This document shows, piece by piece, positions 1 to 64,000 of a stretch of DNA of 64,000 nt. Under the pieces are notes generated by a model that saw only the letters and a list, made by a program, of their open reading frames with translations, searched no databases and was not told the DNA's origin. The position numbers were made by a program, and so were the translations under genes. The stretch's first letter is position 1. Each line of letters opens with the position of its first letter. The DNA comes from Methanocaldococcus sp. 16A (lineage in GTDB: Archaea > AGJL01 > Methanococci > Methanococcales > Methanocaldococcaceae): NCBI GenBank assembly GCA_049860595.1, contig CP187551.1; one strand, given 5' to 3'.

Positions 1-104
1 ATGAATATATATACCTTTTGGAAGATTTTCGAACATGAACCATTTGAATATAGCTAAAATAATATGAAATTATCAAAATATAGCTATAGTCTAATATAGT
101 CTAT

Positions 105-170
105 AGAACTTTCACAAGATTGTTGATTCCCTTTAAGCATCTTATTCAATATATAACGTGCGAAAGTCCT
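105..170. repeat. Palindromic interspersed repeat (MITE/MJRE-like family A), short variant, copy 1
   Basis: Ends AGAACTTTCAC...GTGCGAAAGTCCT form a terminal inverted repeat; flanked by identical 9-bp direct repeats ATAGTCTAT (96-104, 171-179). Confidence 0.75.
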
Positions 171-247
171 ATAGTCTATTCAACCACTAATAAAAAATAA
201 AATAGTTGCATAAAACTAAAATTTTAACTAAAAAATTTATTTAGAAT

Positions 248-337
248 AGGATTTTCGCAGTTTATATATTAAATTTGGAACTTTAATACTTTTAGGTGTC
301 TATATTCATAAAATATATTTATTCCTACGAAAGTCCT
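248..337. repeat. Palindromic interspersed repeat family A, copy 2
   Basis: AGGATTTTCGCAG...CTACGAAAGTCCT termini; interior similar to the copies at 16077 and 24515. Confidence 0.85.
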
Positions 338-350
338 ATTAGAAATTCCT

Positions 351-761
351 TTAATTTCTACCATATATAGCATACAACCTGCTAAACTTATCAAGAGTGT
401 TGCATAACTTATTATTTAATATTTCTTCAAGGGTTTCAATAGCCCCTGTAGGACATACTTCTTTACAAATTTCAACATCTCTCTTATAGCATCCATCACA
501 TTTTATTGCTATTCCATCAATTCTTATAGCTCCAAACGGACATGCTAAGGCACATAAACCACATCCAATGCATTTATCTTTTATAACTACTACTTTATCG
601 TCAATCCTCTCTATAGCATTTTCTGGACATGCATATAAGCAGGGATTTTTATCACAATGCATACATTTTATTGGGAATTCGTTAAAGGTGATTCCATTTA
701 TTGGGCAACTTCTCTCGCATCTTCTACAACCAATGCAAGAGCCAATATTAACTACTACCAT
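351..761 (-). CDS. porF: Pyruvate:ferredoxin oxidoreductase-associated 4Fe-4S protein (PorF-like)
   Basis: Multiple CxxCxxCxxxCP motifs; last gene of the por cluster. Confidence 0.75.
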
Positions 762-773
762 AATTTCACCAAA

Positions 774-1268
774 TTATGGTTGAACTTTTGCATCTATGGT
801 TATTTTTGAAATTAAGCTGTTATCTGTTTTTTGTGATGGTAGAGACATCTTTCCAAATAAATCTAAGGATTTGTCTCTCTTAGCAAATATTAGCTCATTT
901 ACATCAACAAGCTCTAAGCATCTCTTTGAGCATGCTTTAACACATGCAGGCTCGTCTCCATCGCATAAAATACACTTGTATGCTTTGTCTTCCATTAATA
1001 TAGCACCAAATGGACATGCTAAGGCACATAAACCACATCCAATACAAACTTCCTCATTTAAATATACATAACCATCTTTATGCTCAATTGCTAAGACTGG
1101 GCAGACTTCTTTACATGGAGCTGAAGCACATTGCTGACAAAGAATTGGGATGTATTTACCATCTTTCTCCATTATACTTATTCTTCCTACTTTATTTTTT
1201 TGCATACATGCTTTAACACAATCTCCACAGTTATCACAGTTGTAGTTTGCCATTATTATTTTTTTCAT
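774..1268 (-). CDS. porE: Pyruvate:ferredoxin oxidoreductase-associated 4Fe-4S protein (PorE-like)
   Basis: Ferredoxin-type Cys motifs; start revised to ATG 1268 (MKKIIM), preceded by a GAGGTGA RBS. Confidence 0.75.
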   Translation of the reverse strand: MKKIIMANYNCDNCGDCVKACMQKNKVGRISIMEKDGKYIPILCQQCASAPCKEVCPVLAIEHKDGYVYLNEEVCIGCGLCALACPFGAILMEDKAYKCILCDGDEPACVKACSKRCLELVDVNELIFAKRDKSLDLFGKMSLPSQKTDNSLISKITIDAKVQP

Positions 1269-1312
1269 CTCTATCACCTCTAAATTCAAAAATATAATAG
1301 AAGAAAATGAAA

Positions 1313-1339
1313 GAAACTTTAAAGAAAGTTTCACCAAAA
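1313..1339. repeat. Short palindrome GAAACTTT-AAAG-AAAGTTTC (family B half element)
   Basis: Near-identical motif recurs at 1405-1429. Confidence 0.6.
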
Positions 1340-1402
1340 ATAAATTATTTATATCTCTTTTATAGCCCCAACAACTTACATTTTTCATCAATATATCTCC
1401 AA

Positions 1403-1460
1403 ATGAAACTTTAAGAAAGTTTCATCAAAGCTAACACCTCCTCGCTATGCTCGGAGGTGT
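1403..1460. repeat. Double-hairpin intergenic element (family B, MJRE-like)
   Basis: ATGAAACTTT-AAG-AAAGTTTCAT hairpin followed by a GC-rich ACACCTCC...GGAGGTGT hairpin. Confidence 0.7.
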
Positions 1461-1471
1461 AAATTAAAATA

Positions 1472-2359
1472 TTATAAACCTAACAACTTACACTTTTCGT
1501 CTATATATCTTTGAATTCTTTCAATATCCTCGTCAGTTAAGTGTCTATATCTTTTCTGCATCTTCAAATACTCTCTAACTGGCTTTCTCTTAGCTGGTTT
1601 GTATGTAATTCTAAATTCCCCATTTTCAATCTCATAAAGTGGGAAAACTCCAGTTTCAACAGCCAATCTTCCAATTTCTATTGTTTTTTCTGGAGGATAT
1701 CCCCAACCTGTTGTACAAGGCTGTAATACTTGTATGAATTTAGGCCCTTCGATACTTAAAGCTTTTTTAACCTTTCTCATGAAATCTTCAGGATATGAGA
1801 TGCAAGCAGTAGCTACATAAGGAATGCCATGAGCTGCCATTATCATTGTCATGTCTTTTTTAGGTCTATCCTCTCCTCTAATTTTTGAACCTGCTGGAGA
1901 GGTTGTTGTAGCAGCCATAAATGGAGTTGAGGAACTTCTCTGTATTCCAGTGTTCATGTAAGCTTCGTTATCGTACATAATATACAATATATCGTGCCCT
2001 CTCTCCATAGCACCACTTAATGCCTGAAAACCAATATCTGCTGTTCCACCATCTCCTCCAATAGCTATAACATTTATTTTTTTATCAGCATATTTTCCTC
2101 TCTTTCTTTTTAATGCTTTTACAGCTGCCTCAATACCACTTGCTGTTGCTGCAGCGTTTTCAAATGCTGTATGTATCCACGGAACTCTCCATGATGTTTC
2201 TGGGTAGGGTGTTGTCATAACCTCTAAACATCCAGTAGCGGTTGATATAATTGTGTTTTTTCCAGCCACTTTTAGCAGTAACCTTGCTACAATTGCAGCT
2301 CCACAACCAGCACATCCTCTATGCCCAGGGGCAAAGTATTCCTCTCTTGGAAATTGCAT
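1472..2359 (-). CDS. porB: Pyruvate synthase subunit beta
   Basis: GCAGCG, GGDGG TPP-binding and YMNTGIQRS motifs. Confidence 0.95.
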
Positions 2360-2404
2360 TACAATCACCTTATAAAAATTATTAAATTAAATTATTAGTA
2401 GTAT

Positions 2405-3574
2405 TTACTCTTTTAATCCAATCCAAACAGTTTCATCATCTTCTGCCTTTTCAACATGGTTAATTATTGTTTTTATATCCTCTACCTTAATATCTCTTCC
2501 ACCCAATCCAACAATGTAGTTGCAAACCTTCTTATTCTTTAAAATTGATGCCATTTCAATTCCTAAAGCTCCCTTATTAAATCCAAATGAGATATTTTTA
2601 TCTAACACAGCTATATTTTCTGCATCTTTTAAAAGTTCCTTAACGTCTTCTTTTGGGAATGGTCTATAAGTTTTTATCCTCAACAATCCAACTTCTTTTC
2701 CTTCTTTTTTAAGCTCATCAATAACATGCTTTATAGTTCCACAAACAGAACCCATTGCTACTAAAATTGTATCTGCATTATCTAAGTTGTATGCCTCAAG
2801 TAATCCATTTCCATATTTTCTCTTAAATCTTTCAGCAAACTCCTCATTAACTTCTTTAATTACTTTCTTAGCTCTCTCCATAGCTTCCTCTATTTGCTTT
2901 CTTGTTTCCATGTAGCAATCTGGAACTCCTACAGGTCCTTGAGTTATTGGCCTATCAGGGTCTAAATATGCGTGTTTTGGCTCATAAACTCCTAAGAATT
3001 CTCTAACTCTCTCTGCTTTTGGAATTGTTACTGGCTCTACTGTATGCGTTAATATAAATCCATCTAAACAAACCATAACTGGCAATAAAACATCTTCATT
3101 CTCAGCTATTTTGTAAGCTTGAATAATGCTATCGAGTGTTTCTTGGTTATCTTCAACATATATCTGAATCCATCCACTATCTCTCTCTGCTATTGAATCT
3201 TGGTGGTCGTTCCATATATTTATAGGAGCTGATAAAGCTCTGTTAGCAACCATCATAACTATTGGTAATCTCATTCCAGAGGCTATAAATAACATTTCAT
3301 GCATCAAAGCTAAACCCTGTGAAGCTGTTGCTGTAAATGTCCTTGCTCCAGTTGCAGCAGCTCCAATACAGGCAGACATTGCTGAGTGCTCGCTCTCTAC
3401 TTTTATATATTCAGCATCCAACTCTCCATTAGCTACAAACTCAGCTAACTTCTCAACACATGTTGTCTGAGGAGTTATTGGATAAGCAGCTATAACATCA
3501 ACATCAGCTAATTTAGCCGCTTCAGCAGCTGCTGAAGTCCCTGTAATAACTTTAACTTCACACATCTTTTCCAC
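2405..3574 (-). CDS. porA: Pyruvate synthase subunit alpha
   Basis: YPITP, ESEHSA, ATASQG motifs. Confidence 0.95.
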   Translation of the reverse strand: MEKMCEVKVITGTSAAAEAAKLADVDVIAAYPITPQTTCVEKLAEFVANGELDAEYIKVESEHSAMSACIGAAATGARTFTATASQGLALMHEMLFIASGMRLPIVMMVANRALSAPINIWNDHQDSIAERDSGWIQIYVEDNQETLDSIIQAYKIAENEDVLLPVMVCLDGFILTHTVEPVTIPKAERVREFLGVYEPKHAYLDPDRPITQGPVGVPDCYMETRKQIEEAMERAKKVIKEVNEEFAERFKRKYGNGLLEAYNLDNADTILVAMGSVCGTIKHVIDELKKEGKEVGLLRIKTYRPFPKEDVKELLKDAENIAVLDKNISFGFNKGALGIEMASILKNKKVCNYIVGLGGRDIKVEDIKTIINHVEKAEDDETVWIGLKE

Positions 3575-3589
3575 CTTTAATTATTTAAT

Positions 3590-3850
3590 TTATTTCTCTT
3601 CTCTAACCTTTGTTATTGCATTTACAGGACATTCATTCATACAAATTAAACATCCTTTACAGTAATCATAGTCTATTTTAAAGTTTCCATTTTCATCTTC
3701 TTGAATAGCTCCTTCAGGGCAGAATATATAACAATTTTCACACTTTACACATTTTTCGTTGTCTAAAATTGGTCTAAAAGTTCTCCAGCCCCCAGTCTTG
3801 TTTTTAATTGAATTTCCAGCCTCATATATAATAGCTGCAATTGTAACCAT
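3590..3850 (-). CDS. porD: Pyruvate synthase subunit delta
   Basis: TGGWR motif; 2x[4Fe-4S] motifs; DYDYCKGC. Confidence 0.95.
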   Translation of the reverse strand: MVTIAAIIYEAGNSIKNKTGGWRTFRPILDNEKCVKCENCYIFCPEGAIQEDENGNFKIDYDYCKGCLICMNECPVNAITKVREEK

Positions 3851-3868
3851 TCAATCCACCTCAATAGT

Positions 3869-4405
3869 TTATCCATATTTTTTTAACATCTCATTGTAAG
3901 CTACTTCAGCAGCTTTGGCATTCTTCTCTCCCAATTTTCCTTTGAATGTGTCTAATATAGCTTTTTTAACTGATTCTAATGTAACTAATTTTGTAGCTCC
4001 AGCAAATGCTCCGACCATTGCAGTATTTACTATAGGAATTCCTAAAACATCTAAAGCTATTCCTGTAGCATCAATTGTATATGTTTTAAATCCTAAATCT
4101 AAATCATCTTTAACGGTGTTAATTACAACAGCACCATTTTCCTTTAACCCCTCAACAACATTAACACTTTCAAGCAGTGTAGCATCTTGAACTACAACAT
4201 AATCTGGGTTGTAGATTTGACTTCTCAATCTGATTTTTTTATCATCTATTCTTGTAAATGCCATAACTGGAGCTCCTCTTCTCTCAACACCAAAGAATGG
4301 AAATGCTTGGCAATATTTTCCATCATAAAAAGCAGCTTTAGCTAATATTTGAGCGGCAGTAACAGCACCTTGCCCTCCTCTTCCGTGAAATCTAATTTCT
4401 ATCAT
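3869..4405 (-). CDS. porC: Pyruvate synthase subunit gamma
   Basis: HGRGGQG and ERRGAPV motifs. Confidence 0.95.
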
Positions 4406-4540
4406 ACGCTCACCCTAAATTGTCATTATCAATCATTAACAATTGCAAAGGTACTATATAAAGTTTTGGAGATTAAGTTAATTGACGAAAATGATTTAGA
4501 CATAGATAAAAATTTTATATGGAAATTTTTATATACTGAA

Positions 4541-4560
4541 ATGTTAAATAAACTTGACAT
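4541..4560. promoter_or_regulatory. Putative operator palindrome for the downstream XRE regulator
   Basis: ATGTTAA-N6-TTGACAT inverted repeat (1 mismatch) just upstream of the RBS of a membrane protein/XRE pair. Confidence 0.5.
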
Positions 4561-4572
4561 AATATAAATGAG

Positions 4573-5139
4573 GTGAATGCTATGAATAAAATTATTCTTG
4601 GATTTTTTGTAGGGTTTTTAGTAACGGCATCAACAATTTTACTTGTATTTTTGAATTTAGGGGAAGTAGCAAATTTATTAATATTTTTAATAATATTTGG
4701 AGTATTTATCTACACTGCTAAAAAGAATCATCCGTTATTTGGAGATAAAGGAGAGCAATTAATGATTCTTTTAGTGGGAGCATTATGTGGATTATTTTGG
4801 TTTTTTGAAGTTTATTTATCTTTTAAATTCAAAAATTTTATGTCATTTGGTGTATATATTATATTATTCTCAGCAATTGTTGAGATGATAGTTAAAAAAT
4901 CAAAAAAGATTAGAATAGATGAAGAGCTTATTGATGAATTAAAAATAACTATTTCAGAAAAAAGTGCATTTAAGGCAATGTTTTCATTTATAATTTCATA
5001 TGTAGTGCTTTGGTATCTATCAATCTCTTCTGGATTAAATTTAAAAATTTCTATTTCTAATGTGTCTTTTTTACCACTAATGCTTTTAATCTCACAGTTT
5101 ATAATTTTTAAGGTATATTATACTTTAAAATTTAGTTAG
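4573..5139 (+). CDS. Membrane protein, DUF2178-like
   Basis: Several hydrophobic helices; DE..I.EKSA..A pattern; adjacent to a short XRE gene. Confidence 0.6.
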   Translation: MNAMNKIILGFFVGFLVTASTILLVFLNLGEVANLLIFLIIFGVFIYTAKKNHPLFGDKGEQLMILLVGALCGLFWFFEVYLSFKFKNFMSFGVYIILFSAIVEMIVKKSKKIRIDEELIDELKITISEKSAFKAMFSFIISYVVLWYLSISSGLNLKISISNVSFLPLMLLISQFIIFKVYYTLKFS

Positions 5140-5273
5140 GTGGTTCTATAAATTTACTAAAATAAAACCTATTTTAGCTATCGATATTTTAGCAGTTAAT
5201 TATTTACTCTATTAAAAATCTGAGGATGGTATTATATTCTCTATTTATACTTAAAAGTTCTTATAGTGAAAAA

Positions 5274-5474
5274 ATGAAAAATAAACTAAAATATTTCAGA
5301 GCTTTACATAATCTAACTCAAGAAGATTTAGCAAAAAAATTGGGGGTTAGTAGGCAAACAATTATAGCTATAGAAAAAGGAAAGTACTGTCCATCGCTAA
5401 AATTGGCATTTAAAATAGCAAAATTTTTTGGAGTTAAGATTGAAGATATATTTATTTATGATGAAGATGAATGA
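5274..5474 (+). CDS. XRE-family helix-turn-helix transcriptional regulator (COG1476-like)
   Basis: LTQEDLAKKLGVSRQTIIAIEKG...PSLKLA; start revised to ATG 5274. Confidence 0.9.
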   Translation: MKNKLKYFRALHNLTQEDLAKKLGVSRQTIIAIEKGKYCPSLKLAFKIAKFFGVKIEDIFIYDEDE

Positions 5475-5557
5475 TTGATAGTATATTTAAGAAATTAATA
5501 AGCATTAGAATTTTATAAATCCAAATTACAATCTAATTTGTCTAAGAAAATATTTTA

Positions 5558-5866
5558 ATGGTGAGAAAAGTGATTAAAGAAGTAACTGAGGAAAAATTAG
5601 AAAATTACTTTAAAAGAACTGAGGAAGCTATAAAAATCATTAAAAAAGGTTTGCCACCAAAGAGGAGTTTATTGTATGATGTAGCTAAAGATTTTTTATT
5701 GATGATAGAGAGTTATTTTGAAGATGCTAAAGCATTTAAAGAGAGAGGAGACTATGTAACTGCATTTGCCTCATTAAATTATGCCTATGGCTGGATTGAT
5801 GCAGGTGTTAGATTAGGAATTTTTGATGTTGGAGATGATGATGTAAGATTTACACTTGCTAAATAA
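5558..5866 (+). CDS. DUF357 domain protein
   Basis: SYFEDA...YAYGWIDAG motif. Confidence 0.8.
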
Positions 5867-5924
5867 AATTTTTATATCTAATCAACTTACTATGAAATGG
5901 ATAAAATGTTGATTTGGTGAGAGT

Positions 5925-7181
5925 ATGGAAAGTTACATACAAAACTTATTTGCTGAGAGAATTGGTGGAAAAAAGTTTGGAAAAGAAGATGTAATTTACA
6001 AGTTTGAAAAGATAAAGAGAGCTAAGCAAGAAGCTATGAAAAGACATCCAGACATGGAATTAATAGACATGGGGGTTGGGGAGCCAGATGAAATGGCAGA
6101 CCCAGAAGTTATAAGAGTTTTGTGTGAAGAAGCTAAAAAATGGGAAAATAGAGGATATGCAGATAACGGAATTCAGGAGTTAAAAGATGCCGTACCTCCT
6201 TACATGGAAAAAGTTTATGGTGTTAAAGATATAGACCCAGTTAATGAGGTTATACACTCAATGGGTTCAAAGCCAGCATTGGCATATATAACCTCAGCAT
6301 TTATAAATCCTGGAGATGTTTGTTTAATGACAGTTCCTGGCTATCCAGTTACAGCAACACACACAAAATGGTATGGGGGGGAAGTTTATAATTTACCTTT
6401 ATTAGAGGAAAACAACTTTTTACCAGATTTAGAGAGCATTCCAGAGGATATTAAGAAGAGAGCAAAAATACTCTATCTCAATTATCCAAACAACCCAACA
6501 GGAGCTCAGGCAACAAAAAAGTTTTACAAAGAAGTTGTAGATTTTGCATTTGAAAATGAGGTTATTGTTGTTCAAGATGCTGCTTATGGAGCTTTGGTTT
6601 ATGATGGAAAGCCTCTCTCATTTTTATCAGTTAAAGATGCAAAAGAGGTTGGAGTTGAAATCCACAGCTTCTCAAAGGCATTTAACATGACTGGTTGGAG
6701 ATTAGCATTTTTAGTAGGAAATGAGCTTATAATTAAAGCGTTTGCAACTGTAAAGGATAACTTTGATAGCGGGCAATTTATTCCAATCCAAAAAGCTGGA
6801 ATATACTGTTTGCAACATCCAGAAATTACTGAAAGAATCAGACAGAAATATGAGAGAAGGTTAAGAAAGATGGTTAAGATATTAAATGAAGTTGGATTCA
6901 AAGCAAGAATGCCTGGAGGAACATTCTATTTATATGTTAAATCACCAAGAAGAGCTAATGGCATTGAATTTGAAACTGCAGAAGATTTCTCACAATATTT
7001 AATTAAAGAGAAGCTTATTTCAACAGTTCCATGGGATGATGCTGGACATTATTTAAGATTAGCTGCTTGCTTTGTAGCAAGAGATGAAAATGGAAATCCT
7101 ACAACAGAAGAAAAGTATGAAGATATAGTTTTAGAAGAATTTAAGAGAAGATTAGAAGATTTAGATTTGGAGTTTGAATAA
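5925..7181 (+). CDS. dapL: LL-diaminopimelate aminotransferase
   Basis: Class I PLP aminotransferase (NYPNNPTG, DAAY, SFSKAFNMTGWR) with a DapL-type N-terminus. Confidence 0.8.
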   Translation: MESYIQNLFAERIGGKKFGKEDVIYKFEKIKRAKQEAMKRHPDMELIDMGVGEPDEMADPEVIRVLCEEAKKWENRGYADNGIQELKDAVPPYMEKVYGVKDIDPVNEVIHSMGSKPALAYITSAFINPGDVCLMTVPGYPVTATHTKWYGGEVYNLPLLEENNFLPDLESIPEDIKKRAKILYLNYPNNPTGAQATKKFYKEVVDFAFENEVIVVQDAAYGALVYDGKPLSFLSVKDAKEVGVEIHSFSKAFNMTGWRLAFLVGNELIIKAFATVKDNFDSGQFIPIQKAGIYCLQHPEITERIRQKYERRLRKMVKILNEVGFKARMPGGTFYLYVKSPRRANGIEFETAEDFSQYLIKEKLISTVPWDDAGHYLRLAACFVARDENGNPTTEEKYEDIVLEEFKRRLEDLDLEFE

Positions 7182-7270
7182 GTTTTTATATTTTTTCTTA
7201 GAGTTATTTTTTAATTTATTTTATTTAAGTAAGACTTTTTATAATTGAATATAATTTGTGAATATCCCAT

Positions 7271-8518
7271 TTAAGTTCCCTCTCTCCAATCTTCTAAATA
7301 TCTTTTCTGCTCTTCAGTTAATTCATCTATCTCAATTCCCATAGATTTTAGCTTTAGAGAGGCAATCATCAAATCTTGCTCATAAGGAATGTTATAAACT
7401 CTTGGCTCTAATTTATCATGGTTCTTTAAAATATATTCAGCCCCTAAAGCTTGGTTTGCAAAGCTCATATCCATAACTTCACATGGATGTCCATCTGCAC
7501 ATGCTAAATTAACCAATCTTCCTTCTCCTAATAGGTATATTTTCTTATCTCCTAAATCATATTCAGTTACACAATTTCTAACTTCTTTTATTGATTTAGC
7601 TAACTCCTCTAAGTGCTTTTTATTAATTTCATTGTCAAAGTGTCCAGCATTTGCTAAGATGGCTCCATTTTTCATCTTTAATATGTGTTCTTTTCTAATA
7701 ACATCTTTACATCCAGTTGTTGTTATAAATATATCTCCAATCTCTGCAGCTTTTTCCATTTTCATGACTCTAAATCCATCCATTCTTGCCTCTAAAGCTC
7801 TAATAGGGTTTATTTCAGTAACAACAACTTCAGCTCCTAATCCCTTGGCTCTCATTGCTACTCCTCTACCACACCATCCATAACCTGCAACTACAACTGT
7901 TTTTCCAGCAATTAATAAGTTTGTAGCTCTCAAAATCCCATCTAAGGCACTCTGTCCAGTACCATATCTGTTGTCAAATAGATGTTTTGTGTATGCATCA
8001 TTTACATCCATAACTGGGAATTTTAAAGCTCCTTCTTTCTCCATTGCTTTAAGCCTTATAATTCCAGTTGTTGTTTCCTCACAACCTCCCAAAATTTTAT
8101 CTAAAAGCTCTGTTCTCTTTGTATGCAACAAAAATATTAAATCGCAACCATCATCTATAATAATATCTGGCTTATGGTCTAAGACTTTGTTTAAATTAGC
8201 GTAGTATTCTTCAACAGTCTCTCCTCTCCATGCATAGACGTGCATACCTTTCTTAGCACATGCTGCAGCAACATCATCTTGAGTAGAAAGAGGATTACAA
8301 CCAGTTATAGCAATTTCTGCTCCTCCCTTCATTAAAGTTTCTGCTAAAACAGCTGTCTTTGCCTCTAAATGCAAAGCCATTCCTATTGTTATTCCTTCAA
8401 ATGGTTTTTCTTCTTTAAATCTCTCTCTAATTAAACCTAAAACAGGCATGTGTTGTTTTGCCCATTGGATTTTTCTCTCTCCTTCTTTCCAAAGGTTTAT
8501 ATCCCTAACTTCATACAT
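7271..8518 (-). CDS. ahcY: Adenosylhomocysteinase (S-inosyl-homocysteine hydrolase type in methanogens)
   Basis: [30 protein letters not shown] motifs. Confidence 0.95.
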
Positions 8519-8879
8519 ACATTTCACCTAAAAATTATTTTTAAAAATTAGTAGAATAGCAATGATATATAAATTACTATTTGTATATTTTTTCATAATT
8601 TGTTAATTTTGAATATGTAAATTTATATTTCATTATCTTATTATATCATATTCTCTTGGTTTTAAACTTGAAATATAGTAAAACTTCCATAGAAATGAAT
8701 ATGTGTTATCCTTCAACATAATTATCAATACAACAAAATTAAGGTGTGTGGTAAAAGAAAATTTGTTCTAATTACTGCCATCATTTTCTAATAAAATCTG
8801 GATGTGGGAGATAAATATGGTTTTATAAACTTAAAGAAAAAACTATAAAAAATAAGAAACAAAAAAGGCAGGGATATAT

Positions 8880-10922
8880 ATGGAAAGTAAAAATGATTTC
8901 ATGATAAACATATTTAAGATTGACACTAAAAATATAAACTTGCCTAAAAAAGCATATTTATACAAAATAAACATTGAAGAAAATCTTGGTGAACAAAAAC
9001 TACAAGAAATCTACAAGACTTTAGCTAATACTTATGGGCATGTTGATGAGAATAATATACTCTATTCTTATAGAAGAGTAAAATACCTCCCACCAAACAT
9101 TAAAAATGTAACACTCATTACCCATGATACTTTAAACTTAGATGAATTACCTAACGAAATTTCAAGAGAAGTTTTAAGAGTATATTTCAAAAATGTTTTA
9201 AAAAAAGATGTTAGAACAATATTACGAAACCTTGAAGAGAAGTATTTACCAAAAAATACTGTAGGTAATTGGAATATATATTAAGAGAATATCCTATGGT
9301 TAAAAGAGGTATTTTATATGAAACTCTAAAAGATAAGGGAAAAATAGAAGAGTTTGATGATAACCAACCAGTAATTGCTGGAAAAAAGTCTAAAATCTAT
9401 ACTGATGTTCTATATTTCCTACCACAATATTGTTACCCGGCATACCACCCATACTTGGTAAAAAATTATGAATTGGCTGGAATTAACAATATAAAAAAAA
9501 ATAGTAAGTTATAACAAACCATTTATATTACAAGATGTGTGTAAAATGTTAGACTATTTAGAATTCTCAGAAGATTATCAAATAATCCCACTAAGAGAAC
9601 CGAAACTCAAGGCTATGTTCATACAAAACAATACTATAACAACAAAAACTGTCTCATCAACTGCAAAATTATTTGGAAACATTACACAATTAGCAAAAGG
9701 AATATATCCTAACTCTCTACCATGCCCACTCAAAATTCCAGATTATTTAAAAAACGCTGAAAAAATAATAGTATTCATATTAGTCCTCGATAACCTTACA
9801 CAACAAGAAAAAGAAAACTTTGTGAAAATTCTCAAAACTGCCTTTGGAATATATAATAACATGAGAGATGTGTGGATAGAATTTAAAATTCCCATGCCAT
9901 ATTTTGATTTTCGTAAAAAGATAATCTATTTTGAAAACTCAAAAAAAGGAATTTCAGAAGCTATAAAAAAGATAAACAACATTTGTAAAAATCACAATAT
10001 AGATTTCAATACTGTAAAATTTGCATTCATATTTGGAAAACGCAGTAATAATGATTTTGATTATTATCAGCCTTTAAAAAAAGCATTATTTGATAACCAT
10101 ATACTAAGTCAAAATATCTTAGTTGATGATACTAAATCTCTCTATGCATACTCAAATATTATTTACGACATGCTCACTAAATTAGGTTATAAGTTTCTTG
10201 CCCTCGAAAAAGAGTTACCTTATGATTACATTTTAGGAGTGGATGTAGGTTACAGTGAGGCATATACAGGAAGAGTTGCTTGTTGCACTGCTATATTTGA
10301 TAGTAATGGACTACTAAAAAATCTCATTCCTATAAGCATAGAGAATTTCCCAAACTCTGAAAGTGCGAGAATAGGAGAACTATTAAGAAGAATTGATGAT
10401 AGTCTAATATATAATGATATTAATTTTAGCAATTCAAGAATATTATTACTTAGAGATGGGTATTTACAAAGAAGAGAAATAAAAGAACTAGAAGAGTTTT
10501 CAAAAGAGAGGGATTGTGAAATTACATACATTGGAGTTAAGAAAAATATACCATTCCAATTATTTGTCAGCCAAGAGGAAAATAACAATAAGAGAAAATT
10601 CATTTATTACCCATTGTGTGTTCGTTTAGGAGATATATATTTACTCTGTGCTCATAAGACAACCTATGGTTATCCACGATTTATAAAAATTCATGAAAAA
10701 TATGAGATAAAAAATGGTATTGGAAAAAAAACACCAATAAGTGAAAAGGATATTAATATAATATATCAACTAACCGCATTAAACCACTCTTCAGTAGGTA
10801 ATCCAAGCAATCTAAGATTACCATGTCCAATATATTATTCAGATATGTTAGCTAAAGCCCTAAAAAAAGGTTGGAAATTGAGAGAAGAATTATTAAAAGA
10901 GGGTGTATTGTATTTTATTTAA
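8880..10922 (+). pseudogene. ago: Disrupted long prokaryotic Argonaute in three pieces: N (8880-9284), partial PAZ/L2 (~9272-9514), MID-PIWI (9537-10922)
   Basis: PIWI motifs GVDVG, LRDG, LRLPCPIYYSD; MID YYQPLK..SQNI..TKLG; C-terminal LYFI; PAZ-like DDNQPVI..FLPQYC; frame breaks at ~9272-9284 and at the A9 tract 9493-9501. Confidence 0.85.
9537..10922 (+). CDS. Argonaute L2-MID-PIWI fragment, open 461-aa frame
   Basis: Uninterrupted ORF carrying the catalytic D-E-D-D residues and the MID pocket. Confidence 0.85.
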   Translation: MCKMLDYLEFSEDYQIIPLREPKLKAMFIQNNTITTKTVSSTAKLFGNITQLAKGIYPNSLPCPLKIPDYLKNAEKIIVFILVLDNLTQQEKENFVKILKTAFGIYNNMRDVWIEFKIPMPYFDFRKKIIYFENSKKGISEAIKKINNICKNHNIDFNTVKFAFIFGKRSNNDFDYYQPLKKALFDNHILSQNILVDDTKSLYAYSNIIYDMLTKLGYKFLALEKELPYDYILGVDVGYSEAYTGRVACCTAIFDSNGLLKNLIPISIENFPNSESARIGELLRRIDDSLIYNDINFSNSRILLLRDGYLQRREIKELEEFSKERDCEITYIGVKKNIPFQLFVSQEENNNKRKFIYYPLCVRLGDIYLLCAHKTTYGYPRFIKIHEKYEIKNGIGKKTPISEKDINIIYQLTALNHSSVGNPSNLRLPCPIYYSDMLAKALKKGWKLREELLKEGVLYFI

Positions 10923-11413
10923 AAAATCCTCTTTAATATATGATTAACATTAAACACCAATAACATTATAGTATATAAAAAAATAAGAAGGTAACTTTGG
11001 CAGTTATGGGATATAAATGTGGAATTGTGGGGATTTGTGGTGATAATGTGAAGTTCATAGTTAAATATATCCTTCTCTATTTTCCCCTTTAATATCTTTA
11101 TCATAAGTTCTATATTTTTCATATATTTACACATATTATTAATTATTATCTTAACATCCTCTGCAATAATTTAAATAATAAAAGCTTTTTTCCTAAAAAA
11201 ACCAAATTATTTATCGAGAAAATCTTAATTTAAAAATAATTATCTAAAATCTTATAAAAATTTTACTAATTTAATGTATCCAAATAAACAAAATATTAAA
11301 AATAAGCTACCCATAAAAATTATCTAAAAATCCTTAAATCTAAAAAATAACCATTTAAAAAGATTTAAATTAAAAATAAAAAATTTTCAGCGTGATAACA
11401 AAAATTTAAAAAA

Positions 11414-12148
11414 TTAATAAACATCAAATAACTCTCCTAATGTTATTTTTTTATCTGTCTTAACTAACTCTGGAATTTTTCCTTTAATACCAACTTTATC
11501 TCTAACAACAACAAAAACTCCATCTATCTTTTCTATTTCATCTGCCTTTTCTAATGCGTTGTTTATCATCTCTTCCTCATCTCTTCCTCTTGAAGCGTTA
11601 CATATTGATGTTGCTGCTGCATCTGCTATAGCAGAGCTTTTAGCAAAAACAGTAACTGCATCAGCCTCTCCAAAACTTATTGAATGCCCTACTGTTGCTG
11701 ATGAAGTACAAACACCATAAATATTTTTAATTTTCTCCTTCTTTAATTTAAATCCAACTTCTCCAGTAATTTTAGAGTTTCCAGCATATAAGCCAACAAC
11801 AACATCTTTTTTAGCCCTCAGGCATATATCTCCACCATTTTCAGCAATGATGTTTTTTGCCCCAATATTTTTAATTAGCATCTCCGCTATAGCTCCAGCA
11901 ACACTCGCCATAGGTCCTACATTAGCAATTTCTCCAGCCATAGCCATTAACTTTACAATTTCTGGAGAATCTGCATCTATAGAAATTGGATAGTAAGATG
12001 TTAAGAAATAAGGATTTTTTAATATATATCTCTCCAATTCTAATCTATTTTTTAAGATAATTTCTTCTGCTTTCTTGAAATACCTCTTATCATCTACCTT
12101 TAAAAGTATATTCGTTTCTTTTATTATGATTCTTTTTTTAAACCACAT
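11414..12148 (-). CDS. UPF0280 / ApbE-like protein
   Basis: GPMASVAG, ENGGDI, TSSATVGHSISFG motifs. Confidence 0.85.
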   Translation of the reverse strand: MWFKKRIIIKETNILLKVDDKRYFKKAEEIILKNRLELERYILKNPYFLTSYYPISIDADSPEIVKLMAMAGEIANVGPMASVAGAIAEMLIKNIGAKNIIAENGGDICLRAKKDVVVGLYAGNSKITGEVGFKLKKEKIKNIYGVCTSSATVGHSISFGEADAVTVFAKSSAIADAAATSICNASRGRDEEEMINNALEKADEIEKIDGVFVVVRDKVGIKGKIPELVKTDKKITLGELFDVY

Positions 12149-12149
12149 G

Positions 12150-13121
12150 TTATTCCACCAAATTATAAAAATCTACAATCATTTTTAAGTCATCTTCTAA
12201 AATTCTACCTTTTGTAGTTAAATAATTTCCAACCATTAATCCATCCAAAGCCATTAAAGCATAGGATTGTAAATCTCTCAAATTATATACTCTTCCACCA
12301 GCCAATCTAATTTCTGCATAAGGCATAATTATTTTATATAAAGCCAAAGACTTTAGAGCATCTGAAATACCTATTGGCTTAATTTCTCCATTTTTTATTT
12401 TTTCATAAGCTTTAGTTCCTTCAATTGGGTGTAAAATATTTATTGGGACACTATCAACTCTTAACTCTTTAAGTTCAAAAGCCATTTTTATTCTTTCTTC
12501 TAAGCTTTCTCCAAGTCCAAATATCCCACCACTACAAACTTCTAAGCCAAGCTTTTTAGCCTCTTTTATTATTTTAACTTTATCTTCATAAGAATGAGTT
12601 GAGCATATGTTTTTAAAGTGGTTTTTTGATGTTTCTAAGTTGTTGTGCAATCTCACATTTAATTTTTTTAATTCCTTTAATTTTTCTTTCTCTAATAAAC
12701 CCAAAGAACAACATACTTTTAAATTTGTTTCTTCTTTTATGAGCTCTAGAGCTTCAAGAATTTCTATAAATTCATCATCATTAATTTTTTTACCACTTGT
12801 AACTATGCTAAATCTTTCAACGATTCCATCAAAATTTTTAGCATATTCTAAAATCTCCCTTTTTGATTTTAATGGATATATTGGGATGTTGCAATTATTG
12901 TGAATTGACTGAGAGCAGAAAATACAATTCTCTGAACATTTTCCACTTTTAGCGTTTATTATAGCACATAATTTAATTTTATCATTATTTTTTACTTTAT
13001 TTTTTATCTTAAAAGATAAATATAGCAAATCTATGGCATTGAAGTTTTTGTAAAGATATATGGCGTCATCAAAACTTATCCTATTTTTTAAAGATTTTTC
13101 TAAAAAAGTTTCAACATCCAT
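12150..13121 (-). CDS. bioB: Biotin synthase
   Basis: CxxxCxxC (CSENCIFC), HNNLET, CSGGIFG, SVPIN, RLAGGR, GNYLTT. Confidence 0.95.
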   Translation of the reverse strand: MDVETFLEKSLKNRISFDDAIYLYKNFNAIDLLYLSFKIKNKVKNNDKIKLCAIINAKSGKCSENCIFCSQSIHNNCNIPIYPLKSKREILEYAKNFDGIVERFSIVTSGKKINDDEFIEILEALELIKEETNLKVCCSLGLLEKEKLKELKKLNVRLHNNLETSKNHFKNICSTHSYEDKVKIIKEAKKLGLEVCSGGIFGLGESLEERIKMAFELKELRVDSVPINILHPIEGTKAYEKIKNGEIKPIGISDALKSLALYKIIMPYAEIRLAGGRVYNLRDLQSYALMALDGLMVGNYLTTKGRILEDDLKMIVDFYNLVE

Positions 13122-13175
13122 AAAAATCACCTTCCATCAGTAATAAAAATAAGATTTAAAGTTTATCTTAAAAAT

Positions 13176-13245
13176 AGGACTTTCATAGGAATAAATATAT
13201 CTATCGACATCCAACTATCCTTATAATATAAATTGCGAAAGTTCT
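13176..13245. repeat. Palindromic repeat family A, short variant, copy 3
   Basis: AGGACTTTCATAGGAATAAA...TTGCGAAAGTTCT; right end overlaps the TAG stop of gene 13244-13573. Confidence 0.75.
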
Positions 13246-13573
13246 ATTTAAAAGTCTCTTTGTAGTATTTCTCTGTTATATCTCCAAATATTGGAAATTT
13301 ATATTTTTCTCCATTGTAAGCTTTAATCATTCCAACAATCCACAAGATAATCATAGCGATATCTATTAAAGTAGAAGCAATCCATCCTACTATTATAATC
13401 TTTGAAACGAATAAATCCACCAAATTTAAACTTAAAAATGTTATAAATGACTGCATTGCATGAAATCTAATAAAATCATCTTCTTTTTCTAACAATAAAA
13501 ATATCAATCCACTAACCCAAAACAGCAGATAACATAAAGCCCCCTCTACATTTTTATCTAATCCAAAAGCCAT
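13244..13573 (-). CDS. DUF4870 / UPF0132 small membrane protein
   Basis: GALCY...FIRFHAMQS...KAYNGEKYKFP. Confidence 0.8.
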   Translation of the reverse strand: MAFGLDKNVEGALCYLLFWVSGLIFLLLEKEDDFIRFHAMQSFITFLSLNLVDLFVSKIIIVGWIASTLIDIAMIILWIVGMIKAYNGEKYKFPIFGDITEKYYKETFK

Positions 13574-13622
13574 AATATCACCAAAAAAAAATATAAAATA
13601 TTATTATAATATAAAAATATAT

Positions 13623-14288
<666 letters not shown>

Positions 14289-14301
14289 TCACCGTGAGAG
14301 T

Positions 14302-14814
14302 ATGGTAATTCAGACTAAGATAGTTCAGATAAAAGATTATTTCATAGGGATAGTATTTAAAGATAATCAATTAGTTAAGAATACAATCCCTCTAAGAAGA
14401 GAAGAGATATCCAAATTTTTCAATGGAGAGATTAGTAGGGAGAGTAAATATTTAAGAGTGGCAGAAATTATATTAGAACTATATCTTGGAAAAATGGATG
14501 ATAAAGAAGCAAGAAGGATAATAAACTATAAATTAGAAGTTTCAGAATTTACAAAAAAGGTTTTAGATGTTGTTAAAGATATAGAATTTGGGGAGGTATT
14601 AACTTATGGAGATATAGCCAAAAAACTAAACACTTCACCAAGAGCTGTTGGAAGGGCATTAAAAGCTAATCCTTTACCTTTAATAATCCCTTGCCATAGA
14701 GTTGTTGCTAAAAATTCTTTAGGCGGATATTCTTATGGTGTGGATAAAAAAAGATTTATCTTAGAGATAGAAAAAATTAGAAAAAATAGAAAAATAATAA
14801 AAAATAAACAGTAA
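14302..14814 (+). CDS. ogt: Methylated-DNA--protein-cysteine methyltransferase
   Basis: PCHRVV active site; RAVG. Confidence 0.95.
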   Translation: MVIQTKIVQIKDYFIGIVFKDNQLVKNTIPLRREEISKFFNGEISRESKYLRVAEIILELYLGKMDDKEARRIINYKLEVSEFTKKVLDVVKDIEFGEVLTYGDIAKKLNTSPRAVGRALKANPLPLIIPCHRVVAKNSLGGYSYGVDKKRFILEIEKIRKNRKIIKNKQ

Positions 14815-14848
14815 AAAATAACAGGCAATTTAATTAATTAGTGGGAAC

Positions 14849-15319
14849 ATGATAATAAGAAAATTTACATCTAATGATTTAGATGCTGTTGAAGAAATTG
14901 AAAAAGAAGCATTTAAAACTCCTTATCCTACTGAGTTAATTTTAGGAATATGGGCTATGTATCCAAACTGTTTTTATGTGGCAGAGGTTGATAGAAAAGT
15001 TGTTGGCTATATTTTAGGAAGTATGGATTGGGGAAATGGACATATTGTATCATTAGCCGTCAAAAAGGAATATAGAGGGCTTGGAATAGGAACGGCTTTA
15101 TTAAAAACATTAGAAAACTATTATTTCAATGTAGCCAATTGTAATTATATAGTTTTGGAGGTTAGAGTTTCAAACATTGTTGCAAGAAAATTTTATTATA
15201 AGATGGGTTATAAAGATAGAAAGCTCCTTCCAGAATATTATGAAGATGGAGAAGATGCCATACTAATGATAAAAAAGAAACCTAATGCTATAGGACCATT
15301 AATAATAACCTTATGGTGA
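14849..15319 (+). CDS. N-alpha-acetyltransferase (RimI/Ard1-like GNAT)
   Basis: SLAV..YRGLGIG, LEVRVSN..A..FY, YYEDGEDA. Confidence 0.9.
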   Translation: MIIRKFTSNDLDAVEEIEKEAFKTPYPTELILGIWAMYPNCFYVAEVDRKVVGYILGSMDWGNGHIVSLAVKKEYRGLGIGTALLKTLENYYFNVANCNYIVLEVRVSNIVARKFYYKMGYKDRKLLPEYYEDGEDAILMIKKKPNAIGPLIITLW

Positions 15320-15324
15320 TTTAA

Positions 15325-16038
15325 ATGATAATAATTCCTGCAGTTGATTTAAAAGATAAAAAGTGTGTTCAATTAATTCAAGGAGACCCTAATAAAAAGC
15401 ATTTGGAGATAGATAATCCAGTTGAAGTTGCTAAAAAATTTGTAAATGAAGGGGCTGAGTATTTGCACATAGTTGATTTAGATGCCGCATTGGGAAGTGG
15501 GAATAATAGAGATATTATTAAAAACATTATAAAAGAAGTTAATGTTCCAGTTGAAGTTGGAGGAGGAATTAGAAGTTTAGAGATAGCAAAAGAATTAGTT
15601 GATATAGGTGTTGATAGAATTGTAGTAGGAACTAAGGCAATTTTAGAGCCAAAATTTATAGATGAGTTAAATAAAGAGATTGGAAAGGATAAGATTGTTT
15701 TAGCCGTAGAATGTAAAAATGGAAAAGTAGCAGTTAAAGGATGGAAAGAAACTATTGATAAAACTCCAATTCAAGTTATTAAAGAATTTGAAGATAAAAT
15801 TGGCTATATATTATTTACAAATGTAGATGTTGAAGGTTTATTAAAGGGAGTAAAGGTTGATGTAATTAAAGAAATAATAGACAAAACAGATATTCCTATT
15901 ATTTATTCTGGTGGAATTACTACCTTAGAAGATATAAAAGCATTAAAAGAACTTGGCATTCATGGAGTAGTTATTGGTTCAGCGCTATATAAAGGGTTGA
16001 TTGATTTAAAGGAAGCTATAAAAATAGCTAAAAGTTAA
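15325..16038 (+). CDS. hisA: ProFAR isomerase
   Basis: IIPAVDL, HIVDLD, GGGIRS, SGGI. Confidence 0.95.
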   Translation: MIIIPAVDLKDKKCVQLIQGDPNKKHLEIDNPVEVAKKFVNEGAEYLHIVDLDAALGSGNNRDIIKNIIKEVNVPVEVGGGIRSLEIAKELVDIGVDRIVVGTKAILEPKFIDELNKEIGKDKIVLAVECKNGKVAVKGWKETIDKTPIQVIKEFEDKIGYILFTNVDVEGLLKGVKVDVIKEIIDKTDIPIIYSGGITTLEDIKALKELGIHGVVIGSALYKGLIDLKEAIKIAKS

Positions 16039-16076
16039 AAACCACAAAACGAAGTTTCTAATTAAATACTTTTAAT

Positions 16077-16168
16077 AAGACTTTCGTAGTTAATGTATTA
16101 TTTTTGGAACTTTGACACCTTTAGGAGTCTATATTCATAGCAAATATATTTATTCCTGCGAAAGTTCT
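16077..16168. repeat. Palindromic repeat family A, copy 4
   Basis: Reverse complement differs from the copy at 18446-18536 at only four positions. Confidence 0.9.
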
Positions 16169-16186
16169 ATTTTAAATTACTAAGAG

Positions 16187-16248
16187 GCATTACTTCCAAA
16201 GGAAGCAATGCATCCTGGGGTATACCAATAGGGGCGTAGCTCCAATGG
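16187..16248. repeat. GC-richer double-hairpin intergenic element (family C, MJRE-like)
   Basis: GCATTACTTCC-AAA-GGAAGCAATGC hairpin, then GGGGTATACCAATAGGGGC-GTA-GCTCCAATGG hairpin, between the convergent hisA and PINA genes. Confidence 0.6.
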
Positions 16249-16260
16249 AAAGTTAATTTT

Positions 16261-18189
16261 TTACTGAATATCCACATATATATCCCTTCCCTCATCCATT
16301 GCATCTAAAAGTTCTTTTCCTACCTTTGTTTTTTTGTTTATCCTTACTGTCCCATCATTTCTAACAGTTACAGTTGTTAATAACTTTCCATCTATGTATA
16401 TCCTTATATTCTCTCCTGCAAAGTCTTCCCCAACATCCACAATTACATATTTATCAGTTTCATAAATTTTTGTTGATTCAAGCTCATTTACAAATTCATA
16501 CTTTCTATATATTCTATCTAAATCTTTTTCTTCTTCTTTTTCCTTTTCTTTGACTGAAATCTTTAATCCAAGCATATCCTCTAATTTTGATATCTCCCTA
16601 CCACCTTTACCTATAATAGCTCCAACATATTTCTCTGGAACAATTAAATCAATTGAATTATCTCCAGTAACTTTTACCATTGGCTTTGCCTTCCTTGGAA
16701 GAAGTTTTCTCAATATCTCCTCCAATTTCTCTTCAGCATATCCGTATATTGGAGCTTTTTTATTATCCTCTTCTTTAATTGGCATAACAACTACTTGCTC
16801 TCCATAGGTATAGATTTCATACTCAACTTTTCCAGTTTCAAAGTCTTTAACTTCAATAACTGGCCTTGCCAAATCTTCTTCAACCATTCCATAAGGCACT
16901 TTAACTGTAAAGTCTATTTCATAAACCTTCTGTATTTTTCCATCCTTTATGAATATCACTGTATCAACAACTTGCGGAATAACTCCAAGCTCAACTCTCC
17001 CAATTAATCTTTGTATAGCATCTATTGGTTTTGAGGCATGAACTACCCCAACCATTCCAACGCCAGCCATCCTCATGTCTGCAAATATCTCAAAGTCTCT
17101 TGTCTTTCTAACTTCATCATAAATTGTGTAATCAGGTCTAACCAATAATAATATGTCGCATGTTTTCTCCATATCTCCTTCCAATGGGGCATATTGAGTT
17201 ATCTCCTTACTAACCTGTAAATCTCTTGGACTTTCCATTGTCTTAACTATCTTTCCTTGACTTCTATAAAACTCCGCTAAAGCAGCAACAAATGTAGATT
17301 TTCCGCTTCCTGGAGGTCCAGAAACAAAAATTCCCTCTGCTCTTTCTTTTAATCTCTGCATTAATTTCTCTGACAATTCGTAATCCTCCAATGAAGCTTT
17401 AACTACTGGTCTAACTGCTGTAACTTCCAAAGCCTCAGAAAATGGTGGCCTTGCGATTGAAATCCTGATATTACCTAACTGAATAACTGTAGCCCCTTTT
17501 CTCTGAATTTCAAAGAATCCATTGTTTTGTTCAGCATACTTTATAATGTTGTCAATAATATCTTCCATTTCTTCTTTAGTTAGCTCTTTCTCTCCAATAG
17601 GTACAAGCTTTACAGCTCCTGGCTTACCTTTTTTAGCATAAGGAAGACAGCCCTCTTTTAAATGCACAGACATTGTTTCTTCATCAAAGTATTTATCTAA
17701 TACAAGCTCAACTTCTTCTTCCATAGCTTCTAAGAAGTAAGCTTCAATACCCTGTGCTTTAGCTAAGTTGTATTGAATCCAATCACTTGTTAATAATATA
17801 GAGTTTGTCTCTTTAGCTACTTTTCTAATCATTGCATCTATCTCTCCACTTTTTGCTAAAAATATCTCTTCTCTTGTAGGTCTTTCTCCACAGTATTCAA
17901 CTTTAATGTTATGTTCGTTAGCTTTCTCTGTTAATTTTCTAAGCTCTTCTATTCCTTTATATCCAATTTCTCTTCCCATATTCGCTTGATATTCTAATTC
18001 AGAGACTACAGCCTCTGGAATAATTATTGTAGCATCTTTCAGTTTACCTCTCTCAATTAATTCAGTTATTCTGCCATCTATAACTACACATGTATCAACA
18101 CAAACCTTTTTTCCGATTAAATCTAATTCATCTATAGACTTTGTTTCCATTTTCTTTCTTTCTTCAAGATTCATACCTGTCACCTTCAA
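16261..18189 (-). CDS. PINA-type ATPase (PIN domain + PilT/VirB11-like ATPase + KH domain)
   Basis: N-terminal PIN (DTCVVID), Walker A GPPGSGKS, DEVR, KH GAIIGKGG. Confidence 0.85.
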   Translation of the reverse strand: MKVTGMNLEERKKMETKSIDELDLIGKKVCVDTCVVIDGRITELIERGKLKDATIIIPEAVVSELEYQANMGREIGYKGIEELRKLTEKANEHNIKVEYCGERPTREEIFLAKSGEIDAMIRKVAKETNSILLTSDWIQYNLAKAQGIEAYFLEAMEEEVELVLDKYFDEETMSVHLKEGCLPYAKKGKPGAVKLVPIGEKELTKEEMEDIIDNIIKYAEQNNGFFEIQRKGATVIQLGNIRISIARPPFSEALEVTAVRPVVKASLEDYELSEKLMQRLKERAEGIFVSGPPGSGKSTFVAALAEFYRSQGKIVKTMESPRDLQVSKEITQYAPLEGDMEKTCDILLLVRPDYTIYDEVRKTRDFEIFADMRMAGVGMVGVVHASKPIDAIQRLIGRVELGVIPQVVDTVIFIKDGKIQKVYEIDFTVKVPYGMVEEDLARPVIEVKDFETGKVEYEIYTYGEQVVVMPIKEEDNKKAPIYGYAEEKLEEILRKLLPRKAKPMVKVTGDNSIDLIVPEKYVGAIIGKGGREISKLEDMLGLKISVKEKEKEEEKDLDRIYRKYEFVNELESTKIYETDKYVIVDVGEDFAGENIRIYIDGKLLTTVTVRNDGTVRINKKTKVGKELLDAMDEGRDIYVDIQ

Positions 18190-18445
18190 ATTAAGCTTAT
18201 AATGTAATTTAGAATTAAGATGATGATTTGAACAATTACAAATTTGTGATAAACTTCCTAAATATTATTTATATTATTTAAATGGTTTTGACATTTAAAC
18301 ATTTTTTTAGAATTAAATATTTTTTTAGATAAATTAATAACCCCTATCAGAAATTTTTACCTCTATAAATATTTTTCGATTTGTGGTAAATAGAAAACTT
18401 AATTACTACCATAAAATGATAATATAATAATTGTGGTTAATACAC

Positions 18446-18536
18446 AGGACTTTCGCAGGAATAAATATATTTGTATGAATATAGACTCCTAAAGGTGTCA
18501 AAGTTCCAAAAATAATACATTAACTGCGAAAGTCCT
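18446..18536. repeat. Palindromic repeat family A, copy 5
   Basis: Perfect 16-bp inverted repeat CACAGGACTTTCGCAG / CTGCGAAAGTCCTGTG (18443-18539), directly upstream of the mer RBS. Confidence 0.9.
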
Positions 18537-18540
18537 GTGA

Positions 18541-19557
<1,017 letters not shown>

Positions 19558-19646
19558 ATTAAGAGAATAAAAATTTTCTCCTAAATTTTTCTTTTTTATT
19601 TATCTTTAAATAGAATTAAAAAAATTATTTTAAGATTTTTAGAGAT

Positions 19647-20552
19647 TTACAATTTTTGCAGATATTTAATAACATTTGCCATAGCTACACATCCATCTCC
19701 TACAGCTTTTGCTACTTGCATAACCCCTCCCCTAACATCCCCTACAGCATAAATTCCATCTATATTTGTTTTACAGTTTTCATCTGTTTTAATAAATCCT
19801 CTTTTATCTAATTCTATTCCACTATCTCTTAAAAATTCAGTATTTGGAACATGTCCCAAGCTTATAAATATCCCATCTGCTTTTATTATTTCTTCCTTTC
19901 CATTAACTAATATTTTTACTCCTTCTGCTCTCTCATTCCCAATGATTTCTAACGGTTTTGCATTGTATATTATTTCAACGTTATTAGCTTCTTTAAGCTT
20001 ATCTAACATTATCGGCTCAGCAGCTTTTAACTCTGATTTATCAGTAATTACAATAACTTTTTTAGCAATGTCTTTTAAATTTATAGCACTCATTATTGCT
20101 GGAGTGTCTCTTCCAACAACAATAACCTCCTTATTTAAATAGAAGAAAGCATCACACATTGTGCAGTAACTAACTCCTCTACCTATAAATTTATCTTCAT
20201 TTAAACCAAGTTTTTTAGACCTTGTTCCAGTTGCTATAACTATAGTTTTAGTTTCATAGGATGAATTTTTTGTTATAACTTTAAACGGCCTATCTTTAGT
20301 ATCTATTTTAACAACCTCATCATACACTATAGGAAGTTTAAACTTTTCAGCATGAGTTTTGAATTTTTCAGCTAATTCATATCCCCTAATCTCTTCAAAT
20401 CCTGGATAGTTTTCAACAATTCCAGCTTCAGCAATCCTTCCCCCAGCATTTTCCTTTTCTATGCATAAAGCTTTTAGCTTACCTCTCATGGCATAAATTC
20501 CAGCGGTTAATCCCCCAGGTCCAGCACCAATAATTATTGTGTCATAAATCAT
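19647..20552 (-). CDS. Thioredoxin reductase, F420-dependent (DFTR) type
   Basis: GAGPGG FAD motif, GVSYCTMCD redox motif; the NADPH GGGxxA motif is replaced by GRDTPA. Confidence 0.8.
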
Positions 20553-21562
20553 TTTTTCACCCCATAATTTTTAATATTTTTAATTTTATTTATAAAGATT
20601 TCTAAACACTCTTTACAATTTTTATTGCAACATATTGGGGAATTTAGGAATAAAAGGTTGTGGAATAATGAGCAACCCCACTTTGTTCTCGTTCCATAGG
20701 TTAGTTTTTTTATTTCTTCATCTATGTTGTTGTTTAAGTAAAATATCTCATTCTCATTTCCTTCATTCATAATTGGTTTTAAATTTAAAGTTGGTGGGCT
20801 TCTAACAACAATTCCACTAACTTCTGAAATTTTATTAGCTAACAACATTCCCTCAATACTTGAAACTGGCTCAACTATCGTAGAGTTATCTTTATTTATC
20901 GCTTCTGGAAGGAATGAAACTTTAATTCTCAACCAAGTAGATTCTTCAGGGTTGTTTTTTATTATTTCTTTCCCTTTCTTTGAAATGTTTGCATTCTCTA
21001 AGTAATATTTGTAATGCTCATTACAAAGTTCCCTCAACCTTCTGTCAAATGATTTTTTGTGCGTTAAATAATATTTTGCCTTGACTTTCTTTTTGTAATA
21101 TTTTTTAAAATTCTTTGCACTGAGTCTTGTTAATTTCAATGCCTCTTCAAAAGGTATGTTTGTTTTATATTCAACAAGTTTTGCATATTCGTAAGTTTCA
21201 ATTATTATGTGGTTTTTATATCCCTTATTTGTCTCAACAGCCACTGATACATAATCTTCAAATGTTGGATGTCTTAAAAACATCTTCTTAACGTCTTCAA
21301 AATCCATATTAGGATTGAGCTTTCTAATTTCTTTTGGGGTTAAAAGACAAGGTCCTGTTGTGATATTCTTTGAAATAAAATCTCCAACCATTCCCACAAA
21401 CCTATAATAAGGTAAAGATGTGAAGTCATAAGAGATTATTCTATTGAGCTTATACTTCTCAATAACCCTATTCCAAAATTGAGGGTAAGTGTGATTATAA
21501 TACTCCTCTCCAATGTTGCAGTTGCAGTTATAACAATATGATTTTAAATTCATTGATATCAT
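20549..21562 (-). CDS. Hypothetical protein; putative highly diverged TrpRS (class Ic) paralog
   Basis: Long ORF with a GGTGG RBS before ATG 21562; ATGA overlap with the reductase; motif order resembles archaeal TrpRS (see findings). Confidence 0.55.
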
Positions 21563-21642
21563 AATACCACCTTGATTGTGCCACATCTATACACTATTAT
21601 TAACATTATCTACTATATATACTTTACCCCATATAAAAATAG

Positions 21643-22401
<759 letters not shown>

Positions 22402-22474
22402 AGAAATAGATACCTTTAAATATAACCAATATTAAATAATTAATTACAACTAATAAAAATCGTGGGGGATTATT

Positions 22475-22792
22475 ATGTCAGAAGGAAAAGAAGTTAAAGA
22501 AATAAAAATTGAAGTTCCTAAAGAAATTGCAGAAAAGATAGAAAAAATAACTAACTTCTTAAATAGTCTAAAAGAAAAGAAAGATGTAGTCTCAAAAGAA
22601 AAAGTCGAAGAGATGTTAAAGCTTATTGATGAAGTTAAAGATAAATTACCTAAAGTTAATGTAGATATTGAAAAAATAGCTAAAGTTTTAGAGGGAAGTG
22701 GTAGTGAGGTTAAAATTGTATTTAACAAATTAACCATTGATGGAGAGGTTGGTTTAAAAATTGTTCCTTTAAAGAAAGAGAAAAAAGAATAA
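22475..22792 (+). CDS. Hypothetical protein (Lys/Glu-rich)
   Basis: ORF with a GTGGGGGA RBS and genome-typical codon usage. Confidence 0.7.
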   Translation: MSEGKEVKEIKIEVPKEIAEKIEKITNFLNSLKEKKDVVSKEKVEEMLKLIDEVKDKLPKVNVDIEKIAKVLEGSGSEVKIVFNKLTIDGEVGLKIVPLKKEKKE

Positions 22793-22804
22793 ATAAGTGA
22801 GATT

Positions 22805-23215
22805 TTGCTTGATAAACTTAATTATCTATTTTTATTTCAGAGATTGATAAAAAAAGGTAGCTTAGAGATAGCATTAGTCAATATTTTTTCTTTAGTGATT
22901 AATAGAGATTATATTATTGTAGATGTTGAGAATACAAAATCACTAAAGGAAATTATAGAAGCAGTTTCTCCAAAATCAGATAATGAAAAATTAATAAGCT
23001 TTTTTGATAAAATCGAAGATTTAAAATCTTTTTTATCAAAAATTTCAAAAATAGCTGAGATTTTAGTTAAAGAGAAAAAAACTTTTATTTTAAAATATAA
23101 TGGAAAAGAGGTTTTAATTGTTGGTTATGATGCAAAAGGCGGAATAATTTTAAAAAATATAAAAATTGTTAATAAACTGCTTTTGATAAAGATGTTGGAT
23201 GAATTTAGAGGTTAA
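22805..23215 (+). CDS. Hypothetical protein
   Basis: TTG-start ORF with a GTGAG RBS, operonic with the previous gene. Confidence 0.6.
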   Translation: MLDKLNYLFLFQRLIKKGSLEIALVNIFSLVINRDYIIVDVENTKSLKEIIEAVSPKSDNEKLISFFDKIEDLKSFLSKISKIAEILVKEKKTFILKYNGKEVLIVGYDAKGGIILKNIKIVNKLLLIKMLDEFRG

Positions 23216-23220
23216 ATTGA

Positions 23221-24483
23221 TTAGTTTCTCAAAATCTCATACATCTCTTCAGCTTTTTCATATACCTTTTCTTCATCAACAGTTAAAATCTTTCCATCTC
23301 TCATAACAATATTTCCATCTATGATAACATCATCCACAAAGCCATTGAATGCATAAACCAAATGGGATATTATATTCTCTTTTGGATACAAGTAAGGCTT
23401 ATCTAAGTTTATTAGAACAATATCTGCTAAATATCCTTCTTTTATTTCTCCAGCTTTTATATTCAATGCTTTAGCTGCATTTTTAGTGGCAAAGTTAAAT
23501 GCTTCCTCTGCTTTAACAACAGTTGGATTTAAATTAATTCCCTTATGTAAAATAGCTGATACCTTTATCTCTTCAAATAAGTTTAGATTGTTGTTACTTC
23601 CACATCCATCAGTTCCTAAGGTAATGTTTATTCCTTCATTTAAAAGCTTTAGAATTGGAGCTATTCCAGAAGCTAATTTTAAATTACTAATTGGATTATG
23701 AGAAACATTTATGTTTTTTTCTTTCATTATCTTAATTTCTTCATCTGTTAAATGTACGCAGTGAGCAGCTATTACATTAACATCATCAAAGAAACCAAAT
23801 GAATTTAAATAAACAAAGGGCTCCATGCCAGTCTTCTCTTTAACCATTTTAATCTCATCCAAGGTTTCATTCATATGTATATGGATAGGGACATTATATT
23901 TTTTAGCTAAACTATTAACTTCCATTAAAAGCTCTTTAGAGCAAGTATAAGGAGCGTGAGGGCCTAAAGCAGGGAGTATTCTACTGTTATTTAATTTGTT
24001 TATATAGTTTATATACTTCTCAGCATTTTTAATTTCTTTCTCTCTTTTCTCTTCATCAAATAAATCTATCATTCCGTAAGCTAAAACAGCTCTCATTCCA
24101 CTTTCATCTACAGCCTTAGCAATTCCTTCTAAAAAGAAGTACATATCGTTGAATGTTGTTGTACCACTTCTAATCATCTCCACACAACCCAACAAAGTTC
24201 CCCAATAGACAATTTCTTCATTAAGCTTTGCTTCCATAGGCCAAATATAGTTGTTTAACCACTCCATTAGAGGTAAGTCATCAGCAACTCCTCTAAATAG
24301 AGTCATTGGTATATGAGTGTGAGTATTTATCAACCCAGGAATTGCTATTTTGTTCTTCCCATCTATGATTTCAGCATCCTCTATTTCCTCTTTTTTAATC
24401 TCACCAATCTTTTTTATTTTATTACCTTCAATTAAAATATCCTGCCTTTTTCCATTTACATATACCTCTTTTATCAATAACAC
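23221..24483 (-). CDS. dadD: 5'-deoxyadenosine / MTA-SAH deaminase (amidohydrolase)
   Basis: PGLINTHTH, PHAPY, HIHMNE, AHCV, GTDG. Confidence 0.85.
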   Translation of the reverse strand: MLLIKEVYVNGKRQDILIEGNKIKKIGEIKKEEIEDAEIIDGKNKIAIPGLINTHTHIPMTLFRGVADDLPLMEWLNNYIWPMEAKLNEEIVYWGTLLGCVEMIRSGTTTFNDMYFFLEGIAKAVDESGMRAVLAYGMIDLFDEEKREKEIKNAEKYINYINKLNNSRILPALGPHAPYTCSKELLMEVNSLAKKYNVPIHIHMNETLDEIKMVKEKTGMEPFVYLNSFGFFDDVNVIAAHCVHLTDEEIKIMKEKNINVSHNPISNLKLASGIAPILKLLNEGINITLGTDGCGSNNNLNLFEEIKVSAILHKGINLNPTVVKAEEAFNFATKNAAKALNIKAGEIKEGYLADIVLINLDKPYLYPKENIISHLVYAFNGFVDDVIIDGNIVMRDGKILTVDEEKVYEKAEEMYEILRN

Positions 24484-24514
24484 ATTTTCACCTTTCAAAA
24501 ATTTTTTAAAATAT

Positions 24515-24603
24515 AGGATTTTCGCAGTTTATATATTAAATAAGGAACTTTGACACCTTTAAGTGTCTATATTCAATAAAAAATTTATTACTGCGAAAGT
24601 CCT
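24515..24603. repeat. Palindromic repeat family A, copy 6
   Basis: AGGATTTTCGCAG...CTGCGAAAGTCCT; inner GACAC-CTTTAA-GTGTC hairpin. Confidence 0.9.
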
Positions 24604-24719
24604 ATAATTACCTTCCTATACCATAAATCTTTAGTTATGAATAGACCGAAAATCTTATATTATTTAGTAGTTAATAGATGTAGCGATATTTAAATAAAAA
24701 ATATCTTGTGGTGATAAAA

Positions 24720-25712
24720 ATGGTTAAAATATTCTATGACAATGATGTAACCTTTGATGCAGTTAAAGATAAAACAATAGCAGTTATTGGTTATGGTAGT
24801 CAAGGAAGAGCTCAAGCATTGAACATGAAGGATAGTGGATTAAATGTTATAGTAGGTTTGAGACCTAATGGGGCTTCATGGAACAAGGCAATTAAAGATG
24901 GACACACAGTTATGACAATTGAAGAAGCAGCTGAAAAAGCAGATATCATCCATATATTAATACCAGATGAAGCTCAGCCAGCAGTTTATAAAAAGCAGAT
25001 TGAGCCTTATTTAACAGAAGGAAAAACCATAAGCTTCTCTCATGGATACAACATCCACTATGGGTTAATAAGACCACCAGAGAATGTTAATATAACAATG
25101 GTTGCACCAAAAAGCCCAGGAGCAATGGTTAGAAAAACTTATGAAGAAGGATTTGGAGTTCCTGGATTGGTTGCTGTTGAGAGAGATTACACAGGAGACG
25201 CTTTACAAATTGCCTTAGGAATGGCTAAAGGTATTGGATTAACAAGAGTTGGAGTAATACAAACAACATTTAGAGAAGAGACAGAGACAGATTTATTTGG
25301 AGAACAGGTTGTTTTATGTGGGGGAGTTACTGAGTTAATTAAAGCTGCATTTGAAACATTAGTTGAAGCTGGTTACGCTCCAGAGATGGCATACTTTGAA
25401 ACATGCCATGAGTTAAAGCTAATAGTTGATTTAATCTACCAAAAAGGATTACAAGGAATGTGGGAGAACGTTTCAAACACTGCTGAGTATGGAGGATTAA
25501 CAAGAAGAGCAAGAGTCATAAATGAAGAGTCAAGAAAGGCAATGAAAGAGATATTAAAAGAAATTCAAGATGGTAGATTTGCAAAAGAGTGGGGCTTAGA
25601 AAATATTGCTGGAGCTCCACAGTTGAATGCATTAAGAAGATTAGAGAAAGAGCATTTAATTGAGAAAGTAGGAAAAGAATTAAGAAAGATGTGCGGGTTG
25701 GAGAAAGAATAA
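24720..25712 (+). CDS. ilvC: Ketol-acid reductoisomerase
   Basis: [22 protein letters not shown]. Confidence 0.97.
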
Positions 25713-25953
25713 GTTTTAATTTTTTATTATTTTAGTTTATAACTTTTTATTTCTTTATTTTTAATTTTTACTGTTTTATTTAAATGAAAGAAATCATTAT
25801 AATTTTTCGTTTTCTCATTAAACTTATATATTTACATATTTGTACATTAGCATATATATTTTCAAATATATATTCCGACAATAAACATAATACATTTCTA
25901 CAAAATCAAAAACTTTATATAATCATTAATATCTATTTTTATTTGTGATTAAT

Positions 25954-26649
25954 ATGGAGAAAGTGGCTATGTACATTATAGGAGATATTGTTTTAGCTGA
26001 AAATACTGGAAAGGCATTAAAAAAATGGAGGAATTTATTTAACATTCAACAGATTGAATTGGCTAAATACTTAAACGTTTCACCATCAGTTATAAGTGAT
26101 TATGAGGTAGGTAGGAGAAAAAATCCTGGAGTGAATATTATAAAAAAGTATGTTTTAGCATTGATAGAGATTGACAAAGAAAAAGGAGGACAAACAATAA
26201 AAGCATTAAAGAGAATTTTAGAAAAAAGTCCTTCAATGAAAGCAATTTTATCAATAAAAGAGTATGAAAATCCTATAACACTCGAAAAATTTGTAGAATT
26301 TATCAATGGTGAGATTGTCGTTGGAGAAAATTTAGAGACCCCAATATATGGGCACACAGTTGTTGATAGTATAAAGGCAATATTAGAAATGACTGGAGAG
26401 GATTTTTATCATTTATATGGATGGACTACTGAAAGAGCTTTGATATTCACAAATGTCTCAACTGGAAGAAGTCCAATGGTTGCTGTTAGGGTTAGTGTAA
26501 TGAAGCCGAGAGTTGTAGTTTTGCAAGGAATAGATAAAAATAAAATAGACAACTTGGCATTAAAATTGGCTGAGATTGATAATATTCCTCTAATAACTAC
26601 TCACTTAGATATAAAAGAGCTCATAAAAAGATTAAATGAGATAAAATAA
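25954..26649 (+). CDS. XRE HTH regulator with DRTGG-like C-terminal domain
   Basis: [19 protein letters not shown]; TGRSPMVA. Confidence 0.8.
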
Positions 26650-26659
26650 GGGGGAAATT

Positions 26660-28889
<2,230 letters not shown>

Positions 28890-28901
28890 TTCGGCGATAT
28901 T

Positions 28902-29138
28902 ATGGATAAAATTCTTAAAAAAATTATTATATTAGTAGTTGGGAGTATTTTATTCATTATATCTGACTTTATTATTGAGTATTATTTGTTTGATGGACTA
29001 AGTGTATTTCTATGGATTTCTGCAATAATATTTGTCTGTTTGTTTATAGTTGGATTTATAATATATGATAAAATTAAATTAAACATTCCTTATCTTCCAT
29101 TTAATAAAAATAATAAAAATAAAAACGTGAGAGATTGA
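28902..29138 (+). CDS. Small membrane protein
   Basis: Two hydrophobic helices; GGCGA RBS; operonic spacing. Confidence 0.6.
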
Positions 29139-29323
29139 CAGAGAAATTCTGCCCGTTTATTAAAGGGATTTGTAAGAAAGATAGATGTATAATGTGGATT
29201 GGAGGAGAATGTAAGTTGGTTATGCTTATAGATTTATATATCTCATCAAAAATCTACGAGCTTTATGGTTATGAAGATGGAACTATAGAGGTTGATGTTG
29301 AAGAAGAACAAGATGCGAGTTGA
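29135..29323 (+). CDS. Small Cys-rich hypothetical protein
   Basis: CPF-x4-C-x4-C-x7-C-like cluster; TTGA overlap with the upstream stop. Confidence 0.55.
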
Positions 29324-29328
29324 TGGTT

Positions 29329-29502
29329 ATGTGCAGCTGTAATTTATATTTTAATGGAGAATTGGTTATGGAAGATGTCTTGGTTGTAGAAAAAGTAGGA
29401 GACAAAATTATAGCCATTGATTTATTTGGAGAGAAAAAAGAATTTGCAGGAGAAATTAAAAAAATTGACTTAAATGAGAATAAGATTTTTATTGAGGGAT
29501 AA
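29329..29502 (+). CDS. CooT-family small nickel-binding protein
   Basis: MC.. N-terminus; MEDV; DLFGE...G.I..IDL. Confidence 0.7.
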   Translation: MCSCNLYFNGELVMEDVLVVEKVGDKIIAIDLFGEKKEFAGEIKKIDLNENKIFIEG

Positions 29503-29504
29503 AT

Positions 29505-29900
29505 ATGGTTGTTAGAAGTTGGAGGCATATAAGAGAGAGATATAATTTAATCGGAGTTAGATGTAAGAATTGTGGAACTGTCTATTTTCCAACAAGGGAA
29601 ATATGTCCAAAATGTAGAAGAAAGACAGAGTTTGAAGAAATAAAATTGAGTGGAAAAGGGAAAATTTATACATACTCAGTTGTTCATGTTCCACCAAAGG
29701 ATTTTGAAAAACAAGCTCCTTATGTAATAGCAATAGTTGAATTAGAAGAAGGTCCAAAAATTACTGGGCAGATAGTAGATTGCAAGCCAGAAGATGTTTA
29801 TATAGGCATGCCTGTTGAAGCTGTATTTAGAAGAATCAAAGAAGATGGGGATGATGGGGTTATAACTTATGGTTATAAATTTAAACCTATTGAGAGTTAA
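29505..29900 (+). CDS. DUF35 Zn-ribbon/OB-fold protein (thiolase/HMGCS scaffold)
   Basis: CxxCG..FP...CPxC; G.IYTYSVV; APYVIAIVEL. Confidence 0.9.
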   Translation: MVVRSWRHIRERYNLIGVRCKNCGTVYFPTREICPKCRRKTEFEEIKLSGKGKIYTYSVVHVPPKDFEKQAPYVIAIVELEEGPKITGQIVDCKPEDVYIGMPVEAVFRRIKEDGDDGVITYGYKFKPIES

Positions 29901-29996
29901 TTTTTAAAATTTTTTATTTTAGATTATAATTTATATATTTAAATATATGGATAATATAAAATCTTAGAGAAACTATAAAAATCATTATACTATTAT

Positions 29997-30015
29997 AGGA
30001 CTTTCGCAGGAATAA
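29997..30015. repeat. Solo end of palindromic repeat family A (copy 7)
   Basis: AGGACTTTCGCAGGAATAA with no partner end; lies upstream of aspS. Confidence 0.75.
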
Positions 30016-30055
30016 TAGTATTTATTAAAAAACACATAATACAATGGTGAATAAA

Positions 30056-31360
30056 ATGAAGTGGAGAAGAAGCCATTACTCAGCAGAAATTACACCAGAA
30101 ATGGATGGACAAGAAGTTATTGTAATGGGTTGGGTTCATTCAATTAGAGCCTTAGGAAAGATTATATTCGTTATATTGAGAGATAGAGAAGGAATGGTTC
30201 AAATTGTAGCTCCAAAACAAAAAGTTGGAGAGGAATTATTTAGCCAAATAAAGAAGCTTGGAGCTGAAGATGTTATAGCTGTCAGAGGAAAAGTTATAGC
30301 TAACGAGAAAGCACCAAATGGATTTGAGATATTACCATTAGAGTTAGAAGTTTTAAACACTGCCCAAAGACCTCTACCTTTAGACCCTACTGAAAAAGTT
30401 CCAGCTGAGTTAGATACAAGATTAGAAAACAGATTTTTAGATTTGAGAAGACCAAAAATTCAAGCAATATTTAAGATTAGAAGTGAAATGCTAAAATCTG
30501 TAAGAAAAACATTATATGAAGAAGGATTTGTTGAAGTAAATACTCCAAAATTAGTCGCAAGTTGTACTGAAGGAGGGACAGAGCTCTTCCCAATATCATA
30601 CTTTGAGAGAGAGGCATTTTTAGGGCAGAGTCCTCAACTTTACAAGCAGATGTTAATGGCTACTGGATTAGATAGAGTATTTGAGATAGCCCCAATATTT
30701 AGAGCTGAAGAGCACAACACAAGAAGACATTTAAATGAGGCTACATCAATAGACATTGAGATGGCATTTGCTGATGATAAAGATGCTATGGATATATTAG
30801 AAAAGGTTGTTTATAACGCATTTATGGATGTTTATGAAAACAGAAAGAAAGAGATTGAAACTTTGGGAATAGAGTTTAATCTTCCAGATAAAAAGTTTGA
30901 TAGAATCACTTATGATGAAGCTATCGATATTGCAAATGCAAAGGGTGTTGAAATAGAATGGGGACAAGATTTGAGTAGAGAGGCAGAGAAAGCAATTGGA
31001 GAGGAGATGGGAGGTCTTTACTTTATAACCGACTGGCCAACAGAGACAAGGCCATTTTACACAATGCCAGATGAGAAAAATCCAAATATATGTAAGGCAT
31101 TTGACTTAATGTATAAAGATTTGGAAATCTCTTCAGGAGCTCAAAGAATTCATCTCTATGATTTATTAGTTGAAAATATTAAGAAAAAAGGATTAAACCC
31201 AGATGGATTTACTTACTACTTAGAAGCATTTAAGTATGGTATGCCACCACACGCTGGATGGGGTTTAGGAGCTGATAGATTCACTATGGTTTTAACTCAG
31301 CAAGAAAACATTAGAGAGTGTGTCCTATTCCCAAGAGATAGACAGAGATTGACTCCATAA
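30056..31360 (+). CDS. aspS: Aspartate--tRNA(Asp/Asn) ligase
   Basis: OB-fold N-terminus, [22 protein letters not shown]; short KAPNG loop typical of non-discriminating archaeal enzymes. Confidence 0.95.
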
Positions 31361-31413
31361 TTTTTGAATACAATTTTTCTATTTTTGTAACTTTTAGGAT
31401 AATTTTATTAAAT

Positions 31414-31505
31414 AGGACTTTCGCAGGAATAAATTTTTTATTGAACATGGAGACACCTTTAAGGTGTTTAAATTCCAAATTAATATATAAAGCTGCGAAA
31501 GTCCT
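31414..31505. repeat. Palindromic repeat family A, copy 8
   Basis: Perfect TIR AATAGGACTTTCGCAG / CTGCGAAAGTCCTATT; inner ACACCTT-T-AAGGTGT hairpin. Confidence 0.9.
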
Positions 31506-31536
31506 ATTAAAACTACTATTTTTTATTGTGATATTT

Positions 31537-32289
31537 ATGAAATATCAAAAGATTGGAGATGTAGTTATAGTTAAAAAAGAATTAAATGAAGAAGAGATTA
31601 AGGAGATTATAAAAAGAACAAAATGTAAAACAATTGTTTTATACACAACACAAATAACTGGGGAGTTTAGAACTCCACATGTAAAAATCTTGTTTGGAAA
31701 AGAGACAGAAACAATACATAAAGAGTATGGATGCTTATTTAAGTTAGATATATCTAAAATTATGTGGAGTCAGGGAAATATTGAGGAAAGAAAAAGAATG
31801 GCATTTATTAGCAATGAAAATGAAGTAGTTGTCGATATGTTTGCTGGAATTGGTTATTTTACAATCCCATTAGCTAAATACTCAAAACCAAAGTTAATTT
31901 ATGCTATAGAAAAGAATCCTACAGCTTATCACTATTTATGTGAAAATATTAAGCTAAATAAACTAAACAATGTAATTCCAATTTTAGCTGATAATAGAGA
32001 AGTTGAATTAAAAGATGTCGCTGATAGAGTAATTATGGGATATGTTCATAAGACGCACAAATTTTTAGATAAAGCATTTGAGTTTTTGAAAAATAAGGGA
32101 GTTATACACTATCATGAGACAGTTGCTGAAAAGATTATGTATGAAAGACCTATAGAGAGATTGAAGTTTTATGCCGAAAAAAATGGCTACAAACTTATAG
32201 ACTATGAAATTAGAAAAATTAAAAAATATGCCCCAGGCGTTTGGCATGTTGTTGTAGATGCTGAATTTAAATCCTATGCATGTATTTAA
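31537..32289 (+). CDS. taw2: tRNA wyosine aminocarboxypropyltransferase (Taw2/TYW2, Met-10+ family)
   Basis: MWSQGNIEER, DMFAGIGYF, ADRVIMG, HYHE, KKYAPG; start revised to ATG 31537. Confidence 0.85.
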   Translation: MKYQKIGDVVIVKKELNEEEIKEIIKRTKCKTIVLYTTQITGEFRTPHVKILFGKETETIHKEYGCLFKLDISKIMWSQGNIEERKRMAFISNENEVVVDMFAGIGYFTIPLAKYSKPKLIYAIEKNPTAYHYLCENIKLNKLNNVIPILADNREVELKDVADRVIMGYVHKTHKFLDKAFEFLKNKGVIHYHETVAEKIMYERPIERLKFYAEKNGYKLIDYEIRKIKKYAPGVWHVVVDAEFKSYACI

Positions 32290-32539
32290 ATATATCTTCA
32301 TGTTGAACAATAACCTTAACTCCTAACTCCTCTCCAGCTTTTTCAAGCTCATTTTTTAGGGTTGTAAAATCTACTTTGGCATTTGATATATCAACAAGCA
32401 TAATCATGGCAAATAAATTATCCATAATAGTTTGGCTTATATCCAATATGTTCACATTATTTTCAGCTAAAACCTTTGAAATCCCAGCAACTATTCCAGT
32501 TCTATCTTGTCCAATAACTGAAACAACGACTCTACTCAT
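32267..32539 (-). CDS. ACT domain protein (UPF0237)
   Basis: VSVIGQDRTGIVA; NILDISQT; HEDIFKYMHRI. Confidence 0.9.
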   Translation of the reverse strand: MSRVVVSVIGQDRTGIVAGISKVLAENNVNILDISQTIMDNLFAMIMLVDISNAKVDFTTLKNELEKAGEELGVKVIVQHEDIFKYMHRI

Positions 32540-32618
32540 TTTCTCTCCTCTGTTAAATTTGATTAGTAAGTTATGATTTATACTTAATATATTAGATTTA
32601 AAGATTATGGTGGGAATA

Positions 32619-33131
32619 ATGAGAATATTTATAACTGGAATGCCAGGAGTTGGAAAAACTACATTAGTTTTAAAAATAGCTGAAAAATTAAAAGATTTTG
32701 GATATAAAGTTGGAGGATTTATAACAAAAGAAATTAGAAAAGATAGAAAAAGGGTAGGTTTTAAGATAATAACCTTGGATACTAATGAAGATGTTATATT
32801 GGCTTATATAGGGAAAGGAAAGATAAAAGTTGGAAAATATTGTGTTTTTGTAGAAAATTTAGACAAAGTTGGTGTTGAAGCAATAAAAAGAGCTTTAGAA
32901 GATGCTGATATAATAATTATAGATGAAATAGGCGCTATGGAATTTAAAAGTAAAAAATTTTCTAATGTTGTTAATGAAGTTATTAAAAGTGATAAGCCAT
33001 TATTAGCAACATTACATAGAAACTGGGTAGATAAATTTAAGGATAAAGGAGATATATATACCTTAACTGTTGAAAATAGGGACGAATTGTTTGAAAAAAT
33101 ATTAAATAAAGTGCTGAATGAATTGAAATAA
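32619..33131 (+). CDS. Nucleoside-triphosphatase THEP1 / NTPase
   Basis: GMPGVGKT; IIDEIGAME. Confidence 0.9.
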   Translation: MRIFITGMPGVGKTTLVLKIAEKLKDFGYKVGGFITKEIRKDRKRVGFKIITLDTNEDVILAYIGKGKIKVGKYCVFVENLDKVGVEAIKRALEDADIIIIDEIGAMEFKSKKFSNVVNEVIKSDKPLLATLHRNWVDKFKDKGDIYTLTVENRDELFEKILNKVLNELK

Positions 33132-34292
33132 TTATCTCACTATTCTTAAATAGCTTATAATTCCAACAATAATTGAAAATATTGCTGAAAATTTATACAT
33201 ATTTGCTATCCCCAAAATATCAGCCAAAAATCCAAACGATACTGCACCAATAAACATGCCAATGTTTATACTCGTTGTAAAAATCCCCATAGCTTCTCCT
33301 TTTCTATGTGTTGGAATGTCTTTAACTGCGAGAGATGTTGTTGCAGTGGATGATATTGAGCTACCAACTGCTACAATTATTAAAGAAATTATCATACTCA
33401 AAAAAGTTGTTGAGATTGAAAGCAAATACATTCCAAGAGATATCATAAAAATTCCTATAATTATCATCACATTTCCAAATTTATCATAAAGCTTTCCAAA
33501 ACTTCTTTGAAGCAAAGCCATTAAGATATTTGTTGATGCAATCATAACTCCTACTTGTGATAAAGTTATACCATAGTTAGTTGCATACAATGCCAAATAA
33601 GCAAAAATTCCTGCATTTATCATTACATTAGATGTGTTAATAATAAAAGAAGCCAAAAAATTTCTATTTTTTAAAAATTCAAATGAAAATAAATTGGATA
33701 TATTTTTAGCATCCATCTTTTTTGTATTTTCATTGAAAACAATATCTTCCAACTTCATATAGCTTATAATTGCCGCCAAAATCCCTAAAAATCCACAAAA
33801 GTAAAATGGTGTTTTAATCCCATATATATCTGCAAGAAATCCGCCTATAAAAGGACCTACACCAAAACCTAATGTAATTGCAGAATTAAAGATTCCCATG
33901 TATTCTCCTAATCTTGTTTTTGGAGCTATTGCAGCTATATAAGAACCTGCTACTGGCGTTACAAAGGATGAAAAAATTCCTGTGAAAGTCCTTACAATTA
34001 AAAGACCTAAAACTGTACTAACAAAATTATACATTAAGGTAAAAACTCCATAAAAAAATGTCCCGCAAACAATAAAAAACTTCTTTCCATATATATCAGA
34101 TAAAACTCCAACAGGAATTTGAGCTACTGTTCTCGCTAATGCAAATGAACCAAATATCAAACCAATTTGTAAATTTGTAGCTCCCAATGTTTGGGCATAT
34201 ATCGCCATAATTGGAGCTATAAAACCAACACCAAGCATGGTTGTAAAGGTAGTAATCCAGATAACAAATACATTCTTCTCTAATTTTCCCAT
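33132..34292 (-). CDS. MFS transporter
   Basis: About 12 TM helices; motif A GVLSDIYGKK. Confidence 0.9.
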   Translation of the reverse strand: MGKLEKNVFVIWITTFTTMLGVGFIAPIMAIYAQTLGATNLQIGLIFGSFALARTVAQIPVGVLSDIYGKKFFIVCGTFFYGVFTLMYNFVSTVLGLLIVRTFTGIFSSFVTPVAGSYIAAIAPKTRLGEYMGIFNSAITLGFGVGPFIGGFLADIYGIKTPFYFCGFLGILAAIISYMKLEDIVFNENTKKMDAKNISNLFSFEFLKNRNFLASFIINTSNVMINAGIFAYLALYATNYGITLSQVGVMIASTNILMALLQRSFGKLYDKFGNVMIIIGIFMISLGMYLLSISTTFLSMIISLIIVAVGSSISSTATTSLAVKDIPTHRKGEAMGIFTTSINIGMFIGAVSFGFLADILGIANMYKFSAIFSIIVGIISYLRIVR

Positions 34293-34374
34293 AAAACCAC
34301 CTAAACATCAAAATAAAAAATAATAATTTTAAAATTAATAAAATTAAAATTAAAAAAGGAAAAATAAATTATTT

Positions 34375-36042
34375 TTATTGTTCTTTTATTCTATTTTTTC
34401 TTCTAAATTTATATCCTACAGCTAATACAATGGCAATAACTGCTATTATTCCAAACAATATCCAATAACTTCTTGAATTTGGGTTATTAACTACTATAAC
34501 CTTTAACGGCTCTTGATAGACATAGACGTTGTCATCTCCCTCTTCACTATCTCCTGCACATCTTATTTCAATAGTTATTATATAAGGTTTTGATTTGGCA
34601 GATTTATCTACATCTATAACTATAGCTCCTGTTCCTGTTTGGTTAGGGTAAAGAGTTCCTATAGAATCACTTTTAATCGGATAATCAAAAGGCTGTCCAG
34701 AGTTTCTAATTGCTGAAATCTTAACTCTCTCTGCCTTCTCACTTCCTATATTTTTTATTTTTATATAAACGGTGTTTTCTTTTCCAGCAGTTACATTAAC
34801 TTCTTTTGTTATAATCTCAAATAATGGCTTTGGTTTAACATAGATATCTATTGTTTTTTCAGTTTTGTATTCTTTATCTGAGGGGTCTAAATAGCTAATT
34901 TCAATTGGAAGCTTATAGTGTTTAGCGGAGGCATATTTATCTACATCTACATAGAAAGAAACTGTTTTTGAAACTCCTGGTAATAAGTTGCCAACATCTT
35001 TTATATTACAGTTGCTCCAGCTATCTTTAAATGGATTATTCGCTATTAATTTTAATTTAACATCCTTCGCCTCTGCATGGCCATTGTTAGTTATTGTTAC
35101 ATCAATTCTCACATAGGTTGTTCCTGGCTTTATCTCTTTTGGGTCAGTAACAACATTTGATATTCCCAATAAGATATCTCCTTTTACATAAGCTCCAATA
35201 GATATTTGCTCTGCCCTTTTTGTTCCATCTTCATCTATCCATGTAATCACTGCTGGGATTTGATAACAGCCATCAACTAAATTGCTTGCGGTGTGTAATT
35301 TTAAATTAATTACTCTACTATCATCAGGTTTTAAAGCTCCTAAGTAATACTTTGTTTCTCCAACTGGTGAGATTGGTAGATTAGATATAGGAATAGGGGT
35401 TGGGTAGTAAATAGTTTCTTCTATGTTTTTTGTTGTTCCGTAAGCAGAGATAGTTGTTGATTCAGTTCCGGCATTAATTGAGTTTAAAGAATATCCAATA
35501 TACAGATTAACTTCTTTAGCTGTCCCTGTTCCAGTATTTTTAATTATAATTGGAACTGTTTGAGTTTTTGAAGGAATTAAGCTAAAATTCCCATTAATCT
35601 CAAAACTTGCAATTCCATAAACTGGGAGATAATATGGTTTAGTAAATTCATAGTGATGAGTTATCTCTTCACCATTTTCTTTATCAACCTCATCATAACT
35701 TACTTTTACATCTATTCTATAATCTCTTGAAGGAGCATTCTCATCTACATGTAGTTTGAAATATACAGTATCTGATTCTCCAGGATTTAGATGGCTAATT
35801 GTTGCTCTCCCTTTAATTGGATTTACTTGCTTTAACTCAAATGGATAATGTGGAGATATCTCAACAACTATATTTTTCACTTCATTATCATAATTATTAT
35901 TAGTTATTTTAATCCACAAATCTACATCATCCCCTGGATGAATAATATTTGGCTGATACTGGATTTCATCTACTTGTAAAGCATAAACACTTGAAATAAA
36001 AACTAAAGATAATAAAAATATTTTTATTTTATTGGTTATCAT
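34375..36042 (-). CDS. COG1361 S-layer-domain family protein
   Basis: Signal peptide, repeated N.G...AK.V Ig-like modules, C-terminal TM anchor. Confidence 0.8.
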   Translation of the reverse strand: MITNKIKIFLLSLVFISSVYALQVDEIQYQPNIIHPGDDVDLWIKITNNNYDNEVKNIVVEISPHYPFELKQVNPIKGRATISHLNPGESDTVYFKLHVDENAPSRDYRIDVKVSYDEVDKENGEEITHHYEFTKPYYLPVYGIASFEINGNFSLIPSKTQTVPIIIKNTGTGTAKEVNLYIGYSLNSINAGTESTTISAYGTTKNIEETIYYPTPIPISNLPISPVGETKYYLGALKPDDSRVINLKLHTASNLVDGCYQIPAVITWIDEDGTKRAEQISIGAYVKGDILLGISNVVTDPKEIKPGTTYVRIDVTITNNGHAEAKDVKLKLIANNPFKDSWSNCNIKDVGNLLPGVSKTVSFYVDVDKYASAKHYKLPIEISYLDPSDKEYKTEKTIDIYVKPKPLFEIITKEVNVTAGKENTVYIKIKNIGSEKAERVKISAIRNSGQPFDYPIKSDSIGTLYPNQTGTGAIVIDVDKSAKSKPYIITIEIRCAGDSEEGDDNVYVYQEPLKVIVVNNPNSRSYWILFGIIAVIAIVLAVGYKFRRKNRIKEQ

Positions 36043-37193
36043 TAGACATCACCTTTTAATCTCTTAATAAATTGCATTATGTATTTTTCTTCAATAACAA
36101 TCAAAGCTGGTAATAATGTAAGAACAACAACCATACAGAATGTTATCCCTAAAGCACAGACCTTTCCTAAGTTTGCCATCATTGGTAATGGAGCTAAAAC
36201 CAAAGCTAAGAAACCAACTACTGTTGTTGCTGTTGTAGCCATAACTGCAGTTCCTGTTTCAACTACAGCTGTTTCTATTGCCTTATCTATTGAAGCTCCT
36301 TTTTTTCTTTCTTCATCATACCTATGCATCAAATGGATACCATAATCAATACCCAACCCTAATATTAGAGAGCCAATTCCAGCCGTTGCCATATCCAACG
36401 GAATATCTAAAAGCCCCATAGCCCCTCCAGTCCATATAACAGCTATAAGCACTGGTAAGAGAGGCATTATTGAAGATAAAGGCTTTCTGAAGTAGATAAT
36501 TAATATTATTAAAATCCCAATTAGACCTACTGTCGTTGTAAATCTCTGGCTTTCTTTCATCAACTCATCCAACAATTTTCTCATTGGAGGAGTTCCTGTT
36601 GCTATAACTTCAACTCCTGGAGGAAAGGGAGTATCTTCAATTCTTTCATTCACATCCTCCATAACTCTCATGAGCTTTTTCTGGTCTCCCCCTGCATCTG
36701 TATAAGCATTAACAATAGTCATTGAATAATCAGAATTGAATATCTTCTTTCTCTCATCTTCTGGAAGCTTAGATAGAATATTTTTAACTGTATCTATGTC
36801 ATTTGGCACAACACCATTATTTTTTTGAATTATAATATCAACAGGAGAATTTACATTAGTTATTCCATCCACATATCGTAAATTGTCTTCCAATTCTTTA
36901 ATTGCCTTCAAAACTCTTGGGTCTCTTATATCAACAACTTTATCACTGCTATCCGAAGGTTTTAGTTTTATACAAATAGTTATGACATCAGTTCCCCCAA
37001 ATTCATCCCTAACTTCATATAAAGTTTTTATTATAGGATTATCTTGAGGAAGCATTTTCTCAAAGGCTGTTTGGGATTTAACATTAGTTGCTGATACCCC
37101 AGCAAATACTGTTATAATTAAGATGATTAGAAGCATTAAGAATGGCTTTTGTTCGGAAAAATGAGCAACTTTTTTTAATATTTCTCTAAGCAT
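36042..37193 (-). CDS. RND/MMPL-family (HAE3) exporter, single-repeat
   Basis: GLGIDYGIH motif; TTVVGFLAL. Confidence 0.85.
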   Translation of the reverse strand: MLREILKKVAHFSEQKPFLMLLIILIITVFAGVSATNVKSQTAFEKMLPQDNPIIKTLYEVRDEFGGTDVITICIKLKPSDSSDKVVDIRDPRVLKAIKELEDNLRYVDGITNVNSPVDIIIQKNNGVVPNDIDTVKNILSKLPEDERKKIFNSDYSMTIVNAYTDAGGDQKKLMRVMEDVNERIEDTPFPPGVEVIATGTPPMRKLLDELMKESQRFTTTVGLIGILIILIIYFRKPLSSIMPLLPVLIAVIWTGGAMGLLDIPLDMATAGIGSLILGLGIDYGIHLMHRYDEERKKGASIDKAIETAVVETGTAVMATTATTVVGFLALVLAPLPMMANLGKVCALGITFCMVVVLTLLPALIVIEEKYIMQFIKRLKGDV

Positions 37194-37215
37194 CAATACC
37201 ACCATTATAAAAAAA

Positions 37216-38267
<1,052 letters not shown>

Positions 38268-38286
38268 AATATCACCAGTTTAGAAT

Positions 38287-38304
38287 GTTCAAAAATTTTT
38301 GAAC
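38287..38304. promoter_or_regulatory. Perfect 18-bp palindrome, putative operator
   Basis: GTTCAAAAATTTTTGAAC between a TATA-like element and the RBS of the fmdE-gbsR-RND-COG1361 run. Confidence 0.6.
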
Positions 38305-38463
38305 TAATTGAATAAAATGTAATTAATGGAAATATATAGGCTTTACTAAAATCAGTTAAATTAAATATTAAAACCTATAATTAAAAATAATTAAAAAGAT
38401 GAAAAAGTTATTTGTATCCTTATAGCTTTTTATTTATTATAAACAAAAACATAAGGTGATGTT

Positions 38464-38967
38464 ATGGAAGTCATAATTAAAGCAAAAGTAAAACCAACTG
38501 AAGACAAATACAAAGTTAAAAAAGCTATCTTAAATATATTTCCAAGGGCAAAACTAAACTTTATTAAAGAAGATAACGAGTTTGGAAAATGGGAGGGAAA
38601 AACTAAGAATGTAGAGAAGCTAAAGGAGCTTTTAAGAAGTCAAGCAATATTAGATGCTGCAAGAATGGTTTTAGAGAAAGGAATGACAGAAAATTCAACT
38701 AAATTTTATTTAAATAAACAGGCAGCCTATGTAGGAGCTGTGAATTTTGACATAGACACACATGGTGGAATATTTGTTAAGATAATCGCTGATGAAAATG
38801 AAGACATTATGAAGATAATTAAAGACATCGCCCCAAGAACTAAAGGAGGAGTTATAATTAACGAAGATGAATTAGAAAATGAAGAAGAAAAAGAAGAGAC
38901 TGAGGAAGTTAAAGATGAAGATAGCAATTTAAAAATAAAAATAATAGATAATTCAGCCGGTGATTAG
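38464..38967 (+). CDS. UPF0201 RNA-binding protein (L5-like)
   Basis: PTED..KV..AI.NIFP; ILDAAR; NKQAA; APRT. Confidence 0.85.
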   Translation: MEVIIKAKVKPTEDKYKVKKAILNIFPRAKLNFIKEDNEFGKWEGKTKNVEKLKELLRSQAILDAARMVLEKGMTENSTKFYLNKQAAYVGAVNFDIDTHGGIFVKIIADENEDIMKIIKDIAPRTKGGVIINEDELENEEEKEETEEVKDEDSNLKIKIIDNSAGD

Positions 38968-40515
38968 ATGAACAATAATGAAATTATTGGATACACAATA
39001 GGAGAAACAAGGATTGATGAACTAACATTTTTGGCTAAAGAAGCTCCTAAAGTAGGGGATTATGTTAAAATAAATTATGACAACTCTGAGCTATTAGGAA
39101 TGGTTGAAAGCACAATTCAAGGAAACATGGCTTTAGAAGATATTTTAAGTATAGAGCATTTAGAGAAGATTAGAGAATTTGAAGATAATTCCTCTTATTA
39201 TATTTTAGGAAAGATAAAAGTTTTAGGGGATATTAGGGAATTAAATAATAAAAATGGGGCTTTAAAGTTGCCAAGAGTTCCACCAAAGCCAGGAATACCA
39301 ATTTATAGAGCAGATGATAATATATTAAAAAAGGTTTTTGGTAATGGACATTTAAAAATAGGGCATTTAGTTACAAGAGAGGATGTTGAAGTTAAGTTAG
39401 ATGCAAATAAATTATGTTCAAGGCATTTGGCAATATTGGCAATGACTGGGATGGGTAAATCAAATACTGTAGCTGTTTTGTTGAGAGAGCTAAATAAGCT
39501 TAAAGCAACTGTTTTAGTTTTTGATATGCATGGAGAGTATAGAGACATATATTGTGAAAGTGAAAAACTTAGAGTTCATGTTATTGAGCCAAAGATAAAC
39601 ATCTATAGAATAAATGATGATGATTTATGTGATTTGGCTGGCGTAGATGTTCAAGCAACAAAGCAAAGGCCATACATAAGAAAGGCGATTAAAGAAATTA
39701 AAGAGAAATTTAAGGAAAGTGATTTCAGCACAGTTGAAGAATATGTAAATGCAATTATTGGAAAGTTAGAAGAATATAAGGTAGATGACAACTATAAAAA
39801 AGATGAAAGCAGCATACAAACAGCGATATTTAGATTGGAAGATATGTTGCAGTTTAGGAAAAATATTATAACTCTCCACTATAATCCAATAAATGACATT
39901 AGAGAGCATTATATCAACATAATTCCAATGGAAGAATTGGATGAGAACGCTGTAGATATTGTTGTTTCATATATAGCAAAGGCAGTTTTAGATGATAGAA
40001 AAAGGATTATTATAGAGAGAGGAAGAGATTTTGCAAAACCAATATTCATGATTTTTGAAGAAGCTCATTTAATAGCCCCACAAAATAGAAAAACAAGGGC
40101 TAAGTATTATTTAAGCAGAATAGCAAGAGAGGGTAGAAAGTTTGGAGTGGGCTTATGTTTAGTTTCACAAAGACCTAAAACCTTAGATGCTGAAACTTTA
40201 TCACAGTGTTCTAACTTAATAATATCTAAGCTTATTGAGCCAACTGACCAAAAACATGTTCAAATGGCTTCAGAAAATTTGAGTGAAGATTTGGTTAAAC
40301 AATTAACAAGCTTAAACATTGGAGAAGCTATAATATTAGGACCTTGTATAAAAGTACCTGCAATAGTTAAAGTAGATAAATTTGATGGAAAATATGGAGG
40401 AGAAGATTTAAAAATTGTTGAACTTTGGGAAAAAGATTATATAGAATCAATAAATACAAAAAAATCTGATAAAATAGACGATAGTGCATTTGGAGATGAT
40501 GATTTATTTTCTTAA
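38968..40515 (+). CDS. HerA/FtsK-like ATPase (HAS barrel + DUF87)
   Basis: RHLAILAMTGMGKS; DMHGEY; EEAH; REGRKFG; SQRP. Confidence 0.88.
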   Translation: MNNNEIIGYTIGETRIDELTFLAKEAPKVGDYVKINYDNSELLGMVESTIQGNMALEDILSIEHLEKIREFEDNSSYYILGKIKVLGDIRELNNKNGALKLPRVPPKPGIPIYRADDNILKKVFGNGHLKIGHLVTREDVEVKLDANKLCSRHLAILAMTGMGKSNTVAVLLRELNKLKATVLVFDMHGEYRDIYCESEKLRVHVIEPKINIYRINDDDLCDLAGVDVQATKQRPYIRKAIKEIKEKFKESDFSTVEEYVNAIIGKLEEYKVDDNYKKDESSIQTAIFRLEDMLQFRKNIITLHYNPINDIREHYINIIPMEELDENAVDIVVSYIAKAVLDDRKRIIIERGRDFAKPIFMIFEEAHLIAPQNRKTRAKYYLSRIAREGRKFGVGLCLVSQRPKTLDAETLSQCSNLIISKLIEPTDQKHVQMASENLSEDLVKQLTSLNIGEAIILGPCIKVPAIVKVDKFDGKYGGEDLKIVELWEKDYIESINTKKSDKIDDSAFGDDDLFS

Positions 40516-41847
40516 TATTTTCTTTTTCCTATGCTCAATAATAATCTTTCCAATGTAAATTCCAAGTATTGTAACAGACAACATTATCCAAAAATCTAAT
40601 GGAAATCCAAATATTTTAGTGTGATGCAATATCTCCTCCTTCCCAGAAGTTAATAGCAAAACATGAGCTGCTTCCAAAGCATAGACACCAAAAATACCAA
40701 TCTCTAAAACTTCCATTGCCTCTCCAATAGCTACTTGATATTTGGTATTTTCAGCTAATTGATTAGCAATCTTTCTTTCTAAATCTTCAGATATAGTTGT
40801 TAACAACCTTGTTAAGCTTGTTGCCAGGCTACTATTACTTGCTAAAATGTTTTCTATCTCTGCAATTCTATAAATAAGACGTTTTAACTTTCTTTCCGCA
40901 TCAACTTTCTCCAAAATCATTAAATCAAAATCTCCAAAGTTTGGAGGATATGAGGAGTTTAAAAATTCAATAATTTCTTTTAAATATCCACAAGTAATCT
41001 CTATAACTGATAGTTCTCTATCTATCCTACTTAACTCTCCTCTAATTTCAGTTATGTCTTCTAAATCTACACCTGATTCTAAAGTATTACTAATAACTTC
41101 CAACTTTGATGCTATAGTGTTGAGTTTAAAGAATAAATCTCTTGAAACTCCAGTAATACTCCTTATAAATGGATAGTAGTAGATGAACTTTTCAAATTTC
41201 TCTGGGTTTGGATTGGAGATTAAGATTCCAAAGTCTCCAAAGATTATTAAGCCATCATCTACCTCAATTACATTTTTAACTGCTCCAATAACTTGACTAA
41301 TCTCTACCAAAGTTTTTTCATTTATGTCTATTTTTGTTTCTGTTAAAATGGTAACATGCTTATAAACTTTTATTTCTCCATATAATGTCTCTAAGATATA
41401 TCTTTGTGGTGGAGCAATTAAATGAGATATAATTCTTGAAGAATCTAAGATTAAATCAGGGATTATAAATGAGAGGTTGTCTAAGCTTATAAAATCCTCT
41501 TCATTTTCAGCTTTAGTTATTTCAGATGCATAAATACATCTTCCAAGGTAATCAACATATATAAAAACATCCTTCTTCCCTTCTCCTTTCATTTCAGCAG
41601 TGAATTTTACAGAAGTTTCTGGAATAAAATCAATAATATTTACTGTTGTTTGATATTCAGTAGTTTCAAAAATTGCTTTATCCCTTATATCTCTTTTCTT
41701 TGATGCTGTGAAATATTTAATTCTCTTTCTTTGATACTCCTTCAAAGTAATCCTATCTATGAATTCTGTCATGTAGTTTTTACCAAAAGGAATCCACTCA
41801 GTCAAAATTACCTTTGGATTTTTTATTTTCACAGCCCTGTATCCCAT
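40504..41847 (-). CDS. Hypothetical membrane protein with CorA-like architecture
   Basis: Soluble alpha/beta N-terminus, long heptad helices, two C-terminal TM segments and a basic tail; no GMN motif. Confidence 0.5.
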
Positions 41848-42350
41848 AATGATACCTTCATTATGTAGCTTTTTGATTTGTAGCTGATTTTATCAATGTT
41901 TGTAATTTTTATCTCTATGTTTTCTTCTTTTTTTGATTTTATTATTATCCCATCTTCAGTAATTTGAATTTCTTTTAAATATCCATTTTCTAATAATGTA
42001 TTATCAATTATTTCTTTATCTTTTTGGCTAAAATTGTAATCTATCTTTTTTCCAATGCTATATCCAATAATAAATTCATTTAAACCTCTAACTGATAACA
42101 AAATCTCATTTAAATAGTTGTTATCTAAAAGGTAGTTTAAATCGTTTATTGCATCGTAAGAGATATTTATGAATTTTATATTATCTTCCCACATAAACGG
42201 TGTTGGAGCATAGTCATATTCTTTAAAAACATCCAATTTTATAAAATAATATATAAGAGCATATAAAACTGTTTGTTTTATCCACTTCTTATTGTCTCCA
42301 TTTGTTAATAAGTTGATGATGTAGTGTATCTTTTGCCTGTTTTCATTCAT
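41829..42350 (-). CDS. Hypothetical protein (possible winged helix)
   Basis: ORF overlapping both neighbours; helix-rich N-terminus; DLNYL..NNYL. Confidence 0.65.
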
Positions 42351-42352
42351 TG

Positions 42353-42874
42353 CTACCACTCATTAATAACTTCATATATAGGGCCGTTTGGAGTTAAAGT
42401 TGATTTATAAAGCTTTATGTGTTTTGCTTCAAATTCTCCAAAGTCAATATCTTTATATTTCTCAATTCTATCTTTTAATTTTTTCTTATTGTCAATGAAT
42501 TTAACTCTTCCTATTGTTAAATGTGGAACATATTCTCTCTCTTTTTTAAATCCTAAGTTTGATAGTTTTTTATCAATGTTTTTAAAAATCTCTATAAGTT
42601 TCTCATTCTCAGCTCCAATCCAAATAACTCTTATATAGTTAGAGTTTGGGAAAGTTCCAATGTGTTTTAATTTTATTTTTATTGGCTCAATTGATAAATC
42701 CAAATCCAATATTTCTTTTAATTTTTCTTCATCAACTTCTCCCAAAAATTTAACTGTTATATGCAGATTCTCTTTTTCAACTAACTTTATCCCTTTCATT
42801 TTAAAATGCTCCTGAAATTTGGCAATCTCTTCTTTTAAATTTTCTGGAATATCTATAGCTAAAAATAATCTCAT
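42353..42874 (-). CDS. thpR: RNA 2',3'-cyclic phosphodiesterase (2H family)
   Basis: MRLFLAI; two HxT motifs ([15 protein letters not shown]); GPIY. Confidence 0.92.
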
Positions 42875-42882
42875 ACTACCCC

Positions 42883-43035
42883 TCAATATCTTATTAATAT
42901 AGGAATTCCATCAACTATATCATAAGCTCTATTGCATTTTTTACATATTAACTTATTTTTGTCCTTATCTAAATATAAATCTCCTCTGCAATAGGGACAT
43001 TGTAATATTTCTATATATTTCTCAATCCAATTCAT
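42883..43035 (-). CDS. Trm112-like zinc-binding protein (50 aa; absent from the ORF track)
   Basis: Hand translation MNWIEKYIEILQCPYCRGDLYLDKDKNKLICKKCNRAYDIVDGIPILIRY; CPxC/CxxC and DGIP motifs. Confidence 0.85.
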   Translation of the reverse strand: MNWIEKYIEILQCPYCRGDLYLDKDKNKLICKKCNRAYDIVDGIPILIRY

Positions 43036-43156
43036 GGTATCCCACTATTTCTTTATTAACAAACTTTTAAATTTTATAATAATATTCTTTATCTTAATTC
43101 AAGACATTTTTAATAAAAATTTAACAAAAAAGTTTAAATAGTATTAAATACATTAA

Positions 43157-43184
43157 GTATGATGTTAATAGATTTGAGTAATAA
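43157..43184. promoter_or_regulatory. Putative NikR operator
   Basis: GTATGA-N16-TAATAA versus the NikR consensus GTATGA-N16-TCATAC; just upstream of the nikM RBS. Confidence 0.65.
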
Positions 43185-43200
43185 TTAAAAGGGTGGTAGA

Positions 43201-43863
43201 ATGCACATACCAGATGGATATTTAGGACCAATAACTTGCGCATTTTTTTATTTAATAATGTTATACTTTTGGTATAGAGGAATAAAAGAATTGAAAAAGT
43301 TACATCCAAAGCAAATACCCTTGTTAGGGATATTAACAGCGTTTTCATTCTTGGTAATGATGTATAATCTTCCTGTTCCAGATGGAACAACTGCCCATAT
43401 GGTTGGTGGGACATTAATAGCCATATTAATGGACAACCCTTGGGTAGCAACAATAGCAATATCTATTGTACTATTTATTCAAGCAATATTCTTTGGTGAT
43501 GGAGGAATAACAGCATTAGGAGCTAATTGTTTTAATATGGGTGTAGTTTTACCATTCGTTGGTTATTACACTTATAAATTCTTAAGAAATAAGGTTGGTG
43601 ATGTTATAGCAAGTGGTATAGGAGCATATGTGGGAATAGTAACAGCAGCAATTGTTGCTGGCTTTGAGTTTGGATTACAACCATTTATCCAGCCAGGTTA
43701 TTGTCCATATCCATTTACAGTATCAGTTCCTGCAATGGCATTTGCTCACTTAACAACAGCTGGTCCTGCAGCTGCGGTTGTAACTGCAGTAGTTGTATGG
43801 TATGTTAAAAAGGCAAGACCTGATTTATTCGAATTAACGAAGAAATCTATGGAGGTGAGCTAA
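43201..43863 (+). CDS. nikM: ECF nickel/cobalt transporter substrate component (NikM/CbiM)
   Basis: N-terminal MHIPDGYL; GTTAH; GDGGITALGAN. Confidence 0.85.
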   Translation: MHIPDGYLGPITCAFFYLIMLYFWYRGIKELKKLHPKQIPLLGILTAFSFLVMMYNLPVPDGTTAHMVGGTLIAILMDNPWVATIAISIVLFIQAIFFGDGGITALGANCFNMGVVLPFVGYYTYKFLRNKVGDVIASGIGAYVGIVTAAIVAGFEFGLQPFIQPGYCPYPFTVSVPAMAFAHLTTAGPAAAVVTAVVVWYVKKARPDLFELTKKSMEVS

Positions 43864-43864
43864 T

Positions 43865-44206
43865 TTGATAGATTTTAAAGATCCATTAGTTAAAAAATTT
43901 TTATATGTGATTATTGCCATGATTATATTATGTCCTCTTGGAATTCTATTAGTATGGAACTATGGTGATGCTTGGGGAGAATGGGATGTTCATGAATTGG
44001 CAGAAAAAGTTCATGCTAATATTCAAGGTATGGAAGAACTTTCAGGAATTTGGAGTTATGCAATCCTTCCAGATTATGATGTTCCAGGATGGGATGACCC
44101 AGTTAAAGCGTCAATTGGTTATATAATTTCTGCAATTGTTGGAGTTATCTTATGCTTAGGGGCGTTTTATGGATTAACTAAAATCGTATATGCAAATCGT
44201 ACATAA
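43865..44206 (+). CDS. nikN: PDGLE-domain component (NikN-like)
   Basis: AWGEW and LPDY.VPG motifs, two TM helices. Confidence 0.75.
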   Translation: MIDFKDPLVKKFLYVIIAMIILCPLGILLVWNYGDAWGEWDVHELAEKVHANIQGMEELSGIWSYAILPDYDVPGWDDPVKASIGYIISAIVGVILCLGAFYGLTKIVYANRT

Positions 44207-44246
44207 TTATTTTTAATATTATTTTTTTATTTTTTTAATAAATTAG

Positions 44247-45083
44247 TTGGTGAAGCATGTGAAATTAATAAATAAAACAATTGAGCATGTAATAAAATAT
44301 ATCAGTGAGGCCGTTTTTTCAGAAAAATTTGCAAGAAATAAAGATGGTTTTTTACAAAAATTAGACCCAAGGATGAAAATGATGGGGTTAATTTTGTTAG
44401 TTATAACAACCGTTTCAATTAAGCACATTGAAGTGTTGTTATTTTTATATTTTGTATCTTTAATTTTTTGTTTATTATCAAGAATTCCTTTGATTTATTA
44501 TATAAAAAGAGTTTGGCTATTTATTCCTTTATTTACTGGGATAATAATATTTCCAGTAATATTTTTGACTCCAGGACATCCAATTTATGTAGTTTTAAAA
44601 AAACCTTATGTAGCCATTACCTATGAAGGTGTAAAATATGCATTATTATTTACACTTAGGGTAGCCACTGCAATATCATATACAGTTTTAATTACATTAA
44701 CCACGAGATGGGACGAGATAATGAAGGCACTTAACAGTTTAGGAGTTCCAGATATTGTTATAACTATAATGACGCTCGCATATAGGTATATATTTCTTTT
44801 ATTAAACAATGTTTTAGAAATGATGTATTCAAAAAAATCAAGATTATGTAGAAATTTAAAATTAAAGGAAAGTTGGATTGTGGCTGGTAAAAGTATGGGA
44901 GCTCTTTTTATAAAAACTCAAAGAATGGGAGAAGATATTTATTATTCTATGCTTTCAAGAGGATACTTAAATGAACCAAAGATTTTTACAGATTTTAAAA
45001 TTAAATATTATGACATAATCTTTCTATGTTTTATAATATTAATATCATTTATTTCATTAGGTTATGATAGGTTGATACTATGA
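44247..45083 (+). CDS. nikQ: ECF transporter T component (NikQ/CbiQ)
   Basis: LDPR.K; LAYRYI; SR...SRG motifs. Confidence 0.85.
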   Translation: MVKHVKLINKTIEHVIKYISEAVFSEKFARNKDGFLQKLDPRMKMMGLILLVITTVSIKHIEVLLFLYFVSLIFCLLSRIPLIYYIKRVWLFIPLFTGIIIFPVIFLTPGHPIYVVLKKPYVAITYEGVKYALLFTLRVATAISYTVLITLTTRWDEIMKALNSLGVPDIVITIMTLAYRYIFLLLNNVLEMMYSKKSRLCRNLKLKESWIVAGKSMGALFIKTQRMGEDIYYSMLSRGYLNEPKIFTDFKIKYYDIIFLCFIILISFISLGYDRLIL

Positions 45084-45931
45084 AACCATTGTATGAATTA
45101 AAGAATGTATCTTATCACTATCCCGATAAAACAGTAGCTTTGGATAATATTAATATGAAAATTTATGAAGGAGAGGTAGTGGCAATTATAGGACCAAATG
45201 GAGCTGGAAAAACTACGCTTTTAAAAATATTAGATGCCTTAGAATTTCCAAAAAAAGGAGAGGTATATTTTGAAGGAAAAAAATTAGAGGAAAGATTATT
45301 AAATAATAATGAATTTATGAAATATTTCAGAAAAAAGGTTGGATTTATATTTCAAGATCCAGATACTATGTTATTTAGCCCAACTGTTTGGGACGATGTG
45401 GCATTTGCTCCATTGCATCTTTATGATAAAGAGACAGCAATAAAAGTTACGGAAAAAATCATAAATGAAATGAATTTAAATCATATAAAAGATAAGCATC
45501 CCTACAACATTAGCGGTGGAGAAAAAAAGAAGTCATCAATTGCAGCTGTTTTATCAATAACCCCTGATGTCATACTTATGGATGAACCAACATCATATTT
45601 AGACCCAAAAAGTAGAAACTATATAATAGATTTAATAAAAAATTTAAAAAGTAAAAACAAAACTATAGTATTTGTTAGCCACGACCCAAATCTTATAACT
45701 CTCGCGGATAGATGTTATATTTTAAATAAAAAAATTATTGCTGAGGGAACTCCAAAAGAAATATTTAGCAATATAGAAATCTTAGAGAAAAATAATTTGG
45801 ATGTGCCTGAAATAACAAAATTATTTAAACTTCTATTAGAGGATAAAGATTTAAAAAATAAAATTGATACAAATAAATTACCTATAACAGTTGACGAGGC
45901 ATACACTATATTAAAGGATTTATTAAGATAG
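45080..45931 (+). CDS. nikO: ECF transporter ATPase (NikO/CbiO)
   Basis: GPNGAGKT; FQDPD; SGGEKK; DEPT. Confidence 0.88.
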   Translation: MKPLYELKNVSYHYPDKTVALDNINMKIYEGEVVAIIGPNGAGKTTLLKILDALEFPKKGEVYFEGKKLEERLLNNNEFMKYFRKKVGFIFQDPDTMLFSPTVWDDVAFAPLHLYDKETAIKVTEKIINEMNLNHIKDKHPYNISGGEKKKSSIAAVLSITPDVILMDEPTSYLDPKSRNYIIDLIKNLKSKNKTIVFVSHDPNLITLADRCYILNKKIIAEGTPKEIFSNIEILEKNNLDVPEITKLFKLLLEDKDLKNKIDTNKLPITVDEAYTILKDLLR

Positions 45932-45971
45932 ATATTTTATTTTTTTAATATTTTAACTTTTTGGTGAAAAA

Positions 45972-46406
45972 ATGGATATTTTTGAGAGGTTGAAATCTTT
46001 TGGAATAACTATTGATAGCTTATTAAATGCAGGAATGGCTTTGTATATAGGGAATGATGAAGAAAAGAATAAGGTTAAAGAAAAACTTAAAGAGATATTG
46101 CTTAAAGAGTTAAATAATCCCAATGTCTCAACTTTATTAATTGCAGCAATTTTATTGGATAAAGAAGGGAAAGCTAATAATTTGCCATTCAACTATAAAG
46201 AAGACCCCAATTATGTATATGTTGATGAAGTTATTGGCTTAGCTATAGCAAATGAAATTGCTGGAACAAAGGCAATATTCAACTTTAGATTTTATGATGC
46301 TAAAAAACCAGGGATAATTGGGAAATTGGACAAAGAAGGTTTTATGTTTTTGGATGATGCCATAGCTGGATTGTTAGCTGGCTGTATGAGTAAGGTGTTT
46401 GAATAA
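45972..46406 (+). CDS. Archaeal alpha-ribazole phosphatase CobZ / PgpA-like protein
   Basis: DE.IG.AIA..IAGTKA.FNF..YD..KPGI; FLDDAIAG. Confidence 0.7.
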   Translation: MDIFERLKSFGITIDSLLNAGMALYIGNDEEKNKVKEKLKEILLKELNNPNVSTLLIAAILLDKEGKANNLPFNYKEDPNYVYVDEVIGLAIANEIAGTKAIFNFRFYDAKKPGIIGKLDKEGFMFLDDAIAGLLAGCMSKVFE

Positions 46407-46416
46407 ATAAAAATAA

Positions 46417-47598
46417 TTATTTTGCAGCAGAAACTATTTTAATTATATCATTATGATTTAATTCGTAATCAGCTCCAACTCTAATTTTCTTCTTTGCATC
46501 TATTGCGTAAATAAATTTGTCTCCTAACTCTGTATGCACTTTATAAGCCAATTCCTTTGCAGTAGTACCTTTTTTAACTAAAAAAGCGTCTGGTAATACA
46601 TTACCTTGCTTATCTGAAAATTTATTCTCATCTTCAACTGGATAAACAACAATCATATTTAACAAATCAAAGTATGCTCTATTTATACACTCTTGAACTC
46701 CTGTTCCTCCATATTTCTCTAAAAACTCTTTTATATAATCAAAAGCCCTTCTCATTTGCTCATTCACTTTACTTTCATCAATTATCTCAAAGTCATTTCC
46801 TTTTCTTTTTATAATTCCAGCTTTTTCTGCTCTTTTTAAAGCCAACTCTATTTCTGCAGATGTAGGAATAACAATATAATCTTCAAACTCTTTCTTTAAC
46901 CTTTCAATATTCTTCTCTGCATCTGGATGGTCTGCTTTATTCGCTGCAATAATCATTGGCTTTGATATCTTTCTTAATTTTTTAGCCAAGTTTAGTAAAT
47001 CTTCTTCAGTCCATTTAATTGGGCTTTCATCCATATCTCTAATAGCCATCTTTATATCATCTTCATCTATATTCAACCCACTCAATTGGTCTTTTAAAGC
47101 CTTAACTATATTCTTTTCTTGCTGAGCTCTTCTTGCCAATTTATCCCAATTTTTAGTTAAAATTCCATAAATCCACATATCTATTTCATTTAACAAAAAT
47201 TTAACATCTTCAACCGGGTTATAGTTTTCTGTTGGATTTCCTTCAGCGTCTGTCTTTCCAGAGGCATCTACAACTAAGATAAATGCATCTGCTTGCCTTA
47301 AATCATCTAAGAACTTATTTCCCATTCCCCTACCTTCATGTGCTCCAGGAACTAAACCTGCAACATCTATCACTTCTACTGGAATATATCTTATCCCATC
47401 TATACATTTTGAATTTCTTGGATTACACTTTATATTTAATTCCTTACAAGGGCAAGGGCTTGTTATATATGCTATTCCCTTATTAGGGTTTATTGTTGTA
47501 AATGGATAATTCCCAATCTCAGCAGGCTTTTCAGTTAAAGCATTAAACATTGTTGATTTTCCTACATTTGGCTTTCCTACTAATCCAATCATTGCCAA
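46417..47598 (-). CDS. ychF: YchF/Obg-family ATPase with TGS domain
   Basis: GKPNVGKS; NYPFTTI; DVAGL; NKAD. Confidence 0.88.
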   Translation of the reverse strand: MAMIGLVGKPNVGKSTMFNALTEKPAEIGNYPFTTINPNKGIAYITSPCPCKELNIKCNPRNSKCIDGIRYIPVEVIDVAGLVPGAHEGRGMGNKFLDDLRQADAFILVVDASGKTDAEGNPTENYNPVEDVKFLLNEIDMWIYGILTKNWDKLARRAQQEKNIVKALKDQLSGLNIDEDDIKMAIRDMDESPIKWTEEDLLNLAKKLRKISKPMIIAANKADHPDAEKNIERLKKEFEDYIVIPTSAEIELALKRAEKAGIIKRKGNDFEIIDESKVNEQMRRAFDYIKEFLEKYGGTGVQECINRAYFDLLNMIVVYPVEDENKFSDKQGNVLPDAFLVKKGTTAKELAYKVHTELGDKFIYAIDAKKKIRVGADYELNHNDIIKIVSAAK

Positions 47599-47707
47599 GT
47601 TCTCACCGCTTTCTTGTGATTAATAAACAAAATTATTTATATAACAATAGTATGATAAAGTATTTGATATTATTGTTTATACATGTCATGAATTACATGG
47701 TGAAATA

Positions 47708-47959
47708 ATGCCTTCTGAAAAAATTCAAGAAATAATAAATGAATTAGATAATTTGAAAAATAGAGAAGGAAAATACATTGAGTTAATTGCTACAGTTGAA
47801 TATCTCTTAAACTTGGTAGAGCCTTCAAAAAGAGAAAAATTTAAAGAAGCATTGTATGATGCTGAAACTGTTGAAGATGTTTATGAGCTTATAAAAGCAA
47901 TAAAATTACAGCTTGGAATACAAGGTGCAAGAAGGTATTTATTATCTTCTACTGAGTAA
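47708..47959 (+). CDS. Hypothetical protein
   Basis: ORF with a GGTGA RBS. Confidence 0.7.
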   Translation: MPSEKIQEIINELDNLKNREGKYIELIATVEYLLNLVEPSKREKFKEALYDAETVEDVYELIKAIKLQLGIQGARRYLLSSTE

Positions 47960-47986
47960 TAATAAATTTATTTTATTATTTTTAAT

Positions 47987-48400
47987 TTAATTTGAGATGG
48001 AGAGTAATATAACTCCAATGATTATAAAAATTACACCAATCATCTGTGATATTGATAATGTCTCTTTTAAAAATAGTATTGATAAAGCTACTGTTATTGC
48101 TGGACCTATTGATGATAATGGAACTACAATACTCGCTTTTCCTTTATATAATGCATAATATAACAATAAAGAGCCAACCACTACCAATACTGCTGATATT
48201 ATCGCATAAGTAAGAATTTTTTGCTCAGTTATAATTATATTTTTATATTTGATTAGTATAAATATACATAATATAATTCCAACTATATTTACCACTATCC
48301 ATTGAAATAAAGGGTTTTTTTCACAAACGATTTTTGCAAAAAATGTCCCAATACCATAAAATACAGCAACTAAGAGACCTAAAATTATAGCAATATCCAT
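47987..48400 (-). CDS. EamA/DMT-family membrane protein
   Basis: ALYKGKASIVVPL; LFLKE.LS..Q..G. Confidence 0.85.
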   Translation of the reverse strand: MDIAIILGLLVAVFYGIGTFFAKIVCEKNPLFQWIVVNIVGIILCIFILIKYKNIIITEQKILTYAIISAVLVVVGSLLLYYALYKGKASIVVPLSSIGPAITVALSILFLKETLSISQMIGVIFIIIGVILLSISN

Positions 48401-48464
48401 AATATCCCACAAAAATTATAGTTTTATGATAAATATAATAACAAATAAAATATTATTTAAAAAA

Positions 48465-49316
48465 TTATAGATTCTTAACAAACTCCTTTAAAAATTCTTT
48501 AAATTCTGGACACTTTTCAACACCAATCTCTACATTTGCTTTCAACCATCCAAGAACATCTCCAATATCGTATCTCTTACAGTTAATTTCAACTCCTATA
48601 ATATCTTCCTCTTTTAATAACAAGTTCATAGCATCTGTAATTTGAACTTCTCCCCCTCTTCCTGGTGGAGTTTGTTTAATTTTTTCAAATATTTTTGGAG
48701 AGAGTAAATAAGCCCCTGTTATAATTAAATTTGAAGGAGCTTCTTCTACTTTTGGTTTTTCTACCATATTTTTTATTTTATAAATTCCTTCCTCTATTTC
48801 TTCCCCATCAATTACTCCATACTTATAAACATCTTCCTTAGGAACTCTCTCTAAGGCTATAACTGAACAACCATATTTTTCATGGGCTTTTATTAAATCT
48901 TTTACAATATTTTTAGAGTAAATTGTATCTCCAACCATTGCTATAAAGTATTCTTCTCCAACAAACTTCTCTCCGTATAAAATAGCATCTCCCAACCCTT
49001 TCTGCTCTTTCTGCCTTACATAAAAAATATTTCCTAAATTATCAATTTCTTTAATAATTTTTAAAAGCTCAAATTTTCCAGATTTTTCTAATTTACATTC
49101 TAACTCATAATTCATATCAAAATGATTTTCTATTGCATGCTTTCCCTTTCCTGTTACAAATAAAATATCTCTTATTCCTGCTTCCACCAAATCTTCAACA
49201 ACATACTGGACTATTGGCTTATTAACTACTGGAAGCATCTCTTTTGGTTGTGCCTTAGTTATTGGCAACAATCGGGTTCCAAAACCTGCTACTGGAATCA
49301 CGGCTTTCTTTATCAT
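48465..49316 (-). CDS. galU: UTP--glucose-1-phosphate uridylyltransferase
   Basis: KAVIPVAGFGTRLLPITKAQPKEM; VEKP; EVQITDA. Confidence 0.95.
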   Translation of the reverse strand: MIKKAVIPVAGFGTRLLPITKAQPKEMLPVVNKPIVQYVVEDLVEAGIRDILFVTGKGKHAIENHFDMNYELECKLEKSGKFELLKIIKEIDNLGNIFYVRQKEQKGLGDAILYGEKFVGEEYFIAMVGDTIYSKNIVKDLIKAHEKYGCSVIALERVPKEDVYKYGVIDGEEIEEGIYKIKNMVEKPKVEEAPSNLIITGAYLLSPKIFEKIKQTPPGRGGEVQITDAMNLLLKEEDIIGVEINCKRYDIGDVLGWLKANVEIGVEKCPEFKEFLKEFVKNL

Positions 49317-49408
49317 GTTCTCCCTTTAAGTAAATTTATTTAAAGTAATAGTTATATTTTATTTATTGGGTGTATAAATAACTTTCAAAAAATGTGTAGG
49401 TGGAAGAG

Positions 49409-51196
49409 ATGCTGAATAGGTTGAAATATTATCTCATTATTTTTGTTGTTTTATCTTTATCTATAGCTAATGCCCAAAATCATATAAATCCAGAAGAGTT
49501 AGAGAAAGATGATGAATTTACCTACAACTATTTTAATGATATTCTTAAAGAATTTGCAGATGTTTTGAATGAGATGGTTTTTGATAATCCAGAGTATTTA
49601 AATGATTCAATAGATATTTATAAAAAACTTGAAAAAACACGAGAGGAGATATTAATATATAAGTCAAAAAATATAGAGAGTCCTTCAGAATATATTATTA
49701 ATCCCTTTTATGAATTTTCAAAAGAGCTTATGCATTTATGTGAGTTGAATAAAGAGTTAGAAGATGATTTATCTAAAAATACAACTGACAGTTTGCATAC
49801 TGCAACATTAAAAATTGTTGAAATAGATAAAACGATAAATAATATGGAAACACTGTTAGATGAAATAGATAATATCTCTATATTAAAGAAAGGAAATGAA
49901 ACGTTAAAGTTTAATACCTTAGATGTTAGAAAATATTTGGAATTGTATAAGAAGAGGTTTTCAAAATATGAAAACATAACAATAACAAATCTAACAATAG
50001 ATGTATCAAACAAAAATCCTGTATTATTTGAAAATATAACAATATATGGAATTGGAGAGAATGGATACGTTATAATACATATAGATAATGAAGAAAATAA
50101 AACTTACAATCTAACAGTAAAAAATCATTCATTTCTAATGAAGTATAGCTTTAATAGGACCGGAATCTATAAAATATATGCTACACAAAATGGGAATATG
50201 TCTAATATAGTTTATGTTAATGTGTCAAGGATTCCAAGTTATATAGTTGTAGATAATAACTACACAGCTTATGTTGGTGAGGAAATAAAAATTAATGGAA
50301 AGTTAATAGATTACTATGGAAATCCTATAAAAAATACTACAATCTTTGTAAATAATAAAATTATACATGTAGATGATAATGGAACATTTACTATTGTTGA
50401 GTTTTCTCTAATACCATTATTGAAACACATTAATTTAATATTTAAAGGAAATGAAATTTATAAACCAGCTAATAAAACAGTTAATGTTGAGTTTTTAAAG
50501 TATCCTGTAAAAATAACTATCTATACAGATAAAAACAACATCTCTATTAATGAACCATTAACGATTTATGGTAATGTTGAGGGATTAAAGAGAACTTCTG
50601 ACATTTGTATATTTGTTAATGACAATTTATATAAAATAGTAAAAACTAATGGAACTTTTAAGACGAATATATCCTTTAACTCCTCGGGAGATTATGTAAT
50701 TTATGCGTTTTATAATGGAGATGAGTACCATGAAAGTTGTAAATCAAACATTATAAAAATTCATGTTAAAGAAAATTCTCCTATAGTATTTATTATATTA
50801 GGAATTGTAGCATTGGGATTGATAATTGGTTATCTATATAAAAATAAAGTATCTAAACAGCCTAAGTATGATGAAGAGGAAATAGTTGTTAAAGAGAGTA
50901 TTGTAGAACCTAAAGAAGTAGAAGAAAAAAATGACGAAGAAATACCTAATGATATTAGAGAAGCGTATAAATTTATTTTCAATAAAATTACATCAAGATA
51001 TAATTTGCCAAAAAATCTAACTCCAAGAGAACTTCTCAACATTATAAAAGAGAAAAAACCTGATTTATATGATGATTTGAAGATTATAACTAAAATTCAT
51101 GAAAATTGTGTTTATAGAGGAATTGAAGTTAATTCCAGTTTAAGAGAAGAGTTTTTTAAAAGAATAAATAAAATCTTGAGGGAAATTAATGAATAA
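49409..51196 (+). CDS. Secreted Ig-like-repeat membrane protein with DUF4129-like C-terminus
   Basis: Signal peptide, Ig-like repeats (Y.G...Y), TM helix, LTPRE..HE..VY tail. Confidence 0.7.
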   Translation: MLNRLKYYLIIFVVLSLSIANAQNHINPEELEKDDEFTYNYFNDILKEFADVLNEMVFDNPEYLNDSIDIYKKLEKTREEILIYKSKNIESPSEYIINPFYEFSKELMHLCELNKELEDDLSKNTTDSLHTATLKIVEIDKTINNMETLLDEIDNISILKKGNETLKFNTLDVRKYLELYKKRFSKYENITITNLTIDVSNKNPVLFENITIYGIGENGYVIIHIDNEENKTYNLTVKNHSFLMKYSFNRTGIYKIYATQNGNMSNIVYVNVSRIPSYIVVDNNYTAYVGEEIKINGKLIDYYGNPIKNTTIFVNNKIIHVDDNGTFTIVEFSLIPLLKHINLIFKGNEIYKPANKTVNVEFLKYPVKITIYTDKNNISINEPLTIYGNVEGLKRTSDICIFVNDNLYKIVKTNGTFKTNISFNSSGDYVIYAFYNGDEYHESCKSNIIKIHVKENSPIVFIILGIVALGLIIGYLYKNKVSKQPKYDEEEIVVKESIVEPKEVEEKNDEEIPNDIREAYKFIFNKITSRYNLPKNLTPRELLNIIKEKKPDLYDDLKIITKIHENCVYRGIEVNSSLREEFFKRINKILREINE

Positions 51197-52178
51197 GTAT
51201 TTGAAATATGTGATTCTTGCATGTATTGGAGTGGCGTTGTTATCTTTACCTGTTGGAGTACCTACAATAAAAACTTTTGCTGATTATAGTATATTTAATA
51301 CAAAATGGAACGGATGTTCAAAATTTGCCAAGATGGTTTACGAAAAAGGAAAAATAACTCCTTTAATCTCCCCTTACAACACCTATGATTTTTCAAAAAT
51401 GAATGGTGTTTTGTTTATTATTGGGCCTAATCTTGATTTTTCTAAGTATGAAATTGAAAATATAAAAAAATTTTTAGAAAATGGAAATACAGTTGTTATA
51501 GCGGATGATTTTGGCACAGCAAATGAAATTCTTAAAGGTTTAAATTTATCATTGAGAATATCAAATACTAAGGTTAATGACCTCTTTTATTATAAAAATG
51601 ATAATTTAATAGTAACATGCAAAGTTAAAAATTTCAATGGAAATGTTACATTGAATATTCCAGCATATATTAACGCAAATAATGGTATAATATTAACAAG
51701 TTCCGTTTCTGTTAGCAAAGGTAAACAAAGGGCTTATCCAATAATGGTTGAAACCAACTACTCAAATGGAAAGATTATTATAATCTCAGACCCTGACATT
51801 TTTATAAATGGAATGTATAAATTTAATAGTAAATTTTGGGAAGATTTTTTAAGACATATAAACGCTGGGACTTATTATTTTGATGAGGTTCATCATTCAG
51901 GATTTAGTCCTTATGATATTGGTGTTGTTTATATACACAGTTCAGTCTCAAAAAATGAAATGTTTATAATATTTTTTATTGTAATGGTTTTTGGGTATTT
52001 AAATGAAAGTGGATTTCTTGTTAAGATACTTAATAGATTAGCTAAGGTTTTAAACAGAGGAAATAATTTAGATATTAAAAAAATTGCTGAAGAAAACAAC
52101 ATTAATTATGAAGATTTGAAAGAGTTCCTTGAAATAGTTAGAGAAGGTAGAAAATATGGAAGGAAAAGAGTTTCTTAA
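51189..52178 (+). CDS. DUF4350 domain protein
   Basis: YS.FN..WNG.S; IADDFG; SDPDIFIN.M; FDE.H. Confidence 0.8.
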   Translation: MNKYLKYVILACIGVALLSLPVGVPTIKTFADYSIFNTKWNGCSKFAKMVYEKGKITPLISPYNTYDFSKMNGVLFIIGPNLDFSKYEIENIKKFLENGNTVVIADDFGTANEILKGLNLSLRISNTKVNDLFYYKNDNLIVTCKVKNFNGNVTLNIPAYINANNGIILTSSVSVSKGKQRAYPIMVETNYSNGKIIIISDPDIFINGMYKFNSKFWEDFLRHINAGTYYFDEVHHSGFSPYDIGVVYIHSSVSKNEMFIIFFIVMVFGYLNESGFLVKILNRLAKVLNRGNNLDIKKIAEENNINYEDLKEFLEIVREGRKYGRKRVS

Positions 52179-53085
52179 AAAAATAGAAAAAGAAATGGAA
52201 AAATGTATTGTCGGAAAAAAAGAGGTTATAAAACTTTTAACAATAGCTTTATTAGCTAATGGGCATGTCCTATTGGAAGGGAATCCAGGAATTGCGAAAA
52301 CAACAATAGCCAAAAATTTTGCAAAGTTATTTGGCTTAAAATTTTCAAGAATACAACTGACTCCAGATACAATGCCAAGTGACATTATTGGGATAAATTA
52401 TTATAATCAAAAGACTGGAAACTTTGAGATTAAAAAAGGCCCAATATTTGCAAATATTGTGTTGGCAGATGAGATAAATAGAACTCCTCCAAAAACACAA
52501 TCCGCTTTATTGGAGGCTATGCAAGAAAGACAAGTAACTATTGAAGGAAATGTTTTTGAACTTCCTAAGCCATTTATGCTAATAGCAACAAAAAATCCAA
52601 TAGAGCATGAAGGTGTTTATGAACTACCTGAAGCACAGTTAGATAGGTTTATGTTTAAGATTAATTTAGAGTATCCTAAGAAGGATGAAGAAATTGAAAT
52701 GTTAAAAAAGAAACATTTAGGTAATTTTTGGGAAGTAAATTCCGTAATATCGGAGGTTGATTTAAAGTATGCATACATTGGAGTTAAAGATGTTCATGTA
52801 AGTGATGAGATTTTGGAATATATAGTTAATATTGTTAATGCAACAAGGACTGATGATAGATTGCTTTATGGTGCTTCCCCAAGAGCTTCGGAGCATTTAC
52901 TATTTGCCTCAAAGGCCTTAGCTTTTTTAAATGGAAGGAAGTATGTTATTCCAGATGATGTTAAAGAACTTGCATTCTATGTTTTAAATCATAAAATTAG
53001 AGTTAAGGCAGAGTATGAAATGGAAGATATTAATGTAAAAGATGTTATTGAAGATATATTAAAAAACACTGAAGTTCCAAAGTGA
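52156..53085 (+). CDS. MoxR-family AAA+ ATPase
   Basis: GHVLLEGNPGIAKT; RIQLTPD; DEINR; LPEAQLDRF; GASPR. Confidence 0.92.
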   Translation: MEGKEFLKKIEKEMEKCIVGKKEVIKLLTIALLANGHVLLEGNPGIAKTTIAKNFAKLFGLKFSRIQLTPDTMPSDIIGINYYNQKTGNFEIKKGPIFANIVLADEINRTPPKTQSALLEAMQERQVTIEGNVFELPKPFMLIATKNPIEHEGVYELPEAQLDRFMFKINLEYPKKDEEIEMLKKKHLGNFWEVNSVISEVDLKYAYIGVKDVHVSDEILEYIVNIVNATRTDDRLLYGASPRASEHLLFASKALAFLNGRKYVIPDDVKELAFYVLNHKIRVKAEYEMEDINVKDVIEDILKNTEVPK

Positions 53086-53090
53086 TTTTT

Positions 53091-54389
53091 ATGAATAAAG
53101 AAGATTTGTTAATTTTTACAAGTATTTTATTATTTGCTCAAGGATATTTATTTGTTAATGTAATTCCCCCACTACTTGGATTGAGTATTATTTTGTTTTT
53201 ATTGGGTTTGAGATATTCATTCAATCCATTAATTAGTTGTGATGTTGAAATATTAAATAAAGAGGTTATTGAAAATGATGAAATAAGGTTTATATTTAAG
53301 ATAAAGAATATGTCAAAAATTCCTTTAAAAATTAGAATTTTTGGAAGTAATGATGATTTTTTTTGGGAGGTTCCAAGTTTGTTGTTAAATTCTGGAGAGT
53401 ATAGAGAGGCTGAGGTTAAATTAAAACCTAAGAAAAAGGGCAGTTTTACAATTAAAGAATTCATCTTAAAAGTTTGTGATGTTTATGAAATATACTCCAA
53501 AGACATCTTTATAAAAAAGGAATTTACTGTAAATGTATATCCATCTATTGATAGTATTAAAAAGGGAGTTATAAGAGATAAAAATATAAAACTTGGTATG
53601 GATGCGTTGACATCACTAAAAATTGGTATGAGAAGTTTAGAGTTTGATTCTTTGAGGGAATATCAAATAGGAGATGACATTAAATATATTGATTGGAAGG
53701 CAACGGCAAAAACAGGGGAGTTGATAGTAAGAGAATTTTTGAGGGAACATTATGGAGATTTATATATCCTTGTGGATGTTAGTAGAGAGTTTCTAAAAGA
53801 GATTACTTCAAAGAAATCAAAGGTTGATTATTTGAGTTTGTTGATATCTCAATTAGCTTATTTCTTCACATCAAAAAATATAAACTTTGAAATAATATTC
53901 TTTGATAATGTTAAAGTTAAAAAGACAATATCTAATCCTAAAATTGAAGTTATAAAAAATTTTATTGAAGAACTTAAACCTTCAAAGGGGATTCCAAGTT
54001 TAAAAATTTCTTTTGAGAATAAAATAAATTTAAAATTTTTAAAGTTCGTATCTCCATTATTAAAGGGTTCTATTAGTGGAATTACATTGGCATCCAATAA
54101 AGTAAAACCAAATAGTTCAGTTATTATTATAACTGATATTGGGTTAAGAGGGAGGGAATTGGTAGGGGTTATTAATAATCTCAAAAAGAAAAATGTTAAA
54201 GTATATGTTTTATCCTTAAATCCAATACTGTTTATTGATGAGGATAGATTGGATGAATATAATATCCCAAAACTTTATAGAAGATATATTGAGAGGGAGG
54301 AGTTGATTAAAAAGATAACATCTCTTTGTCCTATTTTAGATGTAGGTCCTGGAGATTTAGTTGATAATATGTTGGAGGGCATAAAATGA
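53091..54389 (+). CDS. DUF58 (VWA-like) protein
   Basis: EFDSLREYQIGDDIKYIDWKATA; ILVDVS. Confidence 0.88.
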   Translation: MNKEDLLIFTSILLFAQGYLFVNVIPPLLGLSIILFLLGLRYSFNPLISCDVEILNKEVIENDEIRFIFKIKNMSKIPLKIRIFGSNDDFFWEVPSLLLNSGEYREAEVKLKPKKKGSFTIKEFILKVCDVYEIYSKDIFIKKEFTVNVYPSIDSIKKGVIRDKNIKLGMDALTSLKIGMRSLEFDSLREYQIGDDIKYIDWKATAKTGELIVREFLREHYGDLYILVDVSREFLKEITSKKSKVDYLSLLISQLAYFFTSKNINFEIIFFDNVKVKKTISNPKIEVIKNFIEELKPSKGIPSLKISFENKINLKFLKFVSPLLKGSISGITLASNKVKPNSSVIIITDIGLRGRELVGVINNLKKKNVKVYVLSLNPILFIDEDRLDEYNIPKLYRRYIEREELIKKITSLCPILDVGPGDLVDNMLEGIK

Positions 54390-54916
54390 AAATAAACTTA
54401 ACTTCTTTAATTTGTGCAATTGTTGGGGGATTGTTTATTAACTTTTATGCTCCAATTTTTCTTGTATTTGTTTATGTTTTAAAGAATTTTAATAAAAATC
54501 TATCTTTATTTGTTTTTATTTTTTATTTATTATTTATTGGGTTTTTAGTTAGTTTTAAATCCTTATATACAAATTGGGAAGTAATATTTTTTGTAGTAAT
54601 TCCACATCTACTTATTTTAAGAGATATGTTGAAAGAGGTAGAGGATAATCAAAATATTATTGTTGCATTTATGTTGTTGTTGAGTTATTTTTATAAGTAT
54701 TTATTTTTTATTTTAGTTTTATACCTATTATTTAATGCTTTTTATAAAGAATTTGATATAAGGGGAGTTATTATTCCTATAGGGTTTGTTATATTGGGAA
54801 TTTTTATCTTTTGGCAATACATTAATTTGTTGAGTTATGATTATTTAACTCAAGTTATGGTTTTAATTGGAATTGGATTAGTTTCATTCTTTATATTCTT
54901 GTTTAAAAAAGAATGA
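54386..54916 (+). CDS. Hypothetical integral membrane protein
   Basis: Highly hydrophobic; ATGA overlap with the DUF58 gene. Confidence 0.7.
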   Translation: MKINLTSLICAIVGGLFINFYAPIFLVFVYVLKNFNKNLSLFVFIFYLLFIGFLVSFKSLYTNWEVIFFVVIPHLLILRDMLKEVEDNQNIIVAFMLLLSYFYKYLFFILVLYLLFNAFYKEFDIRGVIIPIGFVILGIFIFWQYINLLSYDYLTQVMVLIGIGLVSFFIFLFKKE

Positions 54917-55039
54917 TTGATTTTAGAGGAAATAATTATTACGCTATTAAAAGACTAAATTATTTATATGACATATATATGACTCATAAATAATAAATTC
55001 ACAAATATTACGAACTATAAATTTTATAAGGTGAAACTA

Positions 55040-56413
55040 ATGAAAACTCTAATCTTAGCGGGAGGTGTCGGGAGTAGATTATTTCCATTGAGTAGAGAAT
55101 ATTATCCAAAACAGTTTATAAAATTTAAAGCATTTAAAAAATCTCTTTTTCAATTAACTTTTGAGAGGGCTTTAAAGGTATCGGATATAGAAGATATTTA
55201 CATAGTAACCAATGACAAGCATAAGTTTCTGGTTTTAGGACAAATAGAAGAATTGGGTTATAATTTTAAAGAAAATAATATATTAGTAGAGCCTATAGGG
55301 AAAAATACATTGCCTGCAATCTATTATGGAGTTAAGGTTATAAAAGAGATAGATGGAGATGATTATGTAGCTGTATTTCCATCAGACCATTTAATTGAGA
55401 ATGAAGAGGAATTTATAAAAGCTGTTAAAGAAGGAGAGAAATTAGCTGATAATTATTTAATAACATTTGGAATAAAGCCAAATAAACCACACACTGGCTA
55501 TGGATATATAAAACCTGGAGAGAAGTTAGATATTGGTTATAAAGTAGATGAATTTAAAGAAAAGCCAGATTTAGAAACTGCTAAAAAATATATTGAGAGA
55601 GGTTATTTATGGAACAGTGGGATGTTTCTATTTAAAACTGATATTTTTGAAGAAGAAGTTAAAAGATATTGCCCTGAAATTTATGAAGCTTTTAAAGAAG
55701 AGGATATTAATGAAATTTATAAAAAAGTCCCTGACATCTCTATAGATTATGGTATCATGGAGAAATCTGATAGAGTAGCAGTTATCCCAATAAATATAAA
55801 ATGGAGTGATTTGGGTAGTTTTGATGCTATATATGATGTTTTTGATAAGGATGATAATGGAAATATTATTTATGGAGAAAATGTTATCTTAAATTCAAAA
55901 AATAATTTAGTATATTCTCATGATGGAAAATTAGTTTCTTTAATTGGTGTAGATAATTTAATTGTTGTTGATACAAAAGACGCTTTATTAATTTGTAATA
56001 AAGGTTATAGTCAGAAGGTTAAGGATATAGTTAAATATTTAAAACTAAAAAATGATGAGAGAGTTTTATTCCACAAAAAAGTTTATAGACCTTGGGGATG
56101 GTATGAGGTTTTGGAGGAGGGGAGATTTTATAAGGTTAAAAAGATAACCGTCTTACCAGGAAAAAAGTTAAGTTATCAACTACACTATCATAGAAGTGAG
56201 CACTGGGTTGTTGTTAAAGGAATGGCTAAAGTAACTATTGAGGGAGAAGAAAAGTTCGTTAGAAGTGGAGAAAGTATTTTTGTTAGAAGTGGTTTAAAGC
56301 ATAGATTAGAAAATCCTGGAAAGATTCCTTTAGAAGTTATTGAAATTCAAGTTGGTGAGTATTTGGGGGAGGATGATATCGTTAGATTCAATGACGATTG
56401 GGGGAGGAAATAA
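55040..56413 (+). CDS. manC: Mannose-1-phosphate guanylyltransferase / mannose-6-phosphate isomerase
   Basis: LAGG.GSRL.PLSR..YPKQF; EKP; WNSG; RPWG; H.HRSEHW cupin. Confidence 0.95.
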   Translation: MKTLILAGGVGSRLFPLSREYYPKQFIKFKAFKKSLFQLTFERALKVSDIEDIYIVTNDKHKFLVLGQIEELGYNFKENNILVEPIGKNTLPAIYYGVKVIKEIDGDDYVAVFPSDHLIENEEEFIKAVKEGEKLADNYLITFGIKPNKPHTGYGYIKPGEKLDIGYKVDEFKEKPDLETAKKYIERGYLWNSGMFLFKTDIFEEEVKRYCPEIYEAFKEEDINEIYKKVPDISIDYGIMEKSDRVAVIPINIKWSDLGSFDAIYDVFDKDDNGNIIYGENVILNSKNNLVYSHDGKLVSLIGVDNLIVVDTKDALLICNKGYSQKVKDIVKYLKLKNDERVLFHKKVYRPWGWYEVLEEGRFYKVKKITVLPGKKLSYQLHYHRSEHWVVVKGMAKVTIEGEEKFVRSGESIFVRSGLKHRLENPGKIPLEVIEIQVGEYLGEDDIVRFNDDWGRK

Positions 56414-56439
56414 AAAATTTTAATATTTGGTGGAATATA

Positions 56440-57768
56440 ATGTATGTTTCAGTTATTGGTACAGGATATGTAGGACTAATACAAGCGGTAGGATTAGCTG
56501 AGTTAGGGTTCAAAGTAGTAGGGATAGATATAGATGAAACAAAAATTAAAGCATTAAATAAGGGAGAGAGTCCATTATATGAAGAAGGATTAGAAGAGTT
56601 GTTAAAAAAGCATGTAAACAAAAATTTAACATTTACAACATCTTATGAGCCGATTAAAGAATCAGAAGTTATATTTTTATGTGTGGGGACGCCACAAGAT
56701 AAGGATGGAAATGCAGATTTAAGATTTTTATTCTCAGCTGTAGAAAAAATAAAAGAAACAATTGATAAAAATGACTATAAAGTTGTTGTTATAAAATCAA
56801 CGGTCCCTGTTGGAACTAATAGGAAAGTTAAAGAACTTTTAAAAGATTATAATGTTGATATAGTGTCTAATCCCGAATTTTTAAGAGAAGGAAAAGCAGT
56901 ATATTACTTCTTTAATCCAGAGAGAATAGTATTAGGTTTTGAAAATTTAGAGAAAAAAAGTGCAATTGAAATAATGAAAAGAATATATAAATATTTTGAA
57001 GAGAAAGGAGTTCCATTTGTAATAACCAATTGGGAAACATCTGAGTTAATAAAATATGCTTCTAATGCTTTCTTAGCAACAAAAATATCATTTATAAATG
57101 AATTAGCAAAATTAGCTGATAAAGTTAAAGCAGATATAAAAACAATAAGTTATGCTATGGGATTAGATGAAAGGATAGGTAATAAATTCTTAAATGCTGG
57201 AATTGGGTATGGTGGGAGCTGTTTTCCGAAAGATGTTAAAGCTTTGATAAAACAGTTTGAAAAGAATAATATTGATCCTATATTAATTAAAGCTACAGAT
57301 ACAGTTAATGAAAAGCAAATAGAATGGTTCTTTGAAAAAATTAAAAACTATTATAAAAACTTAGATGGAAAGGTTTTTGCTGTCTTAGGATTAGCTTTTA
57401 AGCCAAATACTGATGATTTAAGAGAAAGTAGGGCTATAAAATTAATAGATATGTTGTTGGAAAATGGTGCTATCGTTAAAGGCTTTGATTATGTAAAAAA
57501 AGCAAGAGAAAACGCTATTAACCTGTATAAATTAGATAAGTCAAAAGGCTATTATGGTTATAATTTCTATGTATTTGATAACTTATACGAAACTGTTAAA
57601 GATGTCGATGGGATTGTTATAGCTGTTGAATATAATGAGTTTAATAAAGAAGATTGGGAAAGAATAGCTAACTTAGTTAAAGAAAAGGTTATTTTCGATG
57701 GTAGAAATATCTTAGATCCTGAAAAAATCTTAAAATTGGGTTTTAGATATTTTGGGGTGGGTAGATAA
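56440..57768 (+). CDS. ugd: UDP-glucose/GDP-mannose 6-dehydrogenase
   Basis: GTGYVG; KSTVP; NPEFLREG; GYGGSCFPKD; start revised to ATG 56440. Confidence 0.9.
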   Translation: MYVSVIGTGYVGLIQAVGLAELGFKVVGIDIDETKIKALNKGESPLYEEGLEELLKKHVNKNLTFTTSYEPIKESEVIFLCVGTPQDKDGNADLRFLFSAVEKIKETIDKNDYKVVVIKSTVPVGTNRKVKELLKDYNVDIVSNPEFLREGKAVYYFFNPERIVLGFENLEKKSAIEIMKRIYKYFEEKGVPFVITNWETSELIKYASNAFLATKISFINELAKLADKVKADIKTISYAMGLDERIGNKFLNAGIGYGGSCFPKDVKALIKQFEKNNIDPILIKATDTVNEKQIEWFFEKIKNYYKNLDGKVFAVLGLAFKPNTDDLRESRAIKLIDMLLENGAIVKGFDYVKKARENAINLYKLDKSKGYYGYNFYVFDNLYETVKDVDGIVIAVEYNEFNKEDWERIANLVKEKVIFDGRNILDPEKILKLGFRYFGVGR

Positions 57769-57785
57769 AGCTTTGAGAAGGAATA

Positions 57786-58051
57786 ATGAAAATCTTAATT
57801 ACAGGAGGGGAAGGATTTATGGGGTTAAAGTTAGCATTAAAATTGCAAGATAAGGAACATGAAGTTATAGTTATAGACGACTTCTCAAAGAATATATAAA
57901 TAATCCATATCAAGAGTTTTATCAAGAACATACTGAGGCTGATTTAACTAACGCCAAAAAATATTTGGGATATAAACCTAAATGGAATTTTGAAGATGCG
58001 GTTAAAGACTATATTGAATGGTTGAGAGATAATGATTACGTATTGAGATAA
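57786..58051 (+). pseudogene. Internally deleted NAD-dependent epimerase (RfaD/HldD-like extended SDR)
   Basis: 57786-57899 encodes MKILITGGEGFMG...VIDDFS; 57890-58051 in another frame encodes EYINNPYQEFYQEHTEADLT.AKKYLGYKPKWNFEDAVKDY; the catalytic core is missing. Confidence 0.85.
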
Positions 58052-58079
58052 AGTTAAACAATAAAAAATAGGTGATATA

Positions 58080-59120
58080 ATGAAAAATAAAATTGCTCTT
58101 ATTACAGGAATTACAGGACAAGATGGATATTTTTTAACAAAATTATTATTAGAAAAAGGTTACGAAGTTCATGGTATTGTAAGAAGAAATAGCCAAAATT
58201 CTTTAGGAAACTTAGAATACTTATCAGAGGAAGAAAAAGAACAGATAAATATCCATTGGGGAGATGTTACAGACAATTTATTTATAGATGAAGTTATTAA
58301 AAAAATCCAGCCAGATGAAGTTTATCACTTAGCTGCACAGAGTTTTGTATGGTTTAGTTTTAAAAATCCAAGATTTACTTATGATGTTAATATAGGCGGG
58401 ACATTAAATGTCGTTAATGCTATAAAGGAGTACTCTCCAGATTCAAGGATGTATTTTGCTGCAACATCTGAACTTTATGGTAAAGTTCAGGAGATTCCTC
58501 AAAAAGAGACTACACCTTTCTATCCAAGAAGTCCATATGCTGTCTCCAAATTAGCAGGTTTTTGGACAGTTAAAAATTATAGAGAAAGTTATGGTTTGTT
58601 TATGAGTAATGGTATTCTGTTTAATCACGAAAGTGAAATGAGAGGTCCTGAATTTGTTACAAGAAAAATAAGTTTAGGAGTAGCTAAAATTTATTACGGC
58701 TTGCAGGATTGCATAGAATTAGGTAATTTAAACGCTAAAAGGGATTGGGGTTATGCAAAAGATTATGTTTATGGAATGTGGTTGATATTACAACATAATA
58801 AACCGGATGACTTCGTTCTTGCTACTGGAGAAACACATTCTGTTAGGGAATTTGTTGAAGAAGCTTTTAAAGTTGTAGGTATTGATATTGAATGGGAAGG
58901 AGAGGGAGTTAATGAGATTGGTAAAGATGCTAGGACTGGAAAAGTTTTGGTAAAAGTCAATCCTGAGTTTTTCAGACCTGCGGAAGTTGATATATTAGTG
59001 GGAGATTACTCAAAGGCAAAAAGGGAATTAGGTTGGGAACCAAAAGTTAAATTTAAGGATTTAGTTAAAATAATGGTTGAAAAAGATTTAGAAAGAATAG
59101 AAAATGGAATTATTAAATAA
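58080..59120 (+). CDS. gmd: GDP-mannose 4,6-dehydratase
   Basis: ALITGITGQDG; PFYPRSPY; FNHES; RDWG; RPAEV. Confidence 0.95.
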   Translation: MKNKIALITGITGQDGYFLTKLLLEKGYEVHGIVRRNSQNSLGNLEYLSEEEKEQINIHWGDVTDNLFIDEVIKKIQPDEVYHLAAQSFVWFSFKNPRFTYDVNIGGTLNVVNAIKEYSPDSRMYFAATSELYGKVQEIPQKETTPFYPRSPYAVSKLAGFWTVKNYRESYGLFMSNGILFNHESEMRGPEFVTRKISLGVAKIYYGLQDCIELGNLNAKRDWGYAKDYVYGMWLILQHNKPDDFVLATGETHSVREFVEEAFKVVGIDIEWEGEGVNEIGKDARTGKVLVKVNPEFFRPAEVDILVGDYSKAKRELGWEPKVKFKDLVKIMVEKDLERIENGIIK

Positions 59121-59139
59121 TTAATATTTGGGGTTTATT

Positions 59140-59832
59140 ATGGCAAATAAAAAAATTTTAGCAATAATTCCTGCTTACAATGAAGAGAAGTCTATTAAGA
59201 TAGTTATTAAAAATATTAAAGATATTGTTGATGGTATTTTAGTAATTGATGATGGAAGTGAAGACAACACATATAAATATGCAAAAGAGTGTGGAGTTGA
59301 GGTTATAAGGTTTGAGAAGAATAGAGGGAAAGGAGCTGCCATAAGAGAAGGTTATAAGTATTTTATGAATTCTAATTATGATATTTGTGTAATTTATGAT
59401 GCAGATGGGCAATATAGAAAGGAAGATATTCCTAAGGTTTGTGAGCCAATTATTAAAGATGAAGCTGATATTGTTGTAGGTTCAAGATTTTTAGGAAAAT
59501 ATAAAGAAGGAGCTAACGTAAATTATAAATTAAGGATTTTATGTAATAATATATCAACTTTTGTGACTCGATTGATGAGTGGATTACCTACCACAGATGC
59601 GCAAAGTGGTTTAGTGGCAATTAATAAATATGCTGCTAAAGTTTTAGATTTAAAAGCTGATAGGTGGGGAATACATCAAGAAATTATTATAAGAGCTGGA
59701 AAAAAAGGTTTAAGATATAAAGAGGTTCCAATAGTATTTGAGAAGAGATTGCATGGGGTTTCTCGGTTGAAGGTTTTGAAATATCCGTTTATTGCATTTC
59801 CTGTGATGTTGAAAGCATGGATTAGGAGATAA
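59140..59832 (+). CDS. Glycosyltransferase family 2 (DPM1-like)
   Basis: IIPAYNEE; DDGS.D; N.GKG.A; DADGQ; DAQSG. Confidence 0.9.
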   Translation: MANKKILAIIPAYNEEKSIKIVIKNIKDIVDGILVIDDGSEDNTYKYAKECGVEVIRFEKNRGKGAAIREGYKYFMNSNYDICVIYDADGQYRKEDIPKVCEPIIKDEADIVVGSRFLGKYKEGANVNYKLRILCNNISTFVTRLMSGLPTTDAQSGLVAINKYAAKVLDLKADRWGIHQEIIIRAGKKGLRYKEVPIVFEKRLHGVSRLKVLKYPFIAFPVMLKAWIRR

Positions 59833-59844
59833 ATTGGGATATTT

Positions 59845-60909
59845 ATGAAAATACTATACATTTGTGGAAGAGAGCCAACATATACAAGAAATTCAGTAAT
59901 ATTAAATGGGTTAATATTACAAAATATTGATGTTATAAAATGCACAAGTGTTGCGAATACTTATCCAAAAAGATATCTTGAAGTGCTGACTAAATATATA
60001 TCAAAAATAAATGAAAATTATGATGTCATATTTATTGGATTTCTTGGACAGCCGTTGGTTCCAATTATAAAACGACTAACTAACAAACCTATAATTTTTG
60101 ATGCGTTTATTTCTATATACGATACTCTGTGTTATGATAGAAAAAAATTTAACCCAAATTCATTTACAGGGAAACTATTTTATTACATAGATAAAAAATC
60201 ATGTGAGTTTTCAGATATAACATTACTAGATACAAATGCACATATAGATTACTTTGTTGAAACTTTTAGATTAGATAAAAATAAATTTAAAAGAATATTT
60301 GTTGGTGCAGATACAGATCTTTTTTATCCAAGAAATATTAGAAAAGAAAATAAAGATACATTTAATGTTTTTTATTATGGAACATATTTACCTTTACATG
60401 GAATTGAGTATATAATTCATTCAGCAAAAATTTTAGAGAAATACAAAGAGATAAAATTTAAAATTATTGGGAATGGGTTGGAATATCAAAAAATTATGAA
60501 ACTTGCAAAAAGTTTGGATGTGAAAAACATAGAATTTATAGATTGGATTCCCTATACTGAATTACCAATCGAAATAGCCAAAGCAGATATTTGTTTAGGA
60601 GGTCATTTTTCGAATATCGACAAAGCAAAAAGAGTTATCTCTGGAAAAACATTTCAATTTTTAGCCATGAAAAAACCGGTTATTGTTGGGGATAATCCAG
60701 CAAATAGGGAATTGCTTGAAGATAGAAAAAGTGCATTATTTGTAGAGCATTCTAATCCTGAAGATTTAGCTGAAAAAATTTTAGAATTAAAAGATAATGA
60801 AAAATTGAGAGAAAAAATTGCAGAAAATGGATATAAAATTTTTAAAGAGAATTGTACGCCAGAAGTTATTGGAAAGGAATTATTGAAAATTATTGAAAAG
60901 GTTATCTAA
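59845..60909 (+). CDS. Glycosyltransferase family 4
   Basis: GT-B fold; YYGT..PLHG; K.FQ.LAM.KPVI. Confidence 0.85.
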   Translation: MKILYICGREPTYTRNSVILNGLILQNIDVIKCTSVANTYPKRYLEVLTKYISKINENYDVIFIGFLGQPLVPIIKRLTNKPIIFDAFISIYDTLCYDRKKFNPNSFTGKLFYYIDKKSCEFSDITLLDTNAHIDYFVETFRLDKNKFKRIFVGADTDLFYPRNIRKENKDTFNVFYYGTYLPLHGIEYIIHSAKILEKYKEIKFKIIGNGLEYQKIMKLAKSLDVKNIEFIDWIPYTELPIEIAKADICLGGHFSNIDKAKRVISGKTFQFLAMKKPVIVGDNPANRELLEDRKSALFVEHSNPEDLAEKILELKDNEKLREKIAENGYKIFKENCTPEVIGKELLKIIEKVI

Positions 60910-60919
60910 TGTGGTATGT

Positions 60920-62044
60920 ATGAAGGTAGGAATTGTATCAGATAGATTAAACAGAACATTAACCGGAGTGGGAAATTATGTTTATAATTTAATAAAGGAG
61001 CTATCAAAAATTGATAAAAATATTTATTTAATAAATTATAAAGAAAATAATTTATTTCCAGAATTAAATAAAATTATTATAAAAAATCCTTTTGATATAT
61101 TCCCAAAAAAATATTCTTACTATTTTTGGCATCTATATTTAAATTATTATTTAAACACTGAAAAAATTGATTTGGACATTGTACACAGTCCTGAAAATGT
61201 ATCGTTATTTATTAAATTTAAAAAAACTAAAAAAATTATAACAATCTATGACATCATGGCTTTTTGTTTTCCTGATGTATGTAATTTCATAACTCGTAAT
61301 AGGTATAAAATACTATTACCGAAAACACTAAAAACATCTGATAAAATTATATCAATATCTAACCATACAAAACAAGACTTAATAAAACACTTTAAGATTC
61401 CAGAAGATAAAATAAAAGTTATACATTTAGCAGCAAATGAGGACTACAAACCATTAAAAGAAAATGAAATAAATAAAATTAAACAAAAATATAATTTAAA
61501 TTATCCGTTTATTTTATATGTTGGAGGATTAGCACCAAATAAAAATATTGAAAGATTGATACAAGCATTTTACAAACTCAAAAAGCAAGGGATTAATCAT
61601 AAATTAATACTAACTGGGATAAAAAGGTATAAATACAAATCCATCTTTGAAACCATAGAAAAACTAAACTTACAAAAGGATGTTATATTTACAGGTTATG
61701 TTCCAGATGAGGATTTACCAGGCTTATATAATGCAGCAGATTTATTCGTTTATCCTTCTCTTTATGAAGGGTTTGGATTACCACCATTAGAAGCTATGGC
61801 TTGCGGAACGCCAGTAATAACTTCAAATACTTCATCATTACCAGAAGTCGTTGGAGATGCTGGAATAATGGTCAATCCTTACGATGTCGATGAATTAGCT
61901 AAAGCTATGTATGAAGTTTTAACTAATGACGGATTAAGAGAAGAACTATCTAAAAAAGGATTAGAACGAGCTAAATTATTCAGTTGGAAAAAATGTGCAG
62001 AGGAACATTTAAAAGTTTATGAAGAAGTTTATAATATGAAATAG
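60920..62044 (+). CDS. Glycosyltransferase family 4 (mannosyltransferase MtfB-like)
   Basis: [22 protein letters not shown]. Confidence 0.9.
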
Positions 62045-63218
62045 GGGGAATTGTATGAAAATAGGTATTATTGCAAATCCAATAGATGATATAAAAACAG
62101 GTATAGGTTCATATACATATAATGTATTATCGGAACTTTTTAAAATAGAATATGAAAAAAATAACGATAATAAATATACTATAATCCATCGTAAAAAATG
62201 CGAACATTTGAATAATATGTTAAATAAATACAATTTTTTAAATGAAATTATAATACCAGTACCTAAAATACCATTTGGACACGAAATTCAAAAGATGATA
62301 ATTACACCTAAAGTATTAAAAAATCATGATTTTGATATAGTCCATGATGTATATCATTTTGGACCTTTTTTATTTTTAAAAAAACCTAAGAGAATTTTAA
62401 CTGTTTATGATTTAACTCCATTACTGTATTCTAAAACTCATAAAAAAAGTAAAGTATTAATGCATAAATATTATTTTCCATTAGTTTTAAAAGTAACAGA
62501 TAAAATAATTGCAATATCACATCACACAAAAAACGATATAATAAAACACTTCAAAATTCCAGAAGATAAAATAAGAGTTATACACTTAGCAGCGAATGAA
62601 AACTACAGACCATTAAAAGAAAATGAAATAAATAAAATTAAACAAAAGTATAATTTAAATGATCCATTTATTTTATATGTTGGAACATTAGAACCAAGAA
62701 AAAACATTCTAAACTTATTGAAAGCATTTTACAAACTCAAAAAACAAGGAATAAAACATAAATTAGTAATAACTGGTAAAAAAGGCTGGAAGTATAGAAA
62801 TATTTTTGAACTTATTGATAAACTAAACCTACAAAAGGAAGTTATATTTACAGGTTATGTTCCAGATGAGGATTTACCAGGTTTATATAACGCAGCAGAT
62901 TTATTCGTTTATCCTTCTCTTTATGAAGGGTTTGGATTACCACCATTAGAAGCTATGGCTTGCGGAACGCCAGTAATAACTTCAAATACTTCATCATTAC
63001 CAGAAGTCGTTGGAGATGCTGGAATAATGGTCAATCCTTACGATGTCGATGAATTAGCTAAAGCTATGTATGAAGTTTTAACTAATGACGGATTAAGAGA
63101 AGAACTATCTAAAAAAGGATTAGAACGAGCTAAATTATTCAGTTGGAAAAAATGTGCAGAGGAACATTTAAAAGTCTATGAAGAAGTTTATAATATGAGA
63201 TGAGGGGAATTGTATGAA
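61682..63218 (+). repeat. Near-identical direct repeat of ~375 bp (61682-62059 and 62841-63218)
   Basis: 3' ends of the two GT4 genes plus the stop/RBS/ATG region match almost base for base, offset 1159 bp. Confidence 0.92.
62055..63203 (+). CDS. Glycosyltransferase family 4 (mannosyltransferase MtfB-like)
   Basis: VGTLEPRKN; [18 protein letters not shown]. Confidence 0.9.
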
Positions 63219-64000
63219 GTTTGAAAATCCATTTAAATTACAGAATTGGAAATTTAAAAAATTTTTAATAATCATCTTATTTTTCCAAATATCTTTATTG
63301 GGATTATTCGCATTAAACAAGTTAGGAATGGATACTCCAATTATAAGACCGTTAATTGGATTTATTTATTTATCCTTCGTTCCGGGTTATTTATTGTTAA
63401 GAATCTTAAGATTACATAATTTAAGTAGTATTGAAAGTTTCTTATATGCTCTTGGATTGAGTTTATTTATAGATATGTTCGTTGGATTTTTAATGAATAT
63501 GTTTTATCCAATTTTAGGAATAACAGATAAACCAATTTCAGAAATTCCAATAGTCTTAACAATGGCAGGAGTTGTGTTCTTGTTGTATATTATTGCATAT
63601 CTTAGAGATAAAGATTATGATAATCCCGATTTTATAGATTTAAAAGATATTTTAAATCCACAGGTTTTATTTTTAAGTTTAATTCCATTTATGGCGATAT
63701 TTGGAACCTATTTGGTGAATTATTATCACAATAATATTTTGTTAATGATAATGATTGTTGTTATTGCATTGGTTGCTTTAGTTATTGGATTTACTAATTG
63801 GATTGATGAAAAATATTATCCTTATGCTATTTGGGTTATGGCGATTGCGTTGATTTTTCATGTTAGTTTATTTACAAATTATATACCTGTCCAAGATGTT
63901 TATGGTGAATTTTATATTGCCAATAGTGTTATAGGTAATCATATTTGGAACTATAATCTTTCCTCTAGCTATAATTCCGTCTTAAGTGATACTCTACTAC
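63214..64000 (+). CDS. DUF2206-like polytopic membrane protein (runs off the window)
   Basis: Hand translation MKFENPFKLQNW...GFIYLSFVPGYLLLRIL...YALGLSL; preceded by a GGGG RBS. Confidence 0.75.
   Translation, partial: MKFENPFKLQNWKFKKFLIIILFFQISLLGLFALNKLGMDTPIIRPLIGFIYLSFVPGYLLLRILRLHNLSSIESFLYALGLSLFIDMFVGFLMNMFYPILGITDKPISEIPIVLTMAGVVFLLYIIAYLRDKDYDNPDFIDLKDILNPQVLFLSLIPFMAIFGTYLVNYYHNNILLMIMIVVIALVALVIGFTNWIDEKYYPYAIWVMAIALIFHVSLFTNYIPVQDVYGEFYIANSVIGNHIWNYNLSSSYNSVLSDTLL

What the first reader, a model, noticed from the sequence alone, without database searches (positions are those of the whole stretch)
8880..10922. Split Argonaute: N-lobe broken, MID-PIWI lobe catalytically intact
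Seen: the ORF at 9537-10922 retains the 5'-phosphate pocket (YYQPLK, SQNI, TKLG), the tetrad D(GVDVG)-E(NSESAR)-D(LRDG)-D(YYSDML) and the terminal LYFI, with no stop in 461 codons. Upstream, a 134-aa N-domain ORF with its own RBS ends abruptly at 9284. The next frame starts in the distal half of PAZ (EYIL...DDNQPVI...FLPQYC), so L1 and proximal PAZ (several tens of residues, judged against MjAgo/PfAgo from memory) appear deleted. Established: long-A euryarchaeal pAgos are DNA-guided DNA nucleases, and A. fulgidus Ago works as a MID-PIWI protein paired with a separate N-lobe protein. Inference: either a recent pseudogene or a natural split, PAZ-less but catalytically competent pAgo.
Basis: partly seen in the sequence, partly recalled or inferred. 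Interest (0 to 1): 0.75.

Follow-up and report, generated by a model that had tools for sequence, protein, structure and literature searches.

The report
Broken Argonaute gene, recently inactivated
An archaeal Argonaute defence-nuclease gene has lost about 95 codons from its front half and carries a second frameshift, so it is most likely a young dead gene whose intact catalytic half has not had time to decay.

Summary
Window 8880-10922 is one long-A Argonaute gene in three pieces: frame A 8880-9284 (N domain, 134 aa), frame B ~9281-9514 (distal PAZ), and frame A 9537-10922 (L2-MID-PIWI, 461 aa). The last piece keeps the DEDD tetrad, the 5'-phosphate pocket and the C-terminal LYFI.

Seven intact relatives (782-818 aa; one is Ferroglobus placidus FpAgo) show two lesions:
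- **Deletion:** an out-of-frame loss of 91-99 codons at ~9275-9285, covering the rest of L1 and proximal PAZ. The missing part is nowhere else in the genome.

All three pieces, including the orphan half-PAZ, are about as conserved as their intact relatives. An intact MID-PIWI therefore says nothing about selection, only that the breaks are young. No Shine-Dalgarno-like motif precedes the downstream ORFs. The other six Ago genes in the phylum sample are single open frames.

My odds: young pseudogene about 0.6; expressed N/PAZ-less nuclease or split Ago about 0.2; homopolymer error at the A9 run, with a real deletion, about 0.15.

The gene lies in a 2.9-kb insertion beside an orphan CRISPR leader. 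No reads or RNA data were available, and the complex prediction never ran.

The parts
8544..11413 (.). 2870-nt insertion relative to same-genus genome G015. It holds the Ago gene, a 336-nt upstream flank and a 491-nt downstream flank.
   Evidence: blastn: window 6288-8543 and 11414-13174 match G015 (L029) at positions 36 nt apart. The closest relative, G011, has other DNA here and no Ago.
8880..9284 (+). Piece 1, frame A: a 134-aa ORF covering the N domain and the start of L1. It aligns to MjAgo 1-135 and to residues 1 to ~126-162 of the close relatives. It ends at TAA 9282-9284.
   Evidence: The AF2 model has pLDDT 80.6, with a confident core at residues 21-120 and poorly predicted ends. The top 9 Foldseek PDB hits are all Argonautes, at weak E-values of 1e-3 to 8e-2.
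9270..9285 (+). Deletion junction, inside TGGAATATATATTAAG. The relatives have 91-99 more codons here (MjAgo 136-210: the rest of L1 and the first ~49 residues of the 96-residue PAZ). The frame changes from A to B, so the loss was 3n+1 nt.
   Evidence: tblastn mapping and alignment mapping. MjAgo PAZ_arc is 162-257 by Pfam. The missing part of P0002 (residues 135-226) matches nowhere in G000 at E<=1.
9281..9514 (+). Piece 2, frame B: distal half of PAZ plus the first L2 residues. It is listed as ORF 9269-9514 from TTG, or 72 aa from ATG 9296. It ends at TAA 9512-9514.
   Evidence: It is 33-49% identical to five close relatives and keeps 8 of 9 columns invariant in the seven relatives.
9493..9501 (+). 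A9 homopolymer carrying a +1 frameshift (frame B to A). One A fewer would give a collinear reading through to L2.
   Evidence: It is the only A run of 9 in the gene and one of only 3 homopolymer-linked frame switches in the whole genome.
9537..10922 (+). Piece 3, frame A: the L2-MID-PIWI ORF, 461 aa from GTG 9537 or 458 aa from ATG 9546 (P0001). The frame is open from 9495.
   Evidence: The AF2 model has pLDDT 85.8 and pTM 0.87. The top Foldseek hits are TtdAgo 8wd8, MjAgo 5g5s and PfAgo 8jpx, with TMq 0.78-0.81.
10065..10181 (+). MID 5'-phosphate pocket codons: Y174 (10065-10067), K178 (10077-10079), Q189 (10110-10112) and K212 (10179-10181), in P0001 numbering.
   Evidence: They align with MjAgo DYYEILK / SQNI / GKLG. 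Q189 and K212 are invariant and Y174 and K178 nearly invariant across 22 sequences. The codon positions are computed from the sequence.
10242..10844 (+). Catalytic tetrad codons: D233 (10242-10244), E272 (10359-10361), D304 (10455-10457) and D433 (10842-10844).
   Evidence: Alignment to MjAgo. E272 and D304 are invariant, D233 and D433 nearly invariant. Codons were read.
11162..11398 (.). Orphan CRISPR-leader-like element between the Ago stop and the next gene. This is context, not part of the gene.
   Evidence: At least 8 other copies in G000 at 78-86% identity. All 3 copies I inspected adjoin arrays of 20-21 CRISPR repeats. No CRISPR repeat occurs in the window at up to 3 mismatches.

Best explanation
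This is a recently inactivated gene for a DNA-guided DNA endonuclease of the FpAgo-like branch of long-A prokaryotic Argonautes.

The gene came in by horizontal transfer as part of a 2.9-kb insertion between the UPF0280-family gene and ahcY, at a CRISPR-linked variable site (shown). It was then hit by two lesions (shown):
- an out-of-frame deletion of about 95 codons that removed the rest of L1 and the proximal half of PAZ;
- a +1 slippage in an A-run at the PAZ/L2 hinge.

Full-length Argonaute can no longer be made. The three remaining reading frames are relics that have not yet accumulated further damage. The DEDD tetrad, MID pocket and C-terminus of the 461-aa ORF are intact because the breaks are young, not because the ORF is under selection (inferred).

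Any protein made from the 458/461-aa ORF would be an incidental product of weak, SD-less or re-initiating translation (inferred).
For: **One gene in three frames, collinear with intact relatives.** P0004 residues 1-125, 223-286 and 296-790 map to 8901-9272, 9281-9472 and 9498-10919. The gap is 91-99 codons in all 7 close relatives.

**The missing segment is deleted, not moved.** P0002 residues 135-226 match nowhere else in the genome at E<=1.

**The orphan half-PAZ serves as a neutral control.** It cannot plausibly work alone, yet it has no stop in 76 codons (chance 8e-4), keeps 8 of 9 clade-invariant columns, and is 27-30% identical to the outgroup pair P0010/P0011, against 24-37% for intact relatives.

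**The other pieces show the same picture.**
- N: 24-26% identity to the outgroup, against 19-31% for intact relatives.
- MID-PIWI: 34%, against 33-37%.
- The MID-PIWI branch length is 0.72, against 0.56-1.62 for clade mates.

No piece has decayed, so the breaks are young.

**No translation signal downstream.** No SD-like match of 4 or more bases precedes 9269, 9296, 9537 or 9546. By contrast, 48 of 56 long open frames in the window have one, and 31 of 56 have a match of 5 or more.

**The architecture is not conserved.**
- All 6 other Ago-bearing genomes of the 40 sampled have one open frame of 710-884 aa.
- 8 of 10 uncut family loci are intact at 644-829 aa, and the other two (L039, L042) are plain frameshifted copies. 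Gene decay is therefore common in this family.
- The window's protein cluster is a singleton.
Against: **Lesion placement.** Both lesions fall in the first third of the gene, and the 1386-nt catalytic ORF has none. That is what a selected C-lobe would also look like, but with two events, one of them at a hot spot, it carries little weight.

**A re-initiation cascade is conceivable.** The N ORF's stop is 12 nt before ATG 9296, and the middle ORF's stop is 23-32 nt before GTG 9537 / ATG 9546.

**Both end pieces are predicted to fold on their own.** MID-PIWI has pLDDT 85.8 and the N core has pLDDT of about 86 or more over residues 21-120.

**An isolated C-lobe can be active.** The isolated C-lobe of a yeast slicer Argonaute is reported to keep slicer activity (PMC10772731, section 3 passage).

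**Other L2-MID-PIWI-only ORFs with an intact tetrad exist.** P0019/P0066 (402/428 aa) lie on contigs of 13 and 38 kb.

**Slight excess of change in MID-PIWI.** It departs at 5 of 60 columns invariant in 12 intact homologues. Each of those 12, tested against the other 11, departs at 0-4 of 60-64 columns. This is a slight excess, as expected of an isolated branch, and it points neither way.

**No expression or read data** could be obtained.
Confidence: 0.6

Rival explanations
1. Functional truncated or split Argonaute. The 458/461-aa L2-MID-PIWI protein is made and acts as an N- and PAZ-less DNA-guided, or promiscuous, nuclease. It could act alone like a catalytically active 'short' Ago, or with the 134-aa N fragment docking in trans.
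For: - The tetrad, MID pocket and C-terminus are intact, and the fold is predicted with confidence.
- MID-PIWI shows no rate acceleration.
- All three ORFs were called as genes in the source annotation.
- The isolated C-lobe of yeast Ago keeps slicer activity (PMC10772731, section 3).
- Split pAgos exist: fAfAgo (PMC10954474).
- Breaks at the same PAZ/L2 hinge leave tetrad-intact C-lobe ORFs in L039 and P0019/P0066.
- An earlier, unchecked note in this scan reports a split DEDH Ago family in other archaea.
Against: - The half-PAZ piece is equally well preserved, so preservation cannot be credited to selection.
- The downstream starts have no SD-like motif.
- The split point and domain content differ from known split pAgos: L1 is lost and L2 sits on the C-lobe.
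- The arrangement is unique to this genome among those searched.
- The two other broken loci are simple frameshifts at A runs, or multi-lesion copies, which fits decay at a mutational hot spot.
Confidence: 0.2
2. Partial assembly artefact. The A9 run is a homopolymer miscount, truly A8, so the real gene has only one lesion, the deletion. It would then encode the 134-aa N ORF plus a half-PAZ-L2-MID-PIWI ORF of about 547 aa starting at ATG 9296.
For: - Removing one A gives a reading collinear with the relatives, residue for residue.
- The only two other homopolymer-linked frame switches in the genome also split ordinary-looking genes at A8/A9 runs: a MoeA homologue and a ChlI/ChlD-like AAA-VWA protein. 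That pattern would fit residual homopolymer errors.
Against: - Only 3 such cases occur among about 200 A/T runs of 8 or more (184 of 8, 14 of 9, 2 of 10), so there is no systematic error.
- Slippage at such runs is also the commonest real frameshift mutation.
- L039 shows an analogous +1 in an A6 run in another assembly.
- Even if this reading is true, the gene remains broken by the deletion.
Confidence: 0.15
3. Whole artefact. The gene is intact in the organism, and both the deletion and the frameshift are assembly errors.
For: No reads could be inspected, because no sequencing run was listed.
Against: - A clean loss of about 285 nt inside a unique gene is not a typical assembly error.
- No internal repeat that could collapse the region was found. 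Only a 16-nt near-copy of the junction lies 575 nt downstream, at 9844-9859.
- The assembly is near-finished: 3 contigs, 99.98% complete.
Confidence: 0.03

Closest known systems
FpAgo, the Argonaute of Ferroglobus placidus (P0003, 782 aa; PMC8248672, abstract and section 12 read)
   Same: It belongs to the same clade (100/99 support) and is 42-45% identical over L2-MID-PIWI. It shares the DEDD tetrad. FpAgo is a 5'-P DNA-guided DNA endonuclease active at 75-99 C (abstract).
   Different: FpAgo is a single 782-aa chain with a complete PAZ, which that paper links to guide-length choice. The window gene lacks 99 of the corresponding codons and is split over three frames.
MjAgo (PDB 5g5s/5g5t) and its same-genus homologues in G010 and G006
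   Same: It is the best solved-structure match (E 6.8e-48; TMq 0.75-0.78). All catalytic and pocket residues align.
   Different: Identity is only 34-38%. It is a different clade at a different genomic locus. MjAgo is intact at 713 aa.
fAfAgo: the AfAgo-N plus AfAgo heterodimer and other split long-B pAgos (PMC10954474; passages and section 21 read)
   Same: A MID-PIWI protein is encoded downstream of an ORF for the N-terminal part. In the reference strain, the upstream AfAgo-N ORF is itself cut short by a 2-bp deletion.
   Different: AfAgo is long-B and catalytically inactive. AfAgo-N carries N-L1-L2, and the split is shared by relatives with a downstream effector gene. Here the tetrad is intact, L1 is lost, L2 sits on the C-lobe ORF, a third orphan piece exists, there is no effector gene, and no relative shares the split.
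Truncated long pAgos lacking PAZ, from the census of Ryazansky et al. 2018 (PMC6299218, section 7 passages read)
   Same: That census lists 31 long pAgos without PAZ, scattered over the tree, with light-green 'truncated long-A' variants marked in its tree legend. The 458-aa ORF would be scored as one of these.
   Different: Here the upstream DNA shows that the truncation is a fresh lesion in a full-length gene, not a stable architecture.
Isolated C-terminal lobe of a budding-yeast slicer Argonaute (PDB 5the; review PMC10772731, section 3)
   Same: It is an engineered L2/MID-PIWI-only protein with an intact tetrad. It is reported to keep slicer activity but to cleave partly complementary targets. 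5the is among the fold matches (rank 22).
   Different: It is eukaryotic, RNA-guided and man-made.

Membership tests
Long-A (catalytically active) prokaryotic Argonaute | PIWI domain | tested here: met
   Pfam PF02171: E 1.8e-21, 77.1 bits against a cut-off of 28.9, residues 169-447. Fold match to TtdAgo, MjAgo and PfAgo with TMq 0.78-0.81.
Long-A (catalytically active) prokaryotic Argonaute | Complete DEDX catalytic tetrad | tested here: met
   D233, E272, D304 and D433 align with the MjAgo tetrad positions. E272 and D304 are invariant and D233 and D433 nearly invariant in 22 sequences.
Long-A (catalytically active) prokaryotic Argonaute | MID 5'-phosphate pocket (YK type) and a C-terminus that completes it | tested here: met
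   Y174, K178, Q189 and K212 and the terminal LYFI are conserved. The 'YK type' label is taken from PMC6299218.
Long-A (catalytically active) prokaryotic Argonaute | Full PAZ domain | tested here: not met
   MjAgo-equivalent residues 136-210 are absent, and PAZ_arc spans 162-257. Only the distal half remains, in another frame.
Long-A (catalytically active) prokaryotic Argonaute | Single N-L1-PAZ-L2-MID-PIWI polypeptide | tested here: not met
   Three frames separated by stops.
Long-A (catalytically active) prokaryotic Argonaute | Guide-dependent target cleavage | not testable with these tools
   Needs biochemistry.
Split pAgo (fAfAgo-like heterodimer) | Upstream gene encodes the complete N-L1-L2 (APAZ-like) partner | tested here: not met
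   The upstream ORF aligns only to MjAgo 1-135, which is N plus part of L1. L2 lies on the MID-PIWI ORF.
Split pAgo (fAfAgo-like heterodimer) | Split arrangement conserved among relatives | tested here: not met
   None of the 6 other Ago-bearing genomes among the 40 sampled is split. 8 of 10 uncut family loci are single open frames, and the 2 others are frameshifted copies.
Split pAgo (fAfAgo-like heterodimer) | Translation signals or coupling for the downstream gene | tested here: inconclusive
   There is no SD-like motif before 9296, 9537 or 9546. Stop-to-start distances of 12 and 23-32 nt would allow re-initiation.
Split pAgo (fAfAgo-like heterodimer) | The two proteins form a complex | not tested
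   The complex-prediction job (N fragment plus MID-PIWI, alignments A1 and A2) could not be run.
Pseudogene (young) | Frame-disrupting lesions relative to intact homologues, with the lost part absent from the genome | tested here: met
Pseudogene (young) | Relaxed selection or extra damage in the remaining pieces | tested here: inconclusive
   No piece shows acceleration, which fits either a very young break or continued function. dN/dS cannot be computed because the nearest relative is only 45-47% identical.
Pseudogene (young) | No expression of a functional product | not testable with these tools
   No sequencing run was listed.

The most novel reading that the evidence does not exclude
The conserved Lys-rich PAZ/L2 hinge of these AT-rich archaeal Argonaute genes is encoded by A runs, which act as a natural breakpoint.

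Frameshifts there arose independently in the window (A9) and in L039 (A6). They probably also arose in the P0019/P0066 lineage, whose ORF starts at MjAgo residue 275.

Each break releases a free L2-MID-PIWI lobe that still has its full catalytic tetrad. In this genome that lobe would be expressed as an N- and PAZ-less nuclease, possibly helped in trans by the 134-aa N fragment. It would be a living intermediate on the route from long to short Argonautes that has not yet lost catalysis.
Probability: 0.15. Interest if true: 0.7.

Novelty: new member of a known kind. Interest (0 to 1): 0.3.

Why it matters
If the ordinary reading is right, this is one more decaying defence gene. It is useful mainly as a caution: a 'truncated long-A pAgo' in a protein database can be the tail of a freshly broken full-length gene.

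It also documents a rare FpAgo-like Argonaute clade, with only 60 relatives among 1.84 billion cluster representatives.

If the catalytic lobe were expressed, it would be the first natural N/PAZ-less Argonaute with an intact tetrad that I am aware of. It would allow a direct test of the idea in the Nakanishi review, that free catalytic C-lobes are promiscuous and therefore selected against.

The recurrence of breaks at the same poly-A-encoded hinge in other lineages is a small, testable lead on how Argonautes get split.

Tried and rejected
**Searches and jobs that gave nothing**
- **Raw reads and RNA:** The look-up of sequencing runs on 8800-11000 listed no run of any kind, so no RNA holder was listed and read laying was never used.
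- **Close relatives for dN/dS:** a metagenome scan with P0001 found none. The nearest protein is 45-47% identical, so synonymous sites are saturated and no dN/dS was attempted.
- **Context of P0019/P0066:** Whether an N-lobe gene lies upstream of it remains unknown.
- **Complex prediction:** There is no result, so it counts neither for nor against.
- **Rfam:** no match on 8300-11600 at E<=1.
- **Frameshift-stimulating RNA structure:** none after the A9 run (z -1.36; 20 of 200 shuffles fold as well).
- **Plasmid origin:** tblastn of P0001 against 72,556 plasmids gave no match.
- **Pfam on the small pieces:** no family for either the N or the half-PAZ piece at E<=1. Their identity rests on alignment to relatives.
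- **Internal promoter:** a TATA-like TTTATATT at 9522-9529 lies too close to ATG 9546 for the usual spacing of about 26 nt. That is my reading of the sequence using a recalled rule, and no tool here models archaeal promoters.

**Considered and set aside**
- **Microhomology or repeat-mediated deletion:** only a 16-nt near-copy of the junction lies 575 nt downstream (D5). Without the ancestral DNA, nothing can be concluded.
- **Compensating frameshifts:** the two lesions sum to zero, but frame A across 9285-9494 is full of stops, so there is no read-through.
- **Earlier findings of this scan:** nothing by place or by sequence.
Full report
**What is in the sequence.**

The window holds three same-strand ORFs at 8880-9284 (134 aa), 9269-9514 (81 aa) and 9537-10922 (461 aa). 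The three-frame translations show that the first and third share a frame (A) and the middle one uses another (B).

The 461-aa ORF is an Argonaute C-lobe:
- Pfam Piwi scores 1.8e-21.
- The best solved relatives are MjAgo 5g5t (6.8e-48, aligning ORF residues 22-461 to MjAgo 300-713), then PfAgo and TtdAgo.
- An AlphaFold2 model from a 22-sequence alignment has pLDDT 85.8 and pTM 0.87. It superposes on TtdAgo, MjAgo and PfAgo with TMq 0.78-0.81.

In P0001 numbering the tetrad is D233/E272/D304/D433 and the MID pocket is Y174/K178/Q189/K212.

**Which Argonaute, and what is missing.**

The word-index search found 8 proteins. The exhaustive representative search found only 60 at E<=0.001 among 1.84 billion, so this is a rare clade.

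The nearest intact relatives are 782-818 aa:
- P0002 (named Methanocaldococcus sp. by its source, 805 aa);
- P0003 (Ferroglobus placidus, that is FpAgo);
- P0004, P0006, P0009, P0010 and P0011.

An ML tree of the MID-PIWI part puts the window protein inside this clade (100/99 support) as a deep branch.

tblastn of these proteins against the window shows one collinear gene. For P0004, residues 1-125 map to 8901-9272 (frame A), 223-286 to 9281-9472 (frame B) and 296-790 to 9498-10919 (frame A). Adding the pieces to an alignment of intact proteins gives a gap of 93, 99, 95, 95, 94, 97 and 91 residues in the seven close relatives, and 75 in the two MjAgo-type proteins (MjAgo 136-210).

Pfam places MjAgo's N-like domain at 21-89, PAZ at 162-257 and Piwi at 425-698.

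The junction lies in TGGAATATATATTAAG (9269-9284). The frame change means 3n+1 bases were lost.

Searching the whole genome with P0002 returns only the three window pieces (query 4-134, 227-291, 297-805). Residues 135-226 match nowhere at E<=1, so the segment was deleted, not moved.

**A second lesion.**

Between the distal-PAZ piece and L2, the frame returns from B to A within the A9 run at 9493-9501. With one A fewer, the reading is collinear with the relatives residue for residue (my reading of the alignment). It is the only A run of 9 in the gene, which has 15 runs of 6 or more.

Genome-wide I found about 184 A/T runs of 8, 14 of 9 and 2 of 10. Only three homopolymer-linked frame switches turned up: this one, one splitting a MoeA homologue at an A8 run, and one splitting a ChlI/ChlD-like AAA-VWA protein at an A9 run. 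So there is no systematic homopolymer error, but I cannot exclude that these three are residual miscounts. Even then, the deletion keeps the gene broken.

**Is the intact C-lobe evidence of function?**

The key control is the middle piece. Half a PAZ domain, in its own frame and without a ribosome-binding site, has no plausible function. Yet it has no stop in 76 codons (chance 8e-4), is 33-49% identical to the five close relatives, and keeps 8 of 9 columns invariant in the seven.

I measured each piece against the outgroup pair P0010/P0011:

| Piece | Window identity to outgroup | Intact relatives' identity to outgroup |
|---|---|---|
| N | 26 / 24% | 19-31% |
| Half-PAZ | 27 / 30% | 24-37% |
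| MID-PIWI | 34 / 34% | 33-37% |

The MID-PIWI branch is 0.72 substitutions per site, against 0.56-1.62 for clade mates measured from the same node.

The window keeps 10 of 10 (N), 8 of 9 (half-PAZ) and 79 of 90 (MID-PIWI) clade-invariant columns. It keeps 55 of 60 MID-PIWI columns invariant in all 12 intact proteins used. Each of those 12, tested against the other 11, departs at 0-4 of 60-64 columns. That is a slight excess, expected for an isolated branch.

All three pieces therefore look equally undecayed. The simplest reading is that the breaks are recent on the scale of this family's divergence. Intactness of the catalytic ORF cannot be credited to selection.

**Translation signals.**

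In this window, 48 of 56 long open frames have a match of 4 or more bases to a GGAGGTGATC-type motif within 18 nt of a candidate start, and 31 have a match of 5 or more. The 56 include the Ago ORF itself and a few likely spurious frames, and the best start among the first 100 codons was chosen, which flatters the count.

The starts at 8880, 9269, 9296, 9537 and 9546 all score 0. The 8880 start has AGGGA, similar to a few other genes, and is probably the original start.

The short stop-to-start gaps (9284 to 9296; 9514 to 9537/9546) would permit re-initiation. That is inference, not evidence. No structured RNA follows the A run.

**Comparative context.**

- Only 7 of 41 related genomes have any homologue.
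- With a full-length profile, the 6 other positive genomes of 40 all show single open frames of 710-884 aa without stops.
- Among 12 family loci from the species-representative collection, 2 are cut by contig ends and 8 are intact (644-829 aa).
- L039 carries one +1 in an A6 run (aggaaaaaacac), and L042 has at least two frame breaks.
- L039's break and the start of the 402/428-aa L2-MID-PIWI-only proteins P0019/P0066 (DEDH, aligned from MjAgo 275; contigs of 13 and 38 kb) fall within a few residues of the window's A9 run. This is my reading. The region is poorly conserved, so allow about five residues either way.
- The relatives have a Lys-rich stretch there, which A+T-rich genomes encode as A runs. 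A mutational hot spot explains the recurrence, although survivorship of foldable lobes is an alternative worth testing.

**Locus.**

Relative to same-genus genome G015, where the UPF0280-family gene and ahcY are 36 nt apart, window 8544-11413 is a 2870-nt insertion containing only the Ago gene and its flanks. The closest relative G011 (AhcY 99% identical) has no Ago. It carries a two-repeat CRISPR mini-array at the same site.

The Ago's downstream flank (11162-11398) is a copy of a ~235-nt element with at least 8 other genomic copies. The three copies I inspected adjoin CRISPR arrays of 20-21 repeats, yet the window has no CRISPR repeat. This is an orphan leader. The gene thus sits in a variable, CRISPR-linked defence hot spot, consistent with horizontal acquisition. 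No plasmid relative was found.

**Comparison with what is known.**

- **FpAgo** is a 5'-P DNA-guided DNA endonuclease working at 75-99 C with a DEDX tetrad (PMC8248672, abstract and section 12). That is the activity the ancestral intact gene most likely had (inference from 42-45% identity and conserved catalytic residues).
- **Split pAgos.** In the passages I read of PMC10954474, they are long-B or short, catalytically inactive, have an N-L1-L2 partner, and are conserved with a downstream effector. None of those features holds here. Interestingly, the reference-strain AfAgo-N ORF is itself truncated by a 2-bp deletion.
- **The 2018 census** (PMC6299218, section 7) lists 31 long pAgos without PAZ scattered over the tree. 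This locus shows how such an entry can arise from a fresh lesion.
- **A yeast Ago C-lobe** retains slicing but becomes promiscuous (PMC10772731, section 3). A free catalytic lobe is therefore biochemically possible, but possibly harmful.
I did not check it.

**Verdict.**

The functional split or truncated nuclease stays open at about 0.2. A homopolymer miscount at the A9 run, with a real deletion, is at about 0.15, and a wholly artefactual break at about 0.03.

Nothing here could test expression, the reads, or complex formation. The complex job never ran.

Noticed in passing
window 11162-11398: Orphan CRISPR-leader-like element directly downstream of the Ago gene. At least 8 other copies exist in the genome (78-86% identity). 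The 3 I inspected adjoin CRISPR arrays of 20-21 repeats, but the window has no CRISPR repeat at up to 3 mismatches.
   Followed up: partly
L028 8762-8847 (G011) and L029 ~8742-8779 (G015): The same intergenic site upstream of ahcY differs between relatives. The closest relative, G011, holds a two-repeat CRISPR mini-array there. G015 has an empty site: 36 nt between the UPF0280-family gene and ahcY. It looks like a variable defence hot spot.
   Followed up: partly
G000 C1:587205 (outside the window; L050 217-1348): A MoeA homologue is split at an A8 run into a MoeA_N ORF (144 aa) and a MoCF_biosynth plus MoeA_C ORF (226 aa). This is either a real frameshift or a homopolymer miscount.
   Followed up: partly
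G000 C1:973580, minus strand (outside the window; L051 304-2357): A ChlI/ChlD-like protein is split at an A9 run in its Lys/Glu-rich linker, giving an AAA ORF of 365 aa and a downstream VWA-containing open frame.
   Followed up: partly
L039 3058-5239 (~3885): A P0012-like Argonaute (72-79% identical) in an uncultured-archaeon MAG is broken by a +1 in an A6 run. The break falls at essentially the same PAZ/L2 hinge position as the window's A9 run, and the tetrad is intact.
   Followed up: partly
L042 2938-5155: Another family member in a MAG is in at least three pieces (356, 266 and 126 aa), and the RDG region is lost to a frame change. It is a more advanced pseudogene or a poor assembly.
   Followed up: partly
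P0019 / P0066 (no locus available): An MjAgo-like L2-MID-PIWI-only protein of 402/428 aa with a DEDH tetrad, starting at MjAgo residue 275. It is seen on contigs of 13 and 38 kb, one named a Thermotogota MAG. Its upstream context could not be fetched.
   Followed up: partly
window 9269-9284 and 9844-9859: The 16-nt deletion-junction sequence TTGGAATATATATTAA has a 15/16 copy 575 nt downstream, inside the MID region. This is probably chance in A+T-rich DNA.
   Followed up: no
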